Notes: generated by a model not told the origin, from the sequence alone. Positions 1 to 63,948 are shown, numbered from the whole stretch's first letter. The stretch is 63,948 nucleotides of DNA, filler included, from Myxococcota bacterium (GCA_049322255.1; 3 parts of 3 records of this genome joined end to end with filler, not necessarily neighbours in it), one strand, 5' to 3'. Program-made: numbers and translations.

Positions 1-56
1 GCGATTTTCAGGGCCGGCTCTTTGCCGTCGGCGTAACCACTCGCATCGACTTACCG

Positions 57-1196
57 GTGCCGGTGCTGTCGCGGTGCAGCCCGCCCGACGAGGTGCCCGA
101 GCGAGTGGTCGTCACCCTTGTCGATGAAGACAACGCGGCGGTGCCTTTCGAGGTCCGTACGGTAGAGGGCACGAGCGCCAGCGAGCAGGTGTCCCTGAGC
201 GAGAAGGATTCGACGGTCACCGTGGTCTTCACCCCGGTGAAGAGCGGGGCGTATCACCTCGTGGTTCGGTTCCACCCGGACGTTGCGCTGTCGCAAGTCT
301 CGGTGGTGGTCCTCGACGCCTTGGACGCGGGCCTACCCGTCGCCAGCCTGCCCTTCGACTGTAACGACGTACGCTCTTGGGTCGGACACGGCTACGTATG
401 CGACAGCCGGCTCATAGCGGCCGATGGCGGTTTCTCCCAGACGCTACCTCCCGGGCAGTACTTGGCGGAGGGCGATGTCGCCTGGGAGGTGCCCCTCGGT
501 CCTCAGTCGGGAGCACTTTGGATACGCGATGGGGGCTACTTTCAACGGTTCAAGGACTTCTTGCTCAAGTCTGGTGACGCCACCAGCGCCAGCGTTTTCG
601 AGGGCAACCTGTACGTGAACGAGCGTGACACAGGCGTCTATCGGTACTTCGTCGACGGAGGCGAGGTGGTTGCCCAGTGGCTCGCCGCGGGCGGCATCTC
701 GTCAGGGGTTGTGGGACCCTTCGATGGAATCCTCTACCAGATCGAAGACCACATGGCCCTGGCCCTCCTCTCGATGACCGCATGCCCACTGGCGATCGAC
801 GGAGGTACGGGCACGGGGCCTTGCAGCAAATTGAACGGCGAATTCTTTGCGCAAAGCGGCAAGGTGCTCTGGGTCACGGACAGAGCTGATTTACGGGCCT
901 ACGCTTTGGAAGATGGGGGCTGGGCCGACAAGAAGGCCGTACCTTTGGGAATGCTGTGGAACGACCGCGTCTTTCGGCGCCCCTCTTTCCCGCGGTTTTC
1001 AGAGCCAGCATGGGAGCTGTCGCGCAGGCAGGTGGTCTGGGCGACGCTCCGGGAGGGAACGCCGCGGCTGTTCCGGTACGAGGTCGGTTCCAACCAGATC
1101 TTTGGTGGAGCAGCAGACGGCCTGTTTTGGTTGCGCCCCTCGACCTGCACGACCGACGGCGGGTGCGTCACCCAGGTGTACTCGGTGGGGCCTTGA
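57..1196 (+). CDS. Hypothetical protein, probably 5'-truncated by the window edge (Ig-like N-terminal part, beta-rich C-terminal part)
   Basis: 379-aa ORF whose stop lies just before the era ATG; beta-strand-rich with several Cys; no recognisable catalytic motif. Confidence 0.6.
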   Translation: MPVLSRCSPPDEVPERVVVTLVDEDNAAVPFEVRTVEGTSASEQVSLSEKDSTVTVVFTPVKSGAYHLVVRFHPDVALSQVSVVVLDALDAGLPVASLPFDCNDVRSWVGHGYVCDSRLIAADGGFSQTLPPGQYLAEGDVAWEVPLGPQSGALWIRDGGYFQRFKDFLLKSGDATSASVFEGNLYVNERDTGVYRYFVDGGEVVAQWLAAGGISSGVVGPFDGILYQIEDHMALALLSMTACPLAIDGGTGTGPCSKLNGEFFAQSGKVLWVTDRADLRAYALEDGGWADKKAVPLGMLWNDRVFRRPSFPRFSEPAWELSRRQVVWATLREGTPRLFRYEVGSNQIFGGAADGLFWLRPSTCTTDGGCVTQVYSVGP

Positions 1197-1197
1197 A

Positions 1198-2163
1198 ATG
1201 GTGGCGACCCCCACCAAGACCCGCAGCGGCTTCGCCGCGCTGATCGGCCGCCCCAACGTGGGCAAGAGCACGCTGCTCAACCGCCTGACGGGAGAGAAGC
1301 TGGCCATCGTCTCTCCCAAGCCGCAGACGACGCGCAACCGCATCTTGGGGGTCGTCACGCGGGAGGAAGGGCAAGTGGCCTTCCTCGACACTCCGGGCAT
1401 TCACCAAGCCAAGGGGCAGCTCAACCGCTACATGGTCGACATCGCGCTGCGCGCCGCCGAGGAGGTGGACCTGGTCGTCTTCCTCATCGACGTTCCCGAG
1501 GGAGAGGGAGAGTCGAAGCCCGACATCGGCTCCGGCAACCGCTTCATCCTCGAGCGGCTCAAGGCGCTGGGGAAACCCACTCTTCTGGTCATCAACAAAA
1601 TCGACCAAGTGGCCAAGCGGCGACTCTTGCCGCTCATCGAGCTCTACCGTCACGAGTACTCCTTCGCCGAGGTCATGCCCATCTCCGCGCTCACCGGGGA
1701 GGGGGTGGACTCGTTGCTCGCCCTGGTGCTCTCCCACCTGCCTGAGGGGCCCCCATTGTTCGACGCCGACGTGCTCACCGACCAGGCGGAGCGCGCGCTG
1801 GTGGCCGAGTACGTGCGCGAGCAGGTGCTTCGTCACTGCCGCCAGGAAATTCCTTACTCGACGGCGGTGGTGGTGGAGGTGTTCGACGAATCTGAACGCG
1901 AGCCCGAGCCGGGCAAGCAGCCTTCGCCACAAGGTCTGGCCGGGCTGGTGCGTATCGACGCGTCGATCTACGTCGAACGGGAGAGCCAAAAGGCGATCGT
2001 CATCGGCAAGCGGGGTCAAATGCTCAAGAGGATTGGCACCGACGCGCGCAAGGCGATCGAGCGGCTGTTGGGCACGCACGTGTACTTGTCGTTACGTGTG
2101 CGCGTCGAGCCGCGCTGGAGCGAACGTGCCGAGGCGCTCAAGAAGATGGGCTACGTGGAATGA
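1198..2163 (+). CDS. era: GTPase Era
   Basis: G1 GRPNVGKST, G2 PQTTR, G3 DTPG, G4 NKID, KH domain with VIGKRG; ATG at 1198 chosen inside ORF 847..2163. Confidence 0.97.
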   Translation: MVATPTKTRSGFAALIGRPNVGKSTLLNRLTGEKLAIVSPKPQTTRNRILGVVTREEGQVAFLDTPGIHQAKGQLNRYMVDIALRAAEEVDLVVFLIDVPEGEGESKPDIGSGNRFILERLKALGKPTLLVINKIDQVAKRRLLPLIELYRHEYSFAEVMPISALTGEGVDSLLALVLSHLPEGPPLFDADVLTDQAERALVAEYVREQVLRHCRQEIPYSTAVVVEVFDESEREPEPGKQPSPQGLAGLVRIDASIYVERESQKAIVIGKRGQMLKRIGTDARKAIERLLGTHVYLSLRVRVEPRWSERAEALKKMGYVE

Positions 2164-3536
2164 AACCGGTGGTGGCCATCGTCGGCCGGCCCAACGTGGG
2201 CAAGTCGACCCTGTTCAACCGCCTCGCGCGGCGCCGATTGGCGCTCGTGGAGGACACCCCGGGAGTGACCCGCGACCGCCACTACACCGAGGCGGAGTGG
2301 GGAGATCGTGCCTTCACCCTCGTCGACACCGGTGGCTTCGTGCCCGACGAGAAGGAGGTTCTCCAGAAGGAGGTACGGCAGCAGGCTCAAGCCGCCGTGG
2401 AGGAGGCAAACGTCATCCTCTTCGTGGTCGACGCGCGCGCGGGGCTGACCGCCGCCGACCAGGAGGTGGGCGCCTACCTGCGCAAGAGTGGCAAGCCCGT
2501 GGTGCTGGTGGTGAACAAGGTCGACGACGCCCGTCTCGAGGCGGCCGCCGCGGAGTTCTACCGTCTGGGAGCGCCAGCGCTGGTCGACGTCTCTGCCGAG
2601 CACGGCCGCAATGTCGAGGAGCTGGCCGAACGTATTCTCGATGCGCTGCCGCCGAAGACCGAAGCCGAAGAGGTCGCTCCCCAAGACGGTGCGGTGCGCG
2701 TCGCCGTCGTCGGCCGGCCCAACGTGGGCAAGAGCACGCTGGTGAATGCGCTCCTCAGGGAAGACCGGCTCATCACCAGCGGTGTAGCGGGCACGACGCG
2801 CGACGCGATCGACAGCGCGCTTTCCTTCGGCGGGCGCCGCTTCGTGCTCACCGATACCGCGGGCATTCGCCGCAAGGCGACGATCAGTCAGCGCATCGAG
2901 CAGTTCGCGGTCCTAGGCGCGCTCAAGGCGATCGAACGCTCCGACGTGGCGGTGCTCTTGATGGACGCCACCGAGCCCGCCGTGGACCAAGATGCGCGAA
3001 TCGCCGGCATCGCCGAGGAGAAGGGCCGCCCGCTGGTGGTGGTGGTCAACAAGTGGGACCTGGTGAAGGACAAGGTGAAGGCGGAGGAGCTGCGCGACGA
3101 GCTCAAGCACAAGCTCAAGTTCATCTCCTACGCGCCGATTCTTTTCACCTCGGCGCTCACCGGGGCCAAGGTGGACAAGGTGCTCTCGGTGGCCGCCCAG
3201 CTCGCAGATCAGGCGCAATACCGGGCTCCGACGCCGCAGCTCAACAAGCTGCTCGCCCACGTCACCGCGGAGCACCCCGCGCCTTTCGCCCACGGAAAGC
3301 CGTTGCGGCTGTACTACGTGGCCCAGGTCGCCGCGGCCCCGCCGACGTTCGCCTTCACCTGCAACCGGCCACAGCTGATTCCCGACCGGTACAAGCGTTA
3401 TTTGGTCAACCAGCTACGGGCGACCTTCGATTTGCACGTGCCCATTCGGCTGCTCTTCCGCGAGCGCCCGGGCAAGGCCAAGCGCGAAGCGAAGGTCGCT
3501 CGAATGAAGGGCCGTGCCCGCGGGCGCAAGCAATAA
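2160..3536 (+). CDS. der: Ribosome biogenesis GTPase Der (EngA)
   Basis: Two tandem G domains (GRPNVGKS twice, DTGG/DTAG, NKVD/NKWD) plus a KH-like C-terminus; ATGA overlap with era. Confidence 0.97.
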   Translation: MKPVVAIVGRPNVGKSTLFNRLARRRLALVEDTPGVTRDRHYTEAEWGDRAFTLVDTGGFVPDEKEVLQKEVRQQAQAAVEEANVILFVVDARAGLTAADQEVGAYLRKSGKPVVLVVNKVDDARLEAAAAEFYRLGAPALVDVSAEHGRNVEELAERILDALPPKTEAEEVAPQDGAVRVAVVGRPNVGKSTLVNALLREDRLITSGVAGTTRDAIDSALSFGGRRFVLTDTAGIRRKATISQRIEQFAVLGALKAIERSDVAVLLMDATEPAVDQDARIAGIAEEKGRPLVVVVNKWDLVKDKVKAEELRDELKHKLKFISYAPILFTSALTGAKVDKVLSVAAQLADQAQYRAPTPQLNKLLAHVTAEHPAPFAHGKPLRLYYVAQVAAAPPTFAFTCNRPQLIPDRYKRYLVNQLRATFDLHVPIRLLFRERPGKAKREAKVARMKGRARGRKQ

Positions 3537-3543
3537 CCTCTGA

Positions 3544-3572
3544 TTGACACCCCTTGGGCCGATCCCTACATT
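3544..3572 (+). promoter_or_regulatory. Sigma70-type promoter internal to the era-der-yfgM cluster
   Basis: TTGACA (3544-3549), 17-bp spacer, TACATT (3567-3572), immediately after the der stop. Confidence 0.65.
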
Positions 3573-3582
3573 CCGCCGCCCT

Positions 3583-4359
3583 GTGTCCGAGAAGCTGACG
3601 AGAAAAGAGCTCAAGCAGCCCGACGCCTTTCAGAAGGCGGGAGGTGAGGCGGGCGCTTGGTTGGTGCAGCACCAGAAGGCGGCGGTGCTCTTGGTGGTGG
3701 CGCTCCTTCTCGGTGGAGCGGGCGTTGCCCTGGCCAACTATTTTTCAGGGCGCGGCGAGGCCAAGGCCTCGAAGGAACTGGGGGCCCACCTCTCCCTTCT
3801 TGGCCGGCCGGTGGAAGGGCAGGGGGCGGTCGAGCCCGGCTCGGAGCCTCCTTTCAAGACCGCCCAAGAGAAGGACGAAGCGATCATCCAGGCGCTCACC
3901 GGGTTTCGCGCCAGCCACGCGGAAACGAAGGCTGCCTCCATCGCGGCTTTGACCTTGGGACAAGCGCTCTTGCGGCAGGAAAAGCCGGACGAAGCGATCG
4001 CTGCTTTCCACGCATATCTGAAGGGTGCGACGATGGGCGACCCCCTGCGCGCTGCCGCGCTCGAGGGCAGGGGATACGCCTTGGAGCTCAAAGGCCAGCT
4101 CGATGAGGCGTTGGCGGCGTTCGATCAAATGGCGCGAGAGAACCGCGCCGACTTCCTCCAAGGCATGGGCCTCTATCACCGCGCGCGCATTCTCGTGGCT
4201 CAGGGGAAGAAGGACGAGGCCGCCAAGCAGCTCTCTGAAATTCCCGCGGTCGCACCAAACTCGTCCGCCGCTCGCCTGGCCACCGATCGTATGGCGTTGC
4301 TCGCTGCGGAAGGGGTGAAGGTACCTCCGCCCCAGGCTCCCGCGGCGGACGCGGGGTAG
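3583..4359 (+). CDS. YfgM-like membrane-anchored TPR protein
   Basis: N-terminal RKELKQPDAFQ motif, one TM helix, TPR-like helices; next to der and a bamB-like gene; GTG start at 3583. Confidence 0.8.
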   Translation: MSEKLTRKELKQPDAFQKAGGEAGAWLVQHQKAAVLLVVALLLGGAGVALANYFSGRGEAKASKELGAHLSLLGRPVEGQGAVEPGSEPPFKTAQEKDEAIIQALTGFRASHAETKAASIAALTLGQALLRQEKPDEAIAAFHAYLKGATMGDPLRAAALEGRGYALELKGQLDEALAAFDQMARENRADFLQGMGLYHRARILVAQGKKDEAAKQLSEIPAVAPNSSAARLATDRMALLAAEGVKVPPPQAPAADAG

Positions 4360-4366
4360 CGACGCC

Positions 4367-5518
4367 ATGCCGGCCCGAAGCTCGCTGGCGCTGGCGTACC
4401 TCGCCTTGGTGGCTGCGGGCTGCCACACCGTTTCCTTTGCCAACGACCCCTTCGCTCCCGGTGGGGCCAAAAGCTCGCTGCTCGAGCTCTACGACATCGA
4501 GTGGTGGACTTCTCTCGCCCCCGCGCGGTTGTGGGAATTCGCTCCACGCGAGCTGGCCAGCCCTGCAGTAGACCCGGACACGCATCGGGTCATCGTCGCC
4601 ACCCGCGACGGCATGGTGCGCGCGCTCTCTGCGGTGGACGGAACGGTGCAGTGGGCCTTCTCCACCCGAGGGCCGTTCAACGCGGGGCCGCGTATTCACG
4701 AAGGGATTGCCTACCTCCCCGGGGCTGATGGCACGCTGTACGCGATCGACGTGCGCACCGGAGGGTTGAAGTGGCGCTACGACGCTGGCGAGGAGCTGGC
4801 GACGACGCCGGTGGTGACGTCGGGCAAGGTCCTCGTCGCCTCCCAGGCCGATACGCTGTACGCGGTGGATGCCAAGACCGGCCAGTGGTCGTGGCAGTAC
4901 CGACGGGATACTCCCGGTGGCTTCACGGTTCGTGGCGCGGCGGCGCCCAAGATCGACATGGGCGTGGCATACATCGGTTTCTCCGATGGCTACGTCGTTG
5001 CCCTCGCGGTGGCCGATGGGGCCGAGAAGTGGGAGCGGGCGCTCGGTCGTCCGGGTGGGCAATTCATCGACGTCGACACCACCCCGGTGCTCGACGACTC
5101 AGGGCGGCTGTACGTCGCTTCGTACGATGCCGGCATCTTCGCTCTCGACTCCCAGACTGGGCAGGTCGAATGGACGGCCGCCAAGCAGGGGGTGACCAGC
5201 CTTCTGCCGGCTGGCGACGTGCTCTTCACCGCGGGGAATTCACAGGTAGGAGCGGTGCTCGCCGAGAACGGTCGCCCGCTGTGGGCGTATGACCTCGCGG
5301 GGCGTTTCGCCCAAGAGCCACTCTTTGCCCGGGGCATGCTCATCGTTCCGGTGAACGAGGCGTTGCTCTTCCTCGACCCGACGACCGGTCAGCCGCAGAC
5401 CGCCTTCGACCCTGGACCAGGCGTCTCCGCTACCCCGACGCGTGAGGCGCCCAGGTTGTACGTCTTGTCCAACCTGGGCACCGTCTACGCGATGCGCCTG
5501 CACGGGAGCGGCGGGTGA
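4367..5518 (+). CDS. BamB-like PQQ-type beta-propeller lipoprotein
   Basis: Lipobox AAGC; repeated GxLYA(I/V)DxxTGxxxW propeller motifs; yfgM/der context. Confidence 0.85.
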   Translation: MPARSSLALAYLALVAAGCHTVSFANDPFAPGGAKSSLLELYDIEWWTSLAPARLWEFAPRELASPAVDPDTHRVIVATRDGMVRALSAVDGTVQWAFSTRGPFNAGPRIHEGIAYLPGADGTLYAIDVRTGGLKWRYDAGEELATTPVVTSGKVLVASQADTLYAVDAKTGQWSWQYRRDTPGGFTVRGAAAPKIDMGVAYIGFSDGYVVALAVADGAEKWERALGRPGGQFIDVDTTPVLDDSGRLYVASYDAGIFALDSQTGQVEWTAAKQGVTSLLPAGDVLFTAGNSQVGAVLAENGRPLWAYDLAGRFAQEPLFARGMLIVPVNEALLFLDPTTGQPQTAFDPGPGVSATPTREAPRLYVLSNLGTVYAMRLHGSGG

Positions 5519-5913
5519 GAGCGATTCGCGTGGTTGCGGCGCTCATCGCCCACCCCGAAGATCGCTCGCGTTTCCTCGTGCAGCAACGGCTTGCGAACGT
5601 GAGCCGGCCGCTCTTGTGGGAGTTCCCCGGAGGTAAGGTCGAGCCAGGAGAGTCTGACCAGCAGGCGCTGGCGCGCGAGGGCCGGGAGGAGCTCGCGGTC
5701 GAGCTCGACGTGGGCGAGCGGGTGTGGAGCACCGTGCACGCGTACGAAGACCTCACCGTGGAGCTGGTGCTCTACCGTGCGTGCATCGCCTCCGGCGCTC
5801 TCCAGCGCCTGCACGCCAACGATCTGGCCTTCCTGACGCCGAAGGAAATGAAGGCGAAGCCGTTCTGCGAGGCTGACTTGCCGCTGCTCGACTTTCTTTC
5901 GAAACATGCTTGA
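5515..5913 (+). CDS. NUDIX hydrolase, MutT-like
   Basis: Nudix box WEFPGGKVEPGESDQQALAREGREEL. Confidence 0.9.
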   Translation: MRAIRVVAALIAHPEDRSRFLVQQRLANVSRPLLWEFPGGKVEPGESDQQALAREGREELAVELDVGERVWSTVHAYEDLTVELVLYRACIASGALQRLHANDLAFLTPKEMKAKPFCEADLPLLDFLSKHA

Positions 5914-6721
5914 GCGGACGTTTCAGCTCATCCCCGGGGTAGGCCCTTGGCGGGAGAAGGACCTATGGGCCAGGGGCATCGCGCGGTGGGATGACTTTCC
6001 CGGGCCGGACGGTATTGGCATCTCCGCGCGAGTGGATGACGCGGCACGTGGGCGGCTGTTGGAGGCGCGTCAAGCGCTGGCTGCGAAGGACCTGGGCGCG
6101 CTGGCAGCAATGCTTCCTGCGCGCGAGCACTGGCGGCTGTACCCGCACTTTGCCTCCGAGGCGGTCTTCTTGGACATCGAGGCCGACGGCCCTCCGGGTC
6201 GACAAACCCCGACGGTGGTGGGGCTGCTCGACGATGACGGCCCGCGCACCTTCATCGCGGACAGAAACCTCGACGAGCTGCCCGCGGCACTTCGACGGCG
6301 GCGAATCTGGGTCACCTTCAACGGCTCGTGCCATGACCTACCGGTGCTACAGGCCTGGTTCGAAGACTTTCCAAGGCCGGTGGTGCACATCGACTTGCGG
6401 CACCTGTGCCGGAAAGTGCGGCTTCACGGCGGGCTCAAGGACATCGAGGACCGAGTGGGCTTGGCGAGGCCTCCACATCTGCGCGGCGTCAACGGTTGGG
6501 ACGCGATCGTGCTGTGGCGGGCCTGGAAGGAGACGAGGGACAAAGGCGCCTTGCGCTTCCTCGTCGAGTACAACCTCTACGATGCCATCAACCTCAAGTC
6601 GCTCATCGCCATTGCGTACAACCGTGCCGCCGAAGGGCTGCACTGCGACGAAACACGGGTGGAAGTGTTCGACCGCGGCGAGGTGCTCTACGACATCAGC
6701 CGCCTGGTGCTCGCGCTTTAG
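5906..6721 (+). CDS. RNase H-like (YprB/RNase_H_2) exonuclease with N-terminal helix-hairpin-helix
   Basis: IPGVG HhH, FLDIEA, TFNGSCHDLP, GGLKDIE and YNLYD motifs. Confidence 0.85.
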   Translation: MLERTFQLIPGVGPWREKDLWARGIARWDDFPGPDGIGISARVDDAARGRLLEARQALAAKDLGALAAMLPAREHWRLYPHFASEAVFLDIEADGPPGRQTPTVVGLLDDDGPRTFIADRNLDELPAALRRRRIWVTFNGSCHDLPVLQAWFEDFPRPVVHIDLRHLCRKVRLHGGLKDIEDRVGLARPPHLRGVNGWDAIVLWRAWKETRDKGALRFLVEYNLYDAINLKSLIAIAYNRAAEGLHCDETRVEVFDRGEVLYDISRLVLAL

Positions 6722-7233
6722 CGTTTCTTTTTCTTCTTGGGGCGCTTCGCTTTTTTGGGCGACAGCTTTTCTTTCTCGCCGCTGATTTGAAATTCGAGCC
6801 TCACGTCGGGGTGTGAGTTGCCCTGGGAGTCGACCATCTGAGCGCCGGTTTGGGCATCGAGCACCACCGAATAGCGGTGGCCGGTTTTCAAAGGCTCGGG
6901 GAAAGAGATTCGATAGTCGAGCCTGTCGGGTCGCTCCTCGGCCAGATCGTCAGAGACCATCGCCCGGGCGACCTCGTCGAAGACTCGCACCCGATAGTTG
7001 CGCAGCGCGAGGTTGGTGCTCAAGGAAAGCTGGGTGGCCGGCTCAATCCGGGGCTGGTCTTCGGAGAAAGCGACCTCGGTCATGCCACCATCGGCGTGCA
7101 TCGCAGTCAGGCGCACCTCGAGGGGAAGCGGCTTGGGCGCTCCGGCGTCGACCACCTGCGCCACACCGGCGTCATGCGGCGGCTCCACCGGCGGGCGGCA
7201 GCTTGCCCCCAGGGCGAGTCCGATAATCGGCAT
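6718..7233 (-). CDS. Hypothetical lipoprotein with basic C-terminal tail
   Basis: MPIIGLALGASC lipobox-like start, Ig-like beta-rich body, KKAKRPKKKKKR tail; start codon lies inside the dif-like site. Confidence 0.7.
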   Translation of the reverse strand: MPIIGLALGASCRPPVEPPHDAGVAQVVDAGAPKPLPLEVRLTAMHADGGMTEVAFSEDQPRIEPATQLSLSTNLALRNYRVRVFDEVARAMVSDDLAEERPDRLDYRISFPEPLKTGHRYSVVLDAQTGAQMVDSQGNSHPDVRLEFQISGEKEKLSPKKAKRPKKKKKR

Positions 7234-7243
7234 TATGTAAACT
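7216..7243 (+). other. dif-like XerC/XerD recombination site (probable chromosome dimer resolution site)
   Basis: GAGTCCGATAA-TCGGCA-TTATGTAAACT: 11-6-11 architecture with inner ATAA/TTAT symmetry and an XerD arm close to TTATGTTAAAT; AT-rich patch in GC-rich DNA. Confidence 0.8.
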
Positions 7244-7341
7244 AGTCGAATTGCTTGCTGAGGCGTCCATGGGCGCGGGTTGTCCTTGACCGTCAGTGCC
7301 TGGGCGCGCACAACGGCGACCCTACTTCGAAAGGACGCGAC

Positions 7342-9420
7342 ATGTCCCGCCTGCTGCTTCTTGTTCTCGTCGTCTCCGCTCCTGCGTTCGCCGACGAAGG
7401 CATGTGGCTGTTCAATGACTTCCCTTCGCAGAAGGTCAAGGAGCGCTACGGCTTTTCGCCTTCGCAGCCATGGTTGGACCATCTACGCCTCTCCTCCGCC
7501 CGACTGGCGCGCGGGTGCTCGGCCAGCTTCGTTTCGCCACAGGGTCTGGTGCTGACCAACCACCACTGCGTCAGCTCCTGTGTCGAGCAGCTCTCCACGG
7601 CGAAAAAAGACCTGCTCCAGGCTGGGTTCTTCGCCAAAGAGCTCTCCAGCGAGCTGCGCTGCCCGGCGGCCGAGGTGAACCAGTTGGTGGACATCTCCGA
7701 CGTCACCGGGAAAGTTCACGCGGCGACCCAGGGGTTGGCGGACGCCAAGTTCACCGAGGCTGAAAAGGCGGTCATCGCGACCTTGGAAAAGGAATGCGCC
7801 ACGTCGGATGAGCTGCGCTGCGACGTGGTCAACCTCTACCGCGGCGGCAAGTACCACCTCTACAAGTACCGCCGCTTCCAGGACGTGCGGCTGGTGTTCG
7901 CGCCCGAGATGGCGATCGCCTTTTTCGGCGGCGACCCCGACAACTTCAACTTCCCTCGCTATGACGGCGATTTCGCCTTCTTACGCATCTACGAGAACGG
8001 CAAGCCGGCGAGGATCGAGCACTACCTGAAATGGTCCAGCCAGGGCGCGCAGCCGGGTGAGGTGGCGTTCGTCTCCGGTCACCCCGGAGGTACCAACCGG
8101 CTCCTCACCGTGGCCCAGCTGGAGTGGGAGCGCGACGTCGTCTTCCCCCAGACGCTCACCTACCTCGCCGAGCTGCGCGGCTACCTCACCCAGTTCCAGA
8201 CCAAGAGCCCCGAGCACCGGCGCATCTCGAGCACCACCCTCTTCTACATCGAGAACGGGTACAAGGCGCGCCGGGGCCGGCACCAGGCCCTCTTGGACAA
8301 GCAGTTCTTCGCCTCCAAGGCGGAGGCGGAGAAGGCGCTGCGAGCCAAAGTCTCCGCCGACCCGCAGCTGCAAAAGGCCTACGGAAGTGCGTGGGAAGTC
8401 ACCGCCAGCGCCCTGCAGCGCTACCGCACCTTCCGCGACGAGCACCAGATGATCGAGGAGACGCGCGGGTTCTCCTCGCAACTGTTCGCCATCGCGCGCA
8501 CCCTGGTTCGAGCCTCGGCGGAGCTGCCCAAGCCCAACCCCGAGCGCCTCAAGGAATTCGCCGACGCGCGGCTGCCGGCGCTCAAGCAGCAGCTGTTCAG
8601 CCCAGCGCCAATCTACGACGAGCTGGAGATCGCCACCCTCACCTTTTCCCTCACCAAGCTGCGCGAGGCGCTCTCGCCCGACCACCCGGTGGTGAAGAAG
8701 GTCTTGGGCAAACAAACGCCGGCGGAGCTGGCCGCCGCCTGGGTCAAGGGCAGCAAGCTCAAGGACGTGAAGCTGCGGCGGGCGTTGTTCGAGGGAGGAG
8801 CCAAGGCGGTCGAGGCCTCGAAGGACCCGATGATTCTTCTGGCCAAGACGATCGACGCCGAGGGGCGAGCCCTGCGCCAACGCTTCGAGGCGGAGGTGGA
8901 AGGGCCGCTCAAGAAGGCAGGCGAGCAGATCGCCAAGGCTCGTTTCCACCTCTACGGCACCTCGACCTACCCCGACGCCACCTTCACCTTGCGCCTTTCG
9001 TACGGCCAGGTGACCGGCTGGAAGGAAAAAGACAAAGAAGTCCCTCCGCTCACCACACTCGCCGGTGCCTTCGAGCGGCACACCGGCAAGGAGCCCTTCG
9101 CCCTGCCCTCTAGCTGGTTAAAAGCACAGAAGACGCTCGACCTCGCCACCCCGATGAACTTCGTCACCACCAACGACATCATCGGGGGCAACTCGGGCTC
9201 CCCGGTGGTGAACAAGGAGGGCGAGCTGATTGGCTTGGTGTTCGACGGCAACATCCACTCGCTGGGAGGCGACTTTGGCTTCGAGGAGGCAAAAAACCGC
9301 GCGGTGTCGGTGCACTCGTCGCTCATCCTCGAGGCGCTGGAGAAGGTCTACGGCGCCAAGCGCCTCGTCGAGGAGCTGCGGCCGGTAGCTCTGGGGGCGG
9401 TGAAGTCGGGGACGAAGTGA
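7342..9420 (+). CDS. S46-family dipeptidyl peptidase (DPP7/DAP BII-like), exported
   Basis: Signal peptide followed by DEGMW, TNHHC (catalytic His), FGGDPDNF, PDATFTLRLSYG, DIIGGNSGSP (catalytic Ser), FDGN. Confidence 0.93.
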   Translation: MSRLLLLVLVVSAPAFADEGMWLFNDFPSQKVKERYGFSPSQPWLDHLRLSSARLARGCSASFVSPQGLVLTNHHCVSSCVEQLSTAKKDLLQAGFFAKELSSELRCPAAEVNQLVDISDVTGKVHAATQGLADAKFTEAEKAVIATLEKECATSDELRCDVVNLYRGGKYHLYKYRRFQDVRLVFAPEMAIAFFGGDPDNFNFPRYDGDFAFLRIYENGKPARIEHYLKWSSQGAQPGEVAFVSGHPGGTNRLLTVAQLEWERDVVFPQTLTYLAELRGYLTQFQTKSPEHRRISSTTLFYIENGYKARRGRHQALLDKQFFASKAEAEKALRAKVSADPQLQKAYGSAWEVTASALQRYRTFRDEHQMIEETRGFSSQLFAIARTLVRASAELPKPNPERLKEFADARLPALKQQLFSPAPIYDELEIATLTFSLTKLREALSPDHPVVKKVLGKQTPAELAAAWVKGSKLKDVKLRRALFEGGAKAVEASKDPMILLAKTIDAEGRALRQRFEAEVEGPLKKAGEQIAKARFHLYGTSTYPDATFTLRLSYGQVTGWKEKDKEVPPLTTLAGAFERHTGKEPFALPSSWLKAQKTLDLATPMNFVTTNDIIGGNSGSPVVNKEGELIGLVFDGNIHSLGGDFGFEEAKNRAVSVHSSLILEALEKVYGAKRLVEELRPVALGAVKSGTK

Positions 9421-9429
9421 CGGATGACT

Positions 9430-9472
9430 GCGGGTCCCTCACCCTTACCCTCTTCCACTGGGAGAGGGATGC
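9430..9472 (+). repeat. REP-like element between the convergent S46 and guaA genes
   Basis: GCGGGTCCCTCACCCTTACCCTCTTCCACTGGGAGAGGGATGC; 41/43 identical to the reverse complement of 58393-58435. Confidence 0.85.
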
Positions 9473-9473
9473 A

Positions 9474-11024
9474 CTATTCCCACTCGATGGTGGCGGGCGG
9501 CTTCGACGAGATGTCGTAGACGACCCGGTTGATGCCGCGCACCTCGTTGATGATGCGTGAGGAGATGCGCTCCAGCACTTCGTAGGGCAGCCGCGCCCAA
9601 TCGGCGGTCATGCCGTCGACGCTGGTCACCGCACGCAACACGCAGGTCGACTCGTAGGTGCGCTCATCGCCCATCACCCCCACGCTCTGCACGGGCAGGA
9701 GCACGGCGAACGCCTGCCACAGCTCCCGGTACAGCTTGGCCTGACGAATCTCCTCCTGCACGATGACGTCGGCTTTGCGCAGGACGGCGAGCCGTGGCTC
9801 GTTTACCTCTCCCAGCACACGAATCGCCAGGCCCGGCCCGGGGAAAGGGTGGCGCGAAATCATCTCCTCGGAAAGCCCCAGCTCGCGGCCGAGCAGGCGG
9901 ACCTCGTCCTTGAACAACTCGCGCAAAGGCTCGACGAGCGTAAGCTTCATCACCTCGGGCAGCCCACCCACGTTGTGGTGGCTCTTGATCGTCGCCGAGG
10001 GGCCCTTGGTGGACACCGACTCGATGACGTCGGGGTACAGCGTCCCCTGAGCGAGGAAGTCGACCTCGCCGAGCTCTTTGGCCGCCTCCTCGAACACGGC
10101 GATGAACTCGCGCCCGATGACTTTCCGCTTGGCTTCGGGGTCGACGACGCCCGCCAGCTTGGAGAGGAAGCGCTCCTTCGCGTCCACCGTCTTGAGCGGC
10201 ACGTGGAAGCGGTCGACGAACAACGCCTCGACCTGCGCACGCTCGTCTTGGCGCAACAAGCCGTTGTCCACGAAGATGCACTGCAGCTTGGCCCCGATCG
10301 CCCGGTGAATGAGCAGCGCGGCCACCGAGCTGTCCACGCCTCCGGAGAGCGCGCACACCACCCGGCCATCGCCCACCTGGCGACGAATCGCCTCTTCGGC
10401 CTCGCGGGCAAAGCCCTTCATCGACCAGCTCCCGGAGAGCTTGCAGTCGGCAAAGAGGAAGGACTTGAGCATCTCGCGCCCCTGCGCGGTGTGCACCACC
10501 TCGGGGTGGAACTGCAGGCCGTAGATCGGCTTGAAGTCGTGGGCGGCGGCGGCGAAGGGTGCGCTGAGGGTCTGCCCGATGGGAGAGAACCCTTCGGGTA
10601 GCGACTCCACCCGGTCACCGTGGCTCATCCACACCTTGAGGCGCTCGCCCTTCTTGAAGGAGGCGAAGGGCCCCCGGGAGCGCGTCACCTCCACCTCTGC
10701 GGGGCCGAACTCTCGGTGGGCGCTCTTGTCCACCCTCCCTCCGAGCATCTTCGCGATGAGCTGCAAGCCGTAGCAGATGCCCAACACCGGAACGCCGAGG
10801 TGAAACACTTCGGGGACGCAAGCGGGAGACCCGGGCGCCTCCACCGACGCCGGGCCCCCGGAGAGGATGACGCCCTTGGGCGAAAACGCCTTGATGTCCT
10901 TCGCCGAAAGATCGGGACGGTGAATTTCACAGTAGACTCCCAGCTCTCGTACCCGGCGGGCGATGAGCTGGGTGTACTGACTTCCGAAGTCCAGGATGAG
11001 GAGTTTCTCTGCGTGAATGTCCAC
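9474..11024 (-). CDS. guaA: GMP synthase (glutamine-hydrolysing)
   Basis: [50 protein letters not shown] end; GTG start with GGAGGAG RBS. Confidence 0.98.
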
Positions 11025-11086
11025 CGACTCCTCCGAAAAGGTGCTCGTTGACACGCGGCCTTAGCGCTACAAGACTTCGAACGCCA

Positions 11087-11698
11087 ATGCAAAACGGCCC
11101 CCTTCCACGGCGCGTCTGTGCCGCTCCCTTGGCCCTCGCGCTGGCGTTCGGCGCGGGTTGCTACCGCGAGATTACGTCGGAGGAGCGGCTCGACCTCGCC
11201 ACCCAGGACATTGCGGTGAAGGACGTGCCGGGAGCCGAGGAGCTGGCGAAGATCGACTGTGGCGACACCCAGGCCGAGCTGGTGAGCGCCCGCAACGTCA
11301 ACAAGCCGGAGGCCGACCGGGTGCTGGCGTACGTCGAGCTGTACCAGAGCCTGCAGAAGCGCTCGACCACCTTCGAAGAGGCGATGGCCAGAAACCCCGA
11401 CCTCGCCTACCAGGAAGGCAGCCAGAAGCTCGTCGAGGCGAAGGAGCTGTGCGTGCAGCAGACCGCCGACGTGCGCGTGGAGTTCGAGCGGTATGTACGG
11501 GAGCTGGTCGACGTCCCCACGGTGAAGGAAGTCAAAGGCGGCAGCACCATCACCGTCGCCCGGCTCGACTTCGACACCCTGCGCACCGCGATCGAAGCCC
11601 TCGACCCCGACGACAAAGATCAGCTGCTCAGCCGCGTGGAGAGCGCGGAGAAGCGCGTGGACGCTGCGCCGGAGAAGGGTCGCAAGCGGGGCAAGTAG
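11087..11698 (+). CDS. Hypothetical helical lipoprotein
   Basis: Hydrophobic signal with GAGC lipobox; host-like codon usage; lies between guaA and guaB. Confidence 0.75.
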   Translation: MQNGPLPRRVCAAPLALALAFGAGCYREITSEERLDLATQDIAVKDVPGAEELAKIDCGDTQAELVSARNVNKPEADRVLAYVELYQSLQKRSTTFEEAMARNPDLAYQEGSQKLVEAKELCVQQTADVRVEFERYVRELVDVPTVKEVKGGSTITVARLDFDTLRTAIEALDPDDKDQLLSRVESAEKRVDAAPEKGRKRGK

Positions 11699-11703
11699 CC
11701 CGC

Positions 11704-15347
<3,644 letters not shown>

Positions 15348-15364
<17 letters not shown>

Positions 15365-16028
15365 GCTCGGCGTCGGAGCGCACCGGCACCTGAGCGAGGG
15401 CGACCGGTGGGGCGCTTCGCCGCCGTCGGCGTGCCCAGCGCACGCCGAGGTAGACCACCACCAGCGCGGCGACCCCGGCGGAGACCCAGACCTGTCCGTC
15501 CCGCAGCTTGGCGATGAGCCACTCCACCTCTCCTCCGAAACGGTAGCCGAGGTAAACGAACACCGGCGCGGAGACGAGGGCGGCGGCGCCGTCGAAGCCG
15601 ATGAAGCGACGGTAGGACATGCCCACCGAGCCGGCGGTGAAGAACGTCACCGCACGCACGCCGGGCATGAACCGGGCGAGCATCACGATCTTCTCTCCGT
15701 GGCGAGAAAAAAGGCTCTCCACCCGGGCACGCTTCTCGGCGGTGACCACCCGGCCCAGAAGCCCGCCCGGGGTACGGCCGACGCGCGAGCCGAAGCGGCG
15801 GCCAGCGAGGAAGATGATCGAGTCACCCACCAGGATTCCCGCCAGCCCCACCACCATCATCGCAGGCAGATGTGCAGCCCCTTGGTGCACGAGGAAGCCG
15901 CCGAGGACCAAGGCGATGTCCTCCGGCAAAGGGACGCCCAAGCCGCAGGCGACGAGCACGCCGAAGACGCTTCCATAGGCCAACCCGCCACTCACACCTT
16001 CGAGAAGACTTCGCAGGAGCTCTTCCAC
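15348..16028 (-). CDS. DedA-family membrane protein
   Basis: GVPLPED, GDSIIFLAGRRFG, ARFMPGVR motifs. Confidence 0.9.
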
Positions 16029-16031
16029 GGG

Positions 16032-17030
16032 CTACTTCTTCGCTGGGCGGCGCGTCTCCGCCTTGGCCAGCGCCTCGAGGGCCCAGGCGTCGACCGCCCG
16101 CGAGTCGTCGAAGGACTTGGCGATGTCCTTGAGGCCGAAGTAACCCTGCTGCGTGGCCGCCTCGTAGACAGCGTCGGCGGCGTCGAGCGCACGCAAGGCA
16201 AGAGCGCGCGATAGCAACGCCGCGGCGTACTCACCCACGGTGCGCTCGCTGGCGCCGACGAGCCTCGCCTCGCGAAGGAGCGCCGCTCCGCCCGCCCAGC
16301 TCGTCTGCGCCTTCTTGGACACCTTCGGTTCGAGGAGCACGCGCGCGTACTCCCGCAGCACGCCCTCGAGGTCTGGCTTGTCGGAAGGGCCGACCACCAA
16401 CACTACCTCGCGATCACCCATCACCCCCCGCGTCACACCTTGCGCCTCGAGCAGGTTGACGACGAGGAGTGATTCGAGCCCCTCTTCGGGCGCCTTGAGT
16501 AGCTTTCGTGCCTTCGACAGCGGTACGTCCAGCGTGCGCAAGTAGGCTTTGAGCGCCCTGCGGTAATCGCTCTGAGTCTGTGCCATCAGCTCGCCCAACT
16601 TCCAGCTGTGGTGCGCTTTGGCCAGCAGCGCCTCCAGGCCCTTGAGGTCGGAGAGCTCCTTGCTCTTGGCGCCGGTAGTGAAGGGGGGCGGGGCGCTGTT
16701 GACCACGTAGGCCAGATACTTGTCGAGCGGCTGCGGGTGGCTGTCGAAGAACTGTTCGGCTTGCCTGCGCACCTCGGCGTCGGCCGCCGCCAGCTGGGCA
16801 CGGACCGCGGCGCGAACCGGGTGGAAGTCGTATTTGGGGACGGGGTCTTTGCGCACGACCGGAGCGGCGTCGTAGCCCATGACATTGAACAGGGCGTAGA
16901 GAGTGAAGACGCGCTCGTCGGCACGTAGCTCGACGCCCTCTTGGGTATAGAGGCTGGCGAACCAATCGGCGTCGGCGAAAGCCGGGCCGGCGGCCGACAA
17001 AACACAAACGGTCAGCAGGGTGTGGCGCAT
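16032..17030 (-). CDS. Hypothetical exported protein
   Basis: Signal peptide MRHTLLTV...AFA; 332 aa, helical, host-like codon usage. Confidence 0.75.
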   Translation of the reverse strand: MRHTLLTVCVLSAAGPAFADADWFASLYTQEGVELRADERVFTLYALFNVMGYDAAPVVRKDPVPKYDFHPVRAAVRAQLAAADAEVRRQAEQFFDSHPQPLDKYLAYVVNSAPPPFTTGAKSKELSDLKGLEALLAKAHHSWKLGELMAQTQSDYRRALKAYLRTLDVPLSKARKLLKAPEEGLESLLVVNLLEAQGVTRGVMGDREVVLVVGPSDKPDLEGVLREYARVLLEPKVSKKAQTSWAGGAALLREARLVGASERTVGEYAAALLSRALALRALDAADAVYEAATQQGYFGLKDIAKSFDDSRAVDAWALEALAKAETRRPAKK

Positions 17031-17079
17031 GGGGTGGCGGGAGCCTACCAAAAGCTGCTTCGCCTTTCGTGGACACTCC

Positions 17080-17535
17080 TCAAGGCTTGGTGAGCAAGCC
17101 CTTGAGCGCTTCTTTGTTCTCCGCCACCTTCTGCCCGAAGAGCGAGACCACCCCCATGAGGAGCTTGAGGCAGGCCTGGGGCTTGGCCGCCAGGAGCTTT
17201 TGAAAATCTGCGTGACGAATCTCGAAGGCGGTCACGTTACTGGTGGCGGTGGCCGTGCACAGGCGCTGCCCCTGCTGAATGAGCGACAGCTCGCCCAAGC
17301 AGTCGCCTGCCCCCAGCTCGCCGATGGGCACCTCTTCTCCCGCCTTGTTCTTCGAGCTGAGCTTCACCGAACCCTCGGCGAGGATGATGAGCGCGTCGGC
17401 CACCATGTTCTCTACGAAGATCGGGCTGCCCTTGGGGAACGAGCGGGCGTTGGAGATGCCGGCGATGATCTGCAACCCGGTGTCGGTGAAGCCCTTGAAG
17501 AGGGGGCAGGCTCTCAGGGCAGCGAGCGCATCCAT
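17080..17535 (-). CDS. Stand-alone cyclic-nucleotide-binding domain protein
   Basis: CPLFKGF, GSVKLS, GDCLGELSL, RLCTATA; no HTH. Confidence 0.88.
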   Translation of the reverse strand: MDALAALRACPLFKGFTDTGLQIIAGISNARSFPKGSPIFVENMVADALIILAEGSVKLSSKNKAGEEVPIGELGAGDCLGELSLIQQGQRLCTATATSNVTAFEIRHADFQKLLAAKPQACLKLLMGVVSLFGQKVAENKEALKGLLTKP

Positions 17536-17583
17536 GCCAGGGCCTTCATAACACGCTCGTCCCTCTCCGAACGGTTTTCCCTC

Positions 17584-18774
17584 TCAGCGGCCGAAGGCGA
17601 CGGCGGCCCACAAGCGCCAGCCCAGACGAGGCGCCTCGCCCAACAGCACGCCAGCCAGCGCCTGACGTACCTGCTCCGAGCGGGTGGCGGCACGAAAGAA
17701 GCGATCGACCAGCCGCGGCCGGCTGAAGAAAGACGCCATGCGATGGTTGAGGCGAAAGACGGCTTCGAAGCGTTTCCGGCAGCGGCGGCCGTACCCGGTC
17801 AGCCCACGTACCCCCAAGTCTCCCACCTGGTCGGCCTCGACTACTGCGGCGGCGGCGAAGCGCCCACTTTCCAGCGCGAACTCGATTCCCTCCCCGGTGA
17901 GGGGGTTGACGAAGCCGGCCGCGTCGCCGAGCAAGAGCGCCCGGTCGAACACCAGCCGCGAAGCAAAGGACCCGAACGGCAGGTGGTGCCCCTTGGGTTT
18001 TCCGACACGGGTTGCGCCTTGAAGCTCGGCTGCGATGCGCGGAAGAGCACAAAAGCGTTCGAGCAGCTCGTTGATACGGTAGGGCTGCGCCTCGAGCAGG
18101 TCAGCTCGCATGCCCACTCCGATGTTCGCGCGGTTGCCCGGGAGCGGGAACACCCACCCGTAGCCGGGGAGAAGATCCTTTTCCCAGAAGATGCCGAAGG
18201 CGTGCGGGCGGCTCAGGCGCACGTTTTCGTAATACACGCGCAAGGCAACTGCACGATGCGCCGAAGGAAAGTCTGGGGCCCCCAGCGAGCTGCGCACGAC
18301 CGACGGCGCTCCGTCACAGCCGAGCACCACGTCGGCACGAACCGTCTCGCCTCCGCGGCAGCGCACGGCGACGCCCTGCTCCTCGCGATGGATGCCTTCG
18401 ACACGAACACCCTCCCGCAGGGTGGCGCCCGCTTGAACGGCCCTTTGCACCAACCGTTGGTCGAGAACCTGGCGAGCGATGACACAGCCTCGGCCGCCGA
18501 AGATGCTCTTGGGAATCTCGGCGTCGAGCACCAACCCCGAGGGGGAGGCTCCGTAGAGCGCATCGACGGGGGCCGCCGCAGACGCCTCGCGTACAAGCTC
18601 GCCCAGGCCGAGCGCCTCCAGCATCCACACCGCGCGCGGGGTGCAGCCATCGCCACAGACCTTGTCACGGGGGAAGTGTGAACGTTCGAGGAGGGTGACG
18701 CTCGCCCCTTGCTGCGCAAGGAACGTCGCCGCGGAGGAGCCCGCGGGTCCGGCGCCCACGATGACGACGTGCAT
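17584..18774 (-). CDS. Geranylgeranyl-reductase-family FAD oxidoreductase
   Basis: VGAGPAGS, FPRDKVCGDG, GYGWVFP, LGDAAGFVNPLTGEGI; ATG at 18774 (longer ORF is REP read-through). Confidence 0.9.
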   Translation of the reverse strand: MHVVIVGAGPAGSSAATFLAQQGASVTLLERSHFPRDKVCGDGCTPRAVWMLEALGLGELVREASAAAPVDALYGASPSGLVLDAEIPKSIFGGRGCVIARQVLDQRLVQRAVQAGATLREGVRVEGIHREEQGVAVRCRGGETVRADVVLGCDGAPSVVRSSLGAPDFPSAHRAVALRVYYENVRLSRPHAFGIFWEKDLLPGYGWVFPLPGNRANIGVGMRADLLEAQPYRINELLERFCALPRIAAELQGATRVGKPKGHHLPFGSFASRLVFDRALLLGDAAGFVNPLTGEGIEFALESGRFAAAAVVEADQVGDLGVRGLTGYGRRCRKRFEAVFRLNHRMASFFSRPRLVDRFFRAATRSEQVRQALAGVLLGEAPRLGWRLWAAVAFGR

Positions 18775-18785
18775 GCGCGCAACTA

Positions 18786-18870
18786 TCCCTCTCCCCGTGG
18801 GAGAGGGTAAGGGCGAGGGGCCCGGGAATTTACGCCCCTCACCCCATCCCTCTCCCAGAGGGAGAGGGAG
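18786..18870. repeat. Inverted pair of REP-like elements
   Basis: TCCCTCTCCCCGTGGGAGAGGGTAAGGGCGAGGGG ... CCCCTCACCCCATCCCTCTCCCAGAGGGAGAGGGA. Confidence 0.85.
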
Positions 18871-19384
18871 TGCGGCTGGCCCGATGCTCACGGGCGTAGT
18901 CGACATAGTTCTGTGCCGACTGGGCGAGGTAGGCGCGCTCGTCGGCGGAAAGCGGCCGGCGCACCTTGGCCGGGCTGCCGACGATCAGCGAGCCCGGCGG
19001 AACCCGAGTGCCCGGAGTGACCAGCGAGCCCGCACCCACGATGCACTCATCACCGATCTCCACCCCGTCCATCAGCACCGCGCCCATGCCGACGAGCACC
19101 CGCGAGCCCACGGTGCAGCCGTGGAGGACGACGTGATGCCCGACGGTGACCTCATCTCCGATGAGCGTGGGGAACTTCTTCGAAAGCACATGGACCATGG
19201 TGAGGTCCTGAATGTTGGTGCGCCGGCCGATGCGAATGTGGTTCACGTCGCCGCGCACCACGCTGTTGAACCACACCGACGAGTCCTCACCGAAGACGAC
19301 ATCGCCAATCACCTGAGCGGAGTCTTCGATGAAGCAGCTGGCGGGAATCGTCGGTGAGACTTCTTTGAAAGCGCGAATGGTCAT
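18839..19384 (-). CDS. Gamma-carbonic-anhydrase-family protein (YrdA-like)
   Basis: VVRGDVN, NIQD..MVH, GHHVVLHGC, hexapeptide repeats. Confidence 0.93.
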   Translation of the reverse strand: MTIRAFKEVSPTIPASCFIEDSAQVIGDVVFGEDSSVWFNSVVRGDVNHIRIGRRTNIQDLTMVHVLSKKFPTLIGDEVTVGHHVVLHGCTVGSRVLVGMGAVLMDGVEIGDECIVGAGSLVTPGTRVPPGSLIVGSPAKVRRPLSADERAYLAQSAQNYVDYAREHRASRTPSPSGRGMG

Positions 19385-19387
19385 CGG

Positions 19388-20719
19388 TCAGGCGACGCAG
19401 AGCTCGAGCGCGGTTTGCACCCCCAAGAGCGCGCTGGCGGAGGCGTGCTCCACCCGGACGTGGACGAGCGCGCCCACCGGAGCGTCGCCGTCGAAGTTCA
19501 CCGTGCGGTTCTCGGGGGTGCGGCCGAAGCGGCGCGTGGGCTCGGTCTTCGACGGCCCCTCGACCAGCACCTCGACCGTCTTGCCCACCTCAGCGGCCAT
19601 GCGCTCGGTGCTGATGCGCTTTTGCAGCTTCTGCAGCCGTTCGAGCCGAGCCAGCTTGAGCTCGTGCGGAACCGGGCCCCACTCGGCTTCGCGCAGGGCA
19701 GCGCCAGTCTTGGGGCGCGGGGAGAAAACGAAGGAGAACTGGCCCTCGAAGCGCACCGCTTCAGTGAGGGCGAGGGTCTTTTCGAAATCGGCCTCGGTCT
19801 CGCCGGGGAAGCCGACGATGACGTCGGTGGTGACGGCGATGCCCGGCCGCGCCGCCCGCAGCTTGCCCAGCCGTTCGAGGTACTCGGCGACGGTGTAGTC
19901 ACGCCGCATGCGCTTCAACACCTCGTCCGAGCCGCTCTGCACCGGCAGGTGAAAATGCGGGGCAATCTTCGGCTGGGTGCGAAAAGCGTCGATCAGCGCG
20001 TCGGAGAGATCGTGGGGGTGGCTGGTGGTGAAACGCACGCGCTCGATGCCGCTCACCTCGGCCACGCGCAAGAGCAGCTCGGCAAAGCCCACTCCGCCGC
20101 GATAGGAGTTCACGTTCTGCCCAATGAGGGTAACCTCACGCAGCCCCACCCGGGCGAGGTCGGCCACCTCGGCCAACACCTCGGTGAATGCACGGCTGAC
20201 CTCGCGCCCGCGGGTGTGCGGCACCACGCAGAAAGAGCAGACGTTGTCGCACCCTTTCATCACGGTGACGAACTCGGTGACTTTCCCGCGCGAGGTTTCA
20301 GGGTCGGCGCGGGGGAAGACGTACTCTTCGGAGTCGACCCAGGCGGTCTCCACCACGCGCACGCGGTCTTGTTGCACGCGCGCGAGAATCTCGGGCAGCT
20401 TGGCGATCGCGTCGGGGCCGAAGACGAAATCGACGTACGGCACCCGTTTGAGAATCCGCTCCTTCTCCTGCTGGGCCACGCAGCCGCCGACGGCGAGGAG
20501 CGCCCCGCGAGAGGTCTTCACCTGCCGGTAACGCCCCAGTGCCGAGAGCATCTTGTCCTCCGCCTTCTCGCGGATGGCGCAGGTGTTCAAGATGATGAGG
20601 TCGGCGTCCTCCACCGTGGAGGTGGGCGCGTACGAAAGCCCCGCCAACACCTCGCCGATGCGCAAGGTGTCGTTGACGTTCATCTGACACCCGAAGGTGT
20701 GGATGAAGTACCGCTTCAT
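19388..20719 (-). CDS. miaB: tRNA-2-methylthio-N6-dimethylallyladenosine synthase
   Basis: TFGCQMN, NTCAIRE, GCVAQ, radical SAM CDNVCSFC, C-terminal TRAM; ATG at 20719 with GGAGGAG RBS. Confidence 0.97.
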   Translation of the reverse strand: MKRYFIHTFGCQMNVNDTLRIGEVLAGLSYAPTSTVEDADLIILNTCAIREKAEDKMLSALGRYRQVKTSRGALLAVGGCVAQQEKERILKRVPYVDFVFGPDAIAKLPEILARVQQDRVRVVETAWVDSEEYVFPRADPETSRGKVTEFVTVMKGCDNVCSFCVVPHTRGREVSRAFTEVLAEVADLARVGLREVTLIGQNVNSYRGGVGFAELLLRVAEVSGIERVRFTTSHPHDLSDALIDAFRTQPKIAPHFHLPVQSGSDEVLKRMRRDYTVAEYLERLGKLRAARPGIAVTTDVIVGFPGETEADFEKTLALTEAVRFEGQFSFVFSPRPKTGAALREAEWGPVPHELKLARLERLQKLQKRISTERMAAEVGKTVEVLVEGPSKTEPTRRFGRTPENRTVNFDGDAPVGALVHVRVEHASASALLGVQTALELCVA

Positions 20720-21147
20720 GCGACTCCTCCGTACAGCCGATGGACCTCCTGGTGCAAGGCGATCAGCTCCTCTTCCCGCTCCCGCAAGAGGGAAATCGCG
20801 GCGGACGAATAACGTTCCTCCAGGGTGGAGAGGTCTTCGAGACGGGGCAGCTCGGAGCCGATGCGCTCGGCCAGCGCGCCTTGCCCCTTTGCGCGTGCCT
20901 CGTCGCGCCGGGCAAGCAGCTTTCGAGCTGCCCAGCGCCGGCCGCAAAAGTCGGCGCATACGGACCGCAGGTGTTCGAGGTCGAGCGCGTCGAGCCCGAC
21001 GGTTGCTCGTGCCAGCGCGTGGGCTTCGACCAAGCCGTACGTCTTGGCTCGTTCGAGCAGCAAGCGCTGATAGGTGACAAGCCGGGCCACTCCATCGGCA
21101 GAAATGACCGGCGCGGCCAGCCGGAGGGTCTTTACGTCGGCGTCCAC
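20716..21147 (-). CDS. Hypothetical helical protein translationally coupled to miaB
   Basis: 143-aa ORF whose stop overlaps the miaB ATG (ATGA). Confidence 0.7.
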   Translation of the reverse strand: MDADVKTLRLAAPVISADGVARLVTYQRLLLERAKTYGLVEAHALARATVGLDALDLEHLRSVCADFCGRRWAARKLLARRDEARAKGQGALAERIGSELPRLEDLSTLEERYSSAAISLLREREEELIALHQEVHRLYGGVA

Positions 21148-21267
21148 CGGCGCTCACATAACCTCTTTGGGCCCGTTTGCGAAAGCCGTCCCCCCACCGA
21201 GCGAGCGGGCGGCGGGTGAAACCGTCATGAACGGGGTTTGAACCCGCATCGGATAAAACGCGCATTC

Positions 21268-21358
21268 GAGACTCCGGAGCGGAAGCCCTGGGGTTTGCGC
21301 CCGCCAAAAGGCGCAAATGTTTGGGGCGTGCCCACTCAAGCCACTGCTCCGGGGTCTC
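21268..21358 (+). ncRNA. Candidate structured intergenic RNA (rod-like hairpin), or a MITE-like palindrome
   Basis: 15-bp outer stem GAGACTCCGGAGCGG / CTGCTCCGGGGTCTC and inner stem GTTTGCGCC / GGCGCAAAT; the mismatches are G-U wobbles only on the + strand. Confidence 0.4.
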
Positions 21359-21365
21359 AGTCTCC

Positions 21366-22763
21366 TCACGCCGGGACGAGCTCTTCAGCCACGTTTGCCA
21401 GATCGCTCAGCGACTGCACCGTCACCACTTGGTGGCAGAACTTGGCGTAGGTGAGCATCTCGCTGTCGCCGAAGCCCCAGGTGCGCTTGTCCTCGGGGCA
21501 GATCCACAACACGCGCCGTGCCTTTCGCTTCACGTCGGCGAGCGCCCAGGCGTTGTGCGGGTTGTAGTTGTTGCGCCCATCGCCGATGACCATCACGGTG
21601 GTACGGCGGGTGATGGCGCCCAGCTCGTCGCGGCAAAAGCTCGCCAACGCGCGGCCGTAGTTCGAGTTGGCATGGAGGGAAATCGCCTTGCCCGCGGTGG
21701 CCAGGTCGATCGCCTGGTCGACCTCCAGGTCCTTGAACCAGCGGGTGACCTCGCCGACGTCGGAGACGAAGACGAACGAGCGCACGCGCAGGAAAAGGGA
21801 CTGCAGCGTGTGCATGAACAAGAGCATCATCCGCGAGGCGTTGCGCACCGAGTCGGAGACGTCACAGAGCACGATGACCTCGGGGCGCTCCGGCCGTCGG
21901 TCGCGGAACTGGGGAGACATGGGCACCCCGCCCCAAGTGAGGTTTTTGCGCAAGGTGCGGCGAACGTTGAGCGAGCCGCGACGGCGGGAACGCTGCTTGC
22001 GCACCAGGCGGGTCTTCAGCTTCTCGGCCAGACGCCGCACCGCGTGCTGAGCTTGGTCCACCTCGGCGCGGGAGAGGGTGTGAAAGGCGCGTTCGGCGAT
22101 GCCGCCCGAGGCCCTGCGCAGGCGGGCTTTGGCCTGGCGATCGATCTCCCGGCGTGCGGCGTCCTCCACCTGGCGCAGCGCGCTGGCGAGCCTCTTGGAG
22201 ACAATCTCCAGGCCTTCATGGGAGAGGCCGCGCGCCGTAAGCTCGCCTTCCAGAGCCGTCAGATCGCTGCGCAGCTTCTCTCCTCCGGCGGAGGCCATCA
22301 GTCTGCGAGAAAAGAAGGCGGCCTGGAGCGGGTTGTCCATGCGCGAAAGCTCGAGCTGGAGCGTGCCCGCGCGGAAGAGGTGCGCCAAGCGCGCCCGGTC
22401 GCCCTTCAGCATCGCCTGGGTCAAGGGGGAGAGCTGATTGAACAGGCGGTTGACGGTAGCGACCACCATGGCCAGCTCGTCGCCCTGGAGCAGCCCCTCT
22501 TCCTCGAGCGATTGAAGAAGCGACTGGTCGAGCGCCTCGAACGTTCGGGCGGCGCCGGAGAAGTAGAACGCGAAGGCCTTGGAGAAGGCTTCTTGATCGA
22601 GCTCGCGCTTGCACATCGTCGAGCGCAGCGCCGCTTCGAAGACGCCGCGATCCGCCAACCCGACCTCCAAGGTGGCGCGCACCGCGTCGTTCACCTCGGA
22701 GGGGCCGACGCGCACGCCGTTCTGACGGAGGATTTCGGCGAACTCGACGATGCGGGCATCCAT
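21366..22763 (-). CDS. VWA-domain CoxE-like protein
   Basis: LRQNGVRVGPSE N-terminus, NVRRTLRKN, LCDVSDS (MIDAS), SNYG, IGDGRNNY, W.CPE..W.FGDS.M..Y. Confidence 0.9.
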   Translation of the reverse strand: MDARIVEFAEILRQNGVRVGPSEVNDAVRATLEVGLADRGVFEAALRSTMCKRELDQEAFSKAFAFYFSGAARTFEALDQSLLQSLEEEGLLQGDELAMVVATVNRLFNQLSPLTQAMLKGDRARLAHLFRAGTLQLELSRMDNPLQAAFFSRRLMASAGGEKLRSDLTALEGELTARGLSHEGLEIVSKRLASALRQVEDAARREIDRQAKARLRRASGGIAERAFHTLSRAEVDQAQHAVRRLAEKLKTRLVRKQRSRRRGSLNVRRTLRKNLTWGGVPMSPQFRDRRPERPEVIVLCDVSDSVRNASRMMLLFMHTLQSLFLRVRSFVFVSDVGEVTRWFKDLEVDQAIDLATAGKAISLHANSNYGRALASFCRDELGAITRRTTVMVIGDGRNNYNPHNAWALADVKRKARRVLWICPEDKRTWGFGDSEMLTYAKFCHQVVTVQSLSDLANVAEELVPA

Positions 22764-22770
22764 GACGTCC

Positions 22771-22831
22771 TCCCTCTCCCCTTGGGAGAGGATTATCGCC
22801 CCTCACCCTTGTCCTCTCCCAGAGGGCAGGG
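22771..22831. repeat. REP-like elements upstream of the CoxE-like gene
   Basis: TCCCTCTCCCCTTGGGAGAGG and CCCCTCACCCTTGTCCTCTCCCAGAGGGCAGGG. Confidence 0.75.
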
Positions 22832-22939
22832 CGAGCGCACGATAAAGCTATGAAAACGCTTGGGTGAGCAATCGCGCTCGGTAGGCGTCGTTGAGAGTGG
22901 CGCGCCGCATTTTCTTCGGCGCGCTGCCCTTTATGCTCG

Positions 22940-23039
22940 NNNNNNNNNNNNNNNNNNNNNNNNNNNNNNNNNNNNNNNNNNNNTTAATTAATTAANNNNN
23001 NNNNNNNNNNNNNNNNNNNNNNNNNNNNNNNNNNNNNNN
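22940..23039. other. Artificial contig-join linker
   Basis: N44-TTAATTAATTAA-N44; stops in all six frames. Confidence 0.97.
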
Positions 23040-23095
23040 TAACCTCCGCGCCCACCCCGCTCTGTCGCTGGCGGTCGGCCCGCGCCTGGCCCACA

Positions 23096-23722
23096 ATGCG
23101 CCGCTCGATGAGACGGTGGCCGAAGAAGATGCTGCTGGCGGTGGGGATGGCCGCTCTGGCCGTGGTGGCCAGCTCGCTCTTCGTCGCCCTGCGCTACCAG
23201 GGGCGCATTCACTCCAGGGAAAGCGCTCCGGCCGCTCCGGTGGCGCTGGTGTTCGGAGCGGGGCTGTCGGCGGCCAACGAGCCTTCGCCGGTGTTGGCCG
23301 AGCGCCTCGATGCCGCAGTGGCGCTCTACCGCGCGGGCAAGGTGAAGAAGCTGCTGGTCAGCGGCGACAACTCCGACCGCTGGCATGACGAGACGGGGGT
23401 GATGCGCCGGTACGCCGAAAAAAAAGGCGTTCCCCCCGAGGCGATGGAGGGCGACGCCGCCGGGTTGTCCACCTACGACAGCTGCCTGCGGGCCCGCGAC
23501 GAGTTTGGGGTGCGCCAGGCGCTCTTGGTGACGCAGGACTTCCACCTGCCCCGGGCGCTCTTCATCGCCAACTCGCTGGGCATCGACGCTCACGGGGTGC
23601 GGGCCGATGCGGGAAACGGGGTGAGCTGGGCCTACGAGTGGCGCGAGCTGTTCGGGCGAGCCCTGGCCCTGGTGATGGTGGTGGTGGAGCCCCCGCCTCG
23701 GGTGCGCGGGCGCCTGCCCTAA
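23096..23722 (+). CDS. SanA/YdcF (DUF218) family protein
   Basis: N-terminal TM, ALVFGAG, LLVSGDN, DAAGLSTYDSC, VTQDFHLPRA, REL. Confidence 0.92.
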   Translation: MRRSMRRWPKKMLLAVGMAALAVVASSLFVALRYQGRIHSRESAPAAPVALVFGAGLSAANEPSPVLAERLDAAVALYRAGKVKKLLVSGDNSDRWHDETGVMRRYAEKKGVPPEAMEGDAAGLSTYDSCLRARDEFGVRQALLVTQDFHLPRALFIANSLGIDAHGVRADAGNGVSWAYEWRELFGRALALVMVVVEPPPRVRGRLP

Positions 23723-23782
23723 AAGACGCGATTGCTTCTCCACCTGATGGTCAACACCTTCCCGGTGGAGACGAAAGTCGTC

Positions 23783-24151
23783 ATGAACGAGCGCAAGGCC
23801 GCCCGGAAGGCACACGGGCGATGGGGCGATGAGAAGGAAAAGGAGCTCACCGGCTTCGACGCCGAGCCAGGCGAGGCCGACTTCGGCTCGGCGGGGAACG
23901 GGGCCTCGCTCGACGGAGCCGACCTCGCCGGCGGGGTACGCGAGCTCGAGGAGGAGCCGGGCGCGGACGACATTCTCCCCGACCAGCTGGGTTACTTCGC
24001 CGAGCCACCGAGGGAGGAGCCGCTCACCGCCCAGCCGAACGAGCGTCCGCGTCGCGAGGAGCCCGGCCCTTCCAACGAGCACCACGAAGACGAGCGCCCT
24101 TCGCTCTCCACCGTCCAGTCGCAGCTGCCCAAGGGTTTTCCCAACCTCTGA
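23783..24151 (+). CDS. Hypothetical acidic, probably disordered protein
   Basis: 122-aa E/D/P-rich ORF with plausible codon usage. Confidence 0.55.
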   Translation: MNERKAARKAHGRWGDEKEKELTGFDAEPGEADFGSAGNGASLDGADLAGGVRELEEEPGADDILPDQLGYFAEPPREEPLTAQPNERPRREEPGPSNEHHEDERPSLSTVQSQLPKGFPNL

Positions 24152-24214
24152 CCCTTCAAAAGTGAGTTGACGCCGGCCTCACCTTCGCGCGATGGGGCAC
24201 GCACGGAGGTTTTC

Positions 24215-26305
24215 ATGCTCGCCATGCTCGCCCTTTCCGCTCTCGCCACCACGCCCGCTCCCGACGGCTTCCTCAAGGAGCGCTTCGGCAACCACGCCAT
24301 CGCCCAGCTACACGCCGAAGGAGCGGCGAAGCTTTCCACCGCCGACAAACGCGTCGCCTGGTACCTCACCTTGGCCGCCCACGCCGGGGAGCCGATTCAG
24401 TACGACCAGCTGGGGTGGAACCTGGTGGCCGCCAAGCGGCTCTTGGAAAACGTCTACGTCTTCGGCCGCAGCGAAAGCCCCTCGTTCGACCAGAAGCTCG
24501 CCGACTATTTGAAGCGCTTCTACGGGCACCTGGGCAACCACGACCACGTCACAGGGCAGAAGTTCGTGCCCGGTTTCTCCTTCGACGAGCTGGCCAAGGC
24601 CGCCCAGCGCGCCTTCCAGGCCGGGGCGCCGATGGGAGTAAAAGACGAGGCCGCGCTCGCCGCCCACCTCTCCGAGCTGCGACCCACCCTCTTCGACGCG
24701 GCCTTCGAGCCGCTGCTCACCGCCAAGTCGCCGCCCGCGGGGCAAGACATCGTCACCGCCTCGGCCAATACCTGCTACGGCAAGGGCGTCACCTTGAAAG
24801 ACCTCGAGTCCTTCCCGGAGAAAAACGCGCTCAACTCGCGGGTGGTGAAGGTGGACGGAGCGCTTGGGGAGCAAGTCTTCCGTGCCGGCACTCCGGACAA
24901 GAAGGTGCCTCCGGGGCTGTACGCCGAAGAGCTGGGCCGGGTCATCGCCCACCTGGGCGAAGCAGCCAAGCACGCCAAGAAGGACCAACGGGCCGCTTTG
25001 CGCAAGCTCGTCCGCTACTTCCAGACCGGCAACCTCAAAGACTGGGACGCGTTCAACATCGCCTGGCTCGAGGCCGACCCGGTGGTGGACGCCAACGTGG
25101 GCTTCATCGAATCCTACGTCGACGCCCGCGGGCAAAAAGGCCAGTGGGAGGCCCTCGTCAACTACAAGGACGTGGCGGAAAACCAGGTGATGGAGCTCAT
25201 CGGCGCCAAGGTGCAGTACTTCGAGGACAAGCTGCCCTGGCCCGACGTCTACAAACGCAAGAAGGTGAAAAAGCCGGTGGCCAAGGCCATCAACTTGGTG
25301 ACCGCCTACCCCAGCCCCCCGGCAGGCATCAACCTGCCCAACGAGCAGCACATCCGCGAGAAGTACGGCAGCAAGTCGGTGATGGTGTCCAACACCATGG
25401 AGGCCGCCGCGGCCATCAAGCGGCTGCCCTTGGCGCTCGAATTCGCCCCCACGCCTGAGGACAAGGCGCACGCCCAGAAGTACTCCACCACCGCGCGCAA
25501 GTGGTTGGTGGCCTTCCACGAAGTGGCCGGGCACGCCTCGGGGCAGGTGGACAAAAAGCTCAAGGGCGACCCTTCGAAGTACCTCCAGGAGTTCGACAAC
25601 ACCCTGGAGGAGGCCCGCGCCGACTTGGTGGCGCTGTGGCACGCCTTCGACCCGGCGCTCAAAGTCCTCCACCCCGAAGCCGAGGAAGTGGCCAAGCAGA
25701 TGTACCGCGACTTCCTCGTCGAGGGTGTCACCAACTTGCACCGGGTGGAGTCGGGCAGCTCCTTCGAGGAAGACCACCAGCGCGGCCACTGGATGACGGT
25801 GAGCTACCTGGCAGAAAAAGGCGGCGCCCGCTGGCTCACCGAAGGAGGCAAGACCTACCTGGTCCCCACCGAGTACCCGAAGATGCGCGCGGTGGTGGGC
25901 GAGTTGCTCTCCAAGCTGATGGTCATCAAGGCCACCGGCGACTACGCGGGCATCAAGGCGTTGGTGGAGGAGAAGGGCATTCGCTTCGACCCCAAGCTGC
26001 GCGACGAAGTGGCCGCGCGGGTGAAGGCCGCCAACGTCCCCACGGTGACGCTGATGGCCAGCCCGCAGCTGGTGCCGGTTTTGGACAAGAAGGGCAGCCT
26101 CGCCGACGTCAGAATGGAGCACGAGCAGGACTTCATCGAGCAGCACCTGGAGCGCAGCTTGCTCGGAGAGCTCTCCCCTGCGGAGGCGACCCGGCTGGCG
26201 GCGGAGATGAACGGCACCAGCGAGGGCTTGTGGAAGGCATTGCGCGGGCGGGCCATCGTGCGCGAGGGCGGCGCCAGCCCGGAGACGAAGAAGACGGCAC
26301 CGTAG
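24215..26305 (+). CDS. M49-family dipeptidyl peptidase III, probably exported
   Basis: GFIESY.D..G, GINLPN, HEVAGH (HEXXGH), EEARAD, EDHQR; hydrophobic N-terminus; GGAGG RBS. Confidence 0.92.
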   Translation: MLAMLALSALATTPAPDGFLKERFGNHAIAQLHAEGAAKLSTADKRVAWYLTLAAHAGEPIQYDQLGWNLVAAKRLLENVYVFGRSESPSFDQKLADYLKRFYGHLGNHDHVTGQKFVPGFSFDELAKAAQRAFQAGAPMGVKDEAALAAHLSELRPTLFDAAFEPLLTAKSPPAGQDIVTASANTCYGKGVTLKDLESFPEKNALNSRVVKVDGALGEQVFRAGTPDKKVPPGLYAEELGRVIAHLGEAAKHAKKDQRAALRKLVRYFQTGNLKDWDAFNIAWLEADPVVDANVGFIESYVDARGQKGQWEALVNYKDVAENQVMELIGAKVQYFEDKLPWPDVYKRKKVKKPVAKAINLVTAYPSPPAGINLPNEQHIREKYGSKSVMVSNTMEAAAAIKRLPLALEFAPTPEDKAHAQKYSTTARKWLVAFHEVAGHASGQVDKKLKGDPSKYLQEFDNTLEEARADLVALWHAFDPALKVLHPEAEEVAKQMYRDFLVEGVTNLHRVESGSSFEEDHQRGHWMTVSYLAEKGGARWLTEGGKTYLVPTEYPKMRAVVGELLSKLMVIKATGDYAGIKALVEEKGIRFDPKLRDEVAARVKAANVPTVTLMASPQLVPVLDKKGSLADVRMEHEQDFIEQHLERSLLGELSPAEATRLAAEMNGTSEGLWKALRGRAIVREGGASPETKKTAP

Positions 26306-26338
26306 CCGTGAGTCTCACCCGGTGGCGGGGCGAGTCGG

Positions 26339-27841
26339 TCACCGGGGCTCGATGTCAAAGCGGCGGCAGTAGGCAAGCACCGCCGAGCGTTCCAGCGCGC
26401 TCACCTTGGAGAAGTTTGCATTGGCCTCCACCAACGACTTCTTCCCGCACGCCGCGCGGGTGACGAGCGCGTAGGCGCGAGAGAGGGCGGCCGGAGCCCC
26501 TGTCTGGCCGAGCTCTCGCAGCGCGTTCTTCGCCAGGCGCGCCGCCTCGTCGAAGTCCTCCGCCGCCAGCGCCTGCTCCGCGGGGGCGAGAAGCTCTTTC
26601 AACTTCGCTTCTTGGGCCGCAGTGAGCCGAACCACGGCCGGCACGGGCGGAGGCGGTTTGGTGGGCGTCGTGGGAGCCGGTGGATTGGGCGGCGGCATCA
26701 CCATCGGAGGAGAAGGCGGCGGCGGCAGGCTTCGCGGACGGAGGTACCAACCTCCCGCGGCGAGAATCACCGCGGCCAGCATCGCCGGCCAAAACCAACT
26801 CCGTGGCTTGGGGGGGCTCGCAAGAAGAACAGGGCTGTTCTGCACCACGGGTACGAGCGGGGTGACATGCTTCTGGGACTCCATCGTCTTCCCGAGAAGA
26901 AACGACTCGGTGGTGGCTTGGTGAGGCACCGCGACGCCTCCCTCGGGGCTGGCCCGCTGAAAACCCGTCAGCGGCGCGCCGGTCAGGTCGGCGACGAAGG
27001 CTCTCACGTCCGGGTAGCGCCTGCTGGGGTCCTTTTCCAGCGCCTTCTCCACGGCCTGGAGAACGTTGGGCGGCAGTCCAGGAGCGATGGTCGAAAGCGG
27101 CAGGTGCGGCTCATAGACGACGCGAAAGAGCACCTGGGCGATGCTCGGCGCGGCGAAGGCCGGCTCTCCCCCGAGCATCTCGTAGACGATGGCTCCCAGG
27201 GCGAAGACGTCGGTGCGCTGGTCTACCTCGCTGTTCTTCCCTTGCGCCTGCTCGGGAGACATGTAGCGGGGAGTACCCACCAGCACCTGCTCCTGAGTCT
27301 TCACCGTCTGCGAGCCCTGGACTTTGGAGATGCCGAAGTCGAGCAGCTTCACCTGTTCGGGGGCGCCCGATTCGGGACCGGCGGGGACGAGGAAGATGTT
27401 GTCCGGCTTCAAGTCGCGGTGGACGATGCCCTCTCGATGTACGGCGTCGAGCGCCGAGGCCGCCTGGCGGGCGATGCGCAGCGCCTCCTCCAGCGGCAGC
27501 GGTCCCCGTTGGAGCCGTTGCGCCAGACTCTCCCCCACCAAGTACTCCAGCACCAGGTAGGGGGTGCCGCTGGGCAGGGTGTTGAAGTCGTGGACCTCGA
27601 CGATGTTGGGGTGGCCGATGCGGGTGGCGACCTCCGCCTCGCGGCGAAAGCGCGTCAAGGAGTCGGGATCGGGTTGACCGCCCAGGTGCAACACCTTCAC
27701 CGCCACTTGCTTGCCGGGAAGGCGCAGGTGCCGCGCGGAGAAGACCGTCCCCATTCCCCCGCTTCCGAGAACTCCGGTCACCTCGTACATGCCACCAAGG
27801 ACGGTGCCGAGCTGAACTTCGTGGGCGGGTAGCTCGCTCAT
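26339..27841 (-). CDS. Membrane-anchored Ser/Thr protein kinase
   Basis: GSGGMG, VAVK, HRDLKPDN, DFG, GTPRYMSPEQ, TM helix, Pro-rich linker, helical extracytoplasmic tail. Confidence 0.96.
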   Translation of the reverse strand: MSELPAHEVQLGTVLGGMYEVTGVLGSGGMGTVFSARHLRLPGKQVAVKVLHLGGQPDPDSLTRFRREAEVATRIGHPNIVEVHDFNTLPSGTPYLVLEYLVGESLAQRLQRGPLPLEEALRIARQAASALDAVHREGIVHRDLKPDNIFLVPAGPESGAPEQVKLLDFGISKVQGSQTVKTQEQVLVGTPRYMSPEQAQGKNSEVDQRTDVFALGAIVYEMLGGEPAFAAPSIAQVLFRVVYEPHLPLSTIAPGLPPNVLQAVEKALEKDPSRRYPDVRAFVADLTGAPLTGFQRASPEGGVAVPHQATTESFLLGKTMESQKHVTPLVPVVQNSPVLLASPPKPRSWFWPAMLAAVILAAGGWYLRPRSLPPPPSPPMVMPPPNPPAPTTPTKPPPPVPAVVRLTAAQEAKLKELLAPAEQALAAEDFDEAARLAKNALRELGQTGAPAALSRAYALVTRAACGKKSLVEANANFSKVSALERSAVLAYCRRFDIEPR

Positions 27842-27930
27842 CGGTCGCGACTATAGTGCCCAGGCCAGGCGAACCGAATGACCGACGTCACGCTGGCTCT
27901 GCTAGTCTCGTCATCAGCCAAGGAGGACTT

Positions 27931-28221
27931 ATGGCAGGCGGCAACATGCGAGTGCAGAAACACTCCGTTGGTGCGCTCGGGATGTCCAACCAGACCGAAA
28001 CCATCGACGCGCACTCGAAAAAGGCTGGCACCTTCAGCGAGTCGCGAACGGTGAATGGCAAGCCGGTGTGGCTGACGGCGGAGGGCGCCAGGGCGTATGA
28101 CTCGCTGCGCGCGGCGGGCTTCGGGTTCGAGGCGCAGGCGGATCCGGGAGCCATTCGTCGAATGCTGCTCGGAGACTTCGTCGGCCCCCAAGGTGAGCAG
28201 CACCAAGGCACGGTCAAGTAG
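27931..28221 (+). CDS. Hypothetical small protein (96 aa)
   Basis: Strong AAGGAGG RBS before ATG 27931; first of three closely packed ORFs. Confidence 0.7.
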   Translation: MAGGNMRVQKHSVGALGMSNQTETIDAHSKKAGTFSESRTVNGKPVWLTAEGARAYDSLRAAGFGFEAQADPGAIRRMLLGDFVGPQGEQHQGTVK

Positions 28222-28224
28222 CCG

Positions 28225-28527
28225 ATGGGAATCCTCGCCACGCAGGAGCCGGGTGTCCTCCTTGCCGCGGTGGTGGACGCGCGGTCGAAGACGTTCGCCA
28301 AAGAGGTTCAGGCGATCGAAGCGAAACTCCGCGCGCTCCAGAAGTCGCTGGGGGTCCCCGGCTTTCTCACCGCCTTCAAGCGTGAGGGCAGCAAGCTCCA
28401 GCTGAAGGTGCTTGCCGCGTCGGCGGTGGCCAGCCCCCGCCCGGCGTCAGGGTGGACACCCAAGGCCCAGTCGGCGCGTCAGGTGGGCACCGAAATCAAG
28501 GAGCAGCTCGGCTGGGGAAAGCGGTAG
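28225..28527 (+). CDS. Hypothetical small basic protein (100 aa)
   Basis: 3-bp spacing to both neighbours, identical TAGCCGATG junctions. Confidence 0.65.
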   Translation: MGILATQEPGVLLAAVVDARSKTFAKEVQAIEAKLRALQKSLGVPGFLTAFKREGSKLQLKVLAASAVASPRPASGWTPKAQSARQVGTEIKEQLGWGKR

Positions 28528-28530
28528 CCG

Positions 28531-29304
28531 ATGCGAATCGAACGACTGCTCTTCCTTGCCTGGCTCGTTGCCTCCTCTCACTCCATCGGTGCGCCCCGCG
28601 TCGAGCCGAAGGAGAAGGTCGACATCGCTGCGATGAAGGAGAAGCTGAAAGTGCTGGAAGACGGCAAGGGCCACGTCATCGTCGTCGAGCCCTTCGGGGC
28701 CAGCGGCGCCCTCTTCTGGGGCGACGGCAAGACGATGTACGAGCAGCGCGTCCTCGGAGGCGGCGCGGTGGGAGAGGAGAGCTTCAGCCGCAACTTCTGG
28801 GAGCCTCGGGTGGAGCGGCGCGCCCAGGCGGAGCTCTCCTTCCGCGAGGGCAAATACACGGTGGACTGTGAAAGCCGCCAGACCGAATTCAAGCCGGCCG
28901 CCGAGAACAGGGCCGCAGAGGTGCTCGACCGGGCGGTGTTCTTGAAACCGCGCTGGAAACGCATCGCCTACGCGCTGGCGAGGGACAACGCCGGCAACTA
29001 CTACTACGTCGACCGCGCCCGCGAGACGGAAAGGGTGGAGGACTTCCGGCTCTTCATCGGCCCGCGCGGGCGCCTCAAGCAGCAGCAGATGGTGAACATC
29101 GTCAGCGACTCCGCGGGCGACATCTTCGCCTCCAAGAAAGGGGAGCTGCGGCTGGTGCTGGACCGCAAGGAGAGCTTGTGGATCAGCGGCAAGAAAACGC
29201 TCACCCTCACCGCGCTGCCGGTGGAGGACAACGTGAAGCTCATCTACACCGGCTTAGGAGTGTACGAGCGGGAGAAGCTGGGCACGCCTTGCGACGAGCT
29301 TTGA
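28531..29304 (+). CDS. Hypothetical exported protein, myxobacterial type
   Basis: Signal peptide; beta-rich; two Cys; C-terminal LGTPCDEL. Confidence 0.8.
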   Translation: MRIERLLFLAWLVASSHSIGAPRVEPKEKVDIAAMKEKLKVLEDGKGHVIVVEPFGASGALFWGDGKTMYEQRVLGGGAVGEESFSRNFWEPRVERRAQAELSFREGKYTVDCESRQTEFKPAAENRAAEVLDRAVFLKPRWKRIAYALARDNAGNYYYVDRARETERVEDFRLFIGPRGRLKQQQMVNIVSDSAGDIFASKKGELRLVLDRKESLWISGKKTLTLTALPVEDNVKLIYTGLGVYEREKLGTPCDEL

Positions 29305-29320
29305 ACCGGTCGAATTTTTT

Positions 29321-30145
29321 TTAGGCCTTGCGACCCACCTTGCCCTTGGTGGTGCCGCCGCCGGCGCTGGCGTACATGTTGTTGTTCACGATGCCGGCGA
29401 TGCGGTTCTTGACGCTCGTCACCAACTGCACATCCCCGGTTTCTTCCGCCTTCTTGGTGAGGGCGGTCATCTTCGCCAGCGCCTCGGAGGGGTTGCCCGA
29501 GGTGTAGAGCTTTTCCGCCTCATCGAGGGTGGCCTCGAACGGTGCCCACTCTTTTGCCGTGCGCGCCCTGTCCAACACGCGCTGGAGCTCGTACACGATG
29601 TCCTGCGTCACTGGGCCGGCCCCCTGACTTTGGACTTGGGCGATGGTGCTCTCGAGAAGAGCGATGGCTTGGTCGATGTCTTTTCCGGCCATCATCATCT
29701 TCGCCTTTTCCAGCGATGGCTTCACCGGCACCCACGCTTTGGCGCGCTCCAGGTCTCGAGGCGTCGGGACGTAGAAACCGTTTTGATAGTCGACGAGGGC
29801 GGCGGCGACTGGGTGGGCGCGGGCGGCGGCCTCGGCCTCGTCGCTGTCGAGGTAGCCGTTTCCGCGCCCCGTCCAGGGAAGCTTTTCCCACGGATAGCGG
29901 GGAGCAGCGGCTGCGTCGATCGCCCCTTTGGCCTCCTCGAACGCGTCCTTCAGCTCGTGGAGGCTGACGGTGGCCCGTCCCTTGGCCACGGTCTCCACCA
30001 GCCCCTTGAGCTCGCCGGGGACTTTGGCGACGGCGACCGTCTCTCCTTGGGTTTTCTTCAACGTGTCCAGCGCCCGATCGGCGATTCTCTTGATGTCCCC
30101 GAGGGGGTAGCCCGTCAGCGCATAGCTCTTGTTCATCGTCGGCAT
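29321..30145 (-). CDS. Hypothetical helical protein with two internal repeats and an EF-hand-like loop
   Basis: Host-like codon usage; GRGNGYLDSDE loop; RAKAWVP.../RTAKEWAP... repeats. Confidence 0.75.
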   Translation of the reverse strand: MPTMNKSYALTGYPLGDIKRIADRALDTLKKTQGETVAVAKVPGELKGLVETVAKGRATVSLHELKDAFEEAKGAIDAAAAPRYPWEKLPWTGRGNGYLDSDEAEAAARAHPVAAALVDYQNGFYVPTPRDLERAKAWVPVKPSLEKAKMMMAGKDIDQAIALLESTIAQVQSQGAGPVTQDIVYELQRVLDRARTAKEWAPFEATLDEAEKLYTSGNPSEALAKMTALTKKAEETGDVQLVTSVKNRIAGIVNNNMYASAGGGTTKGKVGRKA

Positions 30146-30155
30146 AGAAAGAAGC

Positions 30156-31091
30156 CTACTCGACGGTGAAAGGTCGATCGAGCGAGGGCGAGCCAAAAAC
30201 TTTGTGGTGATTTCGTCTCGCCAGCTCGGCCACATGGAGCAGGCGCGTGACGGAGAGCCCGCGCGCTTGGACCATCGCCTCCAGCTCGCTCGGGTTCTTG
30301 GGAAACAGCCCGGTCACCGACGGCACGCAGTGCTCGCGCAGCACATCCACCAAAGGACCCAAGGCGGAGTAGTCGATTCCCAGCTCGCTCTCCGCAAGCT
30401 GCCCCTCGAAGTAACCGGGGCTGGCGGGCCGTTGTGCGAACCGCTCCGCCAGCCCGGCGTCGATAGGCGTCAGCGCCAGCCGCAACAGTTGGCGCACCTC
30501 GTCTTTGTGGAGCCCGGTGATGGGAAACAGGTCGGCGGTGCTCCCCTTGGTGCCGTAGCCGACATACGCCTCATCCAAGTCGCCGGTACCCACCACCAAC
30601 AGCCCATGCCGGTTGGCCTCCAGGTACAAAAGCGTGTGCCGCAGGCGCGAGGCGAGGTTGCCGCGCAAAAGCGGGTCGGCCTCTTCGAACGTCACGCCGC
30701 CCAGCGAAAAGAGAGCCCGGGCCGCGGGCCGAAGGTCGAGCACGCGATGGGAGAGGCGGAGCACCCGGCAAAGCTCCACGGCGTCCTCCTGGTCCTTCGG
30801 CGGTGAGCCGCACGGCATCGAGTAGGCGATGATGTTTTCCACCCCGGAGCGGGCGAGCAAGACGGCCACCAGCGACGAGTCCACGCCGCCGCTCAACCCA
30901 AAGACGCAGCCCTGAGCGCCAATCGCCTTCACCTGAGCGGCCAACCACTTCGCGATGAGCTCCAAGGCACGCTCGTCGGTGCGGCAAGTCAGCTGGCGCC
31001 ATTGGTGCTCGAGCGCTCTGGCTTCGGCGAGTCGCTTCTCCGCTTGCTGCTTGCGGCGCAAAAGCTCGTTGAACAAATCCGGTTCGGGCAT
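30156..31091 (-). CDS. nadE: NH3-dependent NAD+ synthetase (no glutaminase domain)
   Basis: [51 protein letters not shown]. Confidence 0.82.
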   Translation of the reverse strand: MPEPDLFNELLRRKQQAEKRLAEARALEHQWRQLTCRTDERALELIAKWLAAQVKAIGAQGCVFGLSGGVDSSLVAVLLARSGVENIIAYSMPCGSPPKDQEDAVELCRVLRLSHRVLDLRPAARALFSLGGVTFEEADPLLRGNLASRLRHTLLYLEANRHGLLVVGTGDLDEAYVGYGTKGSTADLFPITGLHKDEVRQLLRLALTPIDAGLAERFAQRPASPGYFEGQLAESELGIDYSALGPLVDVLREHCVPSVTGLFPKNPSELEAMVQARGLSVTRLLHVAELARRNHHKVFGSPSLDRPFTVE

Positions 31092-31106
31092 TGTGCTGAA
31101 GCCTAG

Positions 31107-31856
31107 ATGACAATTCACCGGACTGCCGAGCGCGGCTTCTCCTTGGGCGCTGGCGCCTACGAGCGCAGCCGGCCGGACTACCCTCCACGAGCCGTCACGT
31201 TCCTCGCGCAGGTGCTCGAGCTGTCCGCGGGGCACACGGTGGTGGATCTGGCCGCGGGGACAGGGAAGTGGACGGAGCAGCTGGCGCCGCTGGGTGCCAA
31301 GCTCATCGCCGTCGAGCCGCTCTCTGCGATGCGCGCGCACCTTGCCACCACCGTGCCCTCAGCGCAGGTGCTGGGGGGAACGGCAGAGGCTCTGCCGTTG
31401 GCTCACGGGTCAGTCGATGCGGTGCTGGTCGCCCAGGCGTTTCACTGGTTCGACGCCGAGAAGGCCGCGCGGGAGATTCATCGGGTGCTGCGCCCCGGCG
31501 GCGGCTTGGGCCTGGTGTGGAACGTGCGGGACGAAGCGGTGCCCTGGGTGGCGACGTTGAACGAGCTTCTGTCTCCGTACCAAGAAGGCACGCCGCACTT
31601 CGGCACCGGAGCATGGCGTGCGCCCTTCGAGAGAGGCGAGCTCTTCGAGCCGCTGCAGTCACGTCAATTCGCCCACGAGCAGACGCTCGACGCCGACGCC
31701 TTGTGCACGAGGCTGGCGTCCATCAGCTTCATCGCCGTCCTGCCTGAAGCGAAGCGCACCGCCGTCCTGGATAAGGCGCGGGCGCTGGTGGCCGACATGC
31801 CGCGCTCCTTCACCCTGCCTTACGTCACCGAAGTGCGCTGGACTCGACGGCGCTGA
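31107..31856 (+). CDS. Class I SAM-dependent methyltransferase
   Basis: YERSRPDYP, VDLAAGTGK, VEP, GTAE.LPL, AQAFHWFD. Confidence 0.93.
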   Translation: MTIHRTAERGFSLGAGAYERSRPDYPPRAVTFLAQVLELSAGHTVVDLAAGTGKWTEQLAPLGAKLIAVEPLSAMRAHLATTVPSAQVLGGTAEALPLAHGSVDAVLVAQAFHWFDAEKAAREIHRVLRPGGGLGLVWNVRDEAVPWVATLNELLSPYQEGTPHFGTGAWRAPFERGELFEPLQSRQFAHEQTLDADALCTRLASISFIAVLPEAKRTAVLDKARALVADMPRSFTLPYVTEVRWTRRR

Positions 31857-31863
31857 GTAAACC

Positions 31864-31891
31864 TGAGCCGTTTTCTCCTCTTCCGTCCACT
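31864..31891 (+). promoter_or_regulatory. Putative autoregulatory ECF sigma promoter
   Basis: TGAGCCG-N17-CACT ending 10 bp before the sigma ATG; same motif and spacing at 34485-34512. Confidence 0.65.
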
Positions 31892-31901
31892 GAAGAGAAC
31901 A

Positions 31902-32456
31902 ATGAAGCCCTCCCACCCCGCCCTGCGCGTCGTTGCTCCGATGGGCTCGGAGAAAGCGCCGTTCGAGCCGGGTCGGCTGGACACGGTTTTCCGCTATCAC
32001 GCCAGCTACGTCGCGGCGGTGGCGTTCAAGCTGCTTGGCCGTGACGACGAGGTCGACGACGTGGTGCAGGAGGTTTTCCTCGCGGCGACCCAGGGTCTTC
32101 GACAGCTCCGCGAGCCGGAGGCGATCAAGGGGTGGCTGGCGACGGTCACCGTCCGCGTGGCGCGCAGACACCTGCGCAAGCGCAAATTCCTCTCGTTCTT
32201 CGGAGCTTCGGAGAAGCCAGCCCCCGCGGAGCTGATTTCTTCCGACGCAAGCCCACATGACCGCGCGCTGCTCAGCCGCATCTTCAGCGTGCTCGAGGAG
32301 CTGCCGGTGCAGGCGCGAATCGCTTGGACCCTGCGACACGTCGAAGGTGAACGCCTCGAAGCGGTTGCCCGGCTTTGTGGCTGCTCTCTCGCCACCGCCA
32401 AGCGACGAATCGCGGCGGCCCATGAAGTCATAGAAAGGCTGCTCTCCGATGGATGA
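31902..32456 (+). CDS. ECF RNA polymerase sigma factor
   Basis: Region 2 DDVVQEVFL...GWL; region 4 LEELP...VEG..LEAVA.LCGCSLATAKRRI. Confidence 0.93.
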   Translation: MKPSHPALRVVAPMGSEKAPFEPGRLDTVFRYHASYVAAVAFKLLGRDDEVDDVVQEVFLAATQGLRQLREPEAIKGWLATVTVRVARRHLRKRKFLSFFGASEKPAPAELISSDASPHDRALLSRIFSVLEELPVQARIAWTLRHVEGERLEAVARLCGCSLATAKRRIAAAHEVIERLLSDG

Positions 32457-33525
32457 CCTGGCCAAAAACATGGAGCGCGCGCGGAGGTTTGTGCGCTCCA
32501 ACTGGAATGTCGAGCGAGAGCAGACCGTGCAGGGCAAGCTGATTCGACGGGTTCAACGAAGGAAGGCCGTTCGAACGGTCACCATCGCCGCGTCGGTGCT
32601 GGCTCTGTGCACTGTTTCGGCAGCGCTTGGGCTGCGGTTCTTCACCCCCGCCGATCATCGGATGCTCCACCTGCCCGACGGCTCCACCGTGACCCTGGTG
32701 GATGCTGACAGCGAAATCCTCACCTCTCCCTCGACCGACCCCAACCTTTTGGTGGTGCAACTCGTTCGTGGCGGAGCGCGCTTCTCCGTGACTCGAAACC
32801 CGTCCCGGCTCTTCCGGGTGGAAGTGGGGAAGGTGCGGGTCGAGGTCCTTGGGACACAGTTCTCCGTTCGCAAGTGGGAAGAACGCGCCGAGGTCACCGT
32901 CACCAGCGGACGGGTTCGCGTGCAGTGGGCTCAGCACTCCACCGAGCTTGGCGCCGGCGCCCATGAGGTCTTTCCCCCCACGGTGGTCCAAGCCCCGGAA
33001 ACGCATGAGCCAGCGCCGCCCGCGCCCAAGCCGGCCCCACCCAACGCACCCCGCTCATCGGTCGCTCCCGCCTGGCGGACGCTCGCGCAGGAGGGGGACT
33101 TCGACCGCGCCTATGAGCTGCTGCACCAAAAAGGAGCAGCGCCCATTCGTGACGAGCCGGCCGATCTCCTCTTGGCCGCGGACGTCGCACGACTCAGTCA
33201 CCACCCCGAACAGGCAGTCAAGCCGCTGCGCCAACTGCTCCAGCGTCACCGGCGTGACCCTCGCGCTCCCCTGGCAGCCTTTACCCTGGGCCGGCTGTTG
33301 CTCGAAGAGCTCGGGCAACCCAAGGAAGCGGCGCTGGCCTTCCTTGAAGCCCAAGCGCTCGACCCCACCGGAGACCTCGCGCAAGACGCCATCGCCCGCG
33401 AGGTGCAGGCTTGGTCGAAGGCGGGCGAGCTGGCCCGCGCGCGGGAAGGCGCCCAGAAGTATCTGCGGAAGTTTCCCAACGGCCCCAGGCTCGAGGCGGT
33501 TCTTCGGCACGCGGAGCTGGAATGA
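32449..33525 (+). CDS. FecR-domain anti-sigma factor with C-terminal TPR-like domain
   Basis: TM helix; LPDGSTV.L, L.RG.ARF.V, V.VLGTQFSV, V.V.SGRV.V FecR motifs; Pro linker; TPR-like tail ending YLRKFPNGP. Confidence 0.9.
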   Translation: MDDLAKNMERARRFVRSNWNVEREQTVQGKLIRRVQRRKAVRTVTIAASVLALCTVSAALGLRFFTPADHRMLHLPDGSTVTLVDADSEILTSPSTDPNLLVVQLVRGGARFSVTRNPSRLFRVEVGKVRVEVLGTQFSVRKWEERAEVTVTSGRVRVQWAQHSTELGAGAHEVFPPTVVQAPETHEPAPPAPKPAPPNAPRSSVAPAWRTLAQEGDFDRAYELLHQKGAAPIRDEPADLLLAADVARLSHHPEQAVKPLRQLLQRHRRDPRAPLAAFTLGRLLLEELGQPKEAALAFLEAQALDPTGDLAQDAIAREVQAWSKAGELARAREGAQKYLRKFPNGPRLEAVLRHAELE

Positions 33526-34487
33526 GCTCGCCCGCGCTCTCGGCTGTTTGGCTTTGGGGTTTGCTGGCGCTGCCGAACAGGCCTCCCGTCAAGGTGGACA
33601 TCGACGCCTGCGTCGACGTGTCGCGCCCAGCAGTGTTGTCCATCATCGGTATCGAGCTGGGTGCTGCGCTGGCGACGCCGGAGGAGGTCTCGGTGCGGCG
33701 CACCACCGTGGTCGAGGTCACCTGCAAAGACCAGGGGGTAGCGGTACGCGTCGATGATCCACTCACCCACAAAGTCCTCAAACGCTCCCTCGACCTCGCC
33801 AAAGCGGCGCCCGTCACCCACACTCGGCTGCTCGCGCTGGCCATCGTCGAACTGGTGGCCGCCAGCTGGGCCGAGCTGGAGTGGAATCCGGCTCCGACGC
33901 TCGTCGCCCCGGAGGAGCATCCGACCCCGGCAGAACGATTCGAAGCGCTCGAGGCTCTTGGTCCACGGACCCAAGGAACGAGCAAGACCGAGCAAGTCAC
34001 CGGTCTCTTCGGGGGCAGACGGTTCTTCGCGGGTTCACCATGGGCGTGGGGCGGCGGGGCCCGGGTGGGGCGCCACTGGGGGGCAGTTGGTTGGCACTGC
34101 GACCTACTCGCCGAATTCGGCAGCACGGACCTGGCCGTAGGCTCGGTGACGGTGAGCACTGTCAGCACCGGCGGCTCGGTGCTGTTGACGCAGCGCTTCG
34201 CTTGGTTCACCGCGTGGGCGGGTCCTGGCCTAAGAGTCGGTGCAGTCCAGCTCACCGGCAACCCCAAAGCGACGGACATCGTCGGGCACTCGGTCGGCGG
34301 CGGCTGGGGCGGGCCCCTTTTCAACGCCGGTGTCAGTGGACACCCCGGCCGGAGGCTGATCATCGAGCTGTCCGGCGAAACTGGCTACGCCCTTTTCCCT
34401 GTCGTGGGGATGGTGGAAGGGGAGCGCCCTGTCGCGCTCGACGGGGTGTGGCTGGGTGCCCAGCTGTCGGTGGGTCTGGTTCTGTGA
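33522..34487 (+). CDS. Hypothetical exported protein, probable small outer-membrane beta-barrel C-terminus
   Basis: Hydrophobic N-terminus; about eight Gly/aromatic amphipathic strands ending LSVGLVL; ATGA-coupled to the anti-sigma. Confidence 0.7.
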   Translation: MSSPALSAVWLWGLLALPNRPPVKVDIDACVDVSRPAVLSIIGIELGAALATPEEVSVRRTTVVEVTCKDQGVAVRVDDPLTHKVLKRSLDLAKAAPVTHTRLLALAIVELVAASWAELEWNPAPTLVAPEEHPTPAERFEALEALGPRTQGTSKTEQVTGLFGGRRFFAGSPWAWGGGARVGRHWGAVGWHCDLLAEFGSTDLAVGSVTVSTVSTGGSVLLTQRFAWFTAWAGPGLRVGAVQLTGNPKATDIVGHSVGGGWGGPLFNAGVSGHPGRRLIIELSGETGYALFPVVGMVEGERPVALDGVWLGAQLSVGLVL

Positions 34488-34512
34488 GCCGAACGTTTCG
34501 GGTCAGAGCACT
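34485..34512 (+). promoter_or_regulatory. Second copy of the putative ECF promoter, upstream of the VWA lipoprotein gene
   Basis: TGAGCCG-N17-CACT followed by GGAGG RBS and ATG 34533. Confidence 0.65.
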
Positions 34513-34532
34513 AAGGGGCACTGGAGGACATC

Positions 34533-35663
34533 ATGAACCGAGCTTCGTCAAGAGTTGGCATCTGGGGCCCCTGCGCTGCCCTCTTCACCCTCGCGACCAG
34601 CTGCGGCGGCATTCGGGGAGAAGTGCTCGAAAAGCAGCTCTCCGCCGATGCCGGCGGGAGTCCTCCTGTTGAAAACCCAGATTCCGGCACCCCAGACGGC
34701 GGCGCCTCGTGCGTCCCCACCACCGAGGCTGCCAACTATCCAGTCAAGGTCATGTTCTTGGTCGAAAATCGAAGCGCCATGTGCGTGGCGGATCCTCCCG
34801 GGGGTTCCACCTCCGGGCTCTGCCAGCAGTTCGCTCCTCCAGGAGTCACCGAATCGGGGCGAGTGAAGGCTTTGCGCGCATTTAGAGACCAGCATCTCTC
34901 CAATCCGTCCACAAAGGTTGCCTTGCTCACCTGGGACTTGCTCCCTGTCTCGGTCTTGCCGGAATTTTCTGCAGCTGGAAGCCTGACCGACACCGTGCTC
35001 ATGAACCTTCAATCAAACTTGGGCTCGGTATCCGAGACGCAAGGCGCGCTGGAGTCCGCCGTCGCTCGTCTGGAGGCCGACATCCTTGCCTCCGCCGTCG
35101 CCGAACGACAGCGAACCAAGTACGTCATCGTCATCCTGGGGACTGGGGTTCCTTCTCCTCGTTGCAGCGCCAACGATTCCCTGCCAGCGTACGCGAGCGC
35201 CTCGCAACCTGACGGCGTGTGGCCAGACAGCCCTCCCGCCACTGCATCCCTCTGCAACTCGAACCCCGATGGAGGGCTGCCTTCCGCGTGCGATGCGAAT
35301 ACTGGCATGGATCCGGGCGGTAACCCGTGCATCCCCGGTTTCACACCAGGCACCGACCGAAACCAGAACACTCAGCTCTTGGGGCCCATCGACCAACTGC
35401 TCGCGTTCAAAGCCAAATACGGCCTGGGCGACATCCGCGTCCACACGCGCCTGCTCTTCAATAGCTCTACTTTTCAAGCTTGCGGGCCCCTGTGCGACGA
35501 CATCTTCGGAATGCCCCCGAGCGACGCGCGCACCCTCGGGGTCTGGACCCTTCGGCAAATCGCAGAGGGCCACGGCGGTGGAACGTTTGAGGATCCAGGA
35601 GACCCCGCGACTTTGTCTCTCTCCAGCATCGACGTTCGATCGCTGGCCACGTTCTGCCCGTGA
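34533..35663 (+). CDS. Cys-rich VWA-like lipoprotein resembling the N-terminal half of myxobacterial MtsD
   Basis: Lipobox LATSC; PVKVMFLVENRSAMCVADPPG, RTKYVIVILGTG.P.PRCS, GTDRNQN.QL, YGLGDIRVHT.LLFN, ACGPLC motifs recalled from MtsD-type proteins; MIDAS degenerate. Confidence 0.7.
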   Translation: MNRASSRVGIWGPCAALFTLATSCGGIRGEVLEKQLSADAGGSPPVENPDSGTPDGGASCVPTTEAANYPVKVMFLVENRSAMCVADPPGGSTSGLCQQFAPPGVTESGRVKALRAFRDQHLSNPSTKVALLTWDLLPVSVLPEFSAAGSLTDTVLMNLQSNLGSVSETQGALESAVARLEADILASAVAERQRTKYVIVILGTGVPSPRCSANDSLPAYASASQPDGVWPDSPPATASLCNSNPDGGLPSACDANTGMDPGGNPCIPGFTPGTDRNQNTQLLGPIDQLLAFKAKYGLGDIRVHTRLLFNSSTFQACGPLCDDIFGMPPSDARTLGVWTLRQIAEGHGGGTFEDPGDPATLSLSSIDVRSLATFCP

Positions 35664-35676
35664 GGGCCCTGCGTGC

Positions 35677-36264
35677 TCACCCAGCGCCGAAGTAGGCGGG
35701 AGCGCTGCCCGGCTTCCACTTGATGTTGCAGCCCATCGAGGGCCGCTGCTTCGAGGGAGCAGGACGCGCAGCCAGCATCTGCTCCATCGCCGCCGACAAG
35801 TCGCCGCCGGTCACCGGCACTTGGTTTCCCGGCCGGCTGCCGTCGAACTGCCCGCGGTAGTAGAGGCGGCGGTCCTTGTCGAACAAGAACAAGTCCGGGG
35901 TGCAGGCCGCGCGGTAGGCCTTGGCCACCTCCTGGGTGTCGTCGAAGAGGAAGGGAAAGCGCCAGCCTTCGGTGCGCGCCAGCTCCTTCATCTGCGGCGG
36001 TCCGTCCTGGGGGTGGCTCTCCTGGCTGTTGGCGTTGATGGCCACCACCCCAATGCCCCGGTCCAGCGCCTGGTGCGCCACCCGAATCAATTCTTGGCGG
36101 ATGTGCACCACATAAGGGCAGTGGTTGCAGATGAACATCACCAACAGCCCGCGCGGACCTGCCACGTCATCCAGGGCCACCGGTTGGCCGTCCACCGCGT
36201 TGATGAGACGGAAAGTCGGGGCCACCGTGCCCAGCTCCAGCATCGTCGAGGGAGTCAACGCCAT
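35677..36264 (-). CDS. Thioredoxin-family / AhpC-TSA-like protein
   Basis: MALTPSTML.LG, FICNHCPYV, AACTPD, YRGQFD.SRP, SMGCNIKWK. Confidence 0.92.
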   Translation of the reverse strand: MALTPSTMLELGTVAPTFRLINAVDGQPVALDDVAGPRGLLVMFICNHCPYVVHIRQELIRVAHQALDRGIGVVAINANSQESHPQDGPPQMKELARTEGWRFPFLFDDTQEVAKAYRAACTPDLFLFDKDRRLYYRGQFDGSRPGNQVPVTGGDLSAAMEQMLAARPAPSKQRPSMGCNIKWKPGSAPAYFGAG

Positions 36265-36273
36265 CGTCTTTCT

Positions 36274-36326
36274 CCTTTTGGAACCGAACGTTGGGAAAAC
36301 CGCCGCCTTTTGGCAAGAACCGTTGG
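36274..36326. repeat. Tandem 21-bp imperfect direct repeat in the leader of the thioredoxin-like gene
   Basis: CCTTTTGG-N7-CGTTGG at 36274-36294 and 36306-36326 (32-bp period). Confidence 0.6.
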
Positions 36327-36405
36327 AAGAGAACGTGCCGCTACGGACGTTTCGAAGTCCTCGGGCCATAGCTCACCCCTCGCTCATTTGATCTTCATGG
36401 TTTCT

Positions 36406-37788
36406 TCATGAAGAAGCGTCAGCGGGCATCGGTTCGACGGCGAGCTCGATGCTCCGCCATGCTCCGGTGCGGAAGCGGACGAAGAGGGTGAGCGCCAGAA
36501 GCGACATGTACGCCACCATCCACACCATGGCGCCCACCTCGCCGCCGCCGAAGTGCCGCACCGTCAGGTAGGAGCCGGGCACGAACACCAACCAGCCAAG
36601 GGCAATGCGCACCCACAAGGTGAAGGCGGTGTCCCCCGCCGCCCGTAAGGCCTCGGCGAGCACCATGGCGGCGGAATCGAACAGCTGCCACGCCGTCGAC
36701 AGCCGCAGCATCCCCGCTCCCACGAGGAGGAGCGCCGTCGTGTTCTCCCCGCGCGCAAAGGGTGAGAAGAGCAGCCCAGGCACGAAGAGGTAGGACAGCC
36801 CGACCACCGCCTGCCAGGTGCCGGAGACCAAGAAGGTCAGCCGCACCGCTCCCGGCACTTCGTCGTGCGCCCTGGCCCCAATGGCTTGCCCCACCACGAT
36901 GGCGCCCGCGCTGGCCACCGCGAAGGCAGGCATGAAGGAGACGGAGTTGATTTGTATCACCGCCATGAACGCGGCGAGCGGCGTCGTCCCTAAACCGGCG
37001 ACGACCACGTTGACGAAGAAGATGAAGGCGAAGAACTCGAAGAACCAGTTGAACCCAGAGGGCAGCCCGACCTGGAGCATGCGCCATAGCTCTTCGAGGC
37101 GAAGCTTGGGCACCACCTCTCCTTGCCGCTTTCCGTGCCAAAGGAACACCGCCAAAAGCCCGGCGAAGGCCACGCTGGAGGCAAGCACGCTCGCCCAGGC
37201 GGCCCCGTTCACTCCCAGCGCGGGCAGCCCGAGGCGGCCGTCGATGAGCAGGTAGTTGCCTCCCACGTTGAGCACCATCGCCGCCAAGGAGGCGAGCATC
37301 GGCAACCGGGTATTTCCCAGCCCTCCGTAGTAGTTGGCCAGCGCTTCGACGCCCACCACCACTCCTGAGGCGAGCAGCCGAATGGAAAGGTAGCCGTGGA
37401 TGGGCCCGAGCACCTCCGGGGGGAAGCCGAAATACGGCAGGACGGTGCCCAACAACGGCAACAGCGCCAGGCTGACCAGCTGCGTCGCCGCCGCCACCCC
37501 CAAGCCGTACCAGCCGTAGCGCCGCGCTCCCGCCAAGTCGCCCTTGCCGAAGAACTGCGAGGAGAAGCTGGAGACGATGAACACCGTCCCCATGGGCAGG
37601 ATGAAGAAGGCAAACGAGTTGAGCGCCCCGGCGGTGGTCGCGGCCAGTGCCGCCTCCCCCAGGTGCGCCACCATCAGGGCGTCGCACAGCCCGATGACCG
37701 ACTGTGAGGCGCGGGAGATGACGATGGGCCAGGCGAGCCGAAGCAGCGCCCGCACCGTGACCGGAACTCTTTCAGTGGGGGCGTGCAC
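36406..37788 (-). CDS. MATE-family efflux transporter
   Basis: LLRLAWP, D..MV.HLG..ALAA, GLGNTR.PM, GAAWAS, VGQAIGA, LRAAGDT; about 12 TM helices. Confidence 0.93.
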   Translation of the reverse strand: MHAPTERVPVTVRALLRLAWPIVISRASQSVIGLCDALMVAHLGEAALAATTAGALNSFAFFILPMGTVFIVSSFSSQFFGKGDLAGARRYGWYGLGVAAATQLVSLALLPLLGTVLPYFGFPPEVLGPIHGYLSIRLLASGVVVGVEALANYYGGLGNTRLPMLASLAAMVLNVGGNYLLIDGRLGLPALGVNGAAWASVLASSVAFAGLLAVFLWHGKRQGEVVPKLRLEELWRMLQVGLPSGFNWFFEFFAFIFFVNVVVAGLGTTPLAAFMAVIQINSVSFMPAFAVASAGAIVVGQAIGARAHDEVPGAVRLTFLVSGTWQAVVGLSYLFVPGLLFSPFARGENTTALLLVGAGMLRLSTAWQLFDSAAMVLAEALRAAGDTAFTLWVRIALGWLVFVPGSYLTVRHFGGGEVGAMVWMVAYMSLLALTLFVRFRTGAWRSIELAVEPMPADASS

Positions 37789-38365
37789 GGAGCCGCTCGG
37801 ATAACACGCGCCCGCGCGGAGCGCACAGCGCATCCCAACAACACCGCTCGGCCAGCGCGAGAGCACGCCGATCCGCCCCTCGGCCGACGGCGGAGGTGAA
37901 CAAGGCCCACACCATGCCGGCCAGCTCCTCGACGCGTGCGTCTTTCACCACGCCGCGCACACGAGCGTCGTCGAGAAACCGGAGCAGCGCGGGAGACGTC
38001 GCCCCCGAGCTTCTCGCCGCATAGTCCCCAAAGCGATGGCGAATTCGCTCCAACTCGAGCAGCACGCTCCCCAGCCGTTCGTGCTCGAAGATGTCTGCCA
38101 GCGCACGCCACATATTCTGATGCGCCTCGCGCGGCTCACTCGACTCGAACAACGCCCGCTCGATGCTCGCCTCCAACTCCTCGAGCGCCTTCAAATAGAC
38201 CGCTTCGAGCAGTGCTTCGCGCGAGGGGAAGAGCAGGTAAAGCGTGCGCGCCGACATCTCGCACGCATGCGCCAACTCGGACATGCGCAGCCCCTCCGCC
38301 CCCTCCGAACCCAACTGCTGCCGCGCCTGCCACAGCACCAAGCCCTTCCGACTCTTCCTGTCCAT
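37772..38365 (-). CDS. TetR/AcrR-family regulator
   Basis: HTH LRMSELA.ACEMS.RTLY.LFPSREALL; overlaps the MATE start. Confidence 0.8.
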   Translation of the reverse strand: MDRKSRKGLVLWQARQQLGSEGAEGLRMSELAHACEMSARTLYLLFPSREALLEAVYLKALEELEASIERALFESSEPREAHQNMWRALADIFEHERLGSVLLELERIRHRFGDYAARSSGATSPALLRFLDDARVRGVVKDARVEELAGMVWALFTSAVGRGADRRALALAERCCWDALCAPRGRVLSERLRARPH

Positions 38366-38569
38366 CCCCACCTCGCCCGAAGTGACTGGTCTACCGCGGC
38401 ACCCTGACGCCGCCCCAAAACGGGGGTACGACCGGATTGAGGTATTTATGAGGGGTTAGATCCACGGCTGGCGGATCCCGTAGGCGTTCCCCGGGGTTGG
38501 CGGCGGCTGATGATCCGCCGTCTGGCTCGCTCGCCCGAGGACCCATCGAGAAGCCCACCGGCAAGCTCT

Positions 38570-39200
38570 GCCCCAAGTGGTGACGCTTCGGCGTTGCCCA
38601 TCCGCGGCGAGGAGCCGTCGAAAGAGGCGAAGGTCGGAGTCACCTACCGACATGACACCGAACGCAACCGGCCCATTCCGGGGAGCGCGCCGAGCAACTG
38701 CTCTGCGCGGGCGATACCGACGCGCTCTTATCCGAGTTGATGGACTGCGTTCCCCAGGTGGAACGCGGCAGGCGCAACCCAAAAGCAGAGGCCTTGAAGG
38801 CCCTCGACGACTTGGTGCGCTACTACCGGAACAACATGCACCGGATGAAGTACCGGCTCTTTCGCGAGCATGGCTTCCCCATCGCCAGCGGGGCGGTCGA
38901 GAGCGCGCACAAACACGTGCTTCAGTGCCGGATGAAGCGTGCCGGTCAGCGCTGGCAGCTCCACAACGCCCGCCGGATGGCCCATCTGCGCGCCGCCTAC
39001 CGAACCGCCGGCGCGACCGCCTTCTACGACGCCATCCAGCGCGCTCGCCGCGAAACCCAGCGAGGCACTGCCCGACGCGAAGGTCGACGTCACGGTTTCC
39101 GCTTTGCCCGTCAAGGCCTCCGCGACCGCCTCCGGGCCTCAATCTGATCGTCCGCCGCACCAAAACGGAGCACCCCTCGGGGTGCCTTTGCGACCCACCC
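38570..39200 (+). mobile_element. Internally deleted ISKra4/ISLre2-like (UPF0236-type) IS remnant
   Basis: ALPIRGEEP.KEAKVG fragment in one frame, then Y..NN.HRM.Y..FR..GFPIASGAVESAHK.V.Q.RMKRAG.RW in another; end CTTTGCGACCCACCC (39186-39200) resembles a right terminal repeat. Confidence 0.8.
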
Positions 39201-39439
39201 CGGAAGTCAGGTAACCGCGATTACCCGCGACCCTCCTAACCCCGCGAACTGTCGCGGCACCGCTCCACCGCTGCGTGCCGAAAATGGGGCGATCGGGTAA
39301 CGGCAAATTCCTGGAAATCGCCGAGCCCCCAACAGACACCCGGGGGGTGGCCGTCACCGCAACAAAAGGGTTTCGCGCATAGGATGCCCAAACGACTCTC
39401 GCTCCATGGCTCTTCGAATTCTTCGGACTCTCGAAACCA

Positions 39440-39884
39440 TTGCTGGTGCGCATCGAGGTCGTGCCCAACCGGCCCCCTGTTTTTGCCGCCTCGCGGGTGT
39501 CGCGGTGGCATGGCAGCACCCCCTTCGAGCTCGGGCCAACCGCTTCTGATCCTGACGGCGATGTTCTGCGCTACCAGGCGCAGGGCTTGCCTGACGGCGC
39601 CCGACGACTCGAGAACGACGGTGATTCGGCTCACTGCTTCCGACGATGAGCTGTCCACGACCGAAGACTGGCGCATCGAGGTGGTCGAAGAATGGGAGTC
39701 TCGGCTGCTCCCGGGGTTGGGTTACAGCACGATGTTCCCGGTCGACAGTGAAACCTTCGGCGTCCTCCACGGGCCGTCGCTCGAGCTCGCGCTGGTCGCC
39801 TGGATCCACCGCAACGAGAACCGGGGACCCAGCCACGGCCGGCTATGTGTTGGTCCCCGCCGAGCTGGAGCGGGCGCCGCCTAA
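39440..39884 (+). pseudogene. Fragmented Ig-domain-containing exported protein gene
   Basis: PNRPPVF...ASDPDGD.LRY...GLP.GA (cadherin/He_PIG-like) in one frame; LTASDD...VVEEWES.LLPG.GYS...WIHRNENRGPSHGR in another. Confidence 0.65.
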
Positions 39885-39894
39885 GGGAAGTGGC

Positions 39895-41127
39895 TCACAG
39901 CCCGAGGTTCGGGGTGGCGTTTTGGGAGGTGAGGTCGTTGGTGCCTTCCTGGGTGACGGTGCTCGCACTCAGGACAGTGATGCCGCGCCCACCGCTCTCA
40001 ATCGACTTGATGTTGCGCAAGGTGAGGCCGGCGGCGGTGTTGTAGTCGCCCACCACCAGGTTGGCCCGGGTGCTCGGCCCGCTCCCCGGCTCGAAGAAGC
40101 CGCAGCAGAAGGGGTCGGCATTGCCTCCGTAGATGACGTCGGTCTCTTCGAGCACGTTCCCCAAGGAGAGGAAGGCCAACCCTTTCCAGAAGCCGCGGAT
40201 GGTCCCTCCGCCGGTGAAGACGACTCGCTCCGAGGCCGTGCCGGTGGAGAGCAGGCGGCCGTCCTCCTCCACCAGGATTCCGGAGTTGGCTTCGAACTCG
40301 AAGCGCACCCCGGACTGGATGGTCAAGTCGGCCTTCACGGCAAAGACGCTGTCCGGCCTCCCCGCGCCCATGCCGTACGCGGTGTCGAGCTTGCGAACCG
40401 TCAGGTCGGTGGTGAGCGGCTCGCCACCGGTGACTCGAATGTACTGGGTGCCGTTGGGAGAAGCGCCTCCGCTGTAGACGCTGGCCGCATCCAGCGAGCC
40501 GAGCTGCGGGAGGTAGACCGCGAGCGGCGCCTGGGCGTTGGCTTCGAACGTGTTGGAGGAAAAGCCCTCGAGCGTCGCTTTTTCGAAGGCGAACAGCCCG
40601 TACGAGCCGCTGCGATGAATCTTGGTGTTCTGAATCGTCACCTGGGCGCCGGATTTGTAGTCGCCCAACACCACCGCCGCCTTGACCGATTCGTTCCCCA
40701 GGAAAAAGCCGCAACAGAAGCTCTCCGCTCCACCCGCATAGCTGATGTCGGTGTGCACCAGTTGGTTGGCGTTGTTGACGGAGACGAAAGCCAGCCCCTT
40801 CCACGCGCCCTTGGTCTGGTTGGTGCTGGTGAAAAGGATGGGCGCCTCCGGTGTTCCCGCGGCGGTCAGTGAGCCGTTGGCCTCGACCAGAAGCCCCGCG
40901 TCCGCCTCGAAGCACACCTTCGTGCCCTTCTCGATGACCAGCGCGGCCCGCACCGCCTGGACGCCCTTGACGACGACGTCGCAGTCTCCGGTGCTCAAGG
41001 TCCAGGTGGTGGCGGCCTCGATGTCCTTGTCCACCGTCAGCGGCGGCGTGGTGCCTCCGGAGCCGCCCGGGCCACAACCACTCAACCAACCCAACGCGAA
41101 CAGCCAAGCAGACGTACGCATGTTCAT
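39895..41127 (-). CDS. Lipoprotein with duplicated parallel beta-helix-like module
   Basis: Lipobox LSGC; two copies of G..(V/F).FE...G.LV...G.L...GT....I.FT......G.WKGLAF.S....N.L..T...Y.G....FCCGFF. Confidence 0.85.
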   Translation of the reverse strand: MNMRTSAWLFALGWLSGCGPGGSGGTTPPLTVDKDIEAATTWTLSTGDCDVVVKGVQAVRAALVIEKGTKVCFEADAGLLVEANGSLTAAGTPEAPILFTSTNQTKGAWKGLAFVSVNNANQLVHTDISYAGGAESFCCGFFLGNESVKAAVVLGDYKSGAQVTIQNTKIHRSGSYGLFAFEKATLEGFSSNTFEANAQAPLAVYLPQLGSLDAASVYSGGASPNGTQYIRVTGGEPLTTDLTVRKLDTAYGMGAGRPDSVFAVKADLTIQSGVRFEFEANSGILVEEDGRLLSTGTASERVVFTGGGTIRGFWKGLAFLSLGNVLEETDVIYGGNADPFCCGFFEPGSGPSTRANLVVGDYNTAAGLTLRNIKSIESGGRGITVLSASTVTQEGTNDLTSQNATPNLGL

Positions 41128-41162
41128 AGAGGGGGCGGTTTAGCACTGCCACCACCCTGCAC

Positions 41163-41200
41163 AAAAGCAGAAGCCGGGCGGGGTTACCCGGCCCGGCCTC
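41163..41200 (-). terminator. Probable intrinsic terminator of the small secreted protein gene
   Basis: GCCGGGC...GCCCGGC stem followed on the minus strand by TTCTGCTTTT. Confidence 0.6.
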
Positions 41201-41231
41201 TAAACGACTCGAAACGGCTGGATACTGAAAA

Positions 41232-41453
41232 CTACTTGCCCTCGGCAGGAGCGGCCTCGCCCTCTGCAGGCTTGGCCTCCTCGGCCTTCTTCTCGGCCAT
41301 CTTCTTGCTCCCCTTCTTGGCCTTCTTCACCGCCGCGGGTTTGGTCTCCGCGGGGGCAGGAGCACCCTCCGCCGGCTTGTCCCCCATGGGGGCGTCTTCG
41401 GCCAGCGCGGGGGCGGCAAAGGCGAGCGCAGCGGCAACGAGCAGCTTCTTCAT
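41232..41453 (-). CDS. Small secreted Lys/Ala/Glu/Pro-rich protein (Asr-like composition)
   Basis: MKKLLVAAALAFAAPALA signal peptide, GGAG RBS, PAEG repeats and a KKAKKGSKK core; 73 aa. Confidence 0.85.
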   Translation of the reverse strand: MKKLLVAAALAFAAPALAEDAPMGDKPAEGAPAPAETKPAAVKKAKKGSKKMAEKKAEEAKPAEGEAAPAEGK

Positions 41454-41507
41454 GGTTGTCTCCAGTATGGGGCGAGCGGAATGCGCGCCCGGCGGGTGCG
41501 GCCCAAA

Positions 41508-41523
41508 AGCAGGCGCCGTGCCA
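41508..41523 (-). promoter_or_regulatory. Sigma54 (-24/-12) promoter
   Basis: TGGCACGGCGCCTGCT on the minus strand (GG-N10-GC), about 55 bp upstream of ATG 41453. Confidence 0.8.
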
Positions 41524-41545
41524 GAAAGAGTTTGCCTGGATTGGC

Positions 41546-41583
41546 GCCCCTCACCCTGTCCCTCTCCCCGAGGGAGAGGGGGG
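41546..41583 (+). repeat. REP-like element
   Basis: GCCCCTCACCCTGTCCCTCTCCCCGAGGGAGAGGG. Confidence 0.85.
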
Positions 41584-41626
41584 TTTTTCCTCAACCTCGA
41601 TGGGTCGGCTGGGGAACCCTTCCGCA
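41577..41626. promoter_or_regulatory. Candidate enhancer (UAS) sites for the adjacent sigma54 activator
   Basis: Near-palindrome TGGGGAA-CCC-TTCCGCA (41610-41626) and related AGGGGGG-TTT-TTCCTCA (41577-41593), 33 bp apart. Confidence 0.4.
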
Positions 41627-41655
41627 GTCAGGCGTGGTAGATCGGCTGCCCCTTG

Positions 41656-43068
41656 GTGACCTCCCGTCTTTCCATTCGCGGCTACTGGGCCGGCTTTCTC
41701 TTCGTGGTGGCGCTGTTCGCCGCCGTGGCGGTCTTCACCTTGTGGAACCAGGTGCGCACCCACCAGCGGGTGGACCAACTGGTGGAAACGGCGTTCGAGC
41801 GCAGCGCCCTCATCGCCACCCTCCGTGTGGACGCGGCGCTGCTCGAAGAAGCGGTCAACGACCATATTCGCGCCACCACCGAGGAAGAGCGGCAGGAGGC
41901 CGACGAGGCGATGGACTTTCTCCTCTCGGAGATTCGCTCCGCCTCCGACCGGTACACCCACGGGCTGGCGAGGAACCAGACCGGCCTGTGGCAGAAGCTC
42001 AACGAGACCTCGCAGAAGCTGGTCAACCCGGTGCGCACCGCGCTCAAGTACTCCACCCGCCGCGAGGCCGAGCGGGCGCGCAAGCAACTGGAAGAAGTGA
42101 TTCGCCCCATCACCTGGGAGCTGGAAGAGACCGCCACCGAGCTCACCCGGCACAACGCCGAGAGGACCCAGGGGCTGTTGCGGGAGCTGGAAGCCTTGCG
42201 CCTGTCCACCACCTTCTTGGGCTCGGCGGTGTCGGTGGTGGCAGTGCTGCTGGCGCTCTTCGTCGGCTGGCGGGTGAGCGAGCTGTTGCGCCGGCAGGAA
42301 AAAGTCATCGCCGACCAAGTGGCCGAGCTCGACCGGCGCAACCAAGAGCTCGACGCCTTCGCCAGCCGGGTGGCGCACGACTTGGTGAGCCCCCTGTCCC
42401 CCTTGAAGGGCTACCTCACCCTCTTGCGCCGCAGCGTCTCCATCACCGCACCCCAAGACAAAGAGATGCTGGCCCAGGCGGAAGAGAGCGCCGCGCGGAT
42501 GAACGACCTCATCGAGGCCCTCTTGCGTTTTTGCCGCGCCGGCCGCCCCAGCGAGCACATGGTGGCCGACTGGGACACCGCGGTGGGCACCATCCTCCTC
42601 GAGGTGAGCCAGAGCGCCGCCGCTCAGGGAGTGGCCCTGGAGCGCCTGCTCGAGCCCAACGTGCCGGTGAGCTGTCCTCCCCAGCTGCTCCAATCCATCG
42701 CCCAGAACCTGCTCTCCAACGCGGTGAAGTACTCGGCGGGACGCCCGGGAGCGAAGGTGACGGTGCGGCTTGCCCGCGAAAAGGGCTGGGCGGTGTTGGA
42801 GGTGAGCGACAACGGGGTGGGCATGAGCGAGGAGTCGCAGCGGCAGCTCTTCCAGCCCTTCTTCCGTGCCCCGGAGGCGCGCGCGCTTCCCGGCCACGGG
42901 TTGGGCATGGCCACCACCAAGCGTCTGGTGGAAGCCCACGGAGGCAGTCTCGAGCTCCGGAGCACTGTGGGCGCCGGCACCCAGGTGACGGTGCGGTTGC
43001 CGCTGGCCAACGAGCCGGCCGCGCCTCCCCCTGCGATGGATGCTCCGCTGGCGCAGGCCGCTCCATGA
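41656..43068 (+). CDS. Membrane sensor histidine kinase
   Basis: Two TM helices around a helical periplasmic domain; H box VAHDL.SPL, N box NLLSNAVKY, DNGVG, FQPFF, GHGLG. Confidence 0.95.
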   Translation: MTSRLSIRGYWAGFLFVVALFAAVAVFTLWNQVRTHQRVDQLVETAFERSALIATLRVDAALLEEAVNDHIRATTEEERQEADEAMDFLLSEIRSASDRYTHGLARNQTGLWQKLNETSQKLVNPVRTALKYSTRREAERARKQLEEVIRPITWELEETATELTRHNAERTQGLLRELEALRLSTTFLGSAVSVVAVLLALFVGWRVSELLRRQEKVIADQVAELDRRNQELDAFASRVAHDLVSPLSPLKGYLTLLRRSVSITAPQDKEMLAQAEESAARMNDLIEALLRFCRAGRPSEHMVADWDTAVGTILLEVSQSAAAQGVALERLLEPNVPVSCPPQLLQSIAQNLLSNAVKYSAGRPGAKVTVRLAREKGWAVLEVSDNGVGMSEESQRQLFQPFFRAPEARALPGHGLGMATTKRLVEAHGGSLELRSTVGAGTQVTVRLPLANEPAAPPPAMDAPLAQAAP

Positions 43069-44390
43069 ACGCCCGTCTTTTAGTGGTGGACGACGACCCG
43101 CACGCCCGCGACCTGCTGCGCCGGCTCTTGTCCACCCTGGGCGAGGTGAGCGAGGCGAGCAGCGCCGGCGAAGCCGCCCGGGCCCTCGAAGCGCGCGCCT
43201 TCGACCTGGTGCTCACCGACATGGCGATGCCCGACCCTTGCGACGGCCTGTCGGTGTTGCAGGCAGCCCGGGCCCGGCTTCCCGACACTCCGGTGGTGGT
43301 GGTGACCGCCTACGGCAACATCGAAGGCGCGCTGGACAGCATTCAGCAGGGCGCCTTCGACTACCTCTCCAAGCCTTTCGACGTCGACGCCCTCCTGCGG
43401 GTGGCCAAGCGGGCGCTGGACCAGAAGCGGCTGGTGGAGGAGAACCGAAACCTCCGCCAGAAAGTGAAGCCCTCCACCCTGGTGGGGCGCAGCGCCGCCT
43501 TGCTGGAGGTGTACAAGCAGGTGGCGCGCGCCGCGCAGAGCGAGGTGCCGGTGCTCATCACCGGGGAGACAGGCACGGGCAAGGAGCAAGTCGCCCGTGC
43601 GCTGCACCAGCGCTCGCCCCGCGCACACAAGCCCTTCCTCCCCATCGACTGCGGCGCCATCAACGAGTCCTTGATGGAGAGCGAGCTGTTCGGGCACGCC
43701 AAGGGCTCCTTCACCGGAGCGAGCGGGGCGCGGCGCGGGCTGTTCGAGGAGGCCGACGGGGGCACCCTCTTTCTCGACGAGGTGGGAGACGTCGGCCCCA
43801 AGATTCAGTCCCAACTCTTGCGAGCGCTGCAAGAGGGGGAGATTCGCCGGGTGGGCGAGTCCACTCCGGTGAAGGTCGACGTGCGGGTGGTGGCGGCGAC
43901 CAACAAAGACCTCGCCGCCGAGGTGGCCGCCGGGCGCTTCCGCGAGGACTTGCTCTACCGCCTCGACGTGGTGCACCTGCACCTGCCCCCCTTGCGCGAG
44001 CGCCGCGAGGACGTGCCGGCGCTGGTGGAGCACTTCGCCTCCCTGCACGCGCGCGGCGGGGTGCGGCCGGTGGTGACCAAGGAGGCGATGGACCGGCTCT
44101 TCGCCTACGACTGGCCCGGCAACGTGCGTCAGTTGGAAAACGTGGTGGCGCGCGCCCTGGCCCTCAACGCCACTGGAATTCTCACCCCGGGCGACTTCCC
44201 TGCCCCCATTGGAGACATGAGCCCGCGCCTCACCGGGTTGGCGGCGGACATGCCCTCGCTGTCCGAGCTGTCACGCCGCTACGCCGCCCACGTGCTCCAG
44301 CACACCGCGGGGAACAAGAGCGAGGCGGCGCGTATCCTCGAAGTGGACCGAAAGACGCTCTACAAGCTGCTCGACGTGGGCGAGGAATAG
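43065..44390 (+). CDS. Sigma54-dependent (NtrC-family) response regulator
   Basis: REC (VVDDD, TDMAMP, KPF), AAA+ GETGTGKE, ESELFGH, GSFTGA, FLDE, WPGNVRQL, Fis-type HTH. Confidence 0.96.
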   Translation: MNARLLVVDDDPHARDLLRRLLSTLGEVSEASSAGEAARALEARAFDLVLTDMAMPDPCDGLSVLQAARARLPDTPVVVVTAYGNIEGALDSIQQGAFDYLSKPFDVDALLRVAKRALDQKRLVEENRNLRQKVKPSTLVGRSAALLEVYKQVARAAQSEVPVLITGETGTGKEQVARALHQRSPRAHKPFLPIDCGAINESLMESELFGHAKGSFTGASGARRGLFEEADGGTLFLDEVGDVGPKIQSQLLRALQEGEIRRVGESTPVKVDVRVVAATNKDLAAEVAAGRFREDLLYRLDVVHLHLPPLRERREDVPALVEHFASLHARGGVRPVVTKEAMDRLFAYDWPGNVRQLENVVARALALNATGILTPGDFPAPIGDMSPRLTGLAADMPSLSELSRRYAAHVLQHTAGNKSEAARILEVDRKTLYKLLDVGEE

Positions 44391-44395
44391 CGGCG

Positions 44396-44953
44396 CTACC
44401 AAAGCGCGGCGACATCGATGGCCACGTCGGGGAATTTGGCCAAGTGCGCTCGACCTGCACGGTGCTCGGTGACCGACGTGTAGGCGCCGGATACTGGCTG
44501 GCGATGCACCAGGAGCACCTGGTCGGCGAGGTTGACAATCCAGTACTCGGGAATGCCCGCCTCGGCGTACAGCCGCGCCTTGATGAGCCGGTCTTTCCGA
44601 AGAGTTGCGTTGGCGACCTCCACGACCAGCCAGGCGTGCGTTGGATGGGCCGCCCGGTAGTCTCCGGGAGGAACCACCGTGAGGTCGGGCTCTGGCTCGG
44701 AGTCATCACTCAATGCGAGCGGGAGCTGAACACGGACCTCTGCACGTCTCCGAAGCGCGTGAACGAGCTCTTGGGTGAGCCAGCTGATCACCGCCGCATG
44801 GTCTGGGCCTAGAGGGCTCATCGCCACGAGCATGCCCGAGAGCAGCTCGACGTGCTCGTCCTCGTCGAAGGCGCCCAGCTCGACGAGCCGGTCGTACTCG
44901 GTTCGCCGCAGTGGCCGAAGTTGCTCCGGGTGGAGTTGCTCGAGGTTCAGCAT
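44396..44953 (-). CDS. Uma2 (DUF820) family endonuclease-fold protein
   Basis: VELLSG, SEPEPDL, LVVEVA, D...K..LYA.AGIPEYWIV. Confidence 0.92.
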   Translation of the reverse strand: MLNLEQLHPEQLRPLRRTEYDRLVELGAFDEDEHVELLSGMLVAMSPLGPDHAAVISWLTQELVHALRRRAEVRVQLPLALSDDSEPEPDLTVVPPGDYRAAHPTHAWLVVEVANATLRKDRLIKARLYAEAGIPEYWIVNLADQVLLVHRQPVSGAYTSVTEHRAGRAHLAKFPDVAIDVAALW

Positions 44954-44962
44954 GATCAAAGC

Positions 44963-45484
44963 TTACAGCGCTTTTCGCGCAAGGGCATCGGCAGCAACCG
45001 AGCCGCGCATCGCCTCGCTGCTAGGAGAAGAAAGCTGGAGCTTGGCTGAGAGGGCGGCAAGCTTCTTCCCCACCGTCTTGCGGGAGATGCGCATCACCTC
45101 GGAGATTTCGTCTTGGGTGAGGCCGTCGCGGAAAGCGTGGGCCAACAGCTCCAGCTCTTCGAGAGAGAGCGCGGCAACGGCTTCCTCCAACTCGAGGCGG
45201 GCGGAGAGGTCCGGCTGGTGCTCGGTACTCTCCACCAACAAGGTCTGCTTGAGCTGGTGCAGCGAGTGGTTGCGCAGCTTCTGCAGACAGTGCCTCGTGG
45301 CGATGGCGTAGAGCCAGGTGAGCGGAGCGGCCTTGAGCTTGAAGCGCCCCAGGCCGGCAATGGCTTTTTCGAAGACCTCCTGCACCGCCTCGGCGGCGTC
45401 GTCGGAATGGCGAAGCAGTGCCAGGCAGCGCCGGTAGACGACGCCGTGGTACCGCTCGAACAGCTCGCCGACGTCGAGAAGCAT
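44963..45484 (-). CDS. ECF RNA polymerase sigma factor
   Basis: VYRRC..LL, A.EAVQEVF, TWLY.IAT.HCL, DGLTQDEI......SRKTVGKKL. Confidence 0.88.
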   Translation of the reverse strand: MLLDVGELFERYHGVVYRRCLALLRHSDDAAEAVQEVFEKAIAGLGRFKLKAAPLTWLYAIATRHCLQKLRNHSLHQLKQTLLVESTEHQPDLSARLELEEAVAALSLEELELLAHAFRDGLTQDEISEVMRISRKTVGKKLAALSAKLQLSSPSSEAMRGSVAADALARKAL

Positions 45485-45539
45485 GGTGCCGGGTCAGTAT
45501 CCAACCGAGTTGAACAGGAACGGGTAGCTGATGACGACC

Positions 45540-45639
45540 NNNNNNNNNNNNNNNNNNNNNNNNNNNNNNNNNNNNNNNNNNNNTTAATTAATTAANNNNN
45601 NNNNNNNNNNNNNNNNNNNNNNNNNNNNNNNNNNNNNNN
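45540..45639. other. Artificial contig-join linker
   Basis: N44-TTAATTAATTAA-N44. Confidence 0.97.
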
Positions 45640-45641
45640 GG

Positions 45642-47222
45642 CTACTCTTTGCTCGGTCCGCGCACGGTGCGGTACTCGCTCAGCGGCAGCGGCTTGACCA
45701 GTGAAAGCCCGATGCGTAGCCACGCGCCGCCGGCGTCGTCGATCGCCACGGTCAGCGCGGTGGTGGGGGAAAGCCCTCCGCTCATCTGGTAGCGGTACAC
45801 CTCGCCCGAGCCCGGCGCGTCGATGGCGACGATTTCCACCGGGTAGCCGCTCGCAGGGCCGTTGAGAATGTAGAAGTCGGTGCCCACCCCGGCCTGTGCC
45901 CCCAGGGCAGTGAGCGCGCCGTCGGCCACGATGGGCTTGTTGGCGAAGCTGGTGATCTGTCCGTTGCTGGCGCTGATGAACCACAGGTGCTGCGCCGAGA
46001 TGGCGGCGATCTGGCTGCTGTTGGCGAAGGGGAGGGTGGCGAGCACCAGCCCGGTGAGGTTGGGGCTTTGCCAGCGCAGCGCTGCGTTGGCGCACCCCGT
46101 CGCGTTGGTGGCGCAGGCCAGAATCGCCGAAGTCGGGATGCCGTTTTGTGTGCCCGCCTGGTAGGGAAAGTAGAGCACGCTGCCGCTGGGGTCGAAGACG
46201 CCGGGAGGGATTTGCGGCGTGTTGAGGGCGCCGTAGTTGATGAGCTTCATGTCGTAGCGCGACACCCCGGAGCCGCTGGCGTAGGCGACTCGCTCCACCG
46301 CCACCGTGCCCGAGTAGGCGCCCAAGTCATCGATGAACACCGGCAGCGCCACCGTCTGGGTGTTGGGCTCGACGATCGGGTTGCCCATGAGCAGACCCGC
46401 GGGGTCGTAGCCCCACACCACGTTGGAGCCGCCGCCCGGCGCGTGCCGCAGTCGCTTGAGCGCTCCGGGCCGCGCCTTATCGTCGTAGACCAGCGCGTCG
46501 CCGTCGGGCCCCACCCCCAGAGCGACGAAGCTGCCGAAGGCGATGGAGGTGATGTTCAACGCTGGGTCGAAGGCGAAAGCCCCCACTCCCCGCTCCCACA
46601 GCCACCGCTTGCCGCTGGCCAGGTTGCGGTCGGTGAACTGCGAGTTGTAGGAGCACGGGAACGGCAGCTGGGTGTTGGCGCCGGTCACCGTTCCGTTGGT
46701 GTCTACCCGCACCAGCGCAGTGCCGGTCTGGGTGCTCGCAGCGCCCACGCACCCCACGAACGTCACCGGCGAGCCGCCCAGCCCGCCTTCGGCGAAGAAG
46801 GCGTCGGGCACGACCTGTTGCCCCGTGGCTACCACCCGCTCCACCGGGAAGAAGCGCACCGCCACAGGCTGCGAGGTGTTGGCGCGCCCATCGTCGCAGG
46901 TCGCCTTGGCGATCAGGGAGAGGTCGGCGGCGATCCCCAGGGTGGGGTAGAGCCCTCCCAACTCGTTGGCGGCGAGGGTGACCTCGGTGGGGTTTTGGGT
47001 GAAGTCGGCGTTCCGCACGAAGGTGTCGTGCTCGAGAATCGAGAGGTTCTGCACCCGCTCACAGCCATTGACGCTCACCGTCAGGGAAAGCCCGGTGCCG
47101 ACGATGTTCGACTCGGGCGCGGTGAGGAACACCTGGGGAGGGTTTTTCCCAGGAGGAGGGGGCGGGGGTGAGGGGCTGCACGCCAATGCTGCGAGGAGCA
47201 GGAGGGCGAGGGCGGAGCGCAC
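45642..47222 (-). CDS. Hypothetical beta-rich lipoprotein
   Basis: Lipobox ALAC, Pro linker, Ig-like N-terminal part, propeller-like C-terminal part. Confidence 0.8.
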   Translation of the reverse strand: MRSALALLLLAALACSPSPPPPPPGKNPPQVFLTAPESNIVGTGLSLTVSVNGCERVQNLSILEHDTFVRNADFTQNPTEVTLAANELGGLYPTLGIAADLSLIAKATCDDGRANTSQPVAVRFFPVERVVATGQQVVPDAFFAEGGLGGSPVTFVGCVGAASTQTGTALVRVDTNGTVTGANTQLPFPCSYNSQFTDRNLASGKRWLWERGVGAFAFDPALNITSIAFGSFVALGVGPDGDALVYDDKARPGALKRLRHAPGGGSNVVWGYDPAGLLMGNPIVEPNTQTVALPVFIDDLGAYSGTVAVERVAYASGSGVSRYDMKLINYGALNTPQIPPGVFDPSGSVLYFPYQAGTQNGIPTSAILACATNATGCANAALRWQSPNLTGLVLATLPFANSSQIAAISAQHLWFISASNGQITSFANKPIVADGALTALGAQAGVGTDFYILNGPASGYPVEIVAIDAPGSGEVYRYQMSGGLSPTTALTVAIDDAGGAWLRIGLSLVKPLPLSEYRTVRGPSKE

Positions 47223-47277
47223 GTTGGCATTCTAAGGCAATCGGGGTTGGACGAGCGTGTCGAACCCCGAAACCGCT

Positions 47278-49416
47278 TCAGCGTTCCAGAATCACGAATT
47301 CCACCCGGCGGTTCAATTCTCGTCCGCGGGCGGTCAGGTTGGGGGCGACCGGGCGGCTGTCGCCCAAGCCGGCGGTTTCGATGCGCGCGCGGTCGATGCC
47401 CTGCGCCGCCAGGAAGTCGGCGACGGCCGCGGCACGATCCTCCGACAGCTTCTGGTTCTTCGCCTTCGCCCCCTTGTTGTCGGTGTGCCCTTCGATGCGC
47501 AGGCGCTTGACGTCGTGCTTGACGATGGCGTCGACCACCTGGGCCAAGAGCGAGAAGCTGTCGGCGAGGATGGTCGCCTTGGCGGTGGCGAAGTGCACCT
47601 GCTGGAGAATCTCGATCTTGTTCTCCTTCACCACCACCAGCTTCTTCTTCGGCTGGGGCACCAGCTCGAAGGAAAGGGGCATCGCCGCGCCCTCGGAGAC
47701 CTGCACGTCGCGGGTCTGCGCCAGGTAGCCCTCGGCGGTGACGTTCACCACGTAGCGCCCGGCGGGAAGCTCGACTCGCACCGGGTCTTTGATGGCGGCC
47801 TCGGTCACCGCTTGGTGCTCGGCGGGCCCCTTGAAGGACACCTGGGCCGCCACCGGCTTCTTCTTCTCCGTCACCAGCACGTCGAAGCGGGCCTTCTTGG
47901 CTTCCGACTCCAGCGTCAGCTCGACCGTCGCGGTTTGGCCCGCCTCCAACTGCACCTCTTGGGCGAGCTCCTTGTACCCGTCCTTGTGCGCCACCAGCTT
48001 CACCGGTCCGCTGGGCAGGTCGTGGGTGAGGAAGCGGCCCGAGTCGGCGTCCGAAGCCACCGGGGGCAGCCCCGCCCCCACCATCGCCACGATGACGCCG
48101 GGAATCGGCTTCTTCGTCGCCGCGTCGAGCACCGTGCCTGCCACCTTGCCCGTCTTGGGTGGCTCTGGGCGGGCCAGCTCGAGGGGGCGCTCCTTCACCG
48201 TCTCCACCAGCTTGGTCTCGCCGCGCTGAAAGGGGTCGATGTTGAAGGCGGCACCGAAGAGGAAGTTGAACGGAGGCGTCGCCGGCACCCCCAGGCCCAC
48301 CGAGCGGGTGAGGCCGAAGTCCACCGCCGCGAGCAGGGTGAGGTCCTTCACCGCGGTGACCTTCAACCCCAGGCCGAGGGTCTGCGGCATCGCCTGAGTG
48401 GCGGGAACGAGCACTCCGTCGGGGCCCACCAGCTGGCCTCCTTCGACGCCCAACGGCAGCTCCAGCGCGTACTCGAGGAAGGGGGTGACCGCGGGAAGCG
48501 GCGCCTCTACCGCCAGCCCGAGGGCAAAGCGGTTGAAGCGGTTGACGTTGAGGGCGAACTCCTCGGCGGCGTTGAGGGTGTGGTTTTGCACCAGCGCGCC
48601 GGTTCCGTCGAAAATGAAGCCCACGTTGCCGTGCACCCGCGCCGGCACCTTAGGCAACGCCTCGCGCACGTCGTAGGTCGCCAGCACCCGTGGCGACAGG
48701 CCCACCGCGCCGTTGTTGAGGCCTTGGTTCCCCACCGCGGAGTAGCTGGTGAACGCCAGCTCCACGCCACCGTAAAAACCCTTCGCCCATTGGCGCGAGG
48801 CCTTCGCTCCCAAGGTGATGTCCCCCAGCGCCTGAATGAGGTTGGGCGAGGAGCGCGAGTTGGTGTTCGCCGCGGCGGCGTAGGCCAGGTACGTCTCCAC
48901 GAATTCCAGCGGCACGAAGGAAGCGCAGAAGGTCCCCGCGGAGCGAATGTTCTCTGCCCGTCGCACCGGAAAGTCGTTTTGGGCCATGTACTCGCCGGTC
49001 ACCGAGAAGCGCACCAGGCCCTTGCGGCCCAAGTCGGCGCTGCCCACGTGCAACAGGCCGATGCCCGCCACTCCTGGAGCGACGCGCAGGTTGAGCCGGT
49101 CGTTGTACGCCTTGCCCCAGGTGGAGGGGCTGTGCGGCTCGCTGCCGGGCAGGTACCGCTCCTGGGTCGACACCACCTTGTCACCGTCGGCCTTGTTCTC
49201 TTGCTTGCCTTCTTTCTTGGCTTCGGCCTTGCGCAGCCGCTCCTCGACGCGCTTCTTGGCCTCCGGCTCGAGGCCCTTCGCGGGCGCCTCGGGTGGCGCC
49301 TTCGGTTCTGCAGGCGCAGCGGAGGGCGCTGGCGGAAAGGTGCTCCACTCGTCACCCGTCTGGGCACTCGCCGTTCCGCACAGGCACACCGCCACGACAG
49401 CCAGGCAAAAGCGCAT
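47278..49416 (-). CDS. OmpA-family outer-membrane protein with carboxypeptidase-regulatory-like domains
   Basis: Signal peptide, beta-barrel region, two GTVLD/GRY.V.V prealbumin-like domains, C-terminal IEGHTD...LSEDRA...NRRVEF. Confidence 0.92.
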   Translation of the reverse strand: MRFCLAVVAVCLCGTASAQTGDEWSTFPPAPSAAPAEPKAPPEAPAKGLEPEAKKRVEERLRKAEAKKEGKQENKADGDKVVSTQERYLPGSEPHSPSTWGKAYNDRLNLRVAPGVAGIGLLHVGSADLGRKGLVRFSVTGEYMAQNDFPVRRAENIRSAGTFCASFVPLEFVETYLAYAAAANTNSRSSPNLIQALGDITLGAKASRQWAKGFYGGVELAFTSYSAVGNQGLNNGAVGLSPRVLATYDVREALPKVPARVHGNVGFIFDGTGALVQNHTLNAAEEFALNVNRFNRFALGLAVEAPLPAVTPFLEYALELPLGVEGGQLVGPDGVLVPATQAMPQTLGLGLKVTAVKDLTLLAAVDFGLTRSVGLGVPATPPFNFLFGAAFNIDPFQRGETKLVETVKERPLELARPEPPKTGKVAGTVLDAATKKPIPGVIVAMVGAGLPPVASDADSGRFLTHDLPSGPVKLVAHKDGYKELAQEVQLEAGQTATVELTLESEAKKARFDVLVTEKKKPVAAQVSFKGPAEHQAVTEAAIKDPVRVELPAGRYVVNVTAEGYLAQTRDVQVSEGAAMPLSFELVPQPKKKLVVVKENKIEILQQVHFATAKATILADSFSLLAQVVDAIVKHDVKRLRIEGHTDNKGAKAKNQKLSEDRAAAVADFLAAQGIDRARIETAGLGDSRPVAPNLTARGRELNRRVEFVILER

Positions 49417-49568
49417 GGGATCCCCAGGAGTTTCTAAGGCGGCGCGACTATACCCCCCGCTTGGGAGCGCTCAAGTGTGCTGACCGCATCGAACATGTGG
49501 GTAGCGGGAGCACCTTTCCCCAGGCGCGCTGGTTTCGCGCACAGCCCCTCGGCATAATTCGAGGTCCG

Positions 49569-52034
49569 GTGAACGTCGCCTTGCCAGCGTCGCGGGGCCG
49601 GGTGCTGCTCTTGGGCAGCCCCGCGTCGACCCACGAGCTCCTGACGGAGCTGACGGCGGCGGGCTATTTCTGCGCTGCGGCAGAGCAGAATTCGTTGCAA
49701 TCGACGGCGGCGAAGCTTCGGCCCGAGGCGATCGTACTGGCCACGTCCGCGGCCCGTGCGTCGGAGGCGCTGCGTGAGGTGCGCGCCGACGAGACGTTGC
49801 GCCATCTGCCGGTGCTCGCCGAGGTGTCAGGGCGGGGGGGGCAAGCGCTCCGGCGGCTGGGCGTGGACGAGCTGGTGCGAACCCGTGACGAGCTCACCGT
49901 GCGCCTTTCGGCGGCGATTCGCGCCAAGCGCTTGGTGGAGCGCGAGGAGCAGGCCCGGCGCCGCATGGAGGCGCTTTTGGAAATCACCCAGGCCGCCACC
50001 AGCTCGCTCGAGCTGGAGCAAATCCTCGGTATCGCGGTGGAGAAGATTGGGAAAGTCATCTCCTCCGATCGCTGCTCGGTGGTGCTGGTGGAGGGAGAGG
50101 GCCCACGGGTGGCGAGGGTGGTGGCTTCCCACGACGTGCCCAACTTCGCCCCCTTCGCGCTCGACCTGGTGCGTTACCCCGAGCTCCGCCGGGCGTTGGA
50201 GACCCGCTCCGCGGTGCAGGTCGACGACGTGGCCAAAGACCCGTTGATGGCCGAGGTGCGCCCGGTGGTGGTGGGGCTGGGAATCAAATCGGTGATGGTG
50301 CACCCTTTGGTGTGCCACGACGACCTCTTGGGAGCCATCTTCCTGCGCCTGTCGCGGTCCGATGAGTCGTTCACCCGGGAGGACAGCGCGTTCGCCCAGG
50401 CCGTCGCCGCCGCGCTCGCCAACTCCATTCGCAACGCGCGCTTGCACACCGCGCTCAAAAGGAAGCGCGAAGACTTGGAGTCGGCCTACGTCGACCGCTA
50501 CCGGGACCTGCTCGAGGCCAACCAGCGCCTGCGTGACGCCAGCCGGATAAAGGACGAGCTCATGGCCGTCTGCTCCCACGACTTGCGTGCGCCTCTTCAA
50601 GTCTTGCTCGGGCACGGGCGGCTCTTGCTCGACGGCGGTTTGCCTGCGCCGCAGAAGTCGTCGGTGGAGGCGGTGGTGCGCATGGGGCGGAAGATTCTCG
50701 AGCTGGTGGAGAGCTTGCTCGAGCGCGGGCGGGGCGACGGTGGGCGGCTGGGGCTCGACCCGCGGCCCTTGGACATCGCCGAGGTCTGCAAAGAAACCAC
50801 CGCCGAGCTCGAGATTCTCGCCGCCGAGCGGGGCGTGTCCTTGCGCGCCGAGACTCCCGAGAGCCTGGTGGTGGTGGGCGACGAGGTGAAGATGCGGCAG
50901 GTGGTGCAAAACTTGATGACCAACGCCATTCACCACGCGCGCGCCTCGGGCGAGGTGGTGTTGCGGGTGCAACGGCTCAAGCGGCCCGACGGCGACGCGG
51001 CGAAGGTGATGGTGCAGGACGACGGGCAGGGCGTCTCTGCCGACCAGCTGCAGCTGCTCTTCGACAAGTACCACCAGGGGAAGAGCGGTGTGGGGTTGGG
51101 GCTCACCATCTGCAAGGATTTCATCGAGCTCCACGGCGGGGAGATCTGGGCCGAGGCGACCGAAGGCGGGGGCTCGACCTTCGTCTTCACACTGCCGCTG
51201 GCGCGGCCGTTGGAGGAGCTGTCGCGGAAACCTCCGCCGCAGGAAAGCCCAGAGCCCTCCCGCGTGCTGGTGGTGGAAGACGAGCCAGAGGTGGCGGCGG
51301 TCGTCGCCGAGATTTTGCGCTCGCGGTACCGGGTGGAGGTCGCCCGCGATGGGGAGGAGGGTGTTGCCAAGGCACACGCACTGCGGCCGGACCTGGTGGT
51401 GATGGACGTCTTCCTCCCTAAGCTCGACGGGCTCGACGCCGCCGTCGCGCTCAAGCAGTCGCCCGACACGGCGGAGATACCGGTCATTTTGCTCTCGGCG
51501 CACCAGGGGGTGTCGGACAAGGTTCGCGCTCTCAACCTCGGCGCGGTGGACTACCTGGGTAAGCCCTTCCAGGCGATGGAGCTTTTGGGATGCGCCGATC
51601 GCGCCATTCGCCTGAGCCAGGCAGAAAAAGAGCTTTCCCGCAGCCGCTCGCTGTTGCGCAAAAGCGGCAACGACCCCGAGACCGGGTTGTTCGATCGGGT
51701 AGGCCTGCTCCTGCGTCTCGACCAAGAGCTGTCTCGCGCTCGTCGTTACCAACGGCCGCTGGCGGTGGCGGTCCTCACCCCGGGTGCGCCGGTGGGGGAC
51801 AAGCTGCGTGCCTTCGCCGCCCAGGTGCGTTTGAAGCTGCGTTCGTCCGACGTGGTGGGACACCTGGGCGAAGGGCGGCTGGCGGTGCTGCTCCCCGAAT
51901 CCACCGAAGAGGCAGGGCGCCAGTTCCTGTCGCGGCTGGCGCCGGAGGTCGAGGAGGTCACGGGCGTTTCGTTCCGCTCCCAGGTGCGCGACCTTTCCGG
52001 TTGCGCGAAAGTGCCCGACGGCTTGCTGGATTAG
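49569..52034 (+). CDS. sgmT: Hybrid histidine kinase GAF-HisKA-HATPase-REC-degenerate GGDEF (SgmT-like)
   Basis: GAF, SHDLRAPL, NAI.H, DDGQG, GLGL, REC, DPETGL, I-site RSSD then GEGRL in place of GGDEF; gene order as recalled for M. xanthus sgmT upstream of agmH-bacNOP. Confidence 0.82.
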   Translation: MNVALPASRGRVLLLGSPASTHELLTELTAAGYFCAAAEQNSLQSTAAKLRPEAIVLATSAARASEALREVRADETLRHLPVLAEVSGRGGQALRRLGVDELVRTRDELTVRLSAAIRAKRLVEREEQARRRMEALLEITQAATSSLELEQILGIAVEKIGKVISSDRCSVVLVEGEGPRVARVVASHDVPNFAPFALDLVRYPELRRALETRSAVQVDDVAKDPLMAEVRPVVVGLGIKSVMVHPLVCHDDLLGAIFLRLSRSDESFTREDSAFAQAVAAALANSIRNARLHTALKRKREDLESAYVDRYRDLLEANQRLRDASRIKDELMAVCSHDLRAPLQVLLGHGRLLLDGGLPAPQKSSVEAVVRMGRKILELVESLLERGRGDGGRLGLDPRPLDIAEVCKETTAELEILAAERGVSLRAETPESLVVVGDEVKMRQVVQNLMTNAIHHARASGEVVLRVQRLKRPDGDAAKVMVQDDGQGVSADQLQLLFDKYHQGKSGVGLGLTICKDFIELHGGEIWAEATEGGGSTFVFTLPLARPLEELSRKPPPQESPEPSRVLVVEDEPEVAAVVAEILRSRYRVEVARDGEEGVAKAHALRPDLVVMDVFLPKLDGLDAAVALKQSPDTAEIPVILLSAHQGVSDKVRALNLGAVDYLGKPFQAMELLGCADRAIRLSQAEKELSRSRSLLRKSGNDPETGLFDRVGLLLRLDQELSRARRYQRPLAVAVLTPGAPVGDKLRAFAAQVRLKLRSSDVVGHLGEGRLAVLLPESTEEAGRQFLSRLAPEVEEVTGVSFRSQVRDLSGCAKVPDGLLD

Positions 52035-52043
52035 AATCACCCC

Positions 52044-53894
52044 GTGGTCTGGTTTTTTCTCCCCCTCTTCGCCTGTCAGGTCGCCTTCGCCGGCGCTCCC
52101 ACCCGTCCCAAGGTCGACACGCAGGCGATGCGCGAGGCGATGCAGGCGGGCGACGACGAGTACTTCGGCTCGTCGTCTTCGTACGCGCACTTTCTTCGTT
52201 CCCGCCTGGCCCACCACCAGGGGGACCACAGCCAGGCCTTGGAGGAGATGCGGCTGGCGCTCGCCTCCGACGACGGCAACCCCTACCTCCTCACCGCGCT
52301 CGCCGAAGAATACGCGCGCGTCGGAGACTTGGGCCGTGCCGAGCGCGAGCTGCGCAAGGTGATTGAAACCCGCCCGGAGTATTTTGCCGCCCAGCTCCTC
52401 ATGGGTCGGGTGCTCTTCGAGGCGCAAAGGCTCACCCGGGCCAAGGTGCACCTGTCGCGGGCCATCGCGCTGGCGCCCAGCGTCCCCGAGCCGTACCTGG
52501 TGCTCATCCAGTTGTGGCTCGAGCAGGGAAAGCCCGACGAGGCGGTTCGGGTGGCGGAGGAGCTGGGGGCCGCGCTCCCGGGGGACCCGGTGGGTTACAA
52601 GCGCTTGGGTCTTTCATTCGCCGAGCGGGGAGACCTTGCACGCGCCGAGCGAATGCTTTCCCGCGCCGCCGAGCGCGACCCGAGCGACTTCGAGACCTGG
52701 GTGGCGCTCGCGCAGCTCTACGAAGCGACCGATCGCCCAGCCGACGCCGAGGGCGCCTTTGCCAAGGCGCTCGAGCGCGACCCGTGGAGCCGCGAGGTGT
52801 TGCTGGCTGCGGGCCGCGTGTCCTTGCGCATGGGCGATTCGGTGAAGGCGCGGGCGTACTTCGATCGGCTGTTGGCCGTCTCGCGCGACCCTGAGCTCGC
52901 GGTGAGGGTCGCCTTCAGCTACCTCACCACCCGCCAGCTCCCGGCCGCGGCCGAGGTGCTGGAGAGCGCCCGTGCGGCGGGCATGCGCGAGCCGCGCATT
53001 CATTTCTATGCCGGGCTGGTGCACGAGAAGCTGCGCCGCTACCAGAGCGCCGCCGAGGCCTACGCCGCGGTGGAGCCCGAAGCGGGCGAGCTCTTTCACG
53101 AGGCGCGCATGCACCGCGCCAGCTGCGTCTCGATGCTCGGCCAGCACAAGCTCGCTTTGCAGCTTTTTCGCGAGGGGCTTGTCGACAAGCCCCAGTATCT
53201 CCAGCTGCGGACGAGCTATGCCCGGGCGCTCGAGCGAGCCGGGCAGGCGGCGCAGGCCGAGAGCTTCTTGGCCAAGTCCATCGACGAGGCGCCGGTGCCC
53301 GAGCTGTTCGAGGCCCTGTCCTCTCTTTACGAGCGCCAGGGCCGGTTGGCCGACGCCATCGAGCTGCTCACCGGTGCGCTGGCCAGCCGGCCGCGGGACG
53401 AGGCGCTGCTCTTCACCCTCGGCGCCACGTACGAGAAGAAGGGCGACGTGGCCCGCTCGCTGGAGAAGATGCGCGCGGTGTTGGCGGTGAACCCCGACAA
53501 CGCGCTGGCGCTCAACTTCATCGGTTACACGCTCGCCGAGCGCAACCTGGACCTCGACGAGGCCGAGCGACTGCTGCGCCGCGCGCTGGAGCTGCGCCCC
53601 GACACCGGCGCCTTTCTCGACTCCTTGGGTTGGGTCTACTTCCGCAAAGGTGACTTCCCGCGCGCGGCCGAGCTGATCGAGCGCGCCCTCTTTCTCACTC
53701 CCGGTCAGCCGACCATCCACGAGCACCTAGGTGACGTCTACACCCATCTGGCCCGCCGCCAAGACGCCGCCGGCGAGTACCGCCGAGCCCTGGAGGCGCT
53801 GCGCGAAGCGCCTGAGTTGGCCGACTCGAAGGTTCAGCGGACGGCCATCGAACGAAAGCTGAAGTTGCTATCCACCGGCGAGAAGGGCCGTTAA
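52044..53894 (+). CDS. Exported TPR-repeat protein
   Basis: Many TPRs; C-terminal ALNFIGY.LAE...FLDSLGWVYF...EHLGD. Confidence 0.9.
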   Translation: MVWFFLPLFACQVAFAGAPTRPKVDTQAMREAMQAGDDEYFGSSSSYAHFLRSRLAHHQGDHSQALEEMRLALASDDGNPYLLTALAEEYARVGDLGRAERELRKVIETRPEYFAAQLLMGRVLFEAQRLTRAKVHLSRAIALAPSVPEPYLVLIQLWLEQGKPDEAVRVAEELGAALPGDPVGYKRLGLSFAERGDLARAERMLSRAAERDPSDFETWVALAQLYEATDRPADAEGAFAKALERDPWSREVLLAAGRVSLRMGDSVKARAYFDRLLAVSRDPELAVRVAFSYLTTRQLPAAAEVLESARAAGMREPRIHFYAGLVHEKLRRYQSAAEAYAAVEPEAGELFHEARMHRASCVSMLGQHKLALQLFREGLVDKPQYLQLRTSYARALERAGQAAQAESFLAKSIDEAPVPELFEALSSLYERQGRLADAIELLTGALASRPRDEALLFTLGATYEKKGDVARSLEKMRAVLAVNPDNALALNFIGYTLAERNLDLDEAERLLRRALELRPDTGAFLDSLGWVYFRKGDFPRAAELIERALFLTPGQPTIHEHLGDVYTHLARRQDAAGEYRRALEALREAPELADSKVQRTAIERKLKLLSTGEKGR

Positions 53895-53906
53895 GTTCCA
53901 CGCGCG

Positions 53907-54746
53907 ATGGGCCGCGACGAAGGGTTCTTTTCCGCCAAAGACAACTTACGCCTGTTCTGGGAGACCACCCGGCCCTCCGACGGCCGGGTGGCGAAGGCGC
54001 ACGTGGGCATCGTGCACGGTTACGCCGATCACGCCGGTCGCTACCGCAAGACGATCGACGCCTTGGCCGGCGAGGGATTCGTCGTGCACGCGTTCGACTA
54101 CCGGGGCCACGGCCAGGCCGACGGGCGGCGGGGGCACTGCGACCGTTTCGAAGAGTACGTCGACGACCTCGAACGCTTCTGGCAACGGGTGCGCGAGGCC
54201 GCCGGAAAGACCCCCGCCTTCCTGCTCGCCCACAGCCACGGGGCCCTGATGACGCTCCACTTTTTGCGGCGGCGGCCGGAAGGGCTTCGGGGAACCGTGC
54301 TCTCGGCGCCGTACTTGAAGCTGGCCTTCACGCCCAACCCGCTCCAGGTCATCGCCGCGCGTGCGGTGGGCGTCATCGTTCCCTGGCTGCCGCAGAAGAT
54401 GCCCTTGGCTCCCGAAACGCTCACCCGCGACACGCAGGAGCAGCACCAGGCGGCCCACGACCCGCTCTACAACCGCACCCTCACCGTGCGCTGGTTCGTC
54501 GAGTGCACCCGGGCTCAGGCGCAGGCGACGCGGCTGGGGCCTGTCGTCACCTTGCCGGTCTTCACCCTTTTCGGCTCGGAAGACGCGGTGGCCTCGCCGA
54601 CGGCCACCCGGGCGTTCTTCGACACCATCGCCTCCAACGACAAAAAGCTCAAAGAGTACCCCGGCATGCGGCACGAGCCGCTCAACGAGATCGGCCGGGA
54701 GGAAGTATGGCGTGACATCTCGGGCTGGATCTCGGCGCATCTGTGA
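53907..54746 (+). CDS. agmH: Alpha/beta-hydrolase, lysophospholipase-like (AgmH-like)
   Basis: VHGYADH..RY, DYRGHG, AHSHG nucleophile, D.VA, RHE; position upstream of the bactofilin cluster. Confidence 0.75.
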   Translation: MGRDEGFFSAKDNLRLFWETTRPSDGRVAKAHVGIVHGYADHAGRYRKTIDALAGEGFVVHAFDYRGHGQADGRRGHCDRFEEYVDDLERFWQRVREAAGKTPAFLLAHSHGALMTLHFLRRRPEGLRGTVLSAPYLKLAFTPNPLQVIAARAVGVIVPWLPQKMPLAPETLTRDTQEQHQAAHDPLYNRTLTVRWFVECTRAQAQATRLGPVVTLPVFTLFGSEDAVASPTATRAFFDTIASNDKKLKEYPGMRHEPLNEIGREEVWRDISGWISAHL

Positions 54747-54797
54747 CGTAGCGTGCCCACGGCGTCTTCGGGGAGCTTCGAAGAGGGGAATTGACGC

Positions 54798-55139
54798 ATG
54801 GCCCAGGGCGACATCAACATCATCGGCAAGGGAATCACCATTCGCGGCAGTCTCACCGGCGGCGGCGATCTGGTCATCGAGGGGCGGGTGGAGGGGCAGA
54901 TCGCCCTCAAGAACCACCTGACCATCGAAGGCACGGGCAAGGTCGAGGCCGACATCCGCGCCGAAGAGCTGACCATCAACGGCGAGGCGAGCGGCAACAT
55001 CGATGCCTCCTCGAAGGTGGCGATCAACGCGAGCGCCAAGGTGGCAGGAGACATCAAGGCGCCGCGGGTGGTGATCGAGGACGGCGCCGTGTTCAACGGC
55101 TCTGTCGAGATGGACGTCAAACTACCAGAGGACATCTAA
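54798..55139 (+). CDS. bacN: Bactofilin BacN
   Basis: IG.GI.I.G.L.G..DL.IEG.VEG.I...GAVFNG bactofilin domain; first of three tandem paralogues. Confidence 0.85.
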   Translation: MAQGDINIIGKGITIRGSLTGGGDLVIEGRVEGQIALKNHLTIEGTGKVEADIRAEELTINGEASGNIDASSKVAINASAKVAGDIKAPRVVIEDGAVFNGSVEMDVKLPEDI

Positions 55140-55144
55140 GAGTA

Positions 55145-55180
55145 CCCCTCTCCTTCGTGGGAGAGGGCAAGGGTGAGGGG
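55145..55180 (-). repeat. REP-like element between bacN and bacO
   Basis: CCCCTCTCCTTCGTGGGAGAGGGCAAGGGTGAGGGG. Confidence 0.8.
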
Positions 55181-55191
55181 AGTCACGCACA

Positions 55192-55515
55192 ATGGCGAAC
55201 ACGGTCATCGGGTCGAGCATCGTCATCGACGGAGAGATCTCCGGCGATGAAGACTTGGTCATCCAGGGTACGGTGAAGGGAAAGATCAGTCTCAAGGAGA
55301 GCCTCTTCGTGGAGGGCTCGGGCGTGGTCGAGGCGGACATCGACACCCAGAACGTCGAGATCGCCGGCCGGGTGACCGGCAACATCTCGGCGAGCGACAA
55401 GGTCGAGCTCAAGAGCGAGTGCCGGGTGGTGGGCGACATTCGCGCTCCGCGCATCCTCATTTCCGACGGAGCCTCGTTCAAGGGCAACGTCGACATGGAC
55501 GTGAAGGAACGCTGA
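55192..55515 (+). CDS. bacO: Bactofilin BacO
   Basis: Bactofilin domain TVIG...G.EDL...GASFKG.VDM; second paralogue. Confidence 0.87.
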   Translation: MANTVIGSSIVIDGEISGDEDLVIQGTVKGKISLKESLFVEGSGVVEADIDTQNVEIAGRVTGNISASDKVELKSECRVVGDIRAPRILISDGASFKGNVDMDVKER

Positions 55516-55519
55516 CGCC

Positions 55520-56104
55520 ATGGCGACTCCCAAGGAATTTGGTGGCGGCGCGGACAACACGGTGATCGGTCCCTCCATCCTCATCAGCGGCAAGCTGACC
55601 GGAGATGAGGACCTCACCGTTCGCGGCCGGGTGGAGGGGGAGCTCACCCTCTCGCATACCTTGATCGTCGAGCCGTCGGGCATCGTCAAGGCCAACGTGG
55701 CGGTGAAGAACGCCATCGTGTCGGGGGTGGTGGTGGGTAACATCACCGCCACCGAGAGCGTCGAGCTCACCCGCGAGGGCCGCATGGTGGGCGACATTCG
55801 CTCGCCGCGTGTCATCATCGTCGATGGCGCCAGCTTCCGCGGTCGGGTGGACATGGGCGAGGTCGAGCCCGGCCGGGCTGCCGAGCGCCCGCGCGCGACG
55901 GTACGGCCGGCCATTCGCGCGGTGGCGCCTCCGCCCCGCCCGTCGCCTGCACCCGCAGCCGGGCCGCCGCGCCCGCCCCCTGTGCCCACGAAGATCGAAA
56001 AGGGCAAGCCAGCGGCCAAGCCGTTGCCGCCTCCTCCGCCCGCAGCGCCGGCGGTGGCCGAGGCGGGCAAGAAGAAGGTCGTGGTGAAGAAGAAGGTGAA
56101 GTGA
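55520..56104 (+). CDS. bacP: Bactofilin BacP
   Basis: Bactofilin domain, Pro-rich extension and KKKVVVKKK C-terminus characteristic of BacP. Confidence 0.88.
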   Translation: MATPKEFGGGADNTVIGPSILISGKLTGDEDLTVRGRVEGELTLSHTLIVEPSGIVKANVAVKNAIVSGVVVGNITATESVELTREGRMVGDIRSPRVIIVDGASFRGRVDMGEVEPGRAAERPRATVRPAIRAVAPPPRPSPAPAAGPPRPPPVPTKIEKGKPAAKPLPPPPPAAPAVAEAGKKKVVVKKKVK

Positions 56105-56149
56105 GCCACTTCCCTCTCCTGCGCGAACGGGGTAACTCTCGAGCTGCTC

Positions 56150-56875
56150 GTGGAAGCGGAGAATCCGACCAACCCGCCGGCTGAAGGCGAAGCGAACGCC
56201 GAGGCAGCGCCCACCGCGCCCGTGGCCACGGTGGTCTCCTTGCCCGAACGCGGGCGTAAAAGTCATGTCGCCCCCGCGCTCATCGCCCTCGACCGGGTGG
56301 AGGAGGACTTCACCTTTCGTCTCCGGCCTGAAGGGGAGCTGTCCTTGCTCGCCACCGATCTGGCGCGGCTGGGGCAGCTCTTCCCCGTCGACTTGCGGCT
56401 TCGGCCGCCCGACCGCTTCCAGATCGTCTGCGGCTTTCGCCGGGTGGCGGCCCTGCGCTTCTTGCAGCGCGACAAGGTGCTGGCGCGGCTGCACACCGAC
56501 CTCTCCGACGAAGACGCGCTCTTGATGGCGCTGGCGTCGGCGATTCATGGGCAGGGGGTGGGGCAGGAGGAGCTGTCGATGGTGCGGGCGCGGCTTCAAC
56601 AGGAGGGCCGGCTCACCTCAACCGCTCGCGACATGCTGGACAAGGCGCTCTCGGGTGGCGACGAGCTCGGCCCGGAGTCGGTGGAGGACGAGGAGGAGCA
56701 AGAGGTCGACGCCGACGAGCTGGCCGCCAACGTCACCTTGCGCCTAGGAGAGCTGAACCAGGACCTCTCCTTGCTCGCCGACGTGTTCGGCTCTCTCGAC
56801 GAAGAGCGCAAGGCTGAGCTGTTGGAGCAGCTTCGCTACTCCGCCGAACTGGTGGCCTTCCTCGAGGGCCGCTGA
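56150..56875 (+). CDS. padC: ParB-like CTP-binding adaptor PadC
   Basis: ParB/Srx domain with F.LR and GQLFP.D, GFRRVAA; directly downstream of bacP. Confidence 0.85.
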
Positions 56876-56876
56876 A

Positions 56877-57428
56877 GTGGACGAGCGCGCGCGGCTGCTC
56901 GCGCTGCTCACCCGCCTCTCCTTCGAGCGACGCAAGGTGGTGCTCGCCTCGGGCCGCGAATCGGACTTCTACATCGACTGCAAGCGCACTGCGTTGACCG
57001 CCGAGGGGCACTACCTCATCGGGCGGCTTTTCTTTTTGGCCATCCAAGAGCGCTGTCCCGAGGTGAAGGGCGTGGGCGGGTTGACTCTGGGCGCCGACCC
57101 CTTGGCGTCGGCGGTGAGCCTCACCAGCTACCTTCAGGGCAAGCCGCTGTCTGCCTTCATCGTCCGCAAAGAACCCAAGGGGCACGGCACCGGGCAGTGG
57201 CTCGAGCGACCCGCGACGCTGGAGGAAGGCGCAAAGGTAGCGATTCTCGAAGACGTCATCACCACCGGGGGCTCGTCGCTCAAGGCGATCGAGCGCGCCC
57301 AGGCCGAAGGTTTCCAGGTGGCGGGGTGCTTCGCCCTCGTCGACAGGCTCGAGGGCGGCCGCGAGGCGATTGAAGCCAAGGGCGTTTCGGTGACCGCGCT
57401 CTTCACCCGCAAGGATTTCATCCCTTGA
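56877..57428 (+). CDS. pyrE: Orotate phosphoribosyltransferase
   Basis: LASGRESDFYID, VRKEPKGHGT, LEDVITTGGS, LVDR. Confidence 0.95.
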   Translation: MDERARLLALLTRLSFERRKVVLASGRESDFYIDCKRTALTAEGHYLIGRLFFLAIQERCPEVKGVGGLTLGADPLASAVSLTSYLQGKPLSAFIVRKEPKGHGTGQWLERPATLEEGAKVAILEDVITTGGSSLKAIERAQAEGFQVAGCFALVDRLEGGREAIEAKGVSVTALFTRKDFIP

Positions 57429-57449
57429 TGGCTTTCGGGTTTTTCCGAC

Positions 57450-57738
57450 TCAAGGCACCGAGCCACGGGGAACGACCCATTCCATTCTCTGGCCCGTCGC
57501 CGCGGCGATCAGGTCGAAATCGCGATCGTAATGGAGCACGGTGAGGCCCGTTCGTTCGGCGATCGCAGCGATCAACAAGTCCGGAATGCTCGCACCGCGA
57601 TGGTGGCCGCGCCGGGCGAGTAGTTCCATGACCTTCGTCGCGCGCTCGGTCGATGGTGTCCTTGATCCCCTTCGTGCCGAGCACTTTTTGTGCACGCCGG
57701 AGCTTCTTTTCGTCCAAAACGAGGGTCGTTTTGTGCAT
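57450..57738 (-). pseudogene. vapBC toxin-antitoxin remnant: antitoxin 5' part fused out of frame to the PIN toxin 3' part
   Basis: [32 protein letters not shown] (VapB-like), then [29 protein letters not shown]...LTVLHYD.DFD.IA..TGQ..EWV (VapC C-terminal half). Confidence 0.82.
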
Positions 57739-57803
57739 GAGGGCAGTATGGTCCTCGGCGTTGTGAACAGCAATACGGTGCCTTCGAATGAGCCATATCG
57801 AGG

Positions 57804-58391
57804 CTACGTTTCTTCGCGGGTGATCCACTTCACCGTAGGGGGCGGCACTTGGTGGGAGAGGAGCCGGGTCAGGAGTGCCTCGGGCTCGCGTTCCGCCACC
57901 ACCGCCGGAGCGAGCTCCTGGGGGATGAAGCCCGCATCCAGCCCGGAGCGGATCTGCGCGAGCAGCGGCTCGTAGTAGCCGCCCACGTTGAGCAGCCCCG
58001 CGGGCTTTCGATGCAGACCGAGCTGGGTCCAGGTGACGATTTCGAGAAACTCCTCGAACGTCCCAAAGCCCCCGGGCATGGCGATGAAGCCGTCGGAGAG
58101 ACGCTCCATCAGCGCCTTGCGCTCGTGCATGGTGGACACCACGTGCAGCTGGGTGAGGCCGTCGTGGGCGATCTCCTTGGCGGCCAGCCCTCCGGGGATG
58201 ACGCCGTGCACCTCGCCGCCGTCCGCCAACACCGCGTCGGCGATCGCGCCCATCAGCCCCACGCTGGCGCCGCCGTAGACCAGGCCGATCTTCTGTGCCG
58301 CCAGCGCGCGGCCCAGGCGCTTCGCCGCGTCGGCGAACTCAGGATGAATGCCATTCTTCGAGCCACAGAAAACACAGATTCGCGAAATCAC
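57804..58391 (-). CDS. LOG-family (TIGR00730-type) nucleotide phosphoribohydrolase
   Basis: ICVFCGS, LVYGG..VGLMG, MHERK, PGGFGTFEE. Confidence 0.94.
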   Translation of the reverse strand: MISRICVFCGSKNGIHPEFADAAKRLGRALAAQKIGLVYGGASVGLMGAIADAVLADGGEVHGVIPGGLAAKEIAHDGLTQLHVVSTMHERKALMERLSDGFIAMPGGFGTFEEFLEIVTWTQLGLHRKPAGLLNVGGYYEPLLAQIRSGLDAGFIPQELAPAVVAEREPEALLTRLLSHQVPPPTVKWITREET

Positions 58392-59125
58392 GGCATCCCT
58401 CTCCCCGTGGAAGAGGGCAAGGGTGAGGGACCCGCGAAATACCCCGCTCCCGCAAGAACGACCAGACACGCGACGACGAACAGAACGATCGGCGCCGCGT
58501 AACGAAAACGTGGTGCCCCTCCCCGCAGCGCCCAGCCGAGCGGCAGCCCGAAGAGGAAGCCGCCCAAGTGGCCCTGCCAGCTGATGCCCGGGAGCAAGCT
58601 GATGACGGCGATCTGCAAAAGCCACGTGGAAAGCTCTCGCCGGCCCCGCTGGGTGGCGATGGGCAGCATCACCCCCGCGTAGCCGATGATCATCCCCGAG
58701 GCGCCCAGGGTCGGCTGCTGGTACGCGAAGAGGAGCACGAACAGCGAGGAGCCGAGCGCAGTGACGAGGCTGACCAGCGCGAATCGCCAGGGCCTGATCG
58801 CCCGCTCCAGCGTTTGGCCCAGCGTCCACACCACCGACATGTTCAGCGCGAGGTGCAGCCAGTTCCCGTGCGCGAAGACGGTGGCAACCACGCGCCACCA
58901 TTCGCCTTGGCGCACGTACGGCCCGTAGACCAGTCCTTCCTGCATCAGCGCGCCGAGCTGTTCACCGGGAAGGGCGACGAGGAACTGGTCGGCGGCGAAT
59001 GCCACGACGGCGAGGGCGAGCACCGTCATGCTCACCGGAGCCAGCGGGGGCCGTGGCGGCGGCGGCTCCGCACCAGGTTGTCCTCCAGGCGGAGGGCTCA
59101 GCACTTGCCGCTCTTGCAGGGCCAA
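58388..59125 (-). CDS. Rhomboid intramembrane serine protease
   Basis: EWWR, H.NWLHL..NM, GASG (catalytic Ser), GHLGG (catalytic His); TTG start at 59125 is tentative. Confidence 0.92.
   Translation of the reverse strand: MALQERQVLSPPPGGQPGAEPPPPRPPLAPVSMTVLALAVVAFAADQFLVALPGEQLGALMQEGLVYGPYVRQGEWWRVVATVFAHGNWLHLALNMSVVWTLGQTLERAIRPWRFALVSLVTALGSSLFVLLFAYQQPTLGASGMIIGYAGVMLPIATQRGRRELSTWLLQIAVISLLPGISWQGHLGGFLFGLPLGWALRGGAPRFRYAAPIVLFVVACLVVLAGAGYFAGPSPLPSSTGRGMP
58393..58435 (-). repeat. REP-like element inside the 3' end of the rhomboid CDS
   Basis: Reverse complement GCGGGTCCCTCACCCTTGCCCTCTTCCACGGGGAGAGGGATGC, nearly identical to 9430-9472. Confidence 0.85.
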
Positions 59126-59129
59126 GCCG

Positions 59130-60716
59130 TCAGGGCTCCCGCGACAGGACGGTGTCCTTGAGCCAGTTGTGGTCATCGCGGTTGGGGTAGTCGAGGGTGA
59201 AGTGCAACCCTCGGCTCTCCTTCCTCCGCGAGGCACACTCGACGATCAAGTGGGCGACGTCGGCGATGTTGCGAAGCTCGATCACGTCTCTGGTGACCTT
59301 GAACCGCCAGTAGTAGTCGCGGATTTCCTCGCGCAACAAGTCCAGCCTGCGGCGCGCACGCATCAGCCGTTTGCCGGTGCGCACGATGCCCACGTAGTTC
59401 CACATCAGCCGGCGGATCTCGTCCCAGTTGTGGGTGACCACCACGCTCTCGTCGGAGTCGACCGCAGCGCCCGAGTCCCACTCCAAAGGCGCGCTCGCCG
59501 GCGCCGGCACCGTCGGGAGCTCCTGGGCGCCTGCGCGCGCGGCGCGGTGCCCGAAGACCAACCCCTCGAGGAGCGAATTCGACGCCAATCGGTTCGCCCC
59601 GTGCAGGCCGGTGCAGGCCACCTCGCCGATGGCAAAGAGGCCGGGGAGGGTGGTGCGGCCGTCGAGATCGGTCACCACTCCGCCGCACTGGTAGTGCGCC
59701 GCCGGCACCACGGGAATCGGCTGCACCGCCATGTCGATGCCGAACTCGCGGCAGATGGCGTAGATGTTGGGGAAGCGCTTCACCAAAAAACCGCGGCCCA
59801 GGTGCGTCATGTCCAGATGCACCCACTCGTCGCCGGTGCGCTTGAGCTCGGCGTCGATCGCCTTGGCCACCACGTCGCGCGGGGCCAGCTCGGCGAGCGG
59901 GTGGTAGCGGTCCATGAAGCGCTCGCCGTTGCGCAGACGCAGCTTGCCCCCCTCGCCGCGCAGCGCTTCGCTGACGAGAAAGCTCTTCGCCTCGGAGTGG
60001 TACAGGCAGGTGGGGTGGAACTGGTAAAACTCCATGTTCGCCACCTGCGCCCCCGCCCGGTACGCCATCGCCACCCCGTCACCGGTCGCCACGTCGGGGT
60101 TGGAGGTGTACAGGTAGACCTTCCCCGCGCCTCCGGTGGCGAGCACCGTCACCTTTCCGAGGAAAGTCTCGATTTTTCCCGACTCGAGCAGCGCGTAGGC
60201 GCCTAAGACCCGCGGGCGGCCGTTGGGTGAGGTGCGATCGAGGAGGAGGTCGATCGCCGCGGTGAAGGGAAAGAAGGTGATGTTCGCCTGCTCGTCGCAG
60301 GCGGCCAGGAGCGCGCGCTCCACCTCGCGCCCGGTGATGTCGCCCGCGTGGACGATGCGCCGCTTGGAGTGCCCACCCTCGCGGGTGAGGTCGAACTCTC
60401 CGCTGGGCCTTCGGTTGAACTCCGCCCCCCATTCCACCAGGGCGCGCAAACGCGCCGGCCCCTCGCGCACCGTGACCTCCACCGCATCTTGGTGGCACAG
60501 CCCCGCGCCGGCGGTGAGCGTGTCTGCCACGTGGCGCTCGAAGGAGTCCTCAGGGGAGAGGACGGCGGCGATTCCCCCTTGCGCGTATTGGGTGCTTCCC
60601 TCGTCGCGCGCTCGCTTGGTGAGCACGGCGACGGTGCCGTGGCGGGCGGCCTCCAAGGCGAAGGAAAGCCCTGAGATTCCACCGCCCAACACCAGAAAGT
60701 CGAAGGGGTTCGGCAT
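59130..60716 (-). CDS. nadB: L-aspartate oxidase
   Basis: STQYAQGGIAA, TREGGHS.RRI.HA.D.TG, QFHPT, SEALRGEG, ELAPRD, PAAHY.CGG, GLHGANRLASNSLLE, ESRGLH. Confidence 0.97.
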   Translation of the reverse strand: MPNPFDFLVLGGGISGLSFALEAARHGTVAVLTKRARDEGSTQYAQGGIAAVLSPEDSFERHVADTLTAGAGLCHQDAVEVTVREGPARLRALVEWGAEFNRRPSGEFDLTREGGHSKRRIVHAGDITGREVERALLAACDEQANITFFPFTAAIDLLLDRTSPNGRPRVLGAYALLESGKIETFLGKVTVLATGGAGKVYLYTSNPDVATGDGVAMAYRAGAQVANMEFYQFHPTCLYHSEAKSFLVSEALRGEGGKLRLRNGERFMDRYHPLAELAPRDVVAKAIDAELKRTGDEWVHLDMTHLGRGFLVKRFPNIYAICREFGIDMAVQPIPVVPAAHYQCGGVVTDLDGRTTLPGLFAIGEVACTGLHGANRLASNSLLEGLVFGHRAARAGAQELPTVPAPASAPLEWDSGAAVDSDESVVVTHNWDEIRRLMWNYVGIVRTGKRLMRARRRLDLLREEIRDYYWRFKVTRDVIELRNIADVAHLIVECASRRKESRGLHFTLDYPNRDDHNWLKDTVLSREP

Positions 60717-60814
60717 GCGCTCGAAACGGGCGATTTAACGCCCGTAAATGTCGGAAACAAGGCGCATTTCTTGAGGGTTCCCCGGCACGGCGATAATCTC
60801 CCTCGGCACCTGTC

Positions 60815-61468
60815 ATGCGTTCCTTCCCGGTCACTGTCGCGCTGTGGGGCTTCGCCGCGGCTTTTCCGGCGGGGGCCGAAGGCATCTACCGCTACGTGGA
60901 GGCGGACGGGACGATTGTCTACACCAACGTCAAGCCCACCGGTGCGGCGGCGAGGAAAGCGCGGCGCTTGAGCGGCACTTTCCACCGGGCCCCGGAGAAG
61001 AGCGCGCCGCTGCCGAAGGTGACGCCCCGGGCCGGCACCGCGGTGGAGGAGCTCGATGACTTCATCGAGACCTCGGCGAAGCGTTACCGTATTCCGGCGC
61101 CGCTGGTGCGCGCGGTGATGCACGCCGAGAGTGCCTTCGACGTCAACGCTGTCTCTCCCAAGGGCGCCTCGGGGTTGATGCAGCTGATGCCGGCCACCGC
61201 GCGCGAGATGTACGTGAAGGACATCTTCGACGCCAAGGAGAACATCGAGGGTGGCACCCGCTACTTGCGCGTTTTGGCCAACCTGTTCGAGGGCGACATG
61301 GTGAGGATGGTGGCCGCGTACAATGCCGGGCCCGATGCGGTGAAGAAATACGGCGGCCAGGTGCCTCCGTATGAAGAGACCCAGGCCTACGTGCGCAAGG
61401 TGATTGCCCTCTACTTCCAATACAAGGCGCAGGCTGAAAGCAAGACGGCCGCGGCGGCCCGAGAGTGA
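60815..61468 (+). CDS. Lytic transglycosylase (SLT) with N-terminal DUF4124-like domain
   Basis: IYRYV..DGT.VYTN; AES.F, GA.GLMQLMP.TA, AAYNAG, ETQAYV. Confidence 0.93.
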   Translation: MRSFPVTVALWGFAAAFPAGAEGIYRYVEADGTIVYTNVKPTGAAARKARRLSGTFHRAPEKSAPLPKVTPRAGTAVEELDDFIETSAKRYRIPAPLVRAVMHAESAFDVNAVSPKGASGLMQLMPATAREMYVKDIFDAKENIEGGTRYLRVLANLFEGDMVRMVAAYNAGPDAVKKYGGQVPPYEETQAYVRKVIALYFQYKAQAESKTAAAARE

Positions 61469-61477
61469 TCTGAATCG

Positions 61478-63133
61478 ATGGCGACCACGCGCGCGCGCGG
61501 AACGACGGACACGGCGACCGAAGAGGAGTTTCTCCACCACCTGTACAAGGGCGGAGAGCTGCTCGCAGCGGGGAAGGTGATCGAAGCCAAAGATCATCTG
61601 GAGAAGGCGTTCAAGCTCCACCCGAAGAACGAGAAGGGGCAGAACCTGCTCGGGTTGACCTACTTCAAGCTCGGGCTGTTCGACCGTGCGTCGGAGATCT
61701 ACGAGACCCTGGTGCGCGAAAACCCCGCCGACCCGACGCTCCGGGTGAACTTGGGGCTGGTGTATTTGAAGACCAACGCGCTGCAGCGGGCAGTGCGTGA
61801 GTTCGAAACCGCGGTCGATTTGGCGCCGGAGCACAAGAAGGCGCACAACTATTTGGGCCTGGCGTTGGCCCAGGCGGGTGAGCTCGGGCGCGCGCGCGAG
61901 CACTTCATCGAGGCAGGCAGCGAGGCGATGGCCGAGAAGATGGCCCGGGCGATCGCGGGAGAGAACCTGCCTAAGCCCATGAGCAAGCCCTCGCCCGCGC
62001 AGCAGCAGGGCTTTGCAGAAATCGAAGGCCGCGAGGTGGTGGAGGAGCAGGGCGGCCAGCAGATCTCCGAGGAGGTGGCTTCGCCGCCATCGGAAGAGAG
62101 CTTTCAGGTGATGTCGGAGGATGAGACTCCTCCGCCCCCCGAGAGCCCGGACGTGCTGGTGCGCACCGAGCCTCCGCCGGGCGCAAGAGCGTTGGCGCCG
62201 CCGCTGGGGGCCGAGTGGGGGGCCCAGTTCGGGCTGGACGGGGAAGGGCAGGCGCAGACGGAGGTGCCCGCGCCGCCTGCGGACGTGATTCGCTTCGTCG
62301 ACGACGAGGGGCCCAGCGCCCCGCCGAGCGAGCCCTTGCCACCGCAAGCGGAGGCCGAGGTGAGCCCGGTGGAGATGCCGGTCATCGAGGCGACACCCCA
62401 GGAGGTGGAGGAGGCTCCGGAGACAGAGAAAGAGGAGACGCCCCAGGAGCGCGGCGCCGACATCATTCAGCTGCCGGCGGCCGCACGCCCTTCGCCAGAC
62501 GTGCCGGTGCTGATGGAGCTTTCGCCCAAGGTGCAGCTTGGCCCGGGGCCGGGGGTGTTCGGGTTGGGAGACGAGCTCCTCACCTTGACCATCGAGGGGG
62601 AGCTCTACGCGCGGCTGGGCGGGCTGGTGGCGCTGGGAGGCAGAGTGAAGGTCGAAGGGGCGAAGAAGCGGTTTCGGGGGAAGGCGACCGATCGGTCGTT
62701 CGGCGAGGGTCTCGAGCAGCTGCAGCGCCTCGAGGGAAGTGGAGTGGCATACGTCGCCGCCCAGGGCCGACACTTCACGGTCGTCGACCTGGATGACGAG
62801 AGCGCCTACTTCTGCGAGTTGGCGGTGTTCGCGTTCGAAGAGCCGGTGATGTTCGAGAACGGGCGGGTCACCGCCGAAGGGCTCGCCGAGCTCGACCTGG
62901 TGCACCTGAGGGGGAAGGGGAAGGTGCTGGTGCGTCTGGAGGGAGCGCTCAAGTCGCTGGCGGTGGCGATGGACCGGCCGGCGGTCGTTCCGCTCGAAAA
63001 GCTCGTCGGCTGGCATGGGCCACTGACGCCCAGGCTGGTGGCGCTCGGGTGGGACGAGGGCGGTGCGGCGGCGCGCACGGGGGTCGAGCTCACGGGCGAA
63101 GGCTGGGCGCTCTTCGCTGTCCCGGGGCGCTAA
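61478..63133 (+). CDS. TPR protein with acidic Pro-rich linker and C-terminal AIM24-like domain
   Basis: Several N-terminal TPRs; C-terminal A.FAFEE...FENG.V...L.G.G. Confidence 0.82.
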   Translation: MATTRARGTTDTATEEEFLHHLYKGGELLAAGKVIEAKDHLEKAFKLHPKNEKGQNLLGLTYFKLGLFDRASEIYETLVRENPADPTLRVNLGLVYLKTNALQRAVREFETAVDLAPEHKKAHNYLGLALAQAGELGRAREHFIEAGSEAMAEKMARAIAGENLPKPMSKPSPAQQQGFAEIEGREVVEEQGGQQISEEVASPPSEESFQVMSEDETPPPPESPDVLVRTEPPPGARALAPPLGAEWGAQFGLDGEGQAQTEVPAPPADVIRFVDDEGPSAPPSEPLPPQAEAEVSPVEMPVIEATPQEVEEAPETEKEETPQERGADIIQLPAAARPSPDVPVLMELSPKVQLGPGPGVFGLGDELLTLTIEGELYARLGGLVALGGRVKVEGAKKRFRGKATDRSFGEGLEQLQRLEGSGVAYVAAQGRHFTVVDLDDESAYFCELAVFAFEEPVMFENGRVTAEGLAELDLVHLRGKGKVLVRLEGALKSLAVAMDRPAVVPLEKLVGWHGPLTPRLVALGWDEGGAAARTGVELTGEGWALFAVPGR

Positions 63134-63135
63134 AG

Positions 63136-63822
63136 GTGGACAAGGGCGCGCGCAAGAAGCTTCGCCAGCAGAAGAACGAGGAGCGTGCGCGCCGGAAGGC
63201 CCAGAAGAAGCGCAGCCCGCTCCTGGAGGAGTTTTGGAACCTCCCCAACATGCTCACGCTGGGGAGAATCGGGCTCATTCCCCTCTTCGTCTGGTTCACC
63301 TACGACGCCGACCCGCTGTATTCGTTCTTGGCCGCGTTCGTCTTCACTTTGGCCGCGGTGACCGACGTGGTCGACGGGTTTTTGGCGCGGCGGTGGAACC
63401 TCGTCACCGTGGTGGGCAAGCTCCTCGACCCCTTGGCGGACAAGCTGATCGTGATGGCGGCGCTGGTGATGATGACCCGGCTGGGGCGCATTCCCGCGTG
63501 GATCGTCATCGTGCTGCTCGCTCGGGAGTTCATCGTCACCGGCCTGCGACAAATCGCCGCCAGCGAGGGCATGGTGATTGCCGCCGGGCAGGAGGGCAAG
63601 TGGAAGACCTCCTTGCAGCTGGTGGGCATCATCGCGCTGTGCGTGCACTACGTGCACCCAGTGAATTTCTTCTGGGCCACCTTCCAGGTCGACTTCAACC
63701 TCGTCGGCCAGGCGCTGGTGTACCTCTCGACCGTCTTCAGCGTGTGGAGCGCCGCCGGCTACTTCCGCGCGTTCCTCGCCATGCTGAGCAAGCAAAAGGC
63801 GGGGAGCTCGAGCACCGCGTAG
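63136..63822 (+). CDS. pgsA: CDP-diacylglycerol--glycerol-3-phosphate 3-phosphatidyltransferase
   Basis: NLPN.LT..R, TD.VDG.LAR...VT..GKLLDPLADK, RE..VTGLR, GK.KT..Q; followed by tRNA-Gly. Confidence 0.95.
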   Translation: MDKGARKKLRQQKNEERARRKAQKKRSPLLEEFWNLPNMLTLGRIGLIPLFVWFTYDADPLYSFLAAFVFTLAAVTDVVDGFLARRWNLVTVVGKLLDPLADKLIVMAALVMMTRLGRIPAWIVIVLLAREFIVTGLRQIAASEGMVIAAGQEGKWKTSLQLVGIIALCVHYVHPVNFFWATFQVDFNLVGQALVYLSTVFSVWSAAGYFRAFLAMLSKQKAGSSSTA

Positions 63823-63827
63823 GGCGC

Positions 63828-63856
63828 TTGACCCTGCGTATCGGCGTGGATATATG
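63828..63856 (+). promoter_or_regulatory. Sigma70-type promoter for tRNA-Gly
   Basis: TTGACC, 17-bp spacer, TATATG, followed by a GC-rich discriminator. Confidence 0.65.
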
Positions 63857-63874
63857 CGCAGCCGCTTCACTTTT

Positions 63875-63946
63875 GCGGGAATAGCTCAGCGGTAGAGCAT
63901 CGCCTTGCCAAGGCGGGGGTCGAGGGTTCAAATCCCTTTTCCCGCT
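63875..63946 (+). tRNA. tRNA-Gly (GCC)
   Basis: GCGGGAA/TTCCCGC acceptor stem, D arm GCTC..GAGC, anticodon loop TTGCCAA, T loop TTCAAAT; CCA not encoded (next bases CT). Confidence 0.97.
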
Positions 63947-63948
63947 CT

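Follow-up and report, generated by a model that had tools for sequence, protein, structure and literature searches.

A candidate TonB-free surface-signalling module with a predicted promoter in a myxobacterial genome

The known forms of cell-surface signalling depend on a large receptor energised by TonB. The locus described here raises the question of how a signal might cross the outer membrane where an ECF sigma factor and a FecR-domain anti-sigma factor are encoded beside a small predicted barrel and a lipoprotein. It lies in a window of 63,948 nucleotides, the whole stretch of DNA that was analysed, which is made of stitched contigs of a Myxococcota genome (GCA_049322255.1); the module region is contig C69 of this 4.85-Mb genome. 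The explanation that we favor as a whole, with a probability of roughly 0.55, is that the four-part myxobacterial module is a TonB-free cell-surface signalling switch that reads the promoter predicted below. Its gene order, domains, conserved motif with co-variation between motif and sigma clade, and lipoprotein cargo are established by comparison of sequences.

Gene order, domains and conservation

The preliminary description placed four open reading frames here, the first three overlapping, and all were found on the plus strand (Table 1). The sigma and anti-sigma frames overlap by 8 nt and the anti-sigma and barrel frames by ATGA. Both Sigma70_r2 and r4_2 score above their Pfam cut-offs in the sigma factor, which has regions 2 and 4 only, as in FecIRA-type signalling. 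A sigma-70 promoter scan returned 0 sites, and terminator-like sites numbered 4, against 3.2 in shuffles.

Table 1. Features of the module and its surroundings, in window coordinates.
Feature	Position	Strand	Details
Kinase gene	26339..27841		~4 kb upstream of sigma gene
Predicted autoregulatory ECF promoter	31864..31891	+	-35 TGAGCCGTTTT, -10 CCACT; 10 nt from -10 box to sigma start codon
ECF sigma ORF	31902..32456	+	184 aa, ECF267-like; PF04542 E 3.8e-14, PF08281 E 3.4e-7
Anti-sigma ORF	32449..33525	+	358 aa; FecR PF04773 above Pfam cut-off
Gly135-Thr136 of anti-sigma	32851..32856
Predicted outer-membrane barrel ORF	33522..34487	+	321 aa; AlphaFold2 model
Second predicted promoter copy	34485..34512	+	20 nt before lipoprotein start codon; GGAGG at 34523-34527
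Lipoprotein ORF	34533..35663	+	376 aa; partial NF047639 match
Lipid Cys24 of lipoprotein	34602..34604
N-terminal box Glu30-Val31-Leu32	34620..34628
Lost MIDAS, lipoprotein residues 78-82	34764..34778

The anti-sigma factor has a cytoplasmic N-terminal part of 43 residues with no Cys or His, a single hydrophobic helix that begins near residue 44, the FecR domain at 70-157, a Pro-rich linker and a C-terminal TPR domain. Its Gly-Thr dipeptide is conserved in relatives (Gly in 51/55, Thr in 49/55), as are Asp245 (54/55), Arg248 (55/55), Arg282 (51/55) and Arg317 (54/55) of the TPR domain. Residues ~205-358 match TPR models and structures, the TPR models falling below their Pfam cut-off and those of CpoB and BamD matching weakly; no other Pfam model matches this region at E<=0.1, and an STN-like C-subdomain is absent. 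The TPR residues are slightly less conserved where no barrel adjoins the anti-sigma gene (for example, Arg248 in 13/14 versus 115/120), a conservation so nearly equal that co-loss gives the link between barrel and TPR no support.

The third product had been described as an exported protein with about eight strands that might form a barrel, and it models as one. We predict a signal peptide, a periplasmic alpha/beta N-domain at ~20-121 with conserved Cys30/Cys68, Glu45, Arg102 and Glu110, a linker helix, and an 8-stranded barrel at 156-320. The AlphaFold2 model (mean pLDDT 83) superposes on 3dzm (Z 17.5, rmsd 3.2, 159 aligned) and OmpW (Z 17.4, rmsd 2.7, 166 aligned), and the C-terminal part is thus predicted to be an OmpW/OmpA-type barrel. 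We know of no plug and no energised step in barrels of 8 strands. The frame has no Pfam or NCBIfam match, PF13505 (OMP_b-brl) is matched by one of 55 family members (E 2.7e-4), and when the barrel profile was run against PDB sequences no match fell below E 0.78; the family, which is without a Pfam model, comprises 3747 clusters when grouped at 50% identity (E<=1e-10). Fold matches to the N-domain are weak and in the chance range (TolB-N, LptE, PqiC and CsgG, Z 6.9-7.8), and STN is absent from the matches listed, the best being other alpha/beta folds at Z<=7.8.

The triad is conserved across relatives: sigma, FecR-TPR and barrel genes stand together in 60 of the 72 sigma loci whose downstream sequence is long enough to show it. 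When barrel genes are the starting point, both partners lie within three genes in 28 of the 40 distant matches and at least one does so in 36, and the linkage is kept where identity is <30% and where the gene order differs. Five genomes with the pair and no adjacent barrel have a close barrel gene elsewhere in the genome; one genome (G126) has the pair and the promoter with no barrel found, and another (G053) has only a weak barrel match for its pair. Of 8000 scored candidates, at least 3676 are relatives of the sigma factor at E<=1e-30, and at E<=1e-35 relatives occur in 80 of the 101 genomes that share a family with a Polyangiaceae MAG, the family to which Sorangium and Chondromyces belong; one genome has 24 paralogous sigmas. 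A look-alike triad on contig C22 of the present genome was rejected, the homology of its barrel not being supported (probability 1%; TPR E 6e-4).

The absence of a TonB-dependent receptor beside the module also held. Contig C69 has no Plug match, and no Plug or TonB-barrel family was found among the 118 of 123 large neighbours scanned. The genome has 8 Plug and 2 STN matches, all on other contigs, and no Plug-bearing contig has an STN match.

A motif that varies with the sigma factor

The motif TGAGCCG-N17-CACT, reported in the preliminary description to occur twice with identical spacing, is found upstream of the sigma gene and of the lipoprotein gene. Of 100 shuffled versions of the window, one gave two matches; in the whole genome the N16-18 pattern has 5 matches, and with N17 spacing only the two module copies. 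Using a matrix trained without the window, the copy before the sigma gene ranks best among 4374 gene-upstream regions (28.6 bits) and the weaker copy before the lipoprotein gene ranks third. The TGA of the latter is the barrel stop codon.

In relatives the consensus is TGAGC(C/T)G-N16/17-C(A/T)C(T/C), that is, two conserved boxes and a free spacer of fixed length. The strict pattern stands just upstream of 38/112 related sigma genes and 27/43 of the closest, with a background of 6/4374 gene-upstream regions of this genome; a looser pattern gives 74/126 related sigma loci versus 60/4374. Within related loci the motif precedes 0/78 anti-sigma genes, 0/66 barrel genes and 41/809 other genes. The -10 class, for which there are CAC, CTC, CATT and CATG clades, agrees between sigma site and target site in all but one of 27 pairs, drawn from 25 loci (10,000 permutations gave a mean of 10.8 and a maximum of 20), and tracks a quick sigma tree with 8 changes versus 29.3 when shuffled, the loci compared not being independent of one another. 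Because the -10 variant is matched within the locus, the motif is very likely the promoter of the module's sigma factor, as had been proposed; it is conserved, promoter-like and specific to the sigma clade. The short distance from -10 box to start codon, which is 6-12 nt at 45/74 sigma sites, predicts a near-leaderless sigma transcript starting at about 31897-31899.

The same promoter placement precedes short MtsD-like genes in five further loci (L138, L142, L143, L144 and L167), and the promoter targets in relatives are lipoproteins in 28/41. A genome-wide scan here found no separate strong output gene and one extra candidate only (contig C40, LOR-like).

The fourth gene and a proposed switch

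The lipoprotein body is a vWA-like domain homologous to the N-terminal half of MtsD, the C-terminal half being absent. It scores 194.6 bits against the NCBIfam MtsD model NF047639 (cut-off 800; profile positions 43-367 of 651), and its first Atlas match is a VWA cluster (0.93). The MIDAS, defined as in PMC9946355, is broken in 7/7 short MtsD forms and intact in the full-length MtsD-type gene of the same genome, on contig C41.

Across loci the fourth gene varies, a point on which the earlier description had called for a neighbourhood survey; fourth genes and targets include glycosidase-like, di-haem, RCC1, DUF1592/1552 and vWA proteins. A short box after the lipid Cys, defined post hoc, occurs in 17/43 after-barrel lipoproteins, 0/25 promoter-target lipoproteins and 5/163 others. 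When scored with whole groups left out it reaches a mean percentile of 0.78 over 29 groups (targets 0.51), with 12/29 held-out groups under 0.8; the box has few residues, was initially chosen by eye and may be inherited along with the signal peptide. The GH29-type fourth genes, of one clade, have Trp in 5/5 at the nucleophile position, which we take to be Asp. Both CxxCH motifs are kept in 5/5 di-haem-type proteins checked (four fourth genes and one target), so not all heads are dead. There is no lipobox call in 20/48 after-barrel genes, and 5/48 have a promoter copy at the score used. The idea that the fourth gene is a paralogue of a local output gene holds in 6/44 cases only and was dropped as a general rule.

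These lipoproteins have the box in common although their domains are unrelated and have often lost binding or catalytic motifs, which suggests exchangeable sensor heads that dock on the barrel. The preliminary description had made the lipoprotein the output: it does have its own promoter copy, but it is probably not just an output, and given the box and the lost MIDAS a sensor head is at least as likely.

The switch may then work as follows. A short strand after the lipid Cys would dock the lipoprotein on the barrel as a swappable ligand-binding head, here an MtsD-type vWA domain without its metal site, for which the cue is likely to be a surface protein or matrix contact. The periplasmic N-domain of the barrel would bind the TPR groove and shield the anti-sigma factor, doing the job of the TonB-receptor signalling domain in Fec/Fox/Pup. 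Ligand binding would release the N-domain, the anti-sigma factor, self-cleaved at Gly-Thr, would be degraded by Prc/RseP-type proteolysis, and the freed sigma factor would transcribe the operon that encodes it and, at the second copy, raise production of the head protein in a positive feedback. In relatives, further promoter copies may drive separate output lipoproteins and glycan enzymes.

Other readings of the same data have to be weighed. The barrel and TPR could be the input and the MtsD-like lipoprotein purely an output, a surface adhesin made on firing. Its promoter copy and ribosome-binding site, shared with the orthologues in the five loci named above, the lack of another strong target in this genome and the prevalence of lipoproteins among targets all favor this, yet we think it unlikely, as the MIDAS that CglB function needs (PMC9946355) is lost in every short form, the lipoprotein bears the after-barrel box absent from 25 pure targets, and most after-barrel genes have no promoter copy at the score used. 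A very improbable source of the motif itself is chance or some non-promoter element. The start of the second copy coincides with a stop codon, and the copy ranks 13th genome-wide by the sigma-site matrix, within genome noise, if position is ignored; against this stand the two boxes, the free spacer of fixed length, the fixed distance to start codons and the clade variants common within loci.

Two further readings are improbable. If the module monitored envelope assembly in an RcsF/OmpA-like way and not an outside ligand, correct assembly of barrel and lipoprotein would protect the anti-sigma factor, failed assembly would lead to its degradation, and autoregulation would restore the pair; the weak likeness of the N-domain to TolB-N, LptE, PqiC and CsgG and of the TPRs to CpoB/BamD models would fit, but those fold matches are in the chance range, and fourth genes and targets that vary by locus, together with two dozen paralogous sigmas in one genome, agree better with many specific cues than with one general stress. 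That the barrel does no more than serve as a co-expressed scaffold or output seems to us improbable as well; the trigger would then be something else, such as a Ser/Thr kinase, which has been suggested for ECF267, or a TonB-dependent receptor whose gene lies elsewhere. ECF267 contexts average 1.3-2.7 kinases (PMC7826278), a kinase gene lies upstream here, the genome has eight Plug-domain genes and some loci have no barrel; however, kinase motifs occur in just 9/59 long and 2/20 further loci, in spans shorter than the 10 genes each side of PMC7826278, the anti-sigma TPRs occupy the place of the receptor-binding STN-like subdomain, the Plug-bearing contigs are without STN, and the barrel linkage outlasts sequence divergence and rearrangement.

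Extending the sensor-head switch to relatives is more tentative than the switch itself. Myxobacteria could possess a large class of TonB-independent transducers in which an 8-stranded barrel with interchangeable surface lipoprotein heads signals to a FecR-TPR anti-sigma factor, the heads having arisen when a three-residue docking strand was grafted onto dead enzymes, lectins and adhesin domains; the present module would be a contact sensor made from a cohesion protein, and a clade-specific promoter code would make every regulon readable from sequence. If true, a small barrel with swappable heads would be a second route by which signals cross the outer membrane and could serve as a modular chassis on which to build surface biosensors, and ECF267-like sigmas would gain a promoter, a regulon and an input.

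Comparison with known systems

By the description of the group, the sigma/anti-sigma pair agrees with ECF267, a bioinformatic group of ECF classification 2.0 (Casas-Pastor et al. 2021, PMC7826278) that is given as 28 proteins, present in Sorangium and Chondromyces, with promoter motifs not conserved and kinase control suggested. [quoted passage not shown] The claim of an undescribed system therefore stands in part: the pair is already in print, while the ECF267 description names no barrel, which is at +2 here, no lipoprotein and no such promoter. In contrast to the ECF267 text, relatives here number thousands, the predicted promoter is conserved and kinases occur in a minority of loci; the disagreement over the promoter may be one of sampling, since PMC7826278 had few genomes. 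TGAGC and GAGCC are absent from the searched text of the PMC7826278 supplement, the logos, tables and data sets of that paper and of PMC7776599 lying outside the search. In the literature searched, with most subscription papers outside its scope, ECF267 appears in the classification paper only, and no paper on the module, barrel or promoter was found.

The FecI-FecR-FecA and FoxI-FoxR-FoxA systems (PMC9249621, PMC11637429) likewise combine an ECF sigma, a single-pass FecR-domain anti-sigma with a Gly-Thr self-cleavage dipeptide, whose cleavage is predicted here, and an outer-membrane partner with a periplasmic N-domain. The present module differs in having TPRs in place of the STN-like C-subdomain, a predicted 8-stranded barrel without plug whose N-domain has no STN match, and lipoproteins as targets where Fec and Fox have receptor and transport genes; near the module no TonB-dependent transducer with an STN domain was found, nor any STN match on C69.

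DdvS-DdvA of Myxococcus xanthus (PMC11506125) also pairs a myxobacterial ECF with an anti-sigma that crosses the membrane once and has TPRs in the periplasm. In DdvA the N-domain binds zinc and a CHAT domain is present, whereas the anti-sigma here has a FecR domain, no CHAT and an N-part free of Cys and His. For the proposed docking a precedent is the Myxococcus GltABCHK-CglB complex (PMC9946355, PMC11761067), in which the vWA surface lipoprotein CglB is held by outer-membrane barrels contacting a periplasmic TPR protein and, in a predicted model, docks on the barrels by its first strand, residues 4-9. This likeness is one of architecture: CglB is a motility adhesin with a needed MIDAS, is coupled to a motor and works with no sigma factor. 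Homology links the lipoprotein to MtsD (NF047639, cell-cell cohesion by label), the N-terminal vWA-like half having 34% identity to the genome's own full-length gene. Compared with that gene it is shorter (376 versus 644 aa), has lost the C-half and the MIDAS, has a new N-terminal box and lies outside an mts-like operon.

The module and its probable promoter motif

In the sequence, all four reading frames and both copies of the motif TGAGCCG-N17-CACT occupy the positions given in the preliminary description, and the frames overlap as described there; they lie on contig C69 of the source genome (G000). Because the window is stitched from contigs C66, C69 and C87, neighbourhoods across its two N-gaps are not real. 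The four module genes have a third-codon-position GC of 0.71-0.79, versus 0.83-0.91 for five neighbouring genes; the full MtsD gene of this genome reaches 0.905. The cassette (31902-35663) may have originated by transfer.

Features of the module and of related loci (window positions unless a contig or locus is named)
Feature	Position	Strand	Observation
Motif, sigma site	31864-31891		
ECF sigma	31902-32456	+	regions 2 and 4 in family search
FecR-TPR anti-sigma	32449-33525	+	FecR domain and weak TPR matches in family search
Barrel protein	33522-34487	+	no match in family search
Motif, second copy	34485-34512		starts on stop codon of barrel gene
MtsD-like lipoprotein (fourth gene)	34533-35663	+	partial MtsD match in family search
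N-gaps	22940-23039; 45540-45639		
135-aa frame	38740-39147		no Pfam match; resembles a transposase remnant by eye
Second ECF sigma, unrelated	44963-45484	-	at contig end
Second triad-like gene set	G000:C22:186308-188719 (L277:2308-4719)	-	
LOR/LURP-one-like gene	G000:C40:4080-4694 (L278)		PF04525, E 1.7e-4, below cut-off
Joined protein	L003:8440-12297		barrel N-domain joined to long unrelated TPR protein

Two motif copies in the window are unusual (1/100 shuffles), but the position of the second on a stop codon called for outside evidence. Sigma relatives were gathered from genomes and metagenomes. Among loci with a profile score of at least 140 bits and no less than 400 nt of upstream DNA, the window left out, the strict pattern TGAGC(C/T)G-N17-C(A/T)C(C/T) lies upstream of sigma in 38 of 112 and in 27 of the 43 closest; most loci without it have variants. 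The spacer is free in sequence and 16-17 nt long. Of the 4374 gene-upstream regions of G000, 6 have the strict pattern, both window sites among them, and 60 a looser one, which is seen in 74 of 126 sigma loci when the window is counted; the background regions are shorter (275 nt versus up to 500 for sigma loci). When the window is kept out of matrix training, its two sites rank 1 and 3 of the 4374. The second-best site lies 53 nt upstream of the LOR/LURP-one-like gene, a possible target in trans.

Across 84 long loci, with genes called by our own caller, a matrix built from the sigma sites gave matches before 0/78 anti-sigma, 0/66 barrel and 41/809 other genes. A lipobox, by our own pattern, is present in 28 of 41 genes with a promoter site versus 101 of 725 remaining genes. 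A target and the sigma gene of its locus share the class of the -10 box (CAC, CTC, CATT or CATG) in 26 of 27 pairs; 10,000 permutations gave 10.8 on average and never more than 20. The class also tracks the sigma tree (8 changes versus 29.3 shuffled; quick tree, 74 rows). Both counts are of related loci that are not independent, but loci L142-L144 are a direct case, with a variant of their own, a CATG end with a 16-nt spacer, before both sigma and a short MtsD-like gene. The -10 box stands 6-12 nt before the start codon at 45/74 sigma sites and 18/37 targets, so leaderless or nearly leaderless messages are predicted. In ECF sigmas a small number of residues in regions 2 and 4 read the promoter (PMC7776599). 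Sequence comparison makes it very probable that the motif is a promoter. At L011, L013, L038, L134, L135, L139, L153, L154 and L259 promoter copies stand back to back, one for the sigma operon and the other for a divergent lipoprotein gene.

Sigma, anti-sigma and barrel

Where at least 2.6 kb of downstream sequence is available (72 sigma loci), anti-sigma and barrel both lie within three genes of sigma in 60; the rest have the anti-sigma only (8), the barrel only (2) or neither (2). From the barrel side, we picked 40 weaker matches, avoiding near-copies, of which 28 hold both partners, 5 sigma, 3 anti-sigma and 2 neither, with 2 lacking a barrel call. The triad is conserved, and we consider it highly likely to be functional as a unit. 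Among 301 genomes of the phylum, the sigma profile matches 31 (E≤1e-40) and the barrel profile 61 (E≤1e-6). Ten genomes were checked for a stray barrel since their pair had no adjacent barrel call: a close barrel gene stands alone elsewhere in five (G310-G313, G315), G314 has seven matches, G045 and G053 weak ones, and none was found in G126; in G127 (L252, G127:C15) the gene adjoins the anti-sigma, split between two frames.

In one clade the gene order is barrel-sigma-anti-sigma. In this sister clade (L213, L216, L220-L222, L230, L232, L234, L236, L238, L239) the triad is followed by a conserved 183-aa gene and preceded by a divergent gene pair, which in L213, the single locus scanned, is DUF1592/1588 and DUF1552; no TGAGCC site stands just before its sigmas. 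Genome G317 shows a large expansion, with 24 sigma-profile matches (E≤1e-20). The joined protein of L003 may reflect a genuine fusion or a chimeric assembly. The second triad-like set of G000 encodes an exported protein with a barrel-like C-half, an ECF sigma and a single-pass anti-sigma with a Pro-rich linker and TPRs, without a FecR domain; homology to the window module was found weakly for the TPRs and not for the barrel.

The third protein had been proposed to be a barrel, and its predicted structure agrees: the N-domain is followed by a helix and then an 8-stranded barrel that matches OmpW, NspA, OmpA and OprF at Z 16.5-17.5. Conserved residues lie mainly within the N-domain, whose predicted fold (pLDDT 91) weakly resembles TolB-N, LptE, PqiC, CsgG and TraT (Z at most 7.8). 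The family has 3747 clusters (E≤1e-10) and no Pfam model, and appears in Atlas as unnamed Myxococcota clusters. The anti-sigma keeps one hydrophobic helix, a Gly-Thr dipeptide and, in its TPR domain, nearly invariant Asp245, Arg248, Arg282 and Arg317. A role of the barrel as relay is fairly plausible.

The fourth gene

The fourth gene is the N-half of MtsD, and a full MtsD gene with an intact metal site lies on contig C41 inside an mts-like operon. Asp-x-Ser-x-Ser and the later Asp are missing in 7/7 short MtsD forms aligned. The gene in this position varies between loci: after-barrel genes encode lipoproteins in 28/48, and their domains are unrelated (GH29, di-haem oxidoreductase, RCC1, beta-helix, vWA, unknown). 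Common to the lipoproteins is a box, (Asp/Pro/Glu)-(Val/Leu)-(Leu/Phe), between +4 and +13 relative to the lipid Cys. One pattern, chosen post hoc, finds it in 17 of 43 after-barrel lipoproteins, compared with 5 of 163 other lipoproteins and none of the 25 promoter targets; in left-out groups the box score has a mean percentile of 0.78 (17/29 above 0.8), and targets 0.51. The window lipoprotein has Glu-Val-Leu at +7 (Cys = +1), and the box was not seen in full MtsD. GH29-type fourth genes, all of one clade, have Trp at the presumed nucleophile position (5/5); Asp is retained there in a divergent GH29 that has a promoter site, and di-haem fourth genes keep both haem motifs.

We favour, at a probability of about 0.55, a whole mechanism with the lipoprotein as sensor head. 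Two observations speak against a role as sensor alone: in the window this gene is preceded by a promoter copy of its own, which at the score used holds for 5/48 after-barrel genes, and G000 holds just one other candidate target. The lipoprotein may serve as head and at the same time be the main product.

CATT-class modules with a GH29-like fourth gene occur at L088 and its relatives L055, L086, L091 and L100. At L088 this gene adjoins GH29, GH2 and GH43 genes, a glycan-utilisation arrangement in which no TonB receptor match was found.

Comparison with known systems

No Plug or TonB-barrel family turned up at E≤1e-8 in 100 of 123 large neighbours searched over their first 320 residues, nor in 18 more scanned whole, the other 5 being near-copies. 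The lack of a TonB-dependent receptor beside the module holds for 118 of the 123, and for C69, which has none of the 8 Plug genes and 2 STN matches of G000; Plug and STN matches lie on different contigs. At the edge of one locus, a carboxypeptidase-regulatory domain may mark the start of a receptor.

PMC7826278 describes group ECF267, from Sorangium and Chondromyces, with a FecR-like anti-sigma bearing TPRs, no TonB receptor, kinases nearby and promoters that are not conserved. Within the family to which a Polyangiaceae MAG belongs, 80 of 101 genomes have our sigma family, and the 20 loci viewed there mostly carry the same triad, so ECF267, compared by its published description, is probably part of this sigma family. 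The barrel, promoter, lipoprotein regulon and box were not found in the literature searched. Gly-Thr is the self-cleavage dipeptide of FecR and FoxR (PMC9249621). The C-terminal STN-like subdomain of FoxR binds the signalling domain of the receptor and is thereby protected from proteolysis (PMC11637429), whereas the window anti-sigma has TPRs in that position. The module would work like FecIRA signalling, but departs from it in two of its defining features.
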